Of a stretch of DNA of 64,000 nt, positions 1 to 64,000 are shown in pieces (position 1 is the stretch's first letter; every line of letters begins with the position of its first letter). The position numbers and the translations under genes were made by a program. The stretch lies in NCBI GenBank assembly GCA_946965045.2, contig OX337232.1, positions 3,844,001 through 3,908,000 of the forward strand. Reading direction: 5' to 3'. A model generated the notes under the pieces. That model saw only the letters and a program-made list of their open reading frames with translations. It was not told where the DNA came from and ran no database searches. Source of the DNA: Epithemia pelagica. Its lineage: Eukaryota > Protista > Bacillariophyta.

Positions 1-10
1 TCAGTCTTCC

Positions 11-355
11 ATGCACGTCTTCTTGTGCCAACGCTTACTTACACCTAAGTGGTTTAAACAATTGCACAAGGCTTGCGACCTTGTGCTGGAAATTCCAGCG
101 GGAACTTCGTTTTGGCCTGAAGGAAACTTTGAACCTCTAATCGTTGGTCTTGTTTTTCCGTTTATCAGGTCACAGCCATGGCAACTCCGAGGAACACCGA
201 AGATGTTCTCAATGGATTGGAAATTGCGCAAAATGTGGAAAGAAGATCCCGTGGGTGGACGGGATCTTCTGCGCAAATTTTGCGTACAGTGTTGGAAAAT
301 GCGCTCCATGTCGGAGCGCATGGTGTCCAGAGTGTTATTCTTTGAGCGACGATGA
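11..355 (+). CDS. C-terminal end of the pol ORF of a YR retrotransposon; ORF begins outside the window
   Basis: Open from the window edge (…QRLLTPKWFKQLHKACDLVLEIP…W….EPLIVGLVFPF…PWQLRG), overlaps the YR ORF in another frame, as pol does in DIRS-like elements. RT motifs are not in the window. Confidence 0.55.
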   Translation: MHVFLCQRLLTPKWFKQLHKACDLVLEIPAGTSFWPEGNFEPLIVGLVFPFIRSQPWQLRGTPKMFSMDWKLRKMWKEDPVGGRDLLRKFCVQCWKMRSMSERMVSRVLFFERR

Positions 356-1739
356 CCGGTTCTACGTCGCGTCGCGAAATACCATGGTAGAAGAATCGGA
401 TCAAGACCGTCTGGTGGCTGAGACTTGGAGGAGTCGCACCAGAGACCGTCGGGAGGATTTCAATCAAGCACGAGCCGGCGATCACATGGTCACGCCGTTC
501 GAATGCGATTTGTGCGTGTTCCGGAAACTGCGACAAGAGGAGCCGGACCCGCAAAACCTAAAAGACCAGTACCTTCTCACTTGCATAAGACGAATGAACT
601 TGGACGCCTTTTGGAGCAGGGCCACGAGTACGGTCATGCAGAACACGAGGAATGCAAAAACGATGATAGAAAAATCCAAGAAAGTTGGGATTCCATTCGG
701 ACCCTTCAGAAGCCCTGGTCCGTTCCCTAATTACGACCATTGTGGCTATCATGTGGCTTTCTTAATGCTGGATGCGTCGTTGGATCAAGGAAAGTATCAT
801 CGAGACAGAAAGCAGTTTGATACGATACGAAAATTTCGCTCTACCTATTCAAATCATGTGAGAGCAACGGCTTCTACGTTGGTAAACGGCCATCCGTTGG
901 TGCTTACAGACAACAATGGAAAGGCCTTTTCCCGAATGGGTCAGGATGAGAGCGGTTCGTTATGGTTCTCCAGATTTGTGGAAGGATGTCGACGTCGAAT
1001 GGGCCAAGATTGGCGACCTGATCAGGCTGTGACCAGTGAGCTAATGCTAGCCTTGTTGGGCTCAATCGAAGAGGAGATTGTGGAGAACCGAGAAGAACAC
1101 GACGCGTTCTTCCTTGTTCTTGCTGGCACCTTCTTCGCTACGTCGTACGTTTTGTCGTTACGAGGCCCGGAAGGTTTGCTGCTGGACTTGAATGCGCTTG
1201 TAAAGTACATGGATCTTTACAGGCAACGAAACTGTATTGTGGTTGGGTTGTGGGGGCAGTTCAAAGGAGAGCATATGGAACGCTCACACCTTTTGCCATG
1301 TTGCGACGAGACCAGCAGTGGAATAAAGATAAGACGATGGATAAATCGGGCAGTTTGCCTGTCCCAGGAGATGGGACGATGGTCGGGACCATTGATGCTC
1401 AATCGCAATGGGACCCCCATCACATCAAGAGCTTTGGACGACACTCTTCATCGTCACTTGATAAAAATCTTCGTTGAGCGGAGGGACCTTTTCCCGCTTG
1501 CTGCCATCAAAGACGAAGAGGACATTATATCAAGATACCCAGTCTTTCGATCCTTCCGGAGAGGATCAAATACGAGAGCCAAAGAAATTGGCGTTGCCAC
1601 TCCAGACGTTGATACAGTCAACCGCTGGAGAACGAAAGAAAATGCGGGCACAAACAAGCCAGGAGCCAGGATAGACCACATGTACGCCGATCTAAACTTG
1701 CTTGTGGGTCCGTTCTTGAGGTACACTTGGTCCATGTGA
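144..1739 (+). CDS. Tyrosine recombinase of DIRS/Ngaro-like retrotransposon
   Basis: Catalytic-type motifs LSLRGPEG (R), FRSFRRG (HxxR box with R for H), NRWR (W) and HMY (Y). N-terminal Cys clusters. First in-frame ATG is at 384. Confidence 0.85.
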   Translation: MVLFFRLSGHSHGNSEEHRRCSQWIGNCAKCGKKIPWVDGIFCANFAYSVGKCAPCRSAWCPECYSLSDDDRFYVASRNTMVEESDQDRLVAETWRSRTRDRREDFNQARAGDHMVTPFECDLCVFRKLRQEEPDPQNLKDQYLLTCIRRMNLDAFWSRATSTVMQNTRNAKTMIEKSKKVGIPFGPFRSPGPFPNYDHCGYHVAFLMLDASLDQGKYHRDRKQFDTIRKFRSTYSNHVRATASTLVNGHPLVLTDNNGKAFSRMGQDESGSLWFSRFVEGCRRRMGQDWRPDQAVTSELMLALLGSIEEEIVENREEHDAFFLVLAGTFFATSYVLSLRGPEGLLLDLNALVKYMDLYRQRNCIVVGLWGQFKGEHMERSHLLPCCDETSSGIKIRRWINRAVCLSQEMGRWSGPLMLNRNGTPITSRALDDTLHRHLIKIFVERRDLFPLAAIKDEEDIISRYPVFRSFRRGSNTRAKEIGVATPDVDTVNRWRTKENAGTNKPGARIDHMYADLNLLVGPFLRYTWSM

Positions 1740-1766
1740 TTGTCCAGTCGAGATTCTCGGTGGAGG

Positions 1767-2193
1767 GGGTTTTGGTTCCTACAAGTTGAGAGAAAGCCGA
1801 CATGGCAAGGCGTTTTCTCTTCTTGATTGTTGGTTTATGGGTTTGTTCCGTCACAGTCTGCTGTCCCTTGCCCCCTTTGCGATTGCATGGTGCTACCTGA
1901 TTGCGTTGGGGGAATCCAGGGGAACAAACAGGAGTCTCGACATGGTTCATCTACCCGTGGCTGATAAATTGGTACTCTTAGCTGGTTACGAAACACCGGC
2001 TTTGGCCCTGAGTGGAGAAGGTGTCGCCTTCCCCCCACAACACGATCTAATCATATGACTATGATCGCGAGAATCTAATTTGTTTAAGTTATTGAGTTGT
2101 TTCATCTGTTTGTTCGCCTTGTATCTTTGGCTGCGAGGGATCTCTTGCTTGGATGGCTACGAGGAAGGGCCCAAGGTCGGCGTGCGAGTGCCC
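1767..2193 (+). repeat. Split direct repeat B1
   Basis: Identical to 2732-3158 except ggtacTctta versus ggtacCctta. Confidence 0.95.
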
Positions 2194-2731
2194 TCAATGT
2201 ACATCAAAGTTTAAGCGGGATCAAGAAGTGGGATTGGACCACGTCACGGAGCCTGCGCATTGATTGTGAGCGAAGAGAGAGAGCCGGGCGAGATCCAGAG
2301 AACATCGCCGGCACACCGAACAGGAAATAGATGAGGCAGAACAGGCGTGCAATTCGGAAGTCGAATTTGAGAAAGTATGTGTATCACATCTACTGCGACA
2401 AAACACTTCCTGTTCAATCTCTGAAGTGCCATCATACAAGAACCAAGGACTCGGCCTTTCAAGAGACTTGGCTTATATGGAAACAGACAACAATGCGCCA
2501 AAATGAGGTCCCTAGTGGAGCGCAAGCATCGACCAGATCCACTAAGCCAAAGACGCAACAAACAAGACAAGAGGGAGAAGGAGCTCTCACTCTTTGGATT
2601 TCCTACGGTTCGACGGCGAAGGCTTGATCACCTTTGGCGTTGTTCTGAGTTCTCTGAAGAGCTGAATCTCCAACTTTCACAGGCACCAGCTAAGTGCCTA
2701 GTATTTTCTTTTTTCCCTCCCTTCCCGCCCT

Positions 2732-3158
2732 GGGTTTTGGTTCCTACAAGTTGAGAGAAAGCCGACATGGCAAGGCGTTTTCTCTTCTTGATTGTTGGTT
2801 TATGGGTTTGTTCCGTCACAGTCTGCTGTCCCTTGCCCCCTTTGCGATTGCATGGTGCTACCTGATTGCGTTGGGGGAATCCAGGGGAACAAACAGGAGT
2901 CTCGACATGGTTCATCTACCCGTGGCTGATAAATTGGTACCCTTAGCTGGTTACGAAACACCGGCTTTGGCCCTGAGTGGAGAAGGTGTCGCCTTCCCCC
3001 CACAACACGATCTAATCATATGACTATGATCGCGAGAATCTAATTTGTTTAAGTTATTGAGTTGTTTCATCTGTTTGTTCGCCTTGTATCTTTGGCTGCG
3101 AGGGATCTCTTGCTTGGATGGCTACGAGGAAGGGCCCAAGGTCGGCGTGCGAGTGCCC
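2732..3158 (+). repeat. Split direct repeat B2
   Basis: Second copy of B1; ends at gagtgccc. Confidence 0.95.
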
Positions 3159-3735
3159 CATGTTCGGCTAAGTAGGCTCAGTACAAAAGCTACGTAGAGT
3201 ACATAAAATCAGATAGTACACGTCACGCCGGAAATGGTCGGAATTTCAAAAAAATGCAAAAACGCTCGACAATGATGGCGAGATCCGGTGACGCCGTATG
3301 CATTCACCCATGCATCGCATAAACATCCAACCACCGTAAGTCCTTTGCCTTTACCTTTTAAATTGTTGTCTGAAATAACAGAAGATTTGCCAAGTTGGCT
3401 GAAAAGGTACGCTCATTTTTCTGCTGCGATGAAATCGAACGACCGCCCTAACTCATTCATTTTTCAAGGGTGCCTGAATCAAAGTGAAAGCGAAGTTGCT
3501 CTAGTAGTAAAGATTCTTATTGTAAAAGTGATTCAGGCAGGCTCAATTGTTCAGGAAGTTATTGCCATGGGGGTGATGACTTCCATCATTGTCGAGCGAT
3601 GGCTTCCAATTTGCATTGTTTCTCGTGGCAGCACGTTTTCAATTTGCGACTCGATGTGACCATCCGCCCCACTTCGTACACAGACGAAAATAGTACTACG
3701 TAGCTTTTGTACTGAGCCTACTTAGCCGAAGATGG
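3158..3735. mobile_element. Non-autonomous TIR element (MITE), ~578 bp
   Basis: ~40-bp TIRs: ccatgttcggctaagtaggctcagtacaaaagctacgtag at 3158 and its reverse complement ending 3735, one mismatch. No transposase ORF. No target-site duplication (TSD) visible. Confidence 0.85.
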
Positions 3736-4871
3736 ATCGGCTTACCCAGCCCTTAATATCATGGCGAATGTCCAAGCGTTGCCACAAGTAGGGTTTGCTT
3801 GTCATGGGATTGCGAGGCGTGCGCGTCGGAATCGTGGTAGAATGGGTGGATGACGATGAAAATGACAGGGATGCCAAGGGTTGATAATTGCGATACGTGT
3901 TTTGGAGTCGTTCTTGTTGTTGTTGTTGTTGTTGTTGTTGTATGGACAAGGGTGGTGGCGAGGGCATGGATGGACGATCCAGATGTTTTGGAGAAAACAC
4001 GGACCGACGAGGATCCTCCTCCTGGGACAACTCCCCCGTTGCGTTCCAGTCATTGTCGGTATCATCCTCATGGTCGGAAGTGGGTTGAATGAGGTTTTCT
4101 TGTTCCAACAAGGGTAACAAGAATTCGGGTTGCGGCAGGGACCAGACACAATAATACCCATTGGGTTTCTAGACGCAATGGACGGCTCGAAAAATATCTT
4201 GGACCTGTTTCGATCGTCCATCGTGTGATTGGCATAGGTACGAGACAAGGGATCCATCAATCCCTTGTCGAGTACAGCGTGAATGGAATTGTCTTGCGAA
4301 ATACTCCACAGTTGCACAATGTGCGGACTGCAATCGACTTGAATCACCGTTCGTCGTTGTCGTCCTTATCCAAGAGGGGGTTCGTGCGCGGCCGATTCCG
4401 TACCCAATCAGGAAATCCCACAACCCAAAATGACAATAGGAGCCTTCTTTTCTGGGCAAAATCTTTGGTGTCATTGTCGTCCTCCGTATTATACTCATCA
4501 TTATTGTCATCATCATCATTCTCGGTCAATCCCATGGTTTCCGCCAAGGTTGTAGAATGCACCGGTCGATGAGCATGCGACGAATCCAAGGTGGTGGATA
4601 CTGGCTGGTTATGGTCGTGATTCTTGTTTGGATCGTAATAGACTGCCGAAACAGAGGGCAAATGCTGCTGATGCTGCGACGCTACGAGCAACGAGGTGGA
4701 TACGGAAAGCGTCTTGTACTGATATTCCTGACGCATCGACCCATTCTTGCGGTCCAACTTGATCTGGTTGCTGCAACTTGGATCGATAGGAGAATCCCAA
4801 TACCGAGAGGTGCCGTAGGGGGCGCCGGCAAGAAAAGTTTCAAATTGGCTAACGACCAACGCTTTATGCAA
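3736..4871 (-). pseudogene. Frameshifted gene of unknown function truncated by the MITE
   Basis: Protein-like sequence is spread over three frames (4871-4344, 4347-~4140, ~4140-3722). The last frame reads into the MITE TIR and stops there (…GWVSRSIFG*). Confidence 0.4.
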
Positions 4872-4934
4872 ATAGTAGAAATGGCGAGGTGATATGCTCT
4901 GTTCTTCTTCTTATATACTACAATAGGAGAGTAT

Positions 4935-7244
4935 TTAGATATCACTTTCTCGCAAGGCGTCCTCGAAGCCCTTCGCTATCTCTTGCAAGAACTTTGACGA
5001 TGGCATCTTTTTCGTTGTCTTGCTTCGTAGCAACCGTCCGAACCTGTTCCCACTTCCCAATGCAACCTCTGAATGAGATGCCATTACCTCCGACTTTTCC
5101 CCTCCTCCACAAGTGGAACATACAGCAAGCTTGGTCGCTCCAAAACGGTCATCGGCTGGCACTTCGATTATCAATGTCGAAATTGCATTGTGCGAAAAAT
5201 TCATATCAGGTAAGGTGTTTTGCAATGGATCCTCAAGGCCAATCAGTAAGAGAATACACAACCCAGTTTTGATGCCAGCGCCCTTAAACACCTCTTTCAT
5301 GGCGCTGACTGCACTCTGGCGTTGCCCGGGAGTGTACGACAGTCGATTCTTGACACTCACTAGCATGGGACAGTAGTGATCATCAGTATTGTGTTGGTAT
5401 CGCACAGGTATCACCAGGTCGTAAGCCGGGCAAGAGGCATACGCATAGGATGCCCTTGCACCTCGATACCAGTGCTCCAATAGGCCACTCTCCTGCAGTT
5501 CTTTCAGGCTGTAACGCAAATAATTACGACACACTTGGATAAAATTGACGCTTGCTTCTCCAGTGCTATCAACGCTAGATGAATCATCATCGTTGCCTTG
5601 TAGTCTTTTGATAAATTTCTCAAGTGGAACAGAGAGATGCAAGAGATTTTGTGATTTTTCCCAGCGCAACTCGTCTCCACAAGCCAGCATGTAAAAGGCA
5701 GCAGCGACTTCACCAACATCTCCCTTTTCAGCACGACACAATGCAGACGTATACATCTTGATGGCAAATTCGGACCAGAAAGAAGGAGGTTGAGAAAAGC
5801 CGCCAAAGGACATGCACTTCTCAATCATTTGGGACATGGCAAGCCATGCGCATACCGGATCCGGCAGGTACGCAATATCTGCGACTGTTGGTTGTTCCGG
5901 GTCAATATGAGTGAGATGGGCATACCCCGAAGCCACTTGTTTTGACGCAAGATCAAATGAAACTTGGCCCATTTGCAGACGCGTTGCCAAAATTGAAAAA
6001 CAAGAGCTCACGTTCTCCAACTCAATCTTGTAGCTCCCACCTTTCATCCTAAGTAAAATTGCGTTCAACGCATCTTTCAGATCACCCTTTAGATGCATCC
6101 GAGCGAACAACGGGCGCCCATATTGGACTGCAACATCAAACTCTGTAGAAGATTTTTTATCGAATTCGGAACCATTGGTTATTGAAACAAGTCCATTCGT
6201 TGTGATTTCGAAAAATGGAGCATACAATCTTTGGCCCGAGTTGTATGTTGCTCTTGCATCTCTTGAGTAGTATGAATTCTGCGGTGGTTCCGTAAAGTAG
6301 TTTGCCAAACTCGTGCTTGTCCCCGCAAATACGCCAACAATGTTATGTTCATTTCGTTCTTTTCGAAGCCACCATCGTATGCTTCGAAAATAAAACCCAT
6401 CACCATTGTTGATGAGGTGTTGGGACTCGTCAAATAGCAGTACGACCTTTTTCGTTCTTGCCTTCTTCACAAAACCATCCAACTTCTTCCACAGCGTTTC
6501 TTGGTCATCTTTGGTTGTTCCAATTGATTTGACGTCCAGCGTCTGGGAGAAAATGTCACTGCCCCATGAATTTGCACCTTGGCCATAATGGCACAGAATA
6601 AGTTCGCAGTGAACGTCGCTTTGATTGTCACTGTTAAACATCTTCTTGCATTCGTGAAGTAATTTGGTCTTGCCAGTTCCACTCGATTGGATGAGCGGAA
6701 AATACGGAGCCATGTACTCGTCTTTTGCGGAGTCTTTCCATTTGAAAAGTTCTTCCACTCGAGCATTGAATGCATTGAAGTCTCGTTTGTAAAACATAGC
6801 GTTGTTTTTGATGTCAAAGTCGATCAAGGCCACTCTCTGGGATTCATTGGGGGAAGAATCCATAGGAATTACTTTTCCTGTTCTCAAAAAATGTGCCAAG
6901 TCAATCTTCAAATCGTCTTGAAAAGCTGCAGAGACTTTAATTCTTTTTCTCAAGAATTTGATCAAAAGACTTCGAACAAAGTCTTTTTCTTCTTGTGACG
7001 TTTCTGTCTTGAACCAATCGTCCTCCAAGTAGTCACCAAGTGTTTTGCTGTCCTCCGGTGGATTCGGAAAGCTAGCTTTCAAGATTTGGCGAGTCTTCCT
7101 TATGGTCACTTTTCGGTTCTTTTTAGCTGGGCGGGTTCCGTCATTGTCCCCTCCAACCTCTCCCCCCTCGTTGTTGGTAGAGCCTCCATTACTCCTTATT
7201 GCGAAAAGAGTTCTATTGTTGTTGTTGCGTTGAGTTGTAGACAC
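4935..7244 (-). CDS. Crinkler/CR-effector-like P-loop NTPase plus C-terminal restriction-endonuclease-fold protein (769 aa, intronless)
   Basis: Walker A YFPLIQSSGTGKT, Walker B VLLFDES, YGRPLF. C-terminal KGDVGEV…AYDLVIP…LVSVKN resembles a PD-(D/E)xK fold. Confidence 0.7.
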   Translation of the reverse strand: MSTTQRNNNNRTLFAIRSNGGSTNNEGGEVGGDNDGTRPAKKNRKVTIRKTRQILKASFPNPPEDSKTLGDYLEDDWFKTETSQEEKDFVRSLLIKFLRKRIKVSAAFQDDLKIDLAHFLRTGKVIPMDSSPNESQRVALIDFDIKNNAMFYKRDFNAFNARVEELFKWKDSAKDEYMAPYFPLIQSSGTGKTKLLHECKKMFNSDNQSDVHCELILCHYGQGANSWGSDIFSQTLDVKSIGTTKDDQETLWKKLDGFVKKARTKKVVLLFDESQHLINNGDGFYFRSIRWWLRKERNEHNIVGVFAGTSTSLANYFTEPPQNSYYSRDARATYNSGQRLYAPFFEITTNGLVSITNGSEFDKKSSTEFDVAVQYGRPLFARMHLKGDLKDALNAILLRMKGGSYKIELENVSSCFSILATRLQMGQVSFDLASKQVASGYAHLTHIDPEQPTVADIAYLPDPVCAWLAMSQMIEKCMSFGGFSQPPSFWSEFAIKMYTSALCRAEKGDVGEVAAAFYMLACGDELRWEKSQNLLHLSVPLEKFIKRLQGNDDDSSSVDSTGEASVNFIQVCRNYLRYSLKELQESGLLEHWYRGARASYAYASCPAYDLVIPVRYQHNTDDHYCPMLVSVKNRLSYTPGQRQSAVSAMKEVFKGAGIKTGLCILLLIGLEDPLQNTLPDMNFSHNAISTLIIEVPADDRFGATKLAVCSTCGGGEKSEVMASHSEVALGSGNRFGRLLRSKTTKKMPSSKFLQEIAKGFEDALRESDI

Positions 7245-8281
7245 AATATAGCAACAAATAAGTTTGTTGTAGCAGAGTTGGATTCGTTGATACAGTGCAG
7301 TAGACGATCGAGAATGATCGAATCATTCGAGTGATAGTATAGTGTAAAGTTTGTAATAAGTCATGCCAGAACAAGAAACCATGCCAAGCCACAGAAACAT
7401 TAGTCCAAGGAAGAAACATGGTGGAAAAGGATACAAGAGGGACAAACCACTTGTCACCACTCAACAAAACGACGACACCAAATCTTTGGTACAACCAACT
7501 AATACTTACTTTTGTCCTTCCACAAAGGATTGTAGATTGGATCCAGGAAGGCAAAATGCCTCAGCAACATGATTCTGATACGCATACGCCAAAATCCACA
7601 GACCAAGCATCCACGACACAAGTCGTCCACACCGGGAGAAGGAAGAAAACAAAAAGACCATGGTCGATGTCACGGTTTTTGCTTTCGGGTCATATTTTGG
7701 AAGGGGCACAAAACGACCAAAACCGTTTGGGTGGGCCGGGCGATGGTTTGGTCGTGCAGAAGCACAGGTAAGGTAAGGTACTCAGATTTTTAGCGTAGTT
7801 TCTAAAGAAGTTTAGGTGAAGCTTAGGTTTTGAAGTTTAGGTAGTTTAGGTAGCTCTGAAAAATGGCTCCTTCCCTCAACTACACGGAAGATCACTGGAC
7901 GTTGACACCAACATTCACAGAGAGGGACCCAATATATAGGCTAAATATTTAAAGGGCCACCCAAAACTTCGGTAGGGCAAAAGCAGCGACATGAAACTTT
8001 GGATAAACTTAGGTACCGAAGTTTAGGACAAGAAACTTCGACGATGAAACTTGAAACCTATAGCCTTATGCCTTTCCCTTTCCGTTTTCATATAAAAATG
8101 ACTCTATGTACTCCTACTCACTATAGTGGGGATTCGCTTGCAACATTTTCTACTGTGTGTGTATTCAAGACGTTCGAACGATACCCGTGTTGTTGCATGT
8201 TTCCAAAAGGTCGATCATCCTGATACTGTTACTATTCTCATATGTCTTTATGTTACTGTCTATGTGAAATAATGTTGCGCA

Positions 8282-9592
8282 ATGGATTCCACCACAAACA
8301 GAACTGGCATTCCTGTCTTCCTTGTCCAATAAGAAGGAGGGGGAGGATGGAGTCGATCCAAGTCTTGTCAACTCCTCTCGTAGCAGCAACGTCCCATTGT
8401 CGTCGACAAGGACGGGTCCTACGTTGGGAACAATCGACTCTACCACTATCAACTCAAGCATGTCCACACGCCATGTCGAATATCCTTTTGTGCCAACAAG
8501 CCAAACGCCGTCCATCGCATCGCCGCCACCAAGAAACCCTTCCTCATCATCATGGTCCTTTGCTACGTCACCTTCTCCAATGGTAAAAGCAGACACCATT
8601 CACGGTGTTCCCAAAATCCTTTGGGCTGTATTGGGATCAAGGGTTGGACCATTTGAAACAACTTGGTGGCCCCCATTCCGAACCCAACAAATATCAGGCC
8701 GACTATGCATGCGTCAAGGCATGGCAAATCTTGCATCCCACGTGGGAGATTCGCATTCTCAATCAAACACAAGCCAAGCAACTCGCTCCCAAAGTTTGCC
8801 CATTTGGCCAGCTTTTTACGAATCAATGACCGTGGCAGTACCGAAACCACACGAATCTGCCCCGTCAAACTGGGAAACCTTCTTCGCACCGAACTCATGG
8901 CCTTGTACGGTGGAGTCTATGCGGATACCTCCATTTGTCCCATGCGGCCCCTGGAAGACTACCTCGGGAAACTGGTTGGTCCCCCGGAGAAGGGGAGTGG
9001 CTTTTTTGTTCCGCCGCTCTTTCGTCTTGCGGGTGCCATGAATCATTCGCAACTCCAACAATATAAAATGTGTCATATTCGAGGCAAGGCGGAAAAAGCC
9101 AACCAACAAATGGCATTTTCCGCACGAATGGTGGACAACTTTTTCATGGTTGCTCGACTCGGAACTCTCATTATGCAACGTTGGATGCAAGCCTATTACC
9201 AGCACCTCCTGCAGGTGCTGGTCCATACTACTCCATCAGACCAGCAGCAGTTGAATTTGTGTGTCGATGTAATGCCGTATTTTATTCACCAATGTACCTT
9301 TACACGTCAAGTGTTGCAGGACGCCGAGTTTTAACAGGCCTGGTCCGTCTTTCAACGACAGGCACGGGCCCACCATGGATATTGGGGAGCCCAAAAGAAG
9401 AATGGCGGAATTTGTTATGGTATCTCCAATGGAACGCTTTCCACAGATGTGAACCACGTCGTGACCAAGTGTGTTTGGCTCAAGAAGCAAAAAGGCCGTT
9501 TGAAAGACTATGTACGATCGCCCGCTTATCACAACGACATGGCAGCCATACGAGCCAAAGAGGACAAGACTCAAAAATCTTATACTACATAG
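8282..9592 (+). pseudogene. GT32 / capsular-polysaccharide-synthesis-type glycosyltransferase, disrupted
   Basis: Reconstructed VPKILW|LYWDQG…KAWQILHPTWEIRIL…LRTELMALYGGVYAD. Needs two +1 corrections (ggg 8623-8625, aaa 8791-8793) and has an in-frame TAA at 9332-9334; the frame continues to TAG 9590-9592. Start uncertain. Confidence 0.75.
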
Positions 9593-10551
9593 ACCACGGA
9601 TTGAAACAATGAGGAGCAGGGGCAATGCATGGCAAAAGAGATCCGCACCACCACACACAAACAAGAATGACGTTACTAGTACTGTTCCAGGGAAAGAGAT
9701 GGACTGTCCAACGGTTGACAATCGAGAAGTATACTTGGGAATGCCGACCAACGCAATATACTGCCACCATTCTCTTGTTGTAGTTGGTTCTCCTCCTTCT
9801 TCGGTTCGCACGCACGACAAAGACCAGCAACTCTGCCCGCACGTGCTTTCATGCCCTCACCATGCGTTTGTTGAGCTATCCCAAGTAGTAGAAGAAGAAG
9901 GAGTCTGCCCATTCTACGAGATACACCGAGCTACACATACATACACACTACAAGAGAGAATGAGATGTACTGCTACAACGATACAAGGTGGCGGCTCAAA
10001 TGTACGTACTTGTTGTGACACAGACTCGTTCCAATTCCACCTGTCGTCGTGTATAATAATAGAGCCCCAAGTTTTTGTGGCCCTTTTGCTTTCTGGGAGA
10101 CTGTCCGACCAACCCCATTGGTTTGGCATCCCGACCATTGGTTTGTGGTTGTGGTTCCCACGGCGGCTCTGTCGCCAGAGCGCAGCACCCAAAATAAGAG
10201 TGTGTGGCGGGACAAGCTTCTTTGGTGTCCCGCGAGGTTGCCGAAACTTTTGGACGAAGCAACCATGGCTGAACAAACGAGATGCTGTCGTATAGACTGC
10301 TACATCTGAAGGTACTTTGCCGATACCACAGTCATGTCCGTTGCTCACTCCACATACTGCCCCTACGAACTAGATTCGGAAGAGACGTTTGTGGAATGGT
10401 GCAAATCGACGAATGTTTGTGTGCGTGTGTGAGATGACTGGTTTTGCCATCCGAATCGAATCCACGGCGGGAGTTGGTGTTTCTTGGTGTACCCGTCTCT
10501 CTTTGGAATGGACCACCAGAACTTTGGAACGCCGAGTTATTGATTCCTCTG

Positions 10552-10690
10552 TATGTGGCCTTCTGCGTGCGTACATCCAGACAAAACATCATCATACCGC
10601 ATCAGTTTGAAGAGCAAGAACGGACCACGAGAGGCGAGGACTACCCGACAACAACAACTGGCAACCGATGATCCATCACGACAAGACAAG
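10552..10690 (+). repeat. Dispersed repeat, direct homologue of 24009-24118
   Basis: Shared atgtggcctt..gcgtgcg.acat and acccgac.acaacaactggcaaccgatgatccatcacgacaag. Confidence 0.7.
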
Positions 10691-11549
10691 CCAAACATGC
10701 GCGCAAGAGAAACAATGTACATACCCACCAGCCAGAGCCCTCAAGCTTGGTCATCGACTGGCAGTTCGATCGAAACAACCACGCTTCAATCCTTCAACAG
10801 GAAGCAAACGAAATGGTTGCGAACGATGTTGGACTGGTGGGGAAGGAGTCAAGTCTGAACCCTGGTCCATTACGAGAAGACAGGAAGTGATAGAGATACT
10901 CTGTTTGTCGTACAAGATGCAAGAGAAACACCCTCATGAAGAAGCACAAGGTAGATTGCAGACGACACGATACTTTCATGCTAGGGTCGCAAGCCAATTT
11001 TCCTCCAGAAATGATCCAAAACTTGTTTGGTACTAGATATGGTTGGTGGTTCAGGTGATCTTGTCGTTGTCTAAACTTCGGAAAAGATGCACCTCTGGCG
11101 CGCATGTTTCCATTTACTGTGGCCGTCACGAAAAACTGGGTGCGGAAATGAGATGATTGATTTTCCAGCAATGATATCATTGCCTGGCTACTGTACTTTG
11201 GCGGGGACCTTCATTTCTGTGGTTGAAGTTCACGTACTAGATGAAGTCAAATAGGGAGGTTCGCCAGTGCGGGACCATATGCTTAGAAAAGGCCAAAGCA
11301 TGTCATTCGAACTGGTGCTCAGAGGTCATGGCACCGTCATCGACGGGAAACTGGACAAGGGTGGCCCTGGTTGGTTTTTACTGCTTATGTGTCTTTCCTT
11401 GTCGTTGCTAGGAGCATAGTCTCTGTCTTGTCCAAGACGCATAGCTCATGCGCGCTTATTGCACACAACGTTAACGGCTCGCGGATACGCGTGCGCAGTG
11501 CTTTAGGTCCCGAGAGCGTTCTGAGTCACGAGCAAACGGCATCCTCTAT

Positions 11550-12075
11550 TTTCTGACCGGCCAGCGTGTCCAGATCATGCGAGCTGCAGTTTCGAGCGAG
11601 CCGAGCGTTCGAAGAGCAAAAGAGGTCATCTTGGCCATCTGTTTTGTCGGCGTTGTTTCCACCCAAACACAAACCATGGAACGGCCAATCCACACATGAG
11701 ATTTTGCTTCAGCATCTGGAGAAAAATCCATACACTAGACAAGAGAGGCCCGCAGCTATCAAAGCTTTCCCCAGATCCATCTATTAATGGGACCACGGGA
11801 GTGTGTTCCAAAGTGACAAGGAGTAACTTGTATTGGATTCATCGCTCTGCGTGGGTCTCCAGTCTCCACCACCTGCTCATGGATTGCGAGACAATTCCGA
11901 TTGGTGGAGATTACAGGCTTTGTCACGCTGGAACGGGACAAGTTCGAGGTACAAAGGGGAATGATGGTTGTGGATTCATTTGTGAAGACTACCTCAAAAT
12001 GCTCATGGCAACCATTGGTGTAGGGGCTAACGCGTCCAGTTCGCAGTGTCAACAAGTCGTTGGCTCCAGGGCATG
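11550..12075 (+). repeat. Dispersed repeat (~0.5 kb), inverted homologue of ~20660-21190
   Basis: Long matching tracts such as gctcttcgaacgctcggctcgctcgaaac and gacaattcc.at.ggtgga on the opposite strand. Confidence 0.75.
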
Positions 12076-12509
12076 GTCGTACGCAAACGCATGCCACGTG
12101 GTTATTCTCTCCCCATTTAGCATTTAGCTGTCCACGATTAACAAGCAGTTGCGAGACATCATGACCAAACTGCAATAGTCTGCCACCGATCTGCAGAGTG
12201 GAACGAGGAGGAGGAGCAATCCATGGCTCCAGCAATCATCTACCACCGAGCTATACTCGATTCTACAGAGCACAACGAGGAAGAAGACCATTAAGGGTAG
12301 CAAAAACAATGACTCTCTAACAACAGACAGGGCTGCCTCCCCACACGCCATGATCATGATGATTATGAATGATACATACCATAGAGTTACAACACAACAG
12401 AAACCAGGATTGGTCAGAATCCTTTTCGTGCTCCACCAAACAAACAAACAACCAAAACATGTGATGGATCTCTAGTACCACACCCCTGGACCACTGATAC
12501 GGTCGCATG

Positions 12510-14239
12510 TCACTGCGAGTTTTTGTCCAACGGTGGTGGTGAGGACAAGGACGTCGGAGCAGGAGTATAGTGCGGATGCTGGGAAGAATGATAGGACGTC
12601 GACGACGAACCAGCACCATGCTGCGAATGGTGATAGTAGGCTGCCATTGTACTGGTGGACGGCGGTGGGTATGATTGCGGATCATGCGGAGTGGTGGTCG
12701 GTTGTGAAGACCGAGGAGGATAGGAGGAGGACAGTGATGCAGCAGAAGTACTACTAGGAGCTCCTCCTTGAACTGCCGTCGGACTCCTGTTGTTGTTGCT
12801 GTTGTACACGGAATGAGACGAGAATGACAGTGGTCCTCCTCCTCCTCGATCACCACCACTTGGTTGTGTCGATGTGCTCCAGGAGGCACTCGGGTGCTGC
12901 TGCTGTGCAATTCCGAGAGGATAACCAGAATCCGACTGATGATGATGATGATGTTGATCTTGCAGGTGTGATGGTGGTGGTGGCTCGGAAGATGGAGTCC
13001 CTGTCTGCAGTGGTGGTTGTGGATGAAAGGACGACGACGACAACAAAGTAGAACGAGGAGTGTTGTTGTGGTTGCCACCAGGAGTGCTGCTCCTGCTGCT
13101 GGGATCTTGTTGTTGTTGTTCTCGAGGAAAGTACGAAGGAGGAGGACCGGATAAATTGGAGGTTGAAATGGGAGGTGGAGGATTTGGTAGATGGTGGTGG
13201 TGGTGGTGCTGCTGCGGATTGTTTGCAACCGCCAGAAAGCCCGATGATGATGATGAAGAAGAAGAGTGAACAGAGACTGGACCGGAAGGCATTGGTGCTC
13301 CTGGATAGGGACCACCATAAGGACCTCTTCCTCCTCCTCCAATCAAGGATGATCCGGGGTACGGAGGGTGATTGTGTGGAAACGCAGTTTGAGGATGATA
13401 TCCGCGTCCCTGAAAAGGATGAGCACCAGACCGAAGCATGACCATACTCGCATCCTTAGGGAGGAACCAAAACAACCAAAAAGAATTATTAGACCAGACA
13501 GAAATCCTGTAAGACTACGATGGTCCATCGCTCCATCTGCTGTTTTGTTGGAGAAGACTCTACAGAAGAAACCAAACGACTCGTTCGTCTAAAGGACTAC
13601 AACCACTCCTAGAGAAGTAGCAAGCCTATCCACAGAACAACAACAACAACAAGAGCTTACCTTTTCGTGATGGTGGCTTTCCCCTAGAGTACCCCGGCTT
13701 TGCTTGAGCTCTTGGATTTCTTGACTCATGCGACGAATCGTTTCAGTCGCCTTTTGGATGAGATCATTACGGGTCATTTTGGTTTCCCCACTGTCACTGT
13801 TGTTGTCGTCATTGCCACCCATGGAGCCTTTGTGAGATCGTTTGGTACTAGAAGACCGTCCGGTATTGTCGGAAATGTCGAGAATGGCACCTCCAAAGGC
13901 GGCCGGATCGACTTCAGCCAAAATTTGACTCAAATTCAAAAAGCCTTCCTTTTCCTCTCGTCGACGATCCTTTTCTCTCCGTCGTTTCCGTTCCGATTTG
14001 CGACGTTCGTGGTCCTTGTGAATGCGAGTTCGTTCGTCCTCCTCATCCTCCTCTTGGTGATTGTGTGGGTGGTGGGAATGTTGGACTCCTCCTACAAATG
14101 GCGGCTGTGGTGGTGGTGGTTGGAGATGTTCCTCCTCCAGACCACCACCATAACTACCCGTGCTACGATGGGCCACAGAAGCATGGTCCTCCACCACAGC
14201 AGCAGCATCACCATTGGAAGACGAAGGGAGTTCCATCAT
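12510..14239 (-). CDS. bHLH transcription factor; exons 14239-13661 and 13454-12510
   Basis: KSERKRRREKDRRREE…L..IL…TRNDLIQKATETIRRM helix-loop-helix. AAG|gtaagc donor, ctaat branch, taag|GAT acceptor, phase 0. P/S/H/Q-rich tail. Confidence 0.85.
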
Positions 14240-14693
14240 TCCTTTCTTACTACAAGAGCGAGACGAATAATAATCAGGGACGTTGGTCCAGGAAGCTTTC
14301 TGCTGGTTGTTGTTGTTGTTTATTCTTCGACAAACTCCAGCCGTTTGGTTGAACGCAATGGCCGAGGCGACACACTTCTTCTCTCTAGTTATATTGGTGC
14401 GTGTGTGCTATTGGATGATGATGATGATTGTCGTTCGTTCATACCGTCTTGTCTCAAGTTCCGGACGTTCGTTCCAAGCGAGAGAGCGAGAGTGTTCGCA
14501 TTTCGCAATGCCGTTGGTGAGGCGATATAGGCGATGCTGCTTTGTGAGCACGACATGGTCAATGGACGAATGGGTAGTCGGTAGGGGCATAGTGTACCGT
14601 GGATTCCGTCGCGAGTCGCGAGCCTCCATAACGCGCTTAAGGCGTTAATTCAACACGTGCGCCGAAGGCGAATGGTGTGTCCTTATCTATTCT

Positions 14694-14922
14694 CTAGTGT
14701 CTAGTCTACCGGTCTCTGTCCTCATATGAGGACATGATGTCCAAGATATTAAAGCCTGGCAACCTTTACCAAGAGTACTATGACCAAACTAAACCTGAGG
14801 AAAACGATGGTGCCATCCATTTTTCTCTATGCTGCAAAGAATACCATGAACTGAGATGTGCCAAATGTGTCCTCATATGAGGATATGTCCTTATATGAGG
14901 ACAATGGTAGACTAGACACTAG
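14694..14922. mobile_element. MITE with 17-bp perfect TIR and internal palindromes
   Basis: ctagtgtctagtctacc (14694-14710) and ggtagactagacactag (14906-14922). Palindrome gtcctcatatgaggac once on the left and in two near copies on the right. Confidence 0.8.
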
Positions 14923-15558
14923 CTCAGAAAACTGCTTCCGTTTCTGCCATCGATAGAACGACAACGAATGGCACCTTGGGTAGCGACGTATCGACGGAAT
15001 GACCAAATTACAATTTGTCATTGATCGCTACTTGCTCTACGATAGTCGCTAGCTAGGTGGTAGGTGGCGCTCCTTTGAGTACCCTGAAGTAGAGGTGGCT
15101 GGGAACAGGAGACGAGAACACTGGGCAGCAGAGGGAATGGCTCTCTCTAGCTAGGAGACGGAAACACTCTGTCGAAACCATTTTTCATGGTAGTTGCCTA
15201 TCTCTACCGGTAGATACTCGCAATTCTTGGACGACTACCTACTTGCGATCGAAGGACCAACCTCATTCGACGTTTCGACAAGCGTCGATCGGATCCCCAC
15301 AAACAACTGGACCGCTGTCCAAGTCCATTCCAACCAGAAACTGCACTGTCGGCTGTTTCGTACTTTCTACTTTTCACACGCACGTTGCCCATCCCAACCA
15401 TCTTCTATTGTACGGAGAAAACATCAACAATCAACATAAAAGGAATAAAAGGAACATCGCCTAAGCCCCAAACCCAAAAGGCCTTGTCACTTCTCTAGAG
15501 AGGTTGTTACCGCGAGCTCAAATCGATGCGGGTAGGGTTTTCGCGAATCTCATCCTTT

Positions 15559-16789
15559 GCGGGTCCAAATACCAGCGTGTTTCGCAGTTCCGCACTACTA
15601 TGGGTTTTATGTACTCTGCACAAATTTGACGTATGGGCGGTCATACCCCCCAGCGGGGCTGAGTCATGAGGCTTACAATAGTGATTCGATTCTGGTGTGC
15701 AAAGTCTTTCTCACCCCCACGGCGCGTCCCTTGCGCACTCGACTTTGACACAAACCTCGCAACCACTCCGCGCATTCACCACGGCACTGGAGGTGATGCG
15801 ATCGTCCATGGCCCATCATCACTGCCCAAAGGCCACCATCATCCAAAACAAGGCGCATGTGGACTGTATGACTCGATGGTGGTGCGGAAAGGTTGACATT
15901 GGCTTACCAAGGTCCATGGTAGGCAGCAACAAAAGCATCGCCCAAAACAACCTTCTTCTCACCCATTATTCCTTTCTATCAGGCATCGGCGATGTTCCCC
16001 CTCTTCCTTTCTCTCCTTCCTTCGTTGATTCCATCGGCCTATCTTTATCCCATGGAAAACAAGGCCCTCAGCACTCGACAACAACAACAACATTGGGGTC
16101 TTCGCTCTCCACACACAACAACACAAATTAAGCTCAAAGATACGAAGCACCAAGATCACACAGCAATCACCTCTCGTTTGTTGCATCTAGCTTCTCCAAA
16201 GACAAAGACAACAACACAACAATCAACCATAGTTTGTGACATGGATGGTGAAATAGACAATCCCCAAGCACGAGTCTTCTTGCCGTTGTAATCGGAAAAG
16301 CCTGGTTGATTGTGGTTTCGAGCGAATGCGAAGCTTCCATTTGGTCTGTGGAGGTGCAAGGGAGGCTTGCGGAAGGTTGGATCAAAAGGAGAGCTTGCAT
16401 GGATGGATGGATGGAAAGGAGAGCTTGCATGGATGGATGGAAAGGATGGTCATCTGCCTCGTTGTTGGTGTGGTTGTTCTTGGTGGTGGTATGCAGACCA
16501 TAAAGAGACTCGTTGCGGCGGGTTTCGGAGGCAACCGCAGGTTCACGATGGTCCGGTGGGGTAAGGGAGACATGTTGGTCATCTTGGGTGAAGGATTGAA
16601 CGTTCATGGGTGATGTTATGACACTCTCAAGATTGGCTCCGTGGTGAATGTGTGATGTGTTTTGGTGGTTTGTGTCAAAGTCGAGAAATCGCACCCTCGC
16701 GCCGTGGGGGTGAATAAGACTATGCACCTCGAATTCACGACACACACCAAATCGGTGCACCCACTGCGAGTAGCGCGGATCGGACCCGC
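15559..16789. mobile_element. Degenerate foldback-like element with long imperfect inverted ends
   Basis: gcgggtcc…tcacccccacggcgcg…ctcgactttgacacaaacc (15559-15755) has its reverse complement at ~16666-16789. No TSD seen. Confidence 0.5.
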
Positions 16790-17171
16790 CAGTCTCTTTC
16801 GTTGCGGTGCAAAGGAGCCGCGGTAACAACCTCTACACTTCTCATATTATTGTAAGTCGTTTGGCCGTATTCTGAATTCTGAGCCGACGGTTCTCCTTGT
16901 AAACATGAGTCCTCTTATCCACAAACCATATTGTATTAGGCTAGCTAGAGTAATCGACGCATGCAGTGTTCGCGATGGCTCGCATCTTCGGACAGACGGT
17001 CGGTCGCTCTGTACAAGTCTGCCGGTCCCGTATGACTCATCTGTGTCCGTCAACTCTTCGAATTTCCTGCCACGTGCCGCCAGCCGCCAGATTCGCGCAG
17101 TCGCGGAATTTCTGCGAGGGAGGATGATTCCATTGTTCTTCAATGGACCGAGTTCTGAGTTCGACCACACC

Positions 17172-19924
17172 ATGATGGACTCCTCCTCCGCATCCTCACC
17201 GCCACAGCCGCAACAACAAGGGCAACAACAACCATCTTCCACAACTCCATCCAACCACACTGCAACCAATTTGGCCGACAATCGTAAAACAAGCAAAAGG
17301 AAACGGCGAACTGCTGCTGCAAGCCGCCGCTGGACAAATGATGCCACCGAACAAAAGCCCTTGCTGGCGGCCGATCAAAAGACAGTGTCCATTCCTCTTT
17401 GGGAATTGCAGCAACAGCAAGAACCACAAGACAATCTAGAAGCTGCGGATGATGCAAGAGCAGCGGATCCCTTGGCCATTCCGATTCGCGTTCGTTCCCC
17501 ACAACAAGAATCACCTGTACCGAATCGTCCTCTGCACACCAAACCTCCTCCTTCTTCTGCTTCGGTTCGACAGGCACCACCTTCCAAGCCACAGCCCCGA
17601 CCACGTCGTAATCCTTCTCGTCGTCGTCGAAATCGTCCCGGTGGTGGTCCTCCCTTGTCGTCGGTGGCTCCTCCTCCTTCGACAGCACGGTCCGACAGTC
17701 TGCAGTTTCGGGTCACGGACCTTCCTCCTCTTTCGTGGACCATTTTGTTTGCCTGTCAACATGGATTAACCTTGGTGGGGGGATTGGTCTTGGTCCCCTT
17801 GACTATTGTGCCGTTAATGGGTGGCACAACGCAACAAGCGGCCCACTTGATTGGCACCACTTACTTTTGTACCGGCTTGAATACCTTGCTGCAAACGACG
17901 TTGCTCGGCACACGGTTGCCCATTGTGCAAGTCACGTCGCTGGCCTATTTGCCACCGACGCTTAGTATTATTGCCCATGCCGACTTGCAAGCCATTCGCC
18001 ATCCGGAAGAACGCTTTGACGAAACCTTGGCCGTCCTGTCGGGAGCCTTGTTGGTGACGGGCCTCGTCCAAACCCTGCTCGCCACGAGTGGTGCCGTCGT
18101 GCCCTTGTTGCGCTTCGTGTCACCCGTCACGATTGCCTGTGTCACGAGTACCATTGGCTTGGGCTATTACAATGTCGGCTTGGAACAAGTCGCCACCTGT
18201 CCCTCCATGGGTTTTACCTTGATTGTTGTGGCCGTCGTGTGCAGTCAAGTCTTGAGACCAACGACCACGACCAATCGAGTCGGACCACGCCGCCGACACG
18301 AGGTCCATTCCAGGTCCCAGTCGTCCCAACCACAACAACATGCAGACGATGATCCATCGGCCCTCACGTCCACGACCTATGGAGTAGGACGATCGCCCTT
18401 CTTTTCCTCTCTCGGTACCTCGCTGCGCGAATTGGTGTCTCTCATTCCACTCTTGTTGGCCATGTCCGTGACGTGGGGTTTGTCGGCGCTCTTGACCCAC
18501 TTGGACGTCTGGGAAGATACCGATGACGACAAGAATTTGTGTCGCACCACGTCCGACGTGAATCTGGACGACATGCCCTGGTTTCAAGTCCCCGGTATAT
18601 GGTCCAATCGTCACGGCCAGTGGCCCGGAGTCCGATTCAAACTCTACGGTACGTACGTCTGTTTATGTGTGTGTCGGCAGGTGTGGAACCAAAACAAAAT
18701 GGAGCCAACGCACTGTGGATCGTGGAATGTTCCTATATAGAGTGTTGGAAGTGTATGTGTGTTTCTTTCTCTCTCTCTCATGTGTGTGTGTGTGTGTGCG
18801 TGTCATCGTTTGGTGTCAATGCCTTTGTTGTTGCACTGTTCTACGACTGATACTCTGTACTACTTACTGGTATACTCTCTCTATTAGCCATTGTTCCCAT
18901 GGTGGCAGCCATGATAGTGAGCATGATTGAATCAGTGGGGGACTATTATACTTGTGCGCGGGTCAGTGGGGCACCGCCTCCGACACCAGGTATCATTAGT
19001 CGAGGATTGGCGGCTGAAGGGGTCAGCGTCATGGTGGCGGGGTTGTTTCGACAAGGAGCGGGATCCACCTCGTCCAGTGGCGATATTGCCATTGTGGCCT
19101 TGACGGGTGTCGCCTCCCGGGCCGTCCTGCAAGTGGCGGCCCTCCTGCTCATGGTGGTAGGGACATTGGGCAAGGTGTCGGCCACCTTGGCGTCCTTACC
19201 GCCCGGCATTGTCGGTGGGGTCTTTTGTGTCGTCTTGGCCTCTCTGGTGGCCGTCGGATGGACCAATTTGCAATTTGTCTCGATGCGACAGGATCGCAAT
19301 GTCTTTATTTTGGGCTTTTGTCTCTTTAATTCCTTGTCCATTGCCGGGCCAGGCGGATACTTTTCCACCATTGATCACAATCCCTTTTTATTTGGCACTG
19401 ATTCGTCATCCTCTTCGGTGTGGGCCGACATTGGCTTGGCCTTGTGCAGTAGTCCCATGGTGATTTCCTTGGTCGTGGCCTTGGTCTTGGACAATACCAT
19501 TCCCGCCACGGCGCGGGACCGTGGGTTGCACGCCTGGAGTCGCGCGCGACACGCACAAGTCCACAACGATGCCGACTATGTCCAAACCTATTCCTTGCCC
19601 TGGCCACGACTGTGTTGTGGCAATTGCGGTTATTTGGAAGCTTGTCATGGCGGTATTTGGCCCGAGCCACCCGTCGATAATGTCTGGCAAGGAGGGCACG
19701 GTGACTTGTGGCACTTTTGGTGGCCTCCCACCAAACCATTCCATCACCGGAACAACCATCACAATTCCGACAGTAACACCACACGAGCCCTTCTCGAACG
19801 TCAACAGCAACCACAACAGCAACCACAACCGTCCTTATCATCCCAACAACGAGACGGTCCGCCCGTCCGACCCCTGACGGAACAAGAATTGGAAGTCGAA
19901 TTGCAATCCTACTATTCCACCTAA
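17172..19924 (+). CDS. Nucleobase-ascorbate transporter (NAT/NCS2, SLC23-like); exons 17172-18648 and 18888-19924
   Basis: FACQH (TM1), SMIESVGDYYTCAR, ISRGLAAEG, NLQFV…RNVFILGF. Phase-1 intron G|gtacgt…attag|CC. The frame is open from 16905, so the start is uncertain. Confidence 0.9.
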
Positions 19925-20659
19925 TCTATAGTTTGTTGGGGGTGGAGCAGTATACCAAATGGAGTGTGGTCCCCCTCCGTGAGCATCTTGCCAACGACAA
20001 CTAAAAAGCTATGCGCGGCTCTCTCTCTGTTTGGAAATTCACCGTTTTGCTGGTTGGCAGACCACTGGTCATTTTCTCCCTCCACAGCACCACACAGACA
20101 GACAGCGCGCACTTTTGGTGTTCCACGACGCTGTTCTCTCTCTCATGATATGGCTCTTGCACCACAAACGAACTTGATGCTCCGGAACACGTCCCGTGGA
20201 AGCAACTCAACTGCACAAGTAGGTGCCGTGTATCTAGAGGGTCTGCTGTCGACTCGGAACAACTGGATACTCGTATGATGCGGCTTGTACCTTATATATC
20301 GGACTATATTTAGTTTTAGGATTTCTTCTCAAAGAAACAAACCGCTGCATTGTAGACTGTGGGAATGCCATTCTGCGGCTCCTTAGTGACCCTCCTCTTT
20401 GAGATGTTGTTCAAGGTTAGATGGAATGCAACCGCGATGGTAAAGATACGTTTCCACCATGCTTGCCAATGTCCAATGCTTGGTGGTAGGCGATCCCAAA
20501 GGCATGGGCATCCGGGTGATTGGCTCCAAGGTGGGGATGGTTCTTGGCCACAACCTTGGATTTCTTTTACAACAAGCCAATTCGACTGTTTTGATCCTGC
20601 AAGGTCGTGGCAACGGTCATTTGTTCTTGGGCCCGAGAGCCAACCAGTTTGTACAATGC

Positions 20660-21190
20660 CCTGCAACCAGCGACTCGTTGACACTGCAAAAGGGACGCGT
20701 TGGACCCTAGTAGGCCAATGGTTGCATGAGCAGCTTCACAAAATGAATCCACAACCATCATTCCCCTGTTGTGGAACGTACCTCGAACTTGTCCCGTTCC
20801 GGCGTGATAAAGCCTGTCATCTCCACCGATAGGAATTGTCTTGCAATCTATGAGCAGCTGGTGGAGACCAAAGCACAGCGATGGAACCAATACAAGTCAC
20901 CTCTTGTCACTCTAGAACACACTACGGTGTGCCATTCGATGGGGAAAAATCCAGTGGGGAACGCTTTGATTGGTGTTGGAATCTCTGGCGTGTGGCATGG
21001 ATTTTTCTCTAGATAATGAGGCAAAAGTGCATATGGGTGGATTGGCCGTTCCATGGTTTGTGTTGGGGTGGGCGACAAGATGGGGGAGGGATGGACGACG
21101 ACAAAGAGCAAAAGATGAGAGACTTGGCTCTTCGAACGCTCGGCTCGCTCGAAACCGCATCTTGTCACGCTGGCCGGCCCATGATCGCGT
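20660..21190 (-). repeat. Dispersed repeat, inverted homologue of 11550-12075
   Basis: See partner copy. Confidence 0.75.
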
Positions 21191-21632
21191 CTGGGTCGCT
21201 TTAATCATTCCAACTTTGCTGACGTGTCTTCATGCGCACCTGCCGATCCTCACACGCTCACACAATCGCCATGGAGCAGTTGGTCGTCTTCTGTCAACAG
21301 ACACCGAAGACCGAAGTCTTGTGTGTCATCTGTTTCGCTGCTGCGGCTGCACACCAGTAGCACACAATCATCACACACAAACGTGCACAAACTGCGTCCA
21401 GGAGCACCACACAGTCCGTGTTTGATTCCTCAGTCCTTTTGTGATGGATGGATCAAGACAAGAGTGAGAGAACCTCAGTGTACAGTCTTTTCTGGATCCA
21501 CCCATACAATAGTACTTCTCTATAGCTGCACAACGGAGTAGCACCGCTCGATTCTACAACACAACAACAAAACCACAAAACCACAAACACACAACAACAA
21601 TCACTATCATTTCCAACTACTAATTCAAGACC

Positions 21633-23966
21633 ATGAGACGAGTCACCGGAACGATTCGGATTCGAGGTGGTGATGGTGGTGTCGCTCTTGTATTAGTACC
21701 AAATGTTACAGCCAGGACACAACGACAACCACACCAGAGCACTCTTCTCAGCCGTCTGCCCCAACGAGCGTTGTCCACCATGCTGAATCACAACTCTCCT
21801 CCTCCTCCTTCAACAACAACCAGAACAACCAGAAATCCAACAAGCCAAAACCAGATGCAACCGCGTTCCTCGGCAAAGAAGAACCGGATGCACCGACCCA
21901 CTGTATCATACACCAACAATGCTCCTACTCCTACTACTCCTACCATGACGACTCGGTGGATGGTGGGCCTCTATTCCTGGCGCCATTACTTGTTTGCGTC
22001 GTCGTCCATGAGAACGACAAGGTCATCCTTGGACCGAGTGGGTGCCACTTGTACTTCTTTTGATGCAGCATCATTACCACCACCACGCGTTGAGTTTACC
22101 ACCTTTGACACGGAATCCCAAGCCCACGAGTGGTACCAGGCCCATGACCACTGTTCTCGCATTCTCTGGCAACAACAGCAGCCGCAGCAGTCCAATGACT
22201 GCCAGCACACAACGAGTGACCACTCACCACCACCACCGCAACAGGATGACAATGACAACACGGTGAACAAGGCCAGATGCCTACACCCAAGGGACCACAA
22301 TTCTGTTTCTCGTTGTTCCGGTTGTTCGGTATGGGACCATTTTGCCTCCTCGCATACCTTAGTGGCCTGTTCCACCGCCTTTTGGGATGTTCAAGGGCTC
22401 GGTGTGGCCACTCTGTGGTTGGGACCACCACCGCCAGCAGTGACAGGGAAACAACAGGGTACTACAGCCACGACACCAACAACCACCACTACAACTACAG
22501 GTGCAACACCAAACCATGACTACCCCGCCGTCTCGCGACAAGCCATTGTCCAAGCCTTGCAACAAGGACTGGTGCCCTTTGTGCCTCCTCAACGCACACC
22601 CTCGGTCCAATGGAGTGTCAAGTGGAGTCTGCAAGCCGTCACGGCCACCATACGAGCAGCGAGTCGTAGTTCGAAAATGAATTCGAATACAAAACAACAA
22701 AAGGACCGTTTCCCTTCTCTTTTGCCTACTTCCACTGGACAGTCTCGGTGCTCTCCATTGTCCTGGCCGTTTCGAAATAAAATTTTAAAGAACAGTCGTT
22801 TGGCAGGCATGGCGGCGTGGAATGGAAATGCCACCACTGCCACCTCCAACAACGACAACAACCACGATGAATTTCCATCCTTGTCGTCGTCATCGTCCCT
22901 GTTGTCGAATCATCATCGTCGTGCCATGGCCCATTTTGGGACGGCTCCCCATCGCAATGCGTCCCTGTGTTATTTTCCCGTCGATACCTTTCCTCATGTT
23001 CGGGGTCATGTCGCCTTGACCTTGGACGATGCACCCTGTCGATTTCACAGTCCAAATCCAACAACGGCAGTGTCCGCCTCGTTGGTTCCCGCCGTTCGAA
23101 GCTTGTTGCACCAGTACCAGGCCCAAGCGACATTTATGGTGGTGGGACACTGGGTTCGCCGCAGTACTGATCATCAATCCTCCCTGATTGACTTGATTCA
23201 AGACGGTCATGAACTCGCCAATCATGGCATGTTGGATCAATCGTACGAATTTGCATCGCCCCACGAATTTGGTCAAGCTGTACACGAGTGTCAAGACATT
23301 TTGGAATCACTGTACGACGAGGCTGCTGCCGGAGTCGTCACGTCGGCGGATCATTATTCTTCTGTTCCTCGCTTGCGGTGGTTCCGACCCCCACATGGTC
23401 GATACACACAAGCCATGGAAACGGTCTTGGACGAGCAGGGCTTGTTGCCCGTCCTGTGCGATGCCTATGCCTCGTGTCCCATTGTGCAAGATGGACCCTT
23501 TGTCGCCCAACAATTACTCCATCAAGTTCAAGATGGATCCATTCTCTTGTTGCACATGCCCGAACGACATGTGCGACCCTGGTGTTGGACCGCCTTGCAA
23601 CTCGTCTTGCAACACTTGAAGCATCACAACTGGAGGGTTGTCACATTGTCCCACTTGGCACACTTGGCCAGTTTGTCCGTTCCCGAACAAGCACCACCAC
23701 AGCAAGCAGCAACCAATGAGGACGAGTGGAATGAAACGACATGGAGGAGAACGAACAAACCCGTGTGGTGGCAGGTGCATCCTCAATTTCAACCAGCACT
23801 GAAACGAAAACAACCATCCACACCCAACGACCCAGTGCCATTCTCCGCCCCGTCGTTGCCCTTGCTCGTGTCTTCTCCAAAGATTTGGAACGAGTGGAAG
23901 ACCCGCTCTTTGGACTTGTCGTCGTTGATGTTTCGTCGCAAGAATCAACAAGAAGAAGGACCGTAA
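21633..23966 (+). CDS. Polysaccharide deacetylase (CE4/NodB domain) with long N-terminal region
   Basis: VALTLDDAP, ATFMVVG, GHELANHG, WFRPPHG, GSILLLH motifs. Start may be 21780. Confidence 0.85.
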   Translation: MRRVTGTIRIRGGDGGVALVLVPNVTARTQRQPHQSTLLSRLPQRALSTMLNHNSPPPPSTTTRTTRNPTSQNQMQPRSSAKKNRMHRPTVSYTNNAPTPTTPTMTTRWMVGLYSWRHYLFASSSMRTTRSSLDRVGATCTSFDAASLPPPRVEFTTFDTESQAHEWYQAHDHCSRILWQQQQPQQSNDCQHTTSDHSPPPPQQDDNDNTVNKARCLHPRDHNSVSRCSGCSVWDHFASSHTLVACSTAFWDVQGLGVATLWLGPPPPAVTGKQQGTTATTPTTTTTTTGATPNHDYPAVSRQAIVQALQQGLVPFVPPQRTPSVQWSVKWSLQAVTATIRAASRSSKMNSNTKQQKDRFPSLLPTSTGQSRCSPLSWPFRNKILKNSRLAGMAAWNGNATTATSNNDNNHDEFPSLSSSSSLLSNHHRRAMAHFGTAPHRNASLCYFPVDTFPHVRGHVALTLDDAPCRFHSPNPTTAVSASLVPAVRSLLHQYQAQATFMVVGHWVRRSTDHQSSLIDLIQDGHELANHGMLDQSYEFASPHEFGQAVHECQDILESLYDEAAAGVVTSADHYSSVPRLRWFRPPHGRYTQAMETVLDEQGLLPVLCDAYASCPIVQDGPFVAQQLLHQVQDGSILLLHMPERHVRPWCWTALQLVLQHLKHHNWRVVTLSHLAHLASLSVPEQAPPQQAATNEDEWNETTWRRTNKPVWWQVHPQFQPALKRKQPSTPNDPVPFSAPSLPLLVSSPKIWNEWKTRSLDLSSLMFRRKNQQEEGP

Positions 23967-24008
23967 GAGCCCGGGGCCGTGTGAGGAGGAGGGTTACCGA
24001 TTCCTCTC

Positions 24009-24118
24009 CATGTGGCCTTGCGCGTGCGCACATTCAGACAACATTATCCTGCCGCAACAAGAGGGGAGAACTATACCCGACGACAACAACTGGCAACCGA
24101 TGATCCATCACGACAAGG
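24009..24118 (+). repeat. Dispersed repeat, homologue of 10552-10690
   Basis: See partner copy. Confidence 0.7.
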
Positions 24119-24734
24119 ATGCAAGAGAAACATCCTCATCAAGTTCTCTTCTAGTTTGCAGACGCCAAGTGACGTGCACGTCCAAAACATGTTCGATTAC
24201 GACGTTCTTCCGATATGGATGGTTCGTCTGTGGATCCTGTCGTTGTGAAAACTTTGGAGAAACTACAACGCTGGTTCGAATTTTGCTCTCTAGCTATTAG
24301 AGACAAGACGATAGGTATCTTTCTTGAGGCAGGTCGTAGCCGCTTCAGTGTTCCTCTGTGTCGTAGAAGGAAGACGATGGTCACTGTGGTTGCATTTTCC
24401 GATAGCATAATACCACACACAAGACAACCTGTACATGGTTCACTTTTGTACTCATCTCTAGGGAAGGCTAGACGAGAGAAAACTACTCCTATTGCATGCC
24501 TGAGACGCAAGAGCGGGATCGTGCGATCCATAAGCGATCAATGGGGGGTGCGGTGATTGGGGGGAGATTCAAACAAACACTGCGACGCCCCGCCCTTCAA
24601 CTTCAAGACCATCTCAAGATTGCATACAGTAAGGTGGTTGATGCTCTGCACCAGTGTTTGGAACTCTCGACAGACATTCACTTCCTGTGCTTATTATTGT
24701 TTTGCGAGTAGATCCTGTCTCTCTCTCTCTCATC

Positions 24735-25916
<1,182 letters not shown>

Positions 25917-26848
25917 GTACATTTCGCAGTCGACGCAAATCAGCACTGTCTTTCTATCATCATACACCGTACCGTTTGTGGACAGAGGTTAAACAATCAT
26001 GTCGACGACGTTGTTCTTCATCAAGGCCTACTTTCTACGTGATCTATTAGTATATACAAGTTCTTATCTCCGAAGTAGATGCATGATATCACTGGAATTG
26101 TTACGAAACTTGACAAAACCGACTTAAAGCAGGGACGGTGAGGTGCAAATGGACTACAACGGCCGAATCTTGAAGGGGGGAGCAGTTCTTGTCGGACGAC
26201 ATTGGAATCATGGGGAACGGAGTAATTGCGAAGAAGGACTCTCGGGGTATAATAGCTCCACAGTACACTTGTGTAGCCATCCGTTCATTCGCAATCTCCT
26301 CCTTCGACCCGATATTTGGAGTGGCCATAGAGTTGGGGGGGGGGGGGGTTGGGGGGCACGTCTACATCTTTCTGTGATTATTATTATTATTTGTGATCTG
26401 ATCGTCGTTGGTGTGCAGCAGCAGCAGCAAGACGACATGATATGATCACACAAAAGACTTGTGCTCGGTCCCAACTGTCGATTGTGTGAGCGTGCGAGGA
26501 TCGACAGGCGCGGGAATGGTCGACAAGCGATTTCATTCTCAAATCGCTACTAGGTCGCTTGAAAAGATCGCAGTGATGCTGGGACTTATTGTTGCAGCGG
26601 GGACTGTGATGGAGAGATCCATAGTTCAGTCGGGTCCCGTTCTATACGACGAATTGCCATCTGCTCGGTTCTTCAAGAGTTGCTTCCGCATAGGGTATCT
26701 TCTTCCTCTTGTTTGGGGTGTCGGTGCTCCATGAAGATGAACTATCAAGAGCACAGCGATTCTCATTGTCTCGTTTCACGAAGCAGCGTTTCCAAACAAG
26801 CAAAGAAAACTCGGCGACACCAAAAGAAACCAGCGCAACATTCGAATC

Positions 26849-29780
26849 ATGAAAGCAATTGCACCAAACAACAAGATACGACCACGAGCCAGAATGGCTC
26901 TGGTTCTAGGTACTTTGGTGGTTGTCACCATTGGTCTAGAGGTCCTTGTCTTCTTTCAAGTGATCCAACCACTCCGTCTTGACAGGAAGAACAAGAGCTT
27001 GTCATCTTCCTCCTCATCATTATCATCATCGTACAACAAGGTCCAAGAGTCGTCGTCACCATTACCGAACGTATTGCTGCAATTCGAGTTGCTTCCGCAT
27101 GTCACACTGATTCAACAACGAGAACAACGACATCCACAACTACAACTCCACGAGCATGCCCACCGACGACGGTTACGGAATAATAGCAAGCGAAACAGTA
27201 CCAGTCCCCCTAAGAATGCACTCAACGAGCCACAACCTCCCATGGTGCGGCTACCCCCGCCCCTCTATCCACGACGAAGACAACGACAACAACAGCAAGC
27301 TTCTCGACAAGTATTGGAGGACCCTTCCGAAATTTCAACACCACAAGTTCCCTTGTGGCAGGGACATGGAACGCATTACCTTACCGTCTGGATCGGTCAT
27401 CCCATACCGCAACAGCAAACGTGGATTGTCGATACCGGATCCAGTGTCACGGCCATACCTTGTGTCGGCTATTATTCGGATAGTGAGAATGACAAGAATG
27501 AGGATTCGGAACCACCATCACCTACCGTTCATCACTGGACGAATCCACTCTTTGATCCATCCTTATCGTCCACATTTGAGACGCTTGGCTGTTCAGGAGG
27601 AGACGATGAATGTAGCCAAACCTTTTATCATGGCACCTGTCCAACAACGGACAACACCAACAACAACACAACCAGCACTTCCACAGATTGTCAAATTGAC
27701 ATGACCTATGCCGAGCACAGTTCCTGGAAAGCTCGTGGAGTTAAGGATTGGGTGTCGTTCGTGGGTCCACCATCACAACAACAAGAGGAAACAGAAACAG
27801 CAGCAGCAACACAGACACAGGAGAATACTAGTATCGACTCATCATCTCGACAATAAAAGATGGAATTTGAATTGGCCTTTGGGTGTCAAACGCACGTGAC
27901 GGGGTATTTTGTCACACAGGTATGTGTGTGTGATTCTATTGTTGTGTTGTGCGTTAGAGCAATGTCATTCTCCACTCTTGCTGTTTCTTGGGTGTGATTC
28001 TGGGACACACTTTTTTATCTACTATGCCACGAACACATTTCGTTTACCACTCTATTTTTCGACTCTCACAATGATTGATTCTATGCTACACATATAGTTG
28101 GCCAATGGAATTGCCGGTTTGAACCGAGATGCCACCTCCTTGATTCCCCAAATGACGGCCAGTCTGGTGCGACAACAACAAGAGCAACAACCACAAGAAG
28201 AAGAGCAACAACATATGCCACTGCCCAATCGTGTCGAGTCGTCCTCCTCCACAACGACATCGACTCCAGGTACCAAGAATCTCGTGTTTTCGCTTTGCTT
28301 TGCACCGCCCCCGGAGCAACCAACGTCAAGTGGGACTGCTGCAGCGCCTGCTGCTCCTGTGGAACGGCCGGCCGGTACAATGACTCTATTCGCAGGCGGA
28401 ACCGATGCGCCATGGCCAACGACAACGACAACAGGGCCCTCCTCTTCCCTGGTTTGGACGGCTCCCAGTCATGGGCCTGATCCAACGAACCGTGCCAGTC
28501 CTGACGACAATGACGACAACAATGATCGGTATTTTACCGTCGAAATTCGACAAGTCTATTTGCAACCGGCTCATTCCATTCACAAACATGGATGGGATAG
28601 CCTCGTGTCGCTCGACTTGAATGCGACGGAATTGGATTCGCTCAATGGTCGTACCAACAGCAAGAACGACAATCACCAGAAACCACAAGGTCTGCAAGTG
28701 ATTGTGGATAGTGGCACGACCGAAACCTACTTGTCCCAGTCGGTCCAAACCAAATTTCAAACGCTCTTTAACCAAATGACCGTGGGATTGTTGGAGTATC
28801 GAGGGGGGTTGACTGGTCATTCCTTGTACCAATTGTCACCCTATCAACTTGAGTCCCTTCCCACCATTTGGTTGCAATTGGTGGGAGATGAAACGCGCAA
28901 CTCGATTGTTTCGTCGTCCTCGTCGTCCACTACGGTCGTCCAAAGTGGCAGTATGGCACGGGGCGTCGATCCTCGTCATGCCATGGATGTGTTGGTGGCC
29001 ATTCCACCGACGCAGAACATGGAATATTTGGCCGAATCGCAAAAGTGGACCTTTGGAGTCTTTGCCAATGAACCGTCCGGTGCCGTCTTGGGTGCCAATG
29101 TCCTCATGGGACATGAAGTAGCCTTTGAGATCGATAGCAATCAAGTGGGATGGGCCCCATCGGATTGTCGTCCTTCACAACCACAAGCATCCCAGAACAA
29201 TACGACGCCAAACCAGCAACAGCAACAAGCCAATGGTACCAGTGGTGGTGTTGGAACGAATGATACGAGCAACAAGTCGGAGGATACAAACAGTACTTCC
29301 ACCGTGAATGAGAAGGAGGAGCAAGGGTCTTGGTGGACCTTTCGACGTGGATTGGCGTCCTCCTTTCATTCGTCGTCGTCCTCATCGTCTTGTTCCAGGA
29401 CAAGGACTGTTCTTTCGACGGTCGGGGGAGGCATTGCCGTCTTGGTGACTGTCGGAGGATTGTTGCGGGTGGTATTCCAATGGGGATGTCCAGCCACCAC
29501 CGAATCCTGTTGGTTCCATAGTACCAGACACGAGACACATCCTAAAGGAGCAGCAACCACAAGACCAGGACAGGTTCGTCCTGGCTTTGCCAAATTGACC
29601 TGTAGTGGCGACGACAATGACACTGACGAACCAGACGTGGAGGATGCGATCGACTGCAATAGAAGTAGTACGACCCAGGATTCATTCCTCGTTTTGGACC
29701 AAGGCCAGGACAATTCTCATCTTGACGACGACCACAAGACTGCGGACATGTCGCAACCAGTCCGAGACAGACAAATATGA
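26849..29780 (+). pseudogene. Membrane-anchored pepsin-family (A1) aspartic protease with one in-frame TAA; exons 26849-27919 and 28098-29780
   Basis: IVDTGSS and IVDSGTT catalytic motifs, FGCQ…TQ|LANGIAGL, LGANVLMGHEVAF, N- and C-terminal hydrophobic segments. TAA at 27854-27856 in a low-complexity loop. Confidence 0.8.
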
Positions 29781-30390
29781 GTGAGGGCCTTTTCTTGTCG
29801 TCGTTATAAGAGGTGGGCTTTTTCTGGACAGTGTGGAATCCCGTTTTGTTGGTTCTTGACTAAAGAGTGGAAAACCAAGGCGACAGCGTGGATGGCATGA
29901 TAAATCCTGCACAAAAGAGATGGAACAAAAGTAATGCTAGCCTGTTCCAAGCAGTAAGAATAAATCGACAGACTTTTGTTTGGTTCGTCTATGTGGCCCC
30001 TTGTCACAAGCGGGCTGTCCCCCTGCTCCATGATTCCGAGAGTAATGGCGCCAGTGCAGTCGTTCGACCGTACCCTAGTGGGTAGGCGCGGCAGCTGGAA
30101 GAATAGACTATTCTCTCTCTATTTTGGCCACCGTCGCATTCCTTGGCGTGGTGGTAGTTTCTCCGAGAGACTCTTCGCAATGGTACAGGCAGTGGGCTGT
30201 TCCCTTTTTTGGGCCGATCGCCGCGGGGGAGTAGCCGACGTGTGCGCTTTTCTCCTAGAATTGGCGTGCGCGATCAACGACGATGAGAAAGACCACACAG
30301 CTCTCATCTCTCTCTCAATGCCAGAGCTACACTATTCTGAGACAACCAGACAGAATGGAAGAACAAGGACGACAACAAGAGAAGGAAAGG

Positions 30391-32968
30391 ATGAATGACT
30401 TGTCGGACGCCGACCGGGCATCCTCTTCCGCCGACACTCGTAGCAACCAGCATTCCGTCGAAACTCCTCCAGCTGCTGCTCCATCCTTGACGAAACAAGT
30501 GAGCAATTTGTCACGATCGGATGTCAGTCCAGACGACAATGATTCGGAGGATTCCGATTCAATGCGAGGCACGGCCGCTGCCATGGGCATGGCCGCCTTT
30601 GCCCCTGAAAGTACCACCTGGCGCATGGCCTTGGAACAAGCCGAGTACGTACTGTAATATAGACTTTGGATGGATGGATGGATGGATTGGAGGAGGACGA
30701 GTGCGGTTGCCACAGTTAGTTGCATAGATGGTCGACACTCTTGGTCTCTCATGGTGTGTTTTTCTCAATCGTGGTGTTCTTCTCTTTTTTTTCTCTTGAC
30801 ATGTGTGTTTCTGTGTGTGCGTCTGCTGTTTTGTCTTGGTTTCATCACGACACTTTCTAATATATAGAGTCGAAACGGCTCGTTTTTGTTTTCCGGCGGG
30901 CTTTACCAAACACTTGATTCCGCTCCTGACGAGTGTGACCGCCTTGACCTTTACCGGTGTCGGTGGTTGGGATTGTACCTTTTTTCAAGGCGCCACCATT
31001 CGCTTTACTGGCAATCGTTATGGCTTGTGGACGCTGGAAGATGTCAGTGGCAAGTGTCAATTGTGGGATGTCTTGTTTTTTAATTTTACCCTGGGTGGAC
31101 CACTCGTCACGGCCCGTGTTTTTAGCATGACGGCCATGTTGTTGGGTTTGGCCTTGGTGGCCACCATGGCACAAGCCTCGCAATTTCATTTGGCCAGTTG
31201 GGGCATTGGTTTGGCCTTGTTTATTCTCTTTGTCATTTCCCTGTCCACCACATCTATTTTCAATGTCTGGGTCGTGTTTTGGCTCTTTACCTATGCAATC
31301 ATGGTGTTGATGATTCGGGCCATTTTCATTCATCCCGTGGCGCGCCACATTTCAACGCGGGGGAGCAAAATTATTGCCGCCTGCTACATTTTTTGTGCCC
31401 TGTGTTGTCTCATGACCATGGTGGTCCTCAAGAGTGATTATTGTACCTGTTCCAATATCACGTCGGAACGCTTGGAAGATCGCAATGTCGGACAACCCTG
31501 CAATGGTTCGTGTAGCATGGGCTGGGCCGGCTATGCCATGGTGGTGGCCAGTGTCTTGTGGATTGCCGCGGCCGTGTGTTGTTTGAAATTTGGCATTCAA
31601 CCCGAAACTCTGAATGAAAATCGACGACGGCCCAAGGAATGGTACGCCCATTATCCCCATCAATCCATGGTCACCCGCGCCGTGAATTTTGCCACCAGAT
31701 TGGGACATCGCAGTGGCCATGGTGGAAGTAGTACCAATTCCAAGAGTCATCCTCAACATCACCACAGCAGCAACAGCAACAATAGTCAACAGGGTAGTAC
31801 CACGTCGAGCCAACCGCCACTCTTGGAAGCCCAATCATCGATTGTCCGATCCAGTCTCAGTAGTACCAGTGCGACGGCGTCGGCGACGACCACCAACCAA
31901 AAATCGGTTCGCTTTCAAGATTCCAACACTACGACGGATGGCACGGCCACACAACCCGCCGAGAGGATACAGATGAAACCCATTAACGAATTGCACAGTC
32001 ATCACGATCTTACCCTTGAGACCAACAAGGAAATTACTCCGGCGGACGATGAAGAAAATTCGCTATTGGCCGCCGAACACAGTCGAGAATTGGAACAACA
32101 AGACCAAAGTGACTTGGCGGCCCTCTATGACGCCACGCCCTCTGGAGACCATGAGGATGCCGAATTGGATTGGAGCGATTTGGAAGATACCCGTGGCTGG
32201 TGTCAAAAGTGTTGTTGCGATTATCGGATTGAGCCACGCAGCCGCAAGGAACGATGGATGTTTTGGTCCTTCCGAACCATCTTGGGCTTGGGCTTTGTCA
32301 TTTACGCCCTCTTTGTCTACATGTTGATTGGATCGCGGTCGGAAAATACGGCCGCTGCCAAAAAGCCCGACACGACGCCCTATTTTACCACCAATTGGGT
32401 CTGTGCCTTTAATCCACTCGACCCCAAGGGGGAGGAATTTCAAAGCTTTGTCAATCAAGAAGCGGCCAAGGCTCAAAATTGGACCATTGCCCATTGTGGC
32501 AAGTGTGGATATTGCTCCAACCCGCACGATATTCAAACCTATGTCGAAACCCGCAAGACCATTGCCAAGACTGCCAAAAAGTGTGGACCAAAAGTGTTTT
32601 TGGGAACCTATGACGACTTGGTGGATTGCCTCGAAGATCGAATTGGATTCACTCGACCCTGTACGGAATGTTGGGCCGACAACATGGACAATACTGCTGA
32701 AAAGTGTTTGTCCACGTGTATGCGGACACTGTTTAGTGGATTCATGACAGACAACAATGTCCCCGGTGCCGGCGATCAGGGATGGTTGAATCAATGCCTG
32801 TTTTGCGATGAAAAAATGTCCGGACCCGCCTTTGTCACGTGCAGTGGGGTGGCGCGACGACGACTGGGCATTCAATCCGAAATTGAACGAAACCCCGTCG
32901 AACAATGCAAGCGCGTCGACATTGACTGGGTAAATGTCAATTGGAAGGAAATTGGCTTTGAAGACTAA
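30391..32968 (+). CDS. Multi-pass membrane protein with C-terminal Cys-rich domain; exons 30391-30644 and 30868-32968
   Basis: Phase-2 intron GA|gtacgt…tatag|A. Several TM helices. AHCGKCGYCS…CTECW…CLFCDEKMSGPAFVTCSGVARRRLGI domain. Confidence 0.75.
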
Positions 32969-33359
32969 CAACAACACAACAACAAGAAGAAGAAGGGTAC
33001 AAGGATTGCCAAAAGATTGTCAAGACGACGCACATGTGTAGTCTCATGCTCGTGTTGTCTTGCCAAGATCGGCGATTGCAACGCAAGTTGTTATCTGTTG
33101 TGGCTGAGAGGATACGAACGAGAGTCTCTCGTTGATTAAGATGTTGAGAGAGAAGGACAAATCCCTTTTGGTTGAAAAAGAGCGAGATTACTGTCAATGA
33201 TCCTTTCATTGGCTGTTGTATCTGATGGATGGAGTGGTCGTCAGTTTCCTCTTTGCGGTCAGCCCTAGGAAGAAATATATATGTAGTTGTGTGTAGCTAA
33301 TTATGGTGTTAATAGACGACCTGTCTTCCTATAGTAGAATGGATGGAACCACTTTGGTT

Positions 33360-33490
33360 TCTTCTTGGATGCTTCTTCTTGTTGTTGTTGCGTGGACGAC
33401 AATCGGGCCCATCCCACTTGATTGGCATTGATATCCAAGGCCACTTCGTCATGTCACATGAGGATATGTATGGCACCCAAGATTGCCATT
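33360..33490 (-). pseudogene. Inverted fragment of the aspartic protease gene
   Basis: Reverse complement matches 29080-29190 (cttgggtgcca…cctcatg.gacatga…aatcaagtgggatggg…gattgtcgtcc). Confidence 0.75.
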
Positions 33491-34188
33491 GTCGTCTCTA
33501 ACGTCGCACCAACCAACCTCACAACAAAAGCAAAGACCCTGCAAGGGAACATCGACTCGACAACCTGCGCTTGGAGCTGCGTGCGTCGTTAAGTTCGTTC
33601 ATATGGACGCATTGGACATATCCGTAGCGTAGATTGGCTTTTCCGTATGGATTGATTTCTCGGACGACAACGCCATCTGCGTCTTCACAGAGCCGTTGAT
33701 CAAAGAGAGCTTGTTTTGGTTCTAGTGTAGAATCTCTCACCCTCATACGTTGGATTCCATTGCTCGATAAAGACGCAACGGCAAGAGGACGGAGACTCGA
33801 CGTATCCTGTTGTAGCCGTTGTTGGTGGCACAGGGTCGGCTGTGTGTGTATCCGTAGTCCTCGTCTTGGTGGATTGTTGGTTGCTTTCGTCAAGCGCCGA
33901 CTCGCCGCACCTCCATTGCCGTGCCGACGGCCGACACACGCAAACCGGCATTGTCTACTCTACTTTTTGGCTGGTCTCGTAGGCGAAGCAAAAGTGTCCT
34001 TCGGCCGAGTGCTCACACAAAACCAAAAACCCTCTGATCTGAAAATCAAATTGCTGCCAAACCAAAACCAAAACCAAAAACAAAAAAAAACAAAAAGTCT
34101 ATCTGTTATCGTTATTATGCGTATTGTTATCTTTACGTGTTGTGCTGACCTTGTGAACTCTCCACCATTCGTGTGTGAATGTAGTCGC

Positions 34189-34623
34189 ATGAAGCGCAAG
34201 CGCGGTCGCGGCTTCGAGTTTGTGAACAAAAACAAACGTCGCAAGACCAATGCTTGCAGCTTTGTGCCTGTTCCGACGCCGAGGCAATCCCCGGTGTCGG
34301 TGTCGTTCGATCTACTGTTAAAATACAGTACTGTTAGGAAGAAGTACAAAGCTTCTTACCGCTCCTTTGCTTCTTTGCCTTCGATTGCAGAGCAGCTTGT
34401 TGAACCTGAACCTGAAGAAGCTCCCGCTCCCGCGATCGCTGAAGAAGAAGAAGAAGAAGGACCCCCGATTTTCCCCCTCGAGTCTGAAGATCCGCCCCCG
34501 ATTGTCGAAGAACTCCCCCCTCCTCAAGAACCATTGCTGGGATCGTTTTGGGTCGGTGGTGTGCGTCGGTCGAGAGGTCGACATTGGAAAGAGTTTGGCC
34601 ATCTATTATGTTGCTTTGGTTGA
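34189..34623 (+). CDS. Hypothetical protein (basic N-terminus, acidic/Pro-rich centre)
   Basis: MKRKRGRG…EPEPEEAP…LGSFWVGGVRRSR. No family recognised. Confidence 0.35.
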   Translation: MKRKRGRGFEFVNKNKRRKTNACSFVPVPTPRQSPVSVSFDLLLKYSTVRKKYKASYRSFASLPSIAEQLVEPEPEEAPAPAIAEEEEEEGPPIFPLESEDPPPIVEELPPPQEPLLGSFWVGGVRRSRGRHWKEFGHLLCCFG

Positions 34624-34699
34624 CTCCGCACTCCGCACCTCGCCCCACACACCAGGGACACACACGACTCGTCGCCTGCCGCGGCGTGTGATTGGCGAT

Positions 34700-34860
34700 G
34701 ATGGCGCGCGGACCTCGACCAAAAACGCTACCTCTGCTATGCGAATCTCACTACGAATAGCTACGGAGGGCTCTTCCATAGAGCTATCAAAGCTACTCCT
34801 ACCAAAGCTACTCCTACCTTTCACGAGAGTTTCATTCATTATTCATGGGGCTATCGCTCA
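34700..34860 (+). repeat. Dispersed direct repeat family, copy 1
   Basis: aaaacgctacctctgctatgc…aatagctac.gag..ctcttccatag…caaagct.ctcctacc…agtttcattcat shared with 38965 and 41095. Confidence 0.8.
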
Positions 34861-35243
34861 TTGTGATACTTGTGATACAAGAAACGGTCCATGGCGGAAG
34901 GGTGGGAAGCAACAACAAGGATGATCTCGTAGTGGTTGCGTGGTGGTTGTTGTGAGTTTTCATGTCAATGGCGGAAAATCGCCGATTTTGAGACGACGCC
35001 TCTTTGGGGTGAGTAGTGTACCCGATTGCAAACACTAACTACTCATTCAAGACCAGGTGGCTCACCCTTCCGCTATCTAAGGGGAACAGAATTGGGATAT
35101 ATGTGGTCCATGGTCCCAATCGACATCGACACATTGTCCAATACCAACATATATTAAGTCTCTTTATTGACATCATTTAACATCTCTACTGCGCAGCATA
35201 CGTTGAAGGTTGTTATTGAAAACAGTACCGACATATATCATGC

Positions 35244-38200
35244 CTACCGAAACCACAATGACGGTTTTCCCGGTGTGACATTCTCAACAATCCTGTCGGG
35301 AAGTTCCTTTGACGCAGCATTCTCGCCTCCCGCCTTGATGATATCTATCTCACTCACATTGCTCAACTGGGATTGGATGTACTTGACATTTTGCGTCAGA
35401 ATTTCTTCTTGGTCAAACGGCACTTGAACATCCATTGCCGCTTCACCAACATCTTGGACTTCCGTCATGATAAAATTACCAAACTGCATAGCCAACTTGA
35501 TCAGCTTCTTGTCTGTGAAATGCTGCCCAGTCCAGTTCTTCATATCTTTCAGTATCGTACATGAGAACTTGCCATCCTTGTACTGCGATTGAAGCCACGT
35601 CAAAACATCAACTTTCCATTGGGGGTAAGTGTCCGAAACGACAATGGAAACTGTCTTCCAACCTTTTTTCGCCTTCCCTGCTTGAGCTCGGAACCCCTTC
35701 AGGGCGCTTCTTAGGAACATGGCTTTTCTCGTCAGCATCTTATCTTCTGGCTCTTGTTTCGGCCACGGAGCTTTGACTGCCAATCCCTCATTCCCAAGAA
35801 TGTTCGTCCAAATCTTTTCCGACCAATGAGGACAAACAGGGCAGATCATGATCACAATAGCCTCCATCCAGCGTCGAATGACTTTCTTGTGCATAGAAAT
35901 GTCACTGGCAGCTAACCACGCTCTGTACTCGTTCCGGGCATTCAACATGTCAAACCAACCCAACTTGATACCAGTCTTGAACTGCATCGAGGCAAAATTC
36001 GTTTTTGCACCGTCAATCGAACGATTGACTTGGTTCATCAAAATCTGGTCCATCACATTCATGTCTTTGCCGTCTCGCATCTGTTCCATTGCAGCAACCG
36101 TTTCGCTGATCCAGGCTTCTTCGGTAACCAACGTCAAGACGGCCGAATCGGCTTGTTCCAGACAGAAATTGGCATCGTCCAGAGAATCCCCGGCATCGGC
36201 ACAGGCAAACCGAGTAGCATCGGATCCGTACTTGTCGCACGTCTCCTTCATAGTCAGAAAGTTTCCCTTTGCTTTACTCATCTTCTCGGCATTGACCAGG
36301 ACGTGTCCATTGCAGTAATATCCACGCGGCCATAGCTCGGGTTCATCTTCCCAAATAGCAGCGTGATGGAACAACGCCATTGTCAAGTGATTCGGGATCA
36401 AATCCTTGGCACTCACTCGCAATGCCATGGGGTACCAGTATCGAAACTCGTCCCGCATCCGGTTCAGGGTTTCCACTGGGATGTTACAGTCCGGGGGAAC
36501 CGAGAATCCCTTTCGATAAATGTAGTTAAACACGTCCTTGGTCAAGTCAGCAGGATCAATCTGCCCTGGTGATTTCGACTTGTCACCTTTTAAATTATCT
36601 GGCCCTTGCAAAATGTGGGAAATGGTATAATATGCCATATAGATGGTACTGTCCGACAAACTTTCAATGACCCATGCGGTATCCCATGGTAAAAAGGTTC
36701 CAAGTCCAAACTGACGGGTGCAGGCCCATTCTTTTAACCACCCAATAGAGTAGTCATATCTTTTCAAGGCATTGGGATCATAGGCATCAAAGTTACCACT
36801 TTCCATGACATGGGTTCTGACCACACGTGACCACGATTCTTCCCCGTACGCCAAATACCATTGGTCGGTGGCGGCTGTCACAACAAAGTTTGACAAGGGA
36901 AAGGGAGCAGTGGTTAGATTTCACGAATTGTGAAGGACATCGCGAATCTAGTTCGTCGAACTTACCAACAACGCACTCATCATGGGTACGCGAAACAACC
37001 TTGGACTCTGGTTCAAAGTACAAACACGCCTGTCCAGCGTCGATCATTTCTTGTTTGATGACTGGTTTGGCCTCGCTGACTTTTTTACCATCATGTGGGC
37101 CACAGGACATGACACCGATTGTGAATCCTTTCAAGTATGTTTCGTCTTTGGCCTCTGTCAATTTCGCCTTGTCATTTGGTGACTTGATTTTGAGCTTTTC
37201 GCACATAAAGACAGCAGAAGCTTCTCCATACCCTGAGATTGAGATAATGGGAACGACTTGAAAAGGCATCACCATATCGTCCGTAATGCCATATTTGGCT
37301 CGAAAGTCGGGCTTATCTTGCAAGGCTTTAAGGGAAACATAGTCATCCGGTGCATCACTAGGAACTGAGGTAACGACTCCAGTTCCTTTATTCATACTGA
37401 TGGTCAACAAGGGCAGCGTGTAAACCTTTTCATACGTGGCCAACGGAGCTTTTAGAGGCAACCCCAGAAGTTCATTACCCATAAAAGTTTCAAGGCATTC
37501 GATTTTACCAAATTCCTTGGTAAAGTAGTCATTGCCCTTCAACACTTGACATGACAAGCCCCGAGCCGACCGAGCACTCATAATAAAAACTTCATTCGTC
37601 GCGTCAATGACATAGGCACCGTACTCTCCTTCCGGTAACACAAAGCAATTGGTTTGACCATACATGGTTTCAGGCCGCAAGGTGGCTGGAACAAGAAAGA
37701 CCGGTCGACCACCCGCCTTTTCATCCAACAACTTTTGCATTTTGACATGGCGCTCTTGTCCATGGTCCGGAGGGAGCACCTGCAACTTGATCAAGACATA
37801 CTCTTGCGGACCAACTCCCTCACCTTCGGACCTGTCGTGATCGGCACAGACTTGTCCATCTACCAACGAGTACACATTATTACGTTTGCCAAACAAAACT
37901 TTCTCTTTCTCCTTTAGGACTTCAAATTGCCAACGAATAAAAGCATCGTAGTAAGGGTTCACAAACGTCGTGATGAAGGATCTTCTCCAATCGATACCAG
38001 CTCCAAAGTCTTTCAAATGATCAACACCAATCGGAGGAAAATAAGACAGCCAATGAAGAGCGTCTTGAAACGAAGGAATTTCATCCTCGGGGACCATTTT
38101 CTTGAGAATATTCCATTGCCTTACTATACCCTTCCCTGTCTTTTGGACAAGCTTCGTTTTACCGCCCTTGGCCTTTTTTTCACCTGCTGCTAGCTTCTTT

Positions 38201-38747
38201 GCAGCTTCTTCTGCAGCTGCCAACGTCTTCGCCTCCATCTTGGCTCTTAGTTCAGGATCATCTTCGGGAAATTTTGGTGGACAACCATATGTCTCAATCT
38301 CAGTTTTCAGCTTATTAGCAGCCTATTCAGATCATGAAAACGGTGAGAACGAGAGAGCGGGAGACACGCAACGTCACTTTAAACATCGTTGGCACCCAGC
38401 AAAAAACATCTCGTTTCACTCACTGCTTGAATTGGCATGCCGGTGCAATGAAATGCAAAAGGGAACAGCACATTCTTGCCCATGTGACGTTCAAACTGCG
38501 CTCGAAATACGGCTTTTGTCAAGGAAAACGCATGACCAATGTGCAAATTTCCATTGGAATAAGGATACGGAAACGTGACCATAAATGGCTCCTTGCTGGT
38601 ATCGGGGTCCGCTTCAAAGGCGCCTTGCTCCTCCCACAGTTTTTGGACTCGGAGTTCGTTGGTCCGCAACGCATCACGCTTTGCCGTACTCTTCGCACCA
38701 CTTCCACCAGTGGCATTTGTCGACTCTTGGTTGTCCGATGAAGACAT
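35244..38747 (-). CDS. LARS1: Cytosolic leucyl-tRNA synthetase (~1103 aa); exons 38747-38424, 38322-36966, 36874-35244
   Basis: [52 protein letters not shown]-like [14 protein letters not shown]. Both introns GT-AG and frame-consistent. Confidence 0.96.
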
Positions 38748-38964
38748 GCTATCTCTTTCTATCTTTTGTGGCGACAGGATGGACTTCTCTGTTTGTTCGA
38801 CTTGCTGTGAACATGCTCATGGCGTGTTTGTGAGCTGCAAGTTGATGCTCGCAATGAATGTCACTCGCGCTCATACACGTCTCTCGAGAAAAGATCCAAA
38901 AGATCTCTCGCCGTCCACGTTTGTCATATATCTGTCCATCAATGTTTGTGCGATCGGAACATTG

Positions 38965-39390
38965 GCGATCGCGCGCGGACCAGGACAAAACGCTACCTCT
39001 GCTATGCTAATCTAGCTACCAAATAGCTACAGAGCGCTCTTCCATAGCGATGAAAGCTGCTCCCTATCAAAGCTCCTCCTACCTTGAACAAGTTTCATTC
39101 ATCCATGACCATGGGACTACCTATCGCAACAACAAAGTTACTCCTACATCGAAGAACACCTCTTGTCACAAAGAATAGAGCCTTCTTATAGTGAATACCT
39201 ATATACGAATAAAACCCCCCACAGAAAAAACACAGATAGAAGACTATGGATGACGATGAATTCATCATCATCATGATATGATCATCATGATCATCGCGAT
39301 ACTGGTAAGATATGAAGAAATTGAACTTGCTTTACCCACGGAACACAAGAAAAAGCCGCCGAGTGGACTGTGAGAATCAATCTTGGTAGA
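38965..39390 (+). repeat. Dispersed direct repeat family, copy 2
   Basis: ~400-bp match to 41095-41495, including acaaagaatagagccttcttatagt and gactatggatgacgatgaattcatcatcatcatgatatgatcatcatgatc. Confidence 0.85.
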
Positions 39391-39732
39391 CTACGACACC
39401 TATGCGAGACTCTCCCTTTCTGGAATGCACCACTGTTGGATTTCGGTATCCCTGCCATAGCTACCGATCCATGGACAATGACTCTGTGTCCTACAAAGTG
39501 CCATGATGCCACCACAAAAGCCCCACATTCTTGTCTTACGGCCACACAACCATGCTGGTGGTATTACCACTTGTAGAGACACCAAAATTTGGTTGTTCCT
39601 TCCACGCCTTTTGACAAAAATGAACACGTTCTATCTTGCAACATGTTCTTTCTACTTTTGAGTACCTACCTACTAGGTTCCAGGATTGCAATCAAACGTA
39701 GAAAACAAGTCATCCAATAGAGAAATAAATGG

Positions 39733-40957
39733 CTAGGCTTGATCCTTCCGTTTGTCACCATGGACCGTATTGGGCCTTGCTCGTTTTGAAGCTGATGCCG
39801 AGATGGAGAATGGAGAGATATCAGCATCTCCGATACCCATTCCTTCCACTGAATGATACCATCCGCTGGGCTTCTGCTCACAGAGTCGACGAAAGCACCA
39901 TGTATTCTTGTCCATTAGTGGCATTGTCGCACAGGTAGGATTGCGCCATCCACCAATCACGGCAACCTGATTGGCAACAGTCACCATACTGCAGCCATTG
40001 CGTTGATTATCTAACGGTGGGAGATTCCAAACGCGGTTGCGGTGCGTGTCCAAGACTTCGAGGGTTTGACGGGTTCCTCCGGCCACAACCAGACAAGATC
40101 CCATGGCAACCATTGCACAAGGCCTTCGTGCATCGAAAAGCCTCAACTCCGAATGAGTGGTCCAGGTGGGTGAGAAGGAAATGAATCTCGAGCCAGTCTT
40201 GCTTTTTGCCTGATCATTGTCACAGGGTGTTGCGTAGTCCAAATACTCGACCGAGTCAAGATCGCCATGCTCGTTTTCGCCTCCAACCTCCAACGACAAA
40301 GATGTGGTGACTAACGACCGCACTGGAACATAATTGTCGAGGAACAGCCATGGATGGTCCTGCAATGACAGTATGGTTACTGGCATCAATAATATCCACC
40401 GACGACAAACAGCGATCGTTGTAATAGCCACCCACAACAATAATGTATCGGTTGTGAACCGCAACAGCACAACATCCACGTCCCGTTGATAAACGACAGT
40501 TTAATGTCGTCCAATGCCTCTCATGTTTGTTGCTTGCTGTTAAAGTTGATTGCAGCAAATCGTTGGCATCAATTTGTTCGATACAATCCAAATATCCTCG
40601 TACTCTATTGTATCCTCCCATTACGTAGACTGCTCCATTGCACTTTACAGCGGCATGTTCGTAACGTTTCTGGTTCATGGGTGGCCCTTCTCGCCACTGC
40701 TTGTTCTGTCCCTCCACATTCATTACAAGAACGGAATTGGTGGCAGCTTGGTCTTGTTTATATCCTCCCAACACGACGACCGTCTGCCCCCAGTTGTTGC
40801 TATCGTTATCCTTATCGGTATGATTTAGTACGACCGATGTATGAAACGAACGCCATCCACCCTTAAGGGGAGGCCAGTCATTTTCATTCCACTCTTCTGT
40901 CTCGTCGAAAAGGACAAGGCCCGACTGCCATGCTTGTTCTTGCAGCGTCATGCTCAT
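39733..40957 (-). pseudogene. Kelch-repeat protein with frameshift
   Basis: VVVLGG, VYVMGG, IIVVGG, IFVVGG, LVVAGG, AVIGG kelch repeats. A 7-bp tandem duplication (cctccaa x2, 40280-40293) shifts the frame. Confidence 0.85.
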
Positions 40958-41094
40958 GGTGCATTCATTTGACGAGACGTTTTGAGTATATGAGTGGCAG
41001 TGCGCGTGAGCTTCATGTCCACGTTTGCCATCTCCGTCCAGCAATGTTTGCGCGACCGGAATTTTCCCCAAAAGCTGTGCCCCACCGCACGCGC

Positions 41095-41495
41095 GACTGC
41101 TACGAATCTCACTACCCTAATAGCTACGGAGCTACTCTTCCATATAGCCATCAAAGCTCCTCCTACCAAACCATGCACGAGAGTTTCATTCATCCTTCAT
41201 GGGAGTATTGCAAGAACCCAGGTTACTGCTATATCCCCCAACAACTCTTGTTACAAAGAATAGAGCCTTCTTATAGTAATACTTTATATACGTATAAAAC
41301 CCCCCACAGAAAAAACACAGATAGAAGACTATGGATGACGATGAATTCATCATCATCATCATGATATGATCATCATGATCATTGCAATACTGGTGAGATA
41401 TGAAGAAACTGAACTTGCTCTACCCACGAAACACGAGAAAAAAGGAACTGATGGATTCACAGCTTGGGACTCATCTTGAGAATCAATCTTGGTAG
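41095..41495 (+). repeat. Dispersed direct repeat family, copy 3
   Basis: See copy 2. Confidence 0.85.
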
Positions 41496-41919
41496 TGCGC
41501 TGTCGTCGCACCAAATGAGATTGTCAAGTCCAACAAACGAGGGTAGAAGAAGGGTAGCTCTATACAGAGCACAAATCTTGAAAGTTCGTGGCCAGAGAGA
41601 GTCTTGGAACTTGGAACCAACATGGAACTCAAGACGAGGCACGATTCACTCGCACACGTACGGCGCGGTTCACCACTCCCGAATGCAACAAGGATCAACA
41701 TCTGTACACAAGAATGGTTGTGCCCTTGTCGTCGTTGTGTTCTTGTGGAAACCGTACGCTGCAGGCTATACACAACGATTGTGGTCTTGTGTCTTGTGTG
41801 TGTGTGGCCCCTTGTCCGGAACACGGCACGGCACAGCCGTAGGAATCATTCCCACTGGCCGAATGCCAGGATCGTCTTGAGAGATGAGATGTACGACAAC
41901 ACACACTTGTCCTTTGTGG

Positions 41920-43266
41920 TTAATGAGAATTTCGTCGGGCACCCGCACTGGAACTGGATCCTCGTGATGATGATGGTGGTGGAGTCACAGTTTGGTTCTT
42001 GTGGTCTCGATGGTCTTGGTGCGAACCCGCGCCAGCCGCCCGTGCTTCGGCGGCTCGTTCGGCCACGACGGAATGTTCCATGGTGGCTGCCAAATAGCGG
42101 GCAAACAATCGCGAGGGACGACTCACTTCGAGGGAAATTTGACACATGTTTTCGGCCAACATGTGGCAGTGCGGATCGTCCAAATTCACTCGTCGTGGTT
42201 TGCGACTGTGAGACGGCCGACGGCTGCCAGTCTCTTGCTCTTGTTGCTGCTGTTGCTGATCAAAAAAGTGATGTTGCAAATCTTGAAGGGTATGCATGAG
42301 AGAGGCTCGCAATTCCGATCGATCCTTGCCAATCTTGGTCACGAGGAGTCGTTCGAGGCCCAAGACACATTCGGTATCGAGCGAGGTGCGATAGAGACGC
42401 AACAAAGTGGCTTGTTCGTGCGGGGTCAAAATGCTTTGATCGCGGGGCAAATACACGACTTGTTCCAGTTCCATGGCAAAGCAGGTATCGTACAGAGGTT
42501 CAATCAAGGCCGTGTAGGAAAAGGGTTTGCGGGTGGCATCGCGCGCACGACGATCTTGCGCCTTGAGGACCGATTTGACTGTTTTAATGACATTGTACTT
42601 GAATCGCTTGTAGTCCTCCCCATTGTACCATCGCGACTCGACATCGTACAATACGGAATCATCCCGCATCGTAGTGTCTGTAGTCGTATTCACAGAGAGA
42701 GCCGCCCCGGATGATGATGGTGATGGTTGTTGGGGAGCATATTGATTCCGCGACAAATCAAACATGACTCGCTGAGCTCCATGCGGACGAAACAAGCTCT
42801 TGCTCTTGGTAGTTTGCCGTCCCACGGGAACAACAACAGATCCCCCTGATAATGATGGTGATGATGTCGCTTCGGCATCGGGACTTTCTTGTTCATGTTG
42901 TGGTGAAACCGCACGCGGTGCTGGCAATCCACAAGTCTGTTGTTGTTGTGGGAACTGCGTTTGTTGTGGCACATGCGCAGATGAAGAAGAGGAACCAAGG
43001 ACTGCCGTTTCGGGTGGTGGCAGAATGACACTGGTTTCGGTCGCTCGTTCAGCTCGTCGCGAGTAGTAACGATGAGCATTGGAAGATGATGGATGATGCA
43101 CCTTTGGTTTTTGGGTCAAACCGGCATCGGCGGTAAAGGTTGAAGAGAGGGAGACATCATCGGAAAAGGAGGAAGACAATGGCGCATCCTCCATACGAGA
43201 TGAAGGATGATAATTGGACTGTGGTGGTGGTACCAACAGGGTCACACTGGGCATGTCTTGTCTCAT
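41920..43266 (-). CDS. Hypothetical protein of a diatom-type family
   Basis: Long ORF with RVMFDLSRN…RWYNGEDYKRFK…LGLERL…SRPSRLFA pattern. Start uncertain. Confidence 0.65.
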   Translation of the reverse strand: MRQDMPSVTLLVPPPQSNYHPSSRMEDAPLSSSFSDDVSLSSTFTADAGLTQKPKVHHPSSSNAHRYYSRRAERATETSVILPPPETAVLGSSSSSAHVPQQTQFPQQQQTCGLPAPRAVSPQHEQESPDAEATSSPSLSGGSVVVPVGRQTTKSKSLFRPHGAQRVMFDLSRNQYAPQQPSPSSSGAALSVNTTTDTTMRDDSVLYDVESRWYNGEDYKRFKYNVIKTVKSVLKAQDRRARDATRKPFSYTALIEPLYDTCFAMELEQVVYLPRDQSILTPHEQATLLRLYRTSLDTECVLGLERLLVTKIGKDRSELRASLMHTLQDLQHHFFDQQQQQQEQETGSRRPSHSRKPRRVNLDDPHCHMLAENMCQISLEVSRPSRLFARYLAATMEHSVVAERAAEARAAGAGSHQDHRDHKNQTVTPPPSSSRGSSSSAGARRNSH

Positions 43267-44352
43267 GATAATGGTTGTCGAGTATAGTGATGATACTGAG
43301 TGTGTTGTGAATGACTGGAGAAGAGCAGCACAAGCCAAAAGTACGATCAAGCAATGGAAAATGGATGCCAGTGTCAAGAACCACAACAATCTGGTGGTTG
43401 CACACTTCTCCCACAGAGACTTGTTGTTGTTTGTTGTTTGTGTTGGCGTTTGTGAATGTATCACTCCAAGCCTACGGTAGTCTCTATTCAAGCCAAGAGA
43501 CAAAAGGAAGCAATGGTAGTCTTCCTCCACAACTTTGCTATTGTTGTTGTTGTTGTTGCTGGTGGTGGTGGTTGCCAAAACGGTTCTAGAGAGAGATGAG
43601 AGATGATCCAAACAACCGCACACCACCGCGGAGAGAAGGCGCAGGGAATGAGGAGTCACGAACGGCCTCCCGCCTCCTCTTCAATGGCCCCGCGGCTAAA
43701 CACTCCCTACCAGATCATCCAAAGTACGACCACCGTGCCATCGCAAATCGGGGACCAACGCAAACGAGTCCTCCACAGGCCAAAAAGGATTGAGGTGTAC
43801 TATCTATATTCGGTATTGGACCGATTGGTAGTCGTAGTCTCGCGTACAAGTCGAATCGAGTTCCGAATGGTTGTAAAGGACAAGCCTTACGGTCGATACG
43901 AATCATATGCGTCTTGGCAACCTCAACTCATAAAATAGGCCTATCTCCTGTTCGATTCTTCTAAATAATGTTGCAGGTCAGTTCCATTTCAATATATTGC
44001 CATAAGTCAAGAAAGACAGCCAACATCAGAAACACGTCAGAAGCGCTTAAGAAAGCAAATTCCTACAAAGATGTCCATAGTAATGATACTGCACAGAGGA
44101 ACTCGCTTTTCTCATGTTCATCCCCTTTCAAAAGATCCCACATATTTTATATCCGTGCTATTCAACGTAAAACAAGTTCAGATTCAAATTTATGACGTAA
44201 TTTCGCCCCGAAATATTGTTCCAAATGGGGTGAAAGCGAGTCTTGAAGGCGAAATCCATCAGATCCATCTCCATGGCACCAGACCCCCAAGATTGAGGTT
44301 TCTCCGAAAAATGTCACAAAACTAATGCCCCCACTCGATGAACAATAGCCGT

Positions 44353-45580
44353 GGGGGAGAATGCAATGACTTTCTTCGACATTCCTAGCAAAAGCCTTGT
44401 CGAAATGGTCATTAAAGCTACCAACTTATTTAATTGGCGCACCTCTGTCAGAATGTCAGAATATCTCTGGGGGAGAATGCAATGACTTTCTTCGACATTT
44501 CTTGCAAAAGCCTTGTCGAAATGGTCATTAACGCCATACGTAAGGAACGGGTTTTAAGGGTAACGGAGTAGAAAATAAACTACTCCCATAAAAAATATGG
44601 GATCAGTGCTTTGACTCCCATAAACTACTCCCATCTTAACACGGTTTGAAAACTCCCAGTTTTAATTTCGAGTACAAATTTATTCATAGTGAGAATTTTT
44701 TGTCATTTTAGTCGCTTTTCTCGAACTTGAGCGGCCATCCGCGATGACCATGAGAGACAATGAGGGCGGACAATGAAAATGGCATGGATCATCTTCCAAT
44801 GATGCCAAACCAGGTCAGAATGGATGAAGGAAAGTCAATTGATCAAGACAGATGGTATGTGGAGGCGAAAGTTGACCAAGGAAAGGTTCAATGTGTCGAA
44901 AAAGGGTCAATGCTGTGAAGCAGGCAAAAACATGGTCTGAGAGAGGGAATTGCCGAATGCTCAACAGAGGTGCTGTCAAATCACAAATAAAGACAAAGTC
45001 CTATAGTTCATATTATTTTACACCAGAATGGAAGGTCTTGACATTTGCTGTTGGATATTGAGTGTGTGCGTACTGCTCAAAGTTGGGCCATGGTCGATGG
45101 GAAGAGAAAATCACAAAAATCATCCAAGTTTTGATACACGAAACGACTGTTATAATTTAAAAATCAGTGTAGACTATGATATATGAAAATGTTCAAAATT
45201 CCACAAACTATTAGAATTACAAGTGAAAAAGACAATGACGTCTATATTCCAATTAGTAGATGTCTTCAAAGTTATGGGAGGAGTGTATATACTGCTCGAA
45301 TTTATGGGATCAGTATATATACTGCTCCCTTACGTATGGCGTTAAAGCTATCATCTATCATCTGATTTAATCTGGGGGAGAATGCAATCACTTTCTTCGA
45401 CATTTCTAGCAAAAGCCTTGTCGAAATGGTCATTAAAGCTATCATCTATCATCTGATTTAATCTGGGGGAGAATGCAATCACTTTCTTCGACATTTCTAG
45501 CAAAAGCCTTGTCGAAATGGTCATTAAAGCTATCATCTGATTTAATCGGCGCACCTCCGTCAGAATATCTCTGGGGGATA
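44353..45580. repeat. Tandem minisatellite of hairpin-forming units (periods 116, 91, 91, 108 bp after removing the insertion)
   Basis: Unit gggggagaatgcaatgactttcttcgacatt.ctagcaaaagccttgtcgaaatggtcattaaagcta at 44353, 44469, 45374, 45465; partial at 45573. Confidence 0.9.
44532..45341. mobile_element. piggyBac-like non-autonomous element (810 bp)
   Basis: TTAA duplicated at 44528-44531 and 45342-45345. 14-bp TIR cgccatacgtaagg/ccttacgtatggcg. Subterminal actcccataaa/ttatggga motifs. Confidence 0.88.
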
Positions 45581-46538
45581 TCTCGGGACTGAACAATCAG
45601 ATGCTGGGTGGACACCTACAATCACACTTCTATACTCTTTTATTTCTCTGTGATGGTATCGATTCGATCTTTTGATCCGATATGTGGTTGGTCGGACCAC
45701 AGATACGGGAAGGGACATTTCACGATTGGGCTTTCTGTCCTCATAACCAAAACATCCAAACGGTGCATGCCGAGAAAGACGATCGGAAGATGGGAGCCAC
45801 AACCACAACAGAAATCAAGGCCGGTGTTACAGGAATGGACAGGAGAATCCAACACGAAAAAAGAATAATACCAATGGACTTGGGATGCGGACGGATCATA
45901 CGCTCCAGACATGAGTGTGTGTGCTTGATAGATGCGCCTCCTATTCGACGGGACCTGCGATAGGGCGACACGGTCTTTCCATGTAGAGTGTAGAGTCGTT
46001 TCCGTGGGTGAAGCGAAACAAGACGTTTGGTGAGGCAAAAACACACACAAGTTTCTCAATTTGTGAAAGAAACTACATTCTTTCGACAGAACGAATCGAA
46101 CTAACTACACAACCGTGTAAGCGTAGCGTCCAATGAGGAACTTGTCATCCTGGTGCTAGCTACGTAGCATGATAGACAATAGAACATAGAACCTCCGCGG
46201 AAGGGAAAGTAGACTGAGACTACGATAGCTCCGTTTTCACGTAGGAAACATGAATGCCCGTTTGGGATATTGAACCTATAGGAGTCGTTTAAGGCTAGTA
46301 CCATGATGTCTCCCCGTCGTATCATTGATTGCAATGAACAACTAACCCATAAAGGCGTCCTAACCTGCTGAGCAAACGTGGGGTAGTCGTTTCGACAATA
46401 GGTACGGATGCACGCTTCTGCCAGAGTACCCTTTGTCGGGAATGCATATTGTCCAATAGGACGATACCACATGCATATCAGTGTGGGTGTATATACATAA
46501 TATGTCTCATTTTAGGCACGCTTCTATCTTTGGCTTTA

Positions 46539-49500
46539 TTATTGAGTAAAAAGTTTTGTCATGGCACCTACATTGATACGTGCACCGCTGTGAATCCAAG
46601 GCAACAAATCCACATCCTGTTCTCGCAAACCACCCATATCTCCTTCACTAGCGCGCACTCGTCGCTTGAACGCGTCACGACTAGGATGTCCCAATCGTCC
46701 ATACCAGGAATAACAGAGCTTGCGACGTTCCGACTCATCGCCGCCTCCATTCACATCGTCATCGTCTTCCTCGTCCTTGCTACTAGCACTGCTCGTTTGA
46801 CTACTGCTAGTTTTGCTCTTTTGTGTGGTCGTCGATGATTGTTCCGAGTGTTGATCATGATGTTGTTGCCGTTGCAGTTCTCGGTTTCGATGCTCCGGTC
46901 TGTGGTCTACAGAAAAGTCGGCCGAGACGCTGTTTCGCCTCGTTCTTCTCGCACCACGGTCGTCATCAAGATCACCACTATCGCTGGAGGAATGCATCAG
47001 ACTTGGCTTTGGATTTCCGTTCCTGTTCTGATGACCAGAATTCTTGAACAACAAATTGTGCAACGGATCCACCTTCTTGCTGTTGGTGGACGAGGAATTC
47101 GAATTCACACTCGCAATGCTCCCTCCCGTTCCTGCAATGGAGGAACGGCGTCTTCTCCGTCGTCTCGAGGACGATCGACGACGGCGGTAGGAACCACCAG
47201 AACTGGAACCGTCATCGTCTTCACCTCGACGCCGCAAGGCTCGTCGTGCCATGCGTCGCATTTCCGAAGATTTGCTGGCCCGTCGCGCCGCTCGCATTTT
47301 GCCGTTTGGTGAAGTTGGGCTGGCCATGTTGGAACTTGTTTTGGGTGTACGTCTATGTTGGATCACATCGAGATCGTCGGATCCAGCACCATGACTTCGT
47401 GTTGAAGATATGGAGCCTTTGGAACTCGCGTCTGTTTCGTCGCCATTGGGCGACGGCTCGGTACCGTCATTGTTGCTCTTGTTTCTCCGACGGATAATGA
47501 CTCGATCATCACTGATATCATCCAAACTTCCGCTATGACCACTGCCATTCATGATGACATTGTTGGCACTCCCCACACTCCCAGGTGACGATGGATCATT
47601 ATTCTTTTTCCGCAACCGAGCCTTGAGGACAATCTTCTTGCTGCCAGTCTTGGAGGCAACCGTTGACAAGTCGTCATCTTTGCTATACTGGTAGTGCTCG
47701 GCTTTTTGTCGTGGCGAGTCCAATCCTTCAGTGGTATCCTCTTCTTGTCGTCTGGCTCGTCTCGTCGGAGACGCAGGGGCGGGCGACATGGGCACAGCGG
47801 CAGCGCTTGCACGAGAGGGTGACGCTGTCTCGCTGTCATTAGACTTTTTCTTTGGGCTGCTGTTCTTACTATCCAATTGTTTTCGTTCCTCCTTGGCGAT
47901 TCTCCAATCTGGTGTAGCCCGATGTCCTCCGTGATAGTAGTCATTGAGTGTCCATTTGAGCTGTTGCGTCGGAGCAGCATCCGGCACTGGTTGCGGGGGT
48001 TGGCGAGCTGGAAATTCGGGAAATTTGGCGGGCGGTGCTGGAATAATGGTTCGTTGGTAGTATTTACTAGGAGACCGACGGGGTATGGCTGTGAGATCTG
48101 ACGCCGTTCGTTGAGGAGTCTTGGGGGAATCTCGTTTCTTTTTCTTCTTTTTGTCAGCCTCCTCATCTTTCTTGGGGGTGGAGGGAGCAGTCTCGGTCTC
48201 ACGCTTCTCTTGATCATATTGATGTAATACATGGTCATCATTTTCCTCGTCATCTGGATCTTCATTGCTCATGATACTACCTGTCAGATTTGTAGCATTG
48301 GTATATGTCAACGTGCTTGTGGTAGTACTCGTGTCTCGAAGTATAAGCTCCTCCCCTTCTTCCTCTTCATCTTGGTCATCTTCGTCCTCGTCTTCTTGGT
48401 TGTCTTGCAGATCGGGTGGTGGAGGGCCTGGAAGGTCTTTTGGACCTTGAAGACGGTGCATCCCTTCTCGTTTGGTCGATGACGGTGATTCTTGCTGTTG
48501 GGTCAAGGGCGGCGGTGGTATTGCACTAGAGTTGGTAGTGTTGTTGTTGAGTTTGTTGTCGGTTCGTTGTTTGGGTGGTGCTGGAACGGTCAATGACCAA
48601 TACCAGGATCCTCCAGAATCGTCCGACAATTCCGATACATTGTCCGACAGATCATCGTAGCAACTCGTGTTACTACCTCCCTTGTTTTTGAATTTCGTCA
48701 GCCGAAGCGGAATGACCATTCCACAGAGAGAAACGACATTGGAGGACGATGAATCGTCCTGATAGTGCTCCACAAGAGGCTGTTGTTGTTGGTAGTCCTC
48801 GTAACCGTCGTGTTCGTCGTGCTCTTCGTCGTCGTCCTCATCATCATCAAAATCGTCTTCTTCGTCCTCATCTTCCTCGTCGTATTCACTAGGAAAGGAA
48901 TGCTTCGATGAGGAAATGGTTACCACAACACCATTTTCATTTTCGTATTGATAAAATTCTTCATCGTCTGATCGCAATATATCACGGCATTTGAGCATGG
49001 CTCCATGCAAACCCAGATCATTGCCCATAATTCCACAGAAGGCTTCCAAATGCTGTTCATAACGCTCCATTTCTTCCAATAATTGCCGATCGGCCACTTC
49101 TCGCAACAAGGCATCCGTCATGTGGTGCAAGACATCGCGACACAAACACAAACGATCGTATTCGACAAAGCCATCGCGGACCAAGACGGCCCCCATATCA
49201 AATTTGGTATAGCCAGCGGCATTTTCTTGCTCAAGCGTTCCTGGAATCAACGCCTGCGTATGTTGAATCATGCCCGTCAATTGCTTTTGCAATTCACCCA
49301 GCGATTGTCGTGATTTCACAGGCACTTTGGTGGTGGACAAGTCTCCGGCCGAAATGAGTCGTTCCAGTGCCTTGAGCAGCAAGACCAACCGATCGAGGCG
49401 TCGTGCAAAGGCGTGATACTTTTGACCAGCTTTGGTGATGCTGACTCCTTCCAAATGAGATTCAAATTGTTGCAAAAAGTGCTTTTTCCATTTGGCAAAG

Positions 49501-49592
49501 CCCCGGCGCGTTTCAATCAAATCCAACTTGCGCAGTAAATCCTTGAGCACCGGATCTTGATCCAGCGGGTTGGTCAAAATTGCGCGAACCAT
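46539..49592 (-). CDS. Large hypothetical protein (~1017 aa): conserved N-terminal helical domain, disordered centre, C-terminal CYSWYGRLGHP…DVDLLPW domain
   Basis: Uninterrupted ORF. N-terminal domain is paralogous to 50710-52155. Confidence 0.8.
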   Translation of the reverse strand: MVRAILTNPLDQDPVLKDLLRKLDLIETRRGFAKWKKHFLQQFESHLEGVSITKAGQKYHAFARRLDRLVLLLKALERLISAGDLSTTKVPVKSRQSLGELQKQLTGMIQHTQALIPGTLEQENAAGYTKFDMGAVLVRDGFVEYDRLCLCRDVLHHMTDALLREVADRQLLEEMERYEQHLEAFCGIMGNDLGLHGAMLKCRDILRSDDEEFYQYENENGVVVTISSSKHSFPSEYDEEDEDEEDDFDDDEDDDEEHDEHDGYEDYQQQQPLVEHYQDDSSSSNVVSLCGMVIPLRLTKFKNKGGSNTSCYDDLSDNVSELSDDSGGSWYWSLTVPAPPKQRTDNKLNNNTTNSSAIPPPPLTQQQESPSSTKREGMHRLQGPKDLPGPPPPDLQDNQEDEDEDDQDEEEEGEELILRDTSTTTSTLTYTNATNLTGSIMSNEDPDDEENDDHVLHQYDQEKRETETAPSTPKKDEEADKKKKKKRDSPKTPQRTASDLTAIPRRSPSKYYQRTIIPAPPAKFPEFPARQPPQPVPDAAPTQQLKWTLNDYYHGGHRATPDWRIAKEERKQLDSKNSSPKKKSNDSETASPSRASAAAVPMSPAPASPTRRARRQEEDTTEGLDSPRQKAEHYQYSKDDDLSTVASKTGSKKIVLKARLRKKNNDPSSPGSVGSANNVIMNGSGHSGSLDDISDDRVIIRRRNKSNNDGTEPSPNGDETDASSKGSISSTRSHGAGSDDLDVIQHRRTPKTSSNMASPTSPNGKMRAARRASKSSEMRRMARRALRRRGEDDDGSSSGGSYRRRRSSSRRRRRRRSSIAGTGGSIASVNSNSSSTNSKKVDPLHNLLFKNSGHQNRNGNPKPSLMHSSSDSGDLDDDRGARRTRRNSVSADFSVDHRPEHRNRELQRQQHHDQHSEQSSTTTQKSKTSSSQTSSASSKDEEDDDDVNGGGDESERRKLCYSWYGRLGHPSRDAFKRRVRASEGDMGGLREQDVDLLPWIHSGARINVGAMTKLFTQ

Positions 49593-50709
49593 GGTGTGCG
49601 TGTCCTGTTTCTCTCTTTTCCGAACAACTCCAACGAAGTCTAGAGACAGCGGTGCAGATTCGGTGGTATTCCTTGCGGTTTTTGAAAGGTCCAAACTACA
49701 ACCAACGGAACGCTGACCGCCAACAGCTCCTCCAAGATCGAAATTGGATGGAAAATACTCCACTGGAGAGCTGTCAATAGAAAACAAAGAAGCAATATCC
49801 TTGGCCGTTTCCGCTTTCGACTCTCATCTCTCGGGTGGCACGAAACCACACCGTGTTTTACTCTGCGGCGGGGGTCTGTCACGCCCCAAAACACACTCTC
49901 GCTCTATAAAAGCTGAAGCAAGCATGCAAGCTTGGGCGTTGCGCATCCCCCCATTCTTTCTGAATGGATTGGGGAAAGTCAGATGTCTCGGTCCTAGCTG
50001 TCTCGTCCCATTCAAATGTCTTTTTCCTCGGTTTCCGGGTTTCCAATATACACTTTGATTCTATACGGACGGTCCATCTGGAACAGTCGGTCGCGGAAAT
50101 GCAAGCCGTTCTGATCCCAACCATTCTGCAACTCGTCGATCCGCAAGGGAAGGGTCACGAGAGGTGTCGTTGGCCTGTCCACAAACGGCAATTGCATCGG
50201 TCTCGACTTTTATGCCCATGGGACCCTCAATCTTGACCGTCCCGAAATATTCGAAGATACCAAACAATGCGTCCTCCTTTTTCTAGAGGAGCATAGTTTT
50301 CCATTCCTTACCACATCTAGCACTCTATCAAACAACAAACAACCAAGCTCCTGTTTCGTTGACCGCAAGGACTGAAACCCAGTACAATCATGGCTTGTCG
50401 AAACAAGCCTAAGCAACTATACATAGCGGTTGCGATTCTGTTTTTCCGCTTTCTAGTAGGAGTGCATCAACAGAATACTTCTGACCACTCTAGCTCTAAG
50501 CTTCGTTTCATCTCCAAACGGGCGATGCTATGGGTGAATGAGCCATGTATGAACAAACACTATAGTACCTTCTGGTTTATGGTACAGCAACTAAATCGAG
50601 ATTCCGTCATGAGAAAAAGAGAGCATTTACACTGACACGAAATGCCCATGACAATAGTCTGGAACAGCAATCACCGACTGTCGCAATGGTCAATGTCCAA
50701 CGTCAATTA

Positions 50710-52155
50710 TTAGTCTTCATCGGACGATGACGAAGCCACACTCTCTTGGTCCTCTTCCTCTTGGTCATAGCTGGTTGTACTGTCGTCACTATCATTCTCT
50801 TCTTCTTGTTGTTGTTGCCTCATGGACGATTGTGCCTTGCTTTTGTGGAAGGCAGTGTTGGACGAGGGGGGTAACTTGCCATTCTTGACCCGCCACGAGT
50901 CTGTATTCTTGCCACCGTGATAGTCAAACTTGAAATTCATTTTCGGAACCGGTCGATAGGCGGCTTCTTCCCGTTCCTTTTTCGTCTTGAGATCCGCTTC
51001 AAAACTCTCCTTGGCAGCAGTATTTTGAGTGCCATTGTTCCATTCCTGATCAAACCCTTCTTCTCCCTCTGCTCCATCGCTGTCCGAGTCATTCGCACCT
51101 TTGCGACGAGTTGGACTATTCATGGCTTCCAATGTACCACGTGGATGAATACCCTTGATGACCTCGTCTTCGGTTTTGGCACCCGTTTCGACGTACCGGA
51201 TAAATGGCCCCGATGGTGGCTTCAAGGCAGGAAACGAGAGAGTGTACGTAAAGGGTTTGCTAGGAGGCTCTTCCTTTTTCTTTTTCTTCTTTTTCTCCTT
51301 CTTGGGTGGAGGAGGGGGAGGAGTCTCGGGTCGTTCCTCTTCTTCCTCTTCCTCCACAAGTTCGACAATTTCTTCCTCTTCTTCTTCGGGAAGTTGATTG
51401 ATTTCATGACACTTGAGCATGGCCTGATACAATCCTAGATCCGCCATGATATCACAGAAAATGGCCAACTTGGTCTGATACTCCTGTATGGATTCCAAAA
51501 CTTGTCGATCGGCAATGTGAGGTAGACAAGTGGTGTTTTGCACGTGTTCGCAAGCTTCTTCGCAGGAAGCCAATTGGTTGTATTCGGCAAAGCCATTACG
51601 GACCAAAAGGGCTCCGAGCTGGAACTTTGTGTATCCGTATTGCTTTTCCAATTCCAGTGTCGCTGGCGTCAAAGTCGTCAAGGCCGTGCTGGTTTGCTGC
51701 AATTGCTTGTTCCATTCCACCAGCCGACGACGTGTGCTGACTTTGACATTGTACTCGGGTTCGCCGGCCGAATTGATCTCTTCGGTACTGGTCGTGACTT
51801 GTAGATCTTGTTGCACCGTCTCGGTAAAGGTGGACAACTTTTTGGACACGTTGCAAAAGGCATGGTAGGCCGGCTCGGCTTGTCCGGTACCCGACTGGGC
51901 CAAAAAGAACTCGTACCGTGTCAAAAAGGAGTTGCGCCATCGCGTAAAGTCACTTCGAGTACAAATGTCGGGCAATTCGGCCAACCGTTGTTTCAATTCG
52001 GGATCTGTCTTTAACGGGTTGGCACCAATAACATGTGGTTCGTCGCCGTATTCGGAGGAAATCAAGAGAGGATGCGACACGAGCGGACTCACGGGAGGAG
52101 ACGACAACCGGCCCACACCTCCTTTGGACGCTTGCTGCGGAGATAGCGTATTCAT
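50710..52155 (-). CDS. Hypothetical protein, paralogue of the downstream gene (~481 aa)
   Basis: NPLKTDPELK…F.RW…GYTKFQLGALLVRNGFAEY…ADRQVLE…FCDIMADLGL aligns with NPLDQDPVLK…GYTKFDMGAVLVRDGFVEY…ADRQLLE…FCGIMGNDLGL. Confidence 0.8.
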   Translation of the reverse strand: MNTLSPQQASKGGVGRLSSPPVSPLVSHPLLISSEYGDEPHVIGANPLKTDPELKQRLAELPDICTRSDFTRWRNSFLTRYEFFLAQSGTGQAEPAYHAFCNVSKKLSTFTETVQQDLQVTTSTEEINSAGEPEYNVKVSTRRRLVEWNKQLQQTSTALTTLTPATLELEKQYGYTKFQLGALLVRNGFAEYNQLASCEEACEHVQNTTCLPHIADRQVLESIQEYQTKLAIFCDIMADLGLYQAMLKCHEINQLPEEEEEEIVELVEEEEEEERPETPPPPPPKKEKKKKKKKEEPPSKPFTYTLSFPALKPPSGPFIRYVETGAKTEDEVIKGIHPRGTLEAMNSPTRRKGANDSDSDGAEGEEGFDQEWNNGTQNTAAKESFEADLKTKKEREEAAYRPVPKMNFKFDYHGGKNTDSWRVKNGKLPPSSNTAFHKSKAQSSMRQQQQEEENDSDDSTTSYDQEEEDQESVASSSSDED

Positions 52156-52499
52156 ACGGACAGACTTGTGTGTGTGTGTCGCGATATGATTGTCTCTCTC
52201 GACAACAAAGTGAATCAATGATGAACAAAGGACCACTCGCTTGGAATGAATTGTGTCAATCAAGTTTCGAGTGAGATGGGTGACTTGTCGAAAACGTCAA
52301 CACTGGGTTGGGACACCCATGAAGGTTTTGTGTACAGTGGGCTGGCCAATTGTTTTGTAGATATGACCCAAAAGACCAAAGGGAAAAGTCATTGAAGAGA
52401 CCCAACAAACATTCTGATGGGAAGTGTGATTCGTGTAAAAATGAACACAAAACCTGACGGTCAGACGGTCCGACCGATCACAACAGCTCATATCGGTCG

Positions 52500-53651
52500 A
52501 ATCACCATGGACCACAAACTACGGCCTCCAAGAACCAAGAAGGGTCCGTCAATGTCGACGAACGCGGTAATTTCAGTATTCAAGTACTCGAGACGTGTCT
52601 CAATCGATACTTTGCCCTACAACAACAACAACAACAGCATCACGACCAACTGAGTCACGACGAAGGAGATTGGTTGCCTCATTGAACCGATTCTGTATTG
52701 AAAGACCGTTTGGGTCTGCAAGACACTACTCAAGTGACGGCCTTTTTGTTGCACAAATCCGATCATTGAATGGCCATTCGGCAAGTGGCTGGACGCTTTT
52801 TTAATTTCAACTCAACCACCTTGGAAAGACCGGTGCCCATTTCGCATTTTGAATTGGGGACGCAATTGTCGCAAGCCCCACAACCTGGAGCGACGGGTGG
52901 ATATACCGTGTTTTGCGTGGCCGCCCCCTCGCAGTGATTGCCTCCGCCACACATTGGAGACTATCCTCCTCCCACACCGTCGTCGTCTTCTTCTATAATA
53001 GGAGGAGGTACGTGGCACAACATGGCAGATTTGCTCATCCACAGTTCCACAACAATGCGCTACAGGCCTTTTCGTCGCAACAGCAACTCGTACAATCCTT
53101 CAGCAATCCGAATACTGCTACGACACCTAACAAACCTCGAGTCGATCCTTGGACCACAGTCACGGGCGCAGGGCGTCGTCTCGATGGCAAGTCCACAGTG
53201 CCGTCGTCCTCCTCCATGAAATATGGCCATTGAAGGATTGACCGAAGAAGAGCAACTGCAATTAGCAATGCAATTGTCTTCGCAACCACCAGAACCGGTC
53301 CAAACGAGTAGCAGCCAAACTAAACTTGCCAATCTGACAGTTCCGGAGGAACCACTGATTGGAGCTCCAGACACTTGTCGAATTCAGTTCCGCTTCATGG
53401 GCCAGACCAGCAGCAAAAAGTCACCGGTTCTGGTCCGTCGTTTTCCCAACCGTGCACTTGTCCAAGTCTTGTATCTGCTCTGTGGTCAGCACTATCTGGA
53501 TGGCCGCAACGATAGTATGGACGTGGAATTGCGAGCGGCAGCCTCCTTTCCACCTCGAAATTTGGATTCCTTGCGGAACCAAACCTTGCAAGAAGCAAGT
53601 TTGATCCAAGGTGAAACGATTCAGGTACGTATCATCTCAAAAGGATCCTAG
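52500..53651 (+). pseudogene. Ataxin-3-like (Josephin + UIM + UBX) pseudogene
   Basis: NVDERGNFSIQVL…FLLHKSDH*MAIRQVAGRFFNFNSTTLERP…GYTVFCV (Josephin), GAGRRLDGK, LTEEEQLQLAMQLS (UIM), RIQFRF…LVRRF…FPP…TLQEASL (UBX). TGA at 52683, 52767, 52935 plus two frameshifts. The catalytic-Cys N-terminus is not found. Confidence 0.8.
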
Positions 53652-53878
53652 TTAGTAGAGATGATCAAGGGACAGATGAGATGCGGCATCCATCCGCTCG
53701 GGTGAGGAAACAGGGCCGGATGGATCCGTGATGATACCCCACGTGTTGCAGTCGTATTACATGGGAGGCAAAGAGCAAAGAGGTTCTTGTGCCTCCTTCG
53801 ACGGATGAATTTAGAGTCCTACGGCTGCTATGCAGGGAACAAAGCAATCGTGCAACGCATTTCTTTTTTTCCTTACTC

Positions 53879-55723
53879 TTACTGAATCTTATTTTCACTA
53901 GCGAGACTTTCCACATCATCGTTAAATTCATCTATTGGAATCTCGTCGTCGTCGTCGTCTTTGGTACGTTCCACCGCAGCCTTGGATGTCCCGTTTCCTC
54001 CCGTTTTACCCCGGAAGGAACGGCAGAAGAAGAGGAGGAGCAAGAGAGCGACAACCGGAACGAGAACGGCTACGACAACAATCCCGGGAGAATCCGGACC
54101 GGACGATGACTCATTCTCCGTACCGGCCACGGGAGCGTCACTTTCCAAGACGGGGGGAACATTGTCATTTTCTTGGTCCGCACTGAACTTGAGACCCGTA
54201 ATGGGATCCACATCGGAGTCCATATTCATCCAGTCGTGATCCCCCGCTTGAGTAATGGTGAGAACGTACAGGTCATTGTGCGTGGCCGCGTCGAGTTGAT
54301 CCCAGGCATTGGCAGTCAAAAAGACATCCCCATTGCTCGTTGGTGCAGTACCGACAGGAGGCCGCAATTCCATATTGACCAATTGATCGTGTCGCTGCGA
54401 ATCAATTTGTCGAATGAATTGCGTGGCTCCACTCCCCGTATCTAGTTTGAGAACCAGAATGTCCCGGGTGGGTGTCGTCGTGTAGGCACTGTTTCCGTTG
54501 CGCGCTGCCAGCAGTGGTTGGCGGGTGGCCGTCAATGGCCCTTGAATGGTCCCACCCACCAGGACTGCGTCCTCGTGGACGACGCAATGGGTCAATTCCA
54601 GCACGCCACCACCGCCGCCCACTCGAAATTGCCGTTTCCAGGCCGGATCTCGACCGTGCGTATCGATTTTGAGGACAAACCCGCTAAAGCCTCCGCTCTC
54701 CGTATTGGTAGGATCCAGCTCAAACTGTCCGGTCGTGGTACCCACGACGTAGGCCTTGTCACCCTGCAGGCAGACCCCCAGGACGACATCGTCCTTGTTT
54801 CGTTGCGATCGAATAATTGTGCCAATGTTGTTGTGCGTTTCACTGTCATAGTCGGTCAAATCGACCGTCCCTTGTTGGGCATTGACCCAGGTCATGTACC
54901 CGTTCCAGACGAGGCCATTGGACAAGGCACCGGCGCCGACCGTCATTCCGTTGCCCGTGGTAGAACCGAAAACGACCAATTCCCGGCCCTGGTTTGAGGG
55001 GACCAAGCCCATGCCCGTGACCAAACTCTTGCCACCGGTCGTATCCAGGACGAGTTGCCACTCAGTGGTCTTGGTCTGGCGATTGAACTTGAGAATCATG
55101 GGGGAATAGGTCTGGGCCTGCGGGCCGGTCAAGCCCGTGTAACGAGGATGAGAAAAGTGGGCCAGATACTCCTTGGTGGACTGCAGGAGGTTGCTCGGGT
55201 TGAGATTGTTGTGAAAGCCGTGGGTGGGATGGAGGGCCACATACACAAACTCTTGATTGTCCGGATCCGGTACGAGCAAGGCCGGAAAGTATCCCTGCGG
55301 CAAGGTCAGCAGGGGAGGCTGGACCAGAGTCATGTCGTAATTGTCGTAATTCATTTCGTACAGATATCCCTGTTCCTGGTCCGCCTCCATGGTGGTCAAG
55401 ACACCGTGCGCATGTCCCGAGTTGCCGCCGCTCGGGGCAGCGTCCAGGACCATGTCCAGACACAACGAGGACGGCATAAAGACTTGTCGATGCATCCCCA
55501 CGCCACGGTCCACCGACAGGTAACAGGATGGGGTTGTGGCTTTGGTATCGGCCCCCAACGAAAAGAGGCGAATTCCAGTCGGATCCAGGGCACTCCCGTA
55601 GACCACAATGGTGCCCAATTCCGAACCGGTTTCAAAGGCTTGTACCACCACCATCGACCGGGGGCCCCAAAGGAGGACGAGGACAGAACAGAGACTCCAG
55701 ATCACGGCCGCTGTCATTGTCAT
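53879..55723 (-). CDS. Type I membrane protein with signal peptide and beta-propeller-like ectodomain
   Basis: Hydrophobic N-terminus, repeats LVVFGSTTG / AYVVGTTTG / VLVGGTIQG / DILVLKLD, single C-terminal TM (GIVVVAVLVPVVALLLLLFF), acidic tail. Confidence 0.75.
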   Translation of the reverse strand: MTMTAAVIWSLCSVLVLLWGPRSMVVVQAFETGSELGTIVVYGSALDPTGIRLFSLGADTKATTPSCYLSVDRGVGMHRQVFMPSSLCLDMVLDAAPSGGNSGHAHGVLTTMEADQEQGYLYEMNYDNYDMTLVQPPLLTLPQGYFPALLVPDPDNQEFVYVALHPTHGFHNNLNPSNLLQSTKEYLAHFSHPRYTGLTGPQAQTYSPMILKFNRQTKTTEWQLVLDTTGGKSLVTGMGLVPSNQGRELVVFGSTTGNGMTVGAGALSNGLVWNGYMTWVNAQQGTVDLTDYDSETHNNIGTIIRSQRNKDDVVLGVCLQGDKAYVVGTTTGQFELDPTNTESGGFSGFVLKIDTHGRDPAWKRQFRVGGGGGVLELTHCVVHEDAVLVGGTIQGPLTATRQPLLAARNGNSAYTTTPTRDILVLKLDTGSGATQFIRQIDSQRHDQLVNMELRPPVGTAPTSNGDVFLTANAWDQLDAATHNDLYVLTITQAGDHDWMNMDSDVDPITGLKFSADQENDNVPPVLESDAPVAGTENESSSGPDSPGIVVVAVLVPVVALLLLLFFCRSFRGKTGGNGTSKAAVERTKDDDDDEIPIDEFNDDVESLASENKIQ

Positions 55724-55768
55724 GGTCCTACGGTACGTTGTTGCGAATGCCGAAATCGTAGGAGAGAC

Positions 55769-56130
55769 AGGGGCCTCAGAAATACATGGCAGATACATGA
55801 TTGGGTTAGAAATTTCACAAGACATAGACAAGACAGCAAAATACTTAACGAAAAATCAGACCAGACATGTCTTCTCTTACCTGTAGACATCGCGCGCCAC
55901 GCGCAAAAAGCCACGGAATCCTGCCGACTTCCCCACGAAAAAGATGAAAACGACGAGGAGTTCCGCTCCAACACGATTCCATGCCAATGAGACCGGTCGC
56001 GGTTACCGTGGCCCAGGACATGGACAATGGTGTCCATGTTTCTGGAAGGACAATGGACAGAGAGACGATGACTGGCAAGGAGGATGACTCTCCACCACCT
56101 CCAGCACCAAGGGTGGTGCTGCACAACCCT
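55769..56130 (+). mobile_element. 5' end of DNA-transposon-like element 1 (left terminus plus first ~88 codons)
   Basis: Collinear with 59983-60345 (aggggc…atgattgggttagaaa…atgtcttctcttacc.gtagacatcgcgcgccacgcgcaaaaagccacgg). Homology stops at aaccct 56130. Confidence 0.85.
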
Positions 56131-59100
56131 GTTAGGAAAATATAGGGGGATCTGGCAGAAGAAGAGGGGAAAAAAGAAGGAGAAAAAAAGAAGAAGAAAA
56201 GGAAAAAAGAAAAAGAAGGAAGAAATTATGGTAAGATTCCCTTCGTCGAGAACGTGCGATTGCCGCTATCAGAATGTGATCTAATTGGCTGCTGTCTTTG
56301 TCACTGTTTCTGCCCCTGTGTGCAATGTGTGGTGAGTGCGTGGTGGACCACGAAGCAGGAAGGAGGGGATTTGGCAGATCCCCACTACCACAGTACGTAT
56401 GAGTCCACGGTAAGTGCCTGAAGCGACTGTCTTTTGCTTAAGGTAAACAGTGTCATACTCACATATGCCCGATTGCTTCTCCAGCGAAGATATTAGCATT
56501 CACCACAAAAGAGTGCGTAGAAGTCTCGTACCACTGGTACAAGGTAAGCCTAGCTACGGCAGGATTTCGGAAGTGGTTGCTCATTTTCCTCTAGCTCATT
56601 ATTTCTTGGACGATGGTTTTCTCACTGCTGTTGTTGTTCGTATCGTTAATTCTTATTTTGCTATTTCTTGCGTGTACAGCACCATGGTACGTTGTCCCAG
56701 CCAGGTGCACTGATATTCCATTGATCGAATTGGTTGTTCTAACATTTTTCTTTTTTAAAATGGTGGTCGGTTACTCTGATGGTTTCGGCATGATTTGTCG
56801 TGTGGTGGAATGCCTCTACGGTTTCCCCGATTCCAATATTGGATGTTGCGAATGCAACAGTTCTGTATTGGCTGCATTTGAGCCGGGGCAACAGGCGGTT
56901 GATGTGGCTGATGAAGATTCCCAACGGCCGGGCACATGATCGTCGAGAGAAAAGCTGCTTGTTGCAAGAGCTGCTGTTGTACCTGGTAAATATTGGGCAT
57001 CGATGATGGTGCCAACGGTGGTTGTTGTTGTTGTGGTGGTGGCGGTAGTGGTGGAAGACTGGGCTGCTCCCTCATTGTTGGCTGTTTCTGGTTTGTGGTA
57101 ACTCGTGTTGTCGTTGTGCTTGTTGCGTTGATTTGGTTCTGTTTGACAGGCCGAGTCACTTGGATTGGTTCTTGTTCTTGAGCACTTGCCTCACACTCTT
57201 GCATCTCGCTGTCTTCTTCTTTTTCCTCCTCCTCTTCTTCTGGTTCTTTATCGTCTTCCATGTCCTGGTCGCTACCACTGTCCGAGTCTTCGCGGTTCGA
57301 TATTTCGTCGTCGTCGTCGTCGTCGTCACATTCGAGCATTGTCTCATTGTTTGTTGCGTCCTCTGTTGGTTCATTGCATTCGTTGCAGGGGCAGTGGTCA
57401 TTGCTGAGGAATGCCACTGGCCATGTTTGTTGGATCTGTTTTTGTATCGGCAGGTATTCGGAGAAGAATCGTTCTCCATTGTCAGGAGGTAAGTCTTCGA
57501 CCCAATCAAATGGTTTGCTCGCTCCACAACGAACTGCCAGTTTGTTGATGAAGGCAAGCTCCTGGTGATTGAAGTGACTAACGACACTTTCCCATGCTGC
57601 AGGCATTTTCGTGTTCCTCTCCTCCATTGAAGCCGAGGCTAAACGGATTTTGAGCCGGATTTGTTTGTTATATCGTGCCGTTCCACAGAGGTTGATGACA
57701 TCACTGAGATCCTCGTGCATTCCTCCATTTGCAAAGTGTGCGAGATTGTCATGCCATGATTCGAGCTTCGACTCGCCCCGGTAAGAAATCCACTCGCTGA
57801 GCCCATGTTTTGAATTTGGACCTGGCTTGATCTCACGATACATTTCACTTACAGGGAGTGGGTCCGAGAGATATTCTGCCTTTTTCTTGCAGTTCTCAAT
57901 GGCAAGGTGAGTGTCCATTGTAAACAGTGTTTGTTGCGTCCTTGGGTCGACTCGTCCTCTTGCTGCTCCAGATCCCTCTGACGCAGTTACCTTGTACTTG
58001 CATTTCCATTCTTCAAGCTTGGTGATGATTGTTTCCTTCCGCCTGATTCTTTTCCGTAAGTGCTTGCCGTATCGTGTCCGAAACTGCTTTGTCTGTCGCA
58101 TTTCAACAATCTCTTTGTCAGACAGTTTCTCACCTGTACTTGACATTGTGCCATCTTTCAGAGCCGTCACAAGTTTGTTGAAGTCGCGATCATCATAGTC
58201 GTACAATGCATCCAACAAATCTCTTATTGCGTGTCCGAAGTCGATATGGTTCTTTCGTAGTGTCTTGACGATCCTCTGAATGAAATGGAAGAGTCCTAAT
58301 CTTCCCTTGAGCTTCCTTCCATTCTTGTCACGCAACAATTCCTCCCAGAAGCTTTGCTTATGGGGCCAGGTGTCGGAATACATGATTGAGGGTTTAAAAT
58401 TTGGTCGCTTGGTGAGTTGAATTAATGCATGGGCGAAGTGTTTTGTCTCCGTGCTTCTAACCAGAATAGCCAATGCTACCTCGCCATGTTCATTGCAGAT
58501 ATCCCACAGTGCTTCGGCTTGCAGTCTCTTCGGGTAGTTCTTTACCACCTGGTGAGTGTGATCTTGTGCGAAGCATATCTGACACTGTACCGCTTGTATT
58601 TCGCGTGTGTGTCGCTCTTTATCGCTTGTTCGCCACGGATTCCACGTAGACATTGAGGCTTCAAGGTATGCCTTCCGAATTGTCTCGCCCAATGGTGGAA
58701 ACCGTGTCAGCCATTCGCCATCCTTCTTCGGGTAGTCCTGAGCCTTTTGGTGCGATGAATCACAGAAAGACAGGTAGCTTGTAAGCCTCTTCCTGTAATC
58801 TCGGTTGATTGCACTATATAACAACCGACTACATAGATCTCCATTCCCATGGGTAATCAGTAGTTCCTCAAAAACAGTTGTAGCAGTGAGGTCTAGATGT
58901 TGAGCACCTCTAGCCCACTTGGCCTCGACCGGGTACCATTTTTGAAAATGTGAGGGCAGCATATTGATCAGCGCCCCATCATTACCGGCGTGCGTGACCT
59001 TGCATTCCGGGCAGTAGTAGTTGGTGACCAGGGCGTAGTGGGGAGCACCACCAAGATTAAAAATCGGAAATAGGCTCTTGGTCTTGGAAAGGTTGGTCCT

Positions 59101-59982
59101 GTCTCTTTTTAGAGTACAGTCCCTACACTTTGGACACTTAATCCCCAACGCTTGAAATTCTTCCGGAAGGAACAGCCCCCAATCCACAATGTACAATTTC
59201 TGTCCTACTATTGAGTCCCAGAGGGCATTGTTGTTGTCGCGCACCTCCGGCACACAAAACTCCATGTTGCGCATGTACGCCTTAAGTGACGACAGGTCAC
59301 GCTTCTTCTCTAAGCAGTTTTCAGCGATCGTCTTGGCCAGCGCGTAAACCATCTTCGGACAGGAAATCGAGGTGTCCGGCGCGACTTCCTTGTACTTGTC
59401 GAGTACCGATCGCATGAATACATAGTCCGCCGACCCAACTGAAGACACGACTTTATTATTGATCAGTGATGTCGTGCGCGCAACACAGTTCTTTCTTCCT
59501 CCCCGTTTACTTGAAAGCTCGATATCCGCCGTCGTTATGGTTGTGGCTTCGTTTGAAGCCTCACATTCTGTTTTGTTGTTGAGTTGGAAGAAGAGGTTGA
59601 ATTCCTCTTGGCTCATGATGATGGGCTTGAAGGTCACCTCCCTTGTTGCCTCCTTCTTCAGCCTTTCTTCCTCTCTCAATGCTTCCACCAGATGATCAGG
59701 GATGCCCTTGGTCTTTGTGTTCTTGGTACAAAACTCGTGGTGAGATCGTTTGGGGGGCTTGATACCCAGACGCTTGGCAGAACAGATTCTGCAGTCCCTG
59801 TCTTCCTCAAATGCCTTCTTCTTCTCCAGGGTGAGTTGGTTCAGTCTTCTTGCTTCCTTCTTCTTCTTTGTTGACTTTGTTTGGTGTTGTGCTAACGATT
59901 TCGCCCGTTTTGTTTGGTTGTTTCGTCGTTGGCTTTGGCAACCCATGCCCTCCTGGTCACTGGGTTTCCTTTTGTATAGAGG
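56131..59982 (-). mobile_element. Inverted body and 3' tail of element 1
   Basis: Contains the transposase-like ORF and a 3' tail homologous to 63525-64000. Confidence 0.8.
56755..59946 (-). CDS. Putative DDE transposase (MULE/ISL3-like catalytic pattern, DUF6729-like Cys domain), 5'-truncated copy 1
   Basis: CxxC…HHxxC, CPKC…CxxC, FAQDHT (D), MYSDTW (D), RLGLFH, RGESKLESWH (E), C-terminal CC…W…PPH…C. Confidence 0.7.
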   Translation of the reverse strand: MGCQSQRRNNQTKRAKSLAQHQTKSTKKKKEARRLNQLTLEKKKAFEEDRDCRICSAKRLGIKPPKRSHHEFCTKNTKTKGIPDHLVEALREEERLKKEATREVTFKPIIMSQEEFNLFFQLNNKTECEASNEATTITTADIELSSKRGGRKNCVARTTSLINNKVVSSVGSADYVFMRSVLDKYKEVAPDTSISCPKMVYALAKTIAENCLEKKRDLSSLKAYMRNMEFCVPEVRDNNNALWDSIVGQKLYIVDWGLFLPEEFQALGIKCPKCRDCTLKRDRTNLSKTKSLFPIFNLGGAPHYALVTNYYCPECKVTHAGNDGALINMLPSHFQKWYPVEAKWARGAQHLDLTATTVFEELLITHGNGDLCSRLLYSAINRDYRKRLTSYLSFCDSSHQKAQDYPKKDGEWLTRFPPLGETIRKAYLEASMSTWNPWRTSDKERHTREIQAVQCQICFAQDHTHQVVKNYPKRLQAEALWDICNEHGEVALAILVRSTETKHFAHALIQLTKRPNFKPSIMYSDTWPHKQSFWEELLRDKNGRKLKGRLGLFHFIQRIVKTLRKNHIDFGHAIRDLLDALYDYDDRDFNKLVTALKDGTMSSTGEKLSDKEIVEMRQTKQFRTRYGKHLRKRIRRKETIITKLEEWKCKYKVTASEGSGAARGRVDPRTQQTLFTMDTHLAIENCKKKAEYLSDPLPVSEMYREIKPGPNSKHGLSEWISYRGESKLESWHDNLAHFANGGMHEDLSDVINLCGTARYNKQIRLKIRLASASMEERNTKMPAAWESVVSHFNHQELAFINKLAVRCGASKPFDWVEDLPPDNGERFFSEYLPIQKQIQQTWPVAFLSNDHCPCNECNEPTEDATNNETMLECDDDDDDDEISNREDSDSGSDQDMEDDKEPEEEEEEKEEDSEMQECEASAQEQEPIQVTRPVKQNQINATSTTTTRVTTNQKQPTMREQPSLPPLPPPPQQQQPPLAPSSMPNIYQVQQQLLQQAAFLSTIMCPAVGNLHQPHQPPVAPAQMQPIQNCCIRNIQYWNRGNRRGIPPHDKSCRNHQSNRPPF

Positions 59983-62900
59983 AGGGGCTCACGAAATAGA
60001 AGGCAGAAATATGATTGGGTTAGAAAACTCACAAGACATAGACAAGACATCAAAATACTTAACGAAAACTCACACAAGACATGTCTTCTCTTACCAGTAG
60101 ACATCGCGCGCCACGCGCAAAAAGCCACGGAATCTTGCCGACTTCCCCACGAAAACAGCCGAAACGACAGGGATTTCGTCTCCAACACGATTCCGTGCCA
60201 ATGAGGCCGGTCGCGGTTGCCGTGCCCCAGGACATGGACAATGGTGTCGATGTTTCTGGAGCGACAATGGACCCAACCACGATGACTGTCCCTGAGGAGA
60301 ATGACTCTCCTCCACCACCACCAGCACCCTTGGTGGTGAACCCATACAAAAAGCTCAGCAAGGAGCAAGAGATGGGTGGGCAGAGTCAACGACGAAACAA
60401 CCAAACAAAAAGGGCAAAGTCGTTAGCACAACAGAGAAGCAACAAGAAGAGGAAGCAACAAGAGGCAAAGCAGTTGAGGCAGCTCACGCTTGAGAAGAAA
60501 AAGGCCTTTGAGCCAGACAGGGACTGCACCATCTGCAGTTCCAAAAGGCTTGGGACCAAGCCTCCCAAGCGCCCCCATCACGTCTTCTGCCCGAAGAACA
60601 CAAAGACCAGGGGCATACCAGACCACTTGGTAGAGGCCATGAAGGAGGAGGAACGACTGAAGAAAGAGGCCAACAAGGAAGTGACTTACCATCCAATCAT
60701 CATGAGGCAAGAAGATTTCAACCTCTTCTTTCGTCTCAACAATAAACCTGTCTCGGAAGCTTCAAATGAAGCAACGACCGTGACAGAGGACGATTTGAAA
60801 CTTTCCAGGGTTCGGAAGGGGAAGCGCAACTGTATTGCGCGCACGGACTGCCTGATCAATAATCAGGTGACGTCCGCCGTTGGGTCCGATGAGTATGTAT
60901 TTATGCAATCGGTACTGGCTAAATACAAGGAGATAGAACAAGACGAGTCGATCACGTGTCCGAAAACAATGTACGCGCTTGCCAAGACTATCGCCGAAAC
61001 TTGTTTGGAACGGAAGCGCGACGTGCGGTCACTTAAGCCGTTCATGCGAGACATGTGTTTGACTGTACCCGACGTGCGAAACAACAATAATGCCCTGTGG
61101 GACTCAATTGTAGGGCGACGTTTGTACATTGTTGACTGGGAGCTGTTTATGCCGGTGGAGTTTCAGAAAATTGGGCTTAAGTGTCCAAAGTGTAGCAACT
61201 GTACACTACAACGCGAGCGGACCAACCTTTCCAAGAGCAAAAGTCTATTCCCCATTTTTGGTCTTGATGGCGCACCGTCTTACGCCCTTGTCACGCACTA
61301 CCATTGCAAGGAGTGCAATACCACGCATGCCGGCAACGACGGAGCACTTCTCAATTCGCTGCCTCCACATTTTGCGAAATGGTATCCGGTCGAAGCAAAG
61401 TGGGCTCGAGGTGCCCAGCACTTCGACATTACAACAACAACAGTGTTGGAGGAGGAGATGCTTACCTATGGCAATGGTGACCACTGTAGTGGACTATTGT
61501 ATGCTGCAATCAACAGGGATTATAGGAATAGAATAACTAACTATTACTCCTTCTGCGATGCAACACATCAGCAAGGGCAAGAGTACCCAGCGAAAGATGG
61601 AGAGTGGCTCACCAGGTATCCTCCTCTTGGTGAGACAATCAGACAGGCCTACCACGAGGCATCAAGATCCAGACTCAATCCCTGGAGAACAAGTGACTAT
61701 GAGAGGCACACCAGGGAAATCCAAGCAGTGGGCTGCCAAACAAGTTTTGCCCAAGACCACACCTTCCAAGCAGTCAAGAACTATCCCAAGAGGCTCAAGG
61801 CAGAAGCTGTATGGGATGCTGCCAATGAAGTAGGCGAGATTGCATGTGCAATCTTGGTTCCAAACTTGGAAACCAAGACCTTCTCCCATGCTGCCCAACA
61901 ACTCTGCAGCCGTGGAAATTTTAACCCGAGCGTCATCTATTCCGACACATTCCCCCACAAGAGCGATTATTGGGTTGGATTGTTGGGTGAAGATGTAGTC
62001 CCAAGACTGGGACTCTTTCATTTCCTCCAGCGAATTATAAAGACCCTGCGCCATAAACACATGGACTTTGGTGACGCGTTGCGCGAATTGTTGGATTGCA
62101 TCTACGAGTATCACGATGGTGACTTCCATAAAGTCATCACGGCCCTGAAGAATGGCACCCTTGGAGGCAAGAAATGTAATGACAAGCAAATAGCAGAAAT
62201 GAGACAGACCAAGGTTTTTCGCGAAAGATACGGCAAGTACTTACGGAAAAGCATCCGCGCGTTCCAAACAATCGTGATGCGCCTGGAGGAGTGGAAGATA
62301 AAATATAAAGTGAGAAGTAGTAGTGACAGTGGGCCACCGGCACGAGGAAGGCTCGATCACAAGACACAACAACCATTGTTCACACAAGATACTCACTCAG
62401 CAATCGAAAACTGTAAAAAAAAGGCAGAGTTTCTCGCAGATCCGATTCCAATGGAAGACATGTATCGTGAGATCAAACCACACCCAAAATCAAGCCATCA
62501 ATTGTCCGAATGGGTCTCTTACCGAGGGGAATCCAAATTGGAGTCATGGCACAACAACTTGGCCCATTTCAGTAATGGGGGCACAAATGAAAAACTCTCG
62601 GACGACTTGAACTTGTGCGGAACGGCGCGGTACAACCGTCAGATTCGACACAAGCTGCGCTTTGTGTCGAAGACAACGGAACAACGCAACAAGAAAATGC
62701 CTGCGGCGTGGGAAACAGTGGTGAGTCATTGGAACCACCAGCAACTTGCCTTTATCAACAAGTTGGCCGTTCGATGCGGCGCATCCAAGTTGTTCGATGA
62801 CGTCGAGCACTTACCGCAAGACAATGGTGAACGCTTTTTTTCTGAGTACTTACAAGTTTATGAGCAACTCAACAAGGTCTGGAACATCTCGGTCCAACAG

Positions 62901-64000
62901 CATGACTTCTGTCCCTGTGAGAAATGTGAGGCTCAGCGCAATATGCAAGATGAAGAAACAATGCAAACAAGTGAGACACTGGAACAACAAGATACAGAAC
63001 AATCACGAGAAAATGAAAAAGAGCAACAAGTTGAGGAAACAGAAGAGCATCAAGACGAAGCAAACCAAGAAGATGACGATGATCCAATGTTGAGTGATGA
63101 GGAGGAAGAGCTGCCGCCACCACCAGCTCCAACAGTGCATCTGTCTTCTCCAACACGACCACAACGAGCACCACCACAAACACAACAGCAACCTGCTCCC
63201 AAATCGCAACCAAGAACAGCAATACAACCGGCCCCCAGACCAATCACCATGCCACAACCACAAATGCCATCACTTCCACCATTGCTTCCGCCAAATACGC
63301 CGCTTGCTAGTGTTCATCACTTTCAGCAACAGCTGCTGCAGCAAGCGGCGTATTACTCGTCGTACCTTGGTTGCCAACCGATCCATCAACAACCAACACA
63401 TCCACAACCGACTCAAAATTGTTGCATCCGCAATATTCAGTATTGGCAGAGGCCCAATCGTCGGGGCATCCCACCCCATGACAAATCTTGTTCCAACCAT
63501 CCCAGTAATGCATCGTACCCTTAAAACACAACAACAACATCGGTTAGAGAGCAGCAAAAATCAACACAGCATCAACAGCCAACAGTCGCGACTTACCATG
63601 GAGGCCAGACACTTTAAGACAAAGATTCAAGAGATATAACAACAACAACGACGACAACAACAACAGTAGTGAGAAAACCATCGATCAGAAAATAATGAAC
63701 TAACAAAAACTGTGCAAAACTTCTCGTCCATGCCGTAGCTATGATTGCGTGATATACTGGAAACAATGTATGCCAATATCTTCGCACAGGCAATACAATC
63801 AGAGATCAAAGGCATATGTGAGGCTGACGATGTTTTGTATAGGTAAAAGACACACGGTGTCAGCACTTACCGTAGCCAGATACGTAGAACGACCGTAGGG
63901 AACTGCCAAATCCCCCTCCACCGGGACATTGGAGCAACACGTAGTCACCACACATCCCACACAGACCAGAAGCAGTGACAAATGGATCAACCAATGAGAT
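59983..64000 (+). mobile_element. DNA-transposon-like element 2 (right end beyond the window)
   Basis: Left terminus aggggctc at 59983 matches element 1 at 55769. Tail homology to element 1 runs to the last base of the window. Confidence 0.8.
60081..63524 (+). CDS. Putative DDE transposase, intact copy 2 (1147 aa)
   Basis: Same motifs as copy 1 (FAQDHTF, IYSDTF, RLGLFH, RGESKLESWH). No stops or frameshifts. Confidence 0.75.
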   Translation: MSSLTSRHRAPRAKSHGILPTSPRKQPKRQGFRLQHDSVPMRPVAVAVPQDMDNGVDVSGATMDPTTMTVPEENDSPPPPPAPLVVNPYKKLSKEQEMGGQSQRRNNQTKRAKSLAQQRSNKKRKQQEAKQLRQLTLEKKKAFEPDRDCTICSSKRLGTKPPKRPHHVFCPKNTKTRGIPDHLVEAMKEEERLKKEANKEVTYHPIIMRQEDFNLFFRLNNKPVSEASNEATTVTEDDLKLSRVRKGKRNCIARTDCLINNQVTSAVGSDEYVFMQSVLAKYKEIEQDESITCPKTMYALAKTIAETCLERKRDVRSLKPFMRDMCLTVPDVRNNNNALWDSIVGRRLYIVDWELFMPVEFQKIGLKCPKCSNCTLQRERTNLSKSKSLFPIFGLDGAPSYALVTHYHCKECNTTHAGNDGALLNSLPPHFAKWYPVEAKWARGAQHFDITTTTVLEEEMLTYGNGDHCSGLLYAAINRDYRNRITNYYSFCDATHQQGQEYPAKDGEWLTRYPPLGETIRQAYHEASRSRLNPWRTSDYERHTREIQAVGCQTSFAQDHTFQAVKNYPKRLKAEAVWDAANEVGEIACAILVPNLETKTFSHAAQQLCSRGNFNPSVIYSDTFPHKSDYWVGLLGEDVVPRLGLFHFLQRIIKTLRHKHMDFGDALRELLDCIYEYHDGDFHKVITALKNGTLGGKKCNDKQIAEMRQTKVFRERYGKYLRKSIRAFQTIVMRLEEWKIKYKVRSSSDSGPPARGRLDHKTQQPLFTQDTHSAIENCKKKAEFLADPIPMEDMYREIKPHPKSSHQLSEWVSYRGESKLESWHNNLAHFSNGGTNEKLSDDLNLCGTARYNRQIRHKLRFVSKTTEQRNKKMPAAWETVVSHWNHQQLAFINKLAVRCGASKLFDDVEHLPQDNGERFFSEYLQVYEQLNKVWNISVQQHDFCPCEKCEAQRNMQDEETMQTSETLEQQDTEQSRENEKEQQVEETEEHQDEANQEDDDDPMLSDEEEELPPPPAPTVHLSSPTRPQRAPPQTQQQPAPKSQPRTAIQPAPRPITMPQPQMPSLPPLLPPNTPLASVHHFQQQLLQQAAYYSSYLGCQPIHQQPTHPQPTQNCCIRNIQYWQRPNRRGIPPHDKSCSNHPSNASYP

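Follow-up and report, generated by a model that had tools for sequence, protein, structure and literature searches.

An inversion between two neighbouring transposon copies in the diatom Epithemia pelagica, possibly involving their transposase

Introduction

Transposon-linked inversions are well known. The window considered here, a 64,000-nt stretch of Epithemia pelagica contig OX337232.1, contains two neighbouring transposon copies, termed element 1 (E1) and element 2 (E2), the first of which is divided into a 5′ piece on the forward strand and a body on the reverse strand. This arrangement raises two questions, namely whether E1 was truly split by an inversion and, if so, what broke and rejoined the DNA. 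A sequence-only reading of the window had answered both by proposing that two tandem copies underwent reversed-ends transposition, leaving a possible 3-bp TSD (CCT) and what would be direct evidence of an active cut-and-paste family.

Anatomy of the locus

The features of the locus are as follows, with E2 extending beyond the 64-kb window and positions past 64,000 given as window-equivalent.

55766 to 55769, forward strand: gaca, the probable left TSD of E1, being the 4 nt that precede GGGG; its right counterpart, aaca (reverse complement, 56130 to 56133), agrees at three of four positions
55770 to 56129, forward strand: E1 nt 1–360, comprising the left end GGGGCCTCAG..., the 5′ UTR and the first 49.7 codons
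56130 to 56136, reverse strand: the old right flank of E1, moved with the inverted block and reading, on that strand, cct (C plus two variable nt) followed by aaca (the right TSD copy)
56137 to 59977, reverse strand: E1 nt 361–4201, inverted, matching a unit of the C11 array at 99.2 % identity across 3,841 nt
59978 to 59979, forward strand: ag, two host bases separating the E1 TSD from the E2 TSD, read directly at the junction
59980 to 59983, forward strand: agga, the left TSD of E2; AGGA recurs at window-equivalent 64147 to 64150 (copy L031), after the E2 3′ end and tga
59984 to 64000 within the window, forward strand: E2, 4,160 bp in full, ending at window-equivalent 64143

The inverted body of E1 holds an intact ORF of 1,063 aa (56755–59946) that starts with the conserved MGCQSQRR, and its right flank has the layout seen in every copy (3′ end, Y-N-N, 4-bp TSD). 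E2 encodes a 1,147-aa ORF (60081–63524) and is matched across ~4.16 kb by six further full-length single copies at 97.8–99.8 % identity. E1 and E2 represent diverged subfamilies within one DDE-transposon family, their proteins being 64 % identical. A genome-wide search returned 15 near-identical 5′ ends for the E2 subfamily and, judged by these ends in one subfamily, the family looks recently active.

The locus is subtelomeric, with the contig end 2.2 kb away and a right-flank repeat common to the ends of contigs C18 and C19, and it occupies the promoter of a reverse-strand gene at 53882–55723. Searches of the organism's own genome indicate that the left flank is unique and that the right flank is so for its first 390 nt, the remainder being repeat. 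No empty site was found in the same genome using the flanks of the locus, nor a paralogous one using those of copy L032.

E1 was split by a reciprocal inversion

When 55770–56129 is joined to the reverse complement of 56137–59977, a 4,201-bp E1 results, which aligns from nt 1 to 4201 with a unit of the C11 array at 99.26 % identity and produces a single HSP against intact copies. The inversion proposed from the sequence is thereby confirmed: the forward-strand piece and the reverse-strand body belong to the same element, nine-tenths of which has been flipped by a two-break event. The inverted block spans 56130–59977 (3,848 bp) and comprises E1 nt 361–4201 plus seven flanking bases. The limits first given for it, 56131 and 59982, are replaced by these on reading the junctions. 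Restoring the block to its original orientation places both elements on one strand with E1 upstream, in agreement with the proposed tandem direct copies, and puts the second breakpoint between the E1 3′ end and the E2 5′ end, the boundary at which it had been suspected. The inversion is reciprocal and base-exact, with crosswise rejoining that neither gained nor lost bases. A simple nesting of E2 within an inverted E1 was also considered and rejected, the right flank of E2 not being E1 sequence.

The same appearance could in principle arise if a solo 5′ fragment and a 5′-truncated inverted copy, unrelated to one another, had come to lie side by side by chance. Truncated copies do exist in the family, such as that on C6, for which similarity ends after nt 408. 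In the present case, however, the two pieces are complementary to the base (1–360 and 361–4201), and truncation points matching in this way would be expected by chance about once in 4,200. The 5′ piece (100 % identical to C11 array units, and terminating ...CACAACCC as intact copies do) and the body share one and the same C11 unit as nearest relative, with the same ranking of relatives behind it, contradicting an origin of the 5′ fragment in an unrelated third copy. No diagnostic substitutions assigning the pieces to separate sublineages were found, and an accidental pairing of this kind is scarcely credible.

An assembly artefact, with the inversion absent from cells, is also improbable. The E1 and E2 families are multi-copy, with copies 98–100 % identical, the locus lies 2.2 kb from a contig end, and the inversion is known here from the assembly sequence alone. 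Against this, the sequence at each new joint is unique, the rearrangement is both reciprocal and base-exact with every flank base accounted for, and neither repeat collapse nor chimeric reads are normally so exact. The assembly is also highly contiguous (23 contigs for 60.5 Mb).

Position and character of the two breaks

At the first break, intact E1-type copies read GCACAACCC|ATACAAAAGG (AACCC|ATAC) in 24 of the 24 retrieved, which puts the break in E1 at nt 360/361, without duplication or loss of any base. The CCT that appears to be shared by the two pieces, and that had been interpreted as a 3-bp TSD, is consequently not a duplication; old flank, lying outside E1 sequence, supplies both the t (56130) and the agg (59980–59982), and the TSD of the family is 4 bp. 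A microhomology-mediated inversion via CCT/AGG was likewise discarded once the true break was known from intact copies. Two further details concern this end of the inversion. The 3′ terminus of E1 (reverse complement of ...CCCCCTATATTTT) begins at 56137 and not at 56131, positions 56130–56136 being the reverse complement of cct aaca; and the break is not codon-exact, as it splits codon 50 after two bases (CC|A).

On the opposite strand this break reads GTAT^GGGTTG, which is similar to the insertion sites of the family, NNNN^GGGTT (insertion targets tcca^gggttt, ctca^gggttt and tcat^gggtgg). For a break placed at random in E1, the 5′ edge of GGG would be hit with P = 0.021 and that of GGGTT with P = 0.0012, the GGGTT motif having been recognised post hoc and from few insertions. 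The break leaves a ...CCC-3′ end, similar to the ...CCCC-3′ of the true left end.

The second break, 59977/59978, falls within the 13 nt that separate the elements (cct aaca | ag agga), at a distance of 7 nt from the E1 3′ end and 6 nt from the E2 5′ end; if the conserved C/T that follows the 3′ end is taken as the last base of E1, it is 6 nt from both. This symmetry stems in part from how both insertions lay, with 2 + 4 nt on each side. The break is thus not flush with the terminus of E2, as had been thought, but 6 nt ahead of its first base (GGGG, 59984), and the AGG that might have served as a TSD of the inversion is supplied by E2's own perfect AGGA...AGGA duplication. Both joints are blunt and are devoid of microhomology, TSD or tip sequence.

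Comparison with reversed-ends transposition

In the canonical form of reversed-ends transposition, the E1 3′ tip and the E2 5′ tip would have been jointly excised and then inserted within E1, creating a 3-bp TSD (CCT). The topology fits: before the event the elements were directly oriented and their ends faced each other, as un-inversion of 56130–59977 demonstrates, and the segment that was inverted extends from the insertion point as far as the 3′ side of E1. The junction sequences, however, already contradict it. Transposon termini do not stand directly at the new junctions, where the E1 3′ end still carries 7 nt (cct aaca) and the E2 5′ end 6 nt (ag agga); the inter-element segment was not lost, since the reconstruction keeps all 13 bases, split 7 + 6; and no new TSD of family length brackets the inversion, CCT being unduplicated beside the AACCC|ATAC of intact copies and AGG belonging to E2's AGGA. 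All three are features that the mechanism requires, and this route is therefore very improbable.

A close precedent is maize Ac/fAc, where, in the model of Zhang and Peterson, two close elements with facing 3′ and 5′ ends yield an inversion that stretches from the end of an element to a site in the vicinity, so that one of the pair comes to lie inside it and the other just outside (10.1101/2021.03.08.434479). The present locus shares these properties, but whereas the maize inversions carry 8-bp TSDs precisely at the termini, the joints of E1 and E2 are without tips or TSD and retain the inter-element DNA (7 + 6 nt). As the marks of reversed-ends transposition are missing, the inversion is not the direct evidence for cut-and-paste activity that it had been held to be. 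A better sign that the family is active is provided by its many near-identical copies with TSDs; it is young and of DDE type. Taken by itself, the inversion is a modest result and no proof of cut-and-paste activity.

Ends, TSDs and arrays of the family

With regard to other copies with defined ends, which the sequence-only reading had recommended seeking, 9 of 17 carry a 4-bp TSD at an offset of 3 nt from the 3′ end, where chance alone would give 0.07, and other offsets hardly ever show one. The first of these three nucleotides is always C or T, and the two variable ones are never both equal to the left flank in the six single copies with a TSD. Several origins for these 2–3 bases were tried and discarded: they are not palindromic to the end, as hairpin P-nucleotides would be; they do not match target bases −7 to −5; and they are not the last bases of a donor TSD, their first position always being C/T, which TSD position 2 is not. 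The ends themselves are asymmetric, GGGGC... versus ...CCCCCTATA(AAGT/TTTT)Y. GGGG is common to both ends in E1 and E2, and a subterminal inverted GGCAGA/TCTGCC pair occurs in E1 only.

The family also forms head-to-tail arrays, in which a short spacer, copied from the flank of one end, stands between the abutted ends, a feature of copy-out/paste-in elements. Arrays are present on C5, C8, C11 and C13. Wherever the left flank of an array is known, which is the case for three, the 6-nt spacer is identical to the final 6 nt of this flank:

C13 array: spacer gcaaaa
C5 array: spacer ggcctc
C11 array: spacer gtaaaa

Relatives from metagenomes add little here: terminal overlap, a sign of circles, occurred in 0 of 80 contigs, an uninformative sample in which most pairs represent one locus assembled twice, and the 80 loci, which are silent on the ends and TSDs of other species, yielded no end motifs that were conserved. 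The asymmetric ends, the 4-bp TSD after two variable bases and the arrays with flank-copied spacers together constitute an unusual end structure. The family, which is abundant in diatoms and mat metagenomes, little studied, and possessed of a catalytic core for which there is no usable Pfam model, is of more importance than the inversion.

The transposase and its relatives

An AF2 model of the transposase (pLDDT 92.8) has as its closest solved fold the transposase of ISCth4, a member of the IS256 family (Z 13.1 over 269 residues), with retroviral integrases and Hermes at ~9, and the catalytic region is predicted to adopt an RNase H-like fold. Residues D559 and D622 are invariant and E817/E821 at least 90 % conserved among 23–53 relatives; in the model the acidic triad lies on strand 226–232, after strand 289–292 and on helix 487–500. 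The conserved triad and modelled fold support assignment as a DDE transposon.

ISCth4 joins the 3′-OH of one end to the flank 6–8 bp outside the other end (PMC7780238), and the present family resembles it in fold and in its abutted ends with a flank-derived spacer, here right end, 6 nt of left flank and left end in three arrays. It differs in being eukaryotic, in its ~1,100-aa protein with a Cys-cluster N-terminal region, in lacking clear TIRs, and in a TSD of 4 bp rather than 8 bp. The 8–10-bp TSD and TIRs expected of IS256/Mutator elements are likewise not seen, the TSD being 4 bp and the ends asymmetric. Nor was there any match to Mutator, MULE or IS256 Pfam models at E ≤ 0.1 for the query, or at E ≤ 0.05 for any of 23 aligned sequences, and a PDB sequence search gave nothing useful. 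The arrays of this family are chromosomal, and no circles have been seen.

The KDZ group (Kyakuja, Dileera, Zisupton; PMC12730594) offers a second comparison, sharing a large eukaryotic DDE-type transposase with CxC-type cysteine clusters and, in Kyakuja, an absence of TIRs. KDZ families produce 7–8-bp TSDs (PMC12730594), in contrast to the 4 bp preceded by two variable nt found here. The Pfam model of the KDZ transposase domain had no match, and the CxC5 match was weak (E = 0.037; score 14.6 bits, cut-off 26.9), so that neither the KDZ domain nor a CxC5/CxC6 cluster above the Pfam threshold is present. DUF6729 matches 4 of 23 relatives (best E = 7.8e-6).

Origin of the inversion

The reading that we favour, at a probability of roughly one half, is that the inversion arose by an aberrant, non-canonical break and rejoining made or guided by the transposase of the family. 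In the ancestral order, the E1 3′ end would have been followed by c-ct-aaca-ag-agga and the E2 5′ end, the elements lying head to tail 13 nt apart with a gap made up of the E1 flank and TSD, two host bases and the E2 TSD. One break would then have fallen inside E1 (nt 360/361) and the other in this gap, both made or guided by the transposase, with crosswise rejoining. The gap break lies exactly 6 nt outside the E1 right end (with the conserved C/T as its last base) and the E2 left end alike, the distance at which the three arrays join a right end to the flank of a left end, and the E1 break resembles the insertion sites of the family. The topology is the one originally proposed, in which facing ends from both elements enter a target close by, but the chemistry would be unlike it, with one blunt cut in the spacer, a blunt cut in the target and no TSD. 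Because neither junction carries a tip or TSD, the transposase is not chemically tied to the event. Also weighing against its involvement, a lone strand transfer of IS256 type is insufficient for a reciprocal inversion, for which both strands need exchange, and the E1 TSD agrees at only three of four positions. The arrival of E2 may have preceded or followed the inversion.

The transposase would not be needed if E1 and the gap had each suffered a chance double-strand break at a coincidental position, followed by crosswise end joining. Blunt joints lacking microhomology, TSD and tip sequence are what this would leave, and subtelomeric regions often rearrange. It is nevertheless unlikely, although to be taken seriously: the second break falls within a 13-nt gap at the 6/6 point, the first at a GGGTT target-like motif (P about 0.001–0.02), and zero loss at both joints, whilst possible, is not usual.

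A more specific form of transposase involvement is doubtful. Here the family would be a eukaryotic DDE transposon with IS256-like asymmetric chemistry, in which the 3′-OH of one end attacks the flank 6 nt outside the other, and the inversion would be a misfire, a ...CCC-3′ pseudo-end on the wrong strand having been joined at the 6-nt-outside point common to the E1 right and E2 left ends. If the 6-nt rule does reflect enzyme chemistry, bacterial copy-out/paste-in elements would have a eukaryotic counterpart in this family and the inversion would be a natural record of the enzyme misfiring; such chemistry would then account for the 6-nt flank-copied array spacers, the asymmetric ends and the inversion.

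Structure of the rearranged locus

The window corresponds to C5:3844001–3908000. Element 1 (E1) is divided by an inversion, within a genome of 60.5 Mb in 23 contigs and 2.2 kb from the end of its contig. Read on the forward strand in window coordinates, the locus and its downstream neighbour, element 2 (E2), are arranged as follows.

Features of the E1–E2 locus (+ strand)
55766–55769: host DNA, last 4 nt gaca
55770–56129: E1 nt 1–360
56130–56136: tgtt agg, between the two E1 pieces
56137–59977: inverted E1 piece, nt 4201 to 361
59978–59979: ag
59980–59983: agga, just before E2
59984 to window-equivalent 64143: E2, 4,160 bp
Right after E2: tga, agga, then aggg...

Joining 55770–56129 to the reverse complement of 56137–59977 reconstructs E1 exactly, at 4,201 bp, and the sequence un-inverted in silico aligns with intact copies as a single HSP, bearing out the inversion proposed in the sequence-only reading. 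The reconstructed element is 99.26 % identical across positions 1–4201 to one unit of a tandem array on contig C11 (5′ piece 100 %, body 99.2 %). As both pieces share this nearest unit and an identical ranking of other relatives, the 5′ fragment does not belong to a third copy. Reconstruction also restores an E1 ORF of 1,123 aa, intact copies having 1,121–1,124 aa, with the break falling inside a codon rather than at a codon boundary. An artefact of assembly is a very unlikely source of this arrangement.

The details of the junctions differ from those first proposed. All 24 of the intact E1-type copies retrieved read GCACAACCC before and ATACAAAAGG after the internal break point, such that the CCT thought to be shared between the pieces is not E1 sequence; its appearance arose because E1 had been compared with the diverged E2. 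Similarly, the left junction lies 7 nt outside the 3′ terminus of E1 rather than at it, and the right junction is not flush with E2 but 6 nt before its first base.

The inverted body keeps an open frame of 1,063 aa, beginning at a conserved MGCQSQRR, and its start now faces that of the E2 ORF at a distance of 135 bp. An ORF search places the ATG of a minus-strand gene ~46 bp from the E1 left end, which lies upstream of it. Just to the right of E2 lies a 280-bp subtelomeric repeat (positions 5535–5814 of locus L031), recognised by its 96 % identity to the very ends of contigs C18 and C19. A repeat of ~490 bp (L031:5814–6300), with at least 35 copies genome-wide, comes next, the two together occupying C5:3908534–3909299. 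The region also contains a 91-bp inverted repeat (L031 5815–5904 and 7123–7213). No telomere repeat was seen at the C5 contig end near E2.

Copies, ends and target sites of the family

The genome holds ~15 E2-type and ~15 E1-type 5′ ends, with matching counts of 3′ ends. At the protein level E1 and E2 are 64 % identical, whilst E2 shares 97.8–99.8 % identity with six full-length single copies; over its first 418 bp, it matches a C13 copy at 100 %. The left end of the family reads GGGGC(C)TCA..., and the right end, ...CCCCCTATA(AAGT or TTTT), has a conserved C/T after it. These ends form no real TIR; GGGG is common to both, in E1 and E2 alike, and a subterminal GGCAGA at the left of E1 is mirrored by TCTGCC near its right end, with E2 having no right-end copy.

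In 9 of 17 copies, against 0.07 expected by chance, the 4 nt before the left end are repeated 3 nt after ...AAGT/...TTTT, defining a 4-bp TSD, with essentially none at other offsets. E2 in the window is among these (AGGA on either side), and GGG, AGG or GGGTT usually begins at the nucleotide following the TSD. The 3 nt separating the 3′ end (...AAAGT/...ATTTT) from the TSD (e.g. window 56134–56136, reverse complement, for E1; L031 5145–5147 for E2) begin with C/T in all copies, and the following 2 nt vary between nearly identical copies, matching neither flank. Approximately half of the full-length single copies carry no TSD (L034, L035, L036, L040, L041, L044 and the last unit of L047); recombination, or further aberrant events, may have swapped their flanks. 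L034 and L036 sit at nearly the same position within two copies of another repeat. In the E1-type copy L043 (C6:1555500–1561500), element similarity ends after nt 408, with the 3′ end on the same strand at a distance of 10.4 kb, which is probably a nested insertion rather than an inversion.

Head-to-tail arrays

Four contigs carry arrays, listed with their 6-nt spacers where the left flank is readable.

Arrays of the family
C13, 5 units (L046, C13:1705000–1714999): gcaaaa
C8 (L045)
C11 (L048/L049/L021): gtaaaa
C5 (L047, C5:2494500–2504499): ggcctc

Left flanks are readable for three arrays, and in all three the 6 nt that separate the right end (C/T included) from the following left end are identical to the final 6 nt of the flank. 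Because the spacers copy the left flank, whereas in none of the six TSD-bearing single copies do both variable bases match it, the arrays did not come from unequal TSD exchange of an ordinary insertion. Their sequence points to a right end having been joined at a position 6 nt beyond a left end, rather than to unequal crossing-over.

C11:3249952–3283522 (L048, L049, L021–L024) is a higher-order repeat, in which an intact unit and one spanning 12.6 kb, with ~8.4 kb of additional DNA after ~nt 1110 of the element, occur twice; a two-unit block was therefore duplicated as a whole, from which we infer that arrays also grow through segmental duplication. The C13 units measure 4,948 bp rather than 4,160 bp and all contain the same ~785-bp insert at element position ~2,520, so expansion of this array postdates that insertion.

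The encoded protein

Among named relatives of the protein, the closest belongs to the diatom Seminavis robusta, and many homologues without names occur in diatoms and mat metagenomes. Pfam returns a sub-threshold CxC5 match alone (E = 0.037); DUF6729 matches 4 of 23 relatives (best E = 7.8e-6), and the protein atlas likewise points toward DUF6729 clusters. An AlphaFold model of residues 330–930 (pLDDT 92.8) has as its top solved-structure match the transposase ISCth4 of the bacterial IS256 family (Foldseek E = 4e-4), with a VIA Z of 13.1 across 269 residues, ahead of integrases and Hermes at ~9. Two residues, D559 and D622, are invariant, and conservation reaches at least 90 % at E817 and E821; in the model these acidic residues fall on a strand, directly after another strand and in the helix that comes next. 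The protein is a DDE transposase, whose likeness to ISCth4 is at the level of the overall predicted fold.

Origin of the inversion

The un-inverted order is gaca, E1, c-ct-aaca-ag-agga, E2, t-ga-agga. Judged by its sequence, this is the product of two ordinary insertions into a purine-rich stretch, with 2 bp between their TSDs; the one flaw is that the E1 TSD matches at three of four positions. Two breaks would be required to invert it, one between E1 nt 360 and 361 (56129/56130) and one between aaca and ag in the E1–E2 spacer (59977/59978). The joints preserve every base without additions and show no microhomology. Canonical reversed-ends transposition, as envisaged by the sequence-only reading, predicts flush tips, a missing spacer and a new TSD; all three are absent at the joints, rendering this origin extremely unlikely.

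The spacer break lies 6 nt outside both the right end of E1 and the left end of E2. This distance equals that of the family's array junctions, and falls within the 6–8 bp that ISCth4 leaves between the recipient end and its point of attack in the flank (PMC7780238). On the other strand the break within E1 reads GTAT^GGGTTG, and so resembles tcca^gggttt and ctca^gggttt, where copies of the family have inserted. For a break placed at random in E1, the chance of meeting this motif, which was picked post hoc, is P = 0.001 to 0.02, according to the motif length required. An inversion from two chance breaks is rather unlikely, as it would have to place one at 6 nt from both element ends and the other at an insertion-like GGGTT. 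One IS256-type strand transfer alone would not suffice for a reciprocal inversion. What the sequence itself shows is the structure of the inversion. Because the break positions do not look random, we favour, at a probability of roughly 0.5, an aberrant break and rejoining guided, we infer, by the family transposase.
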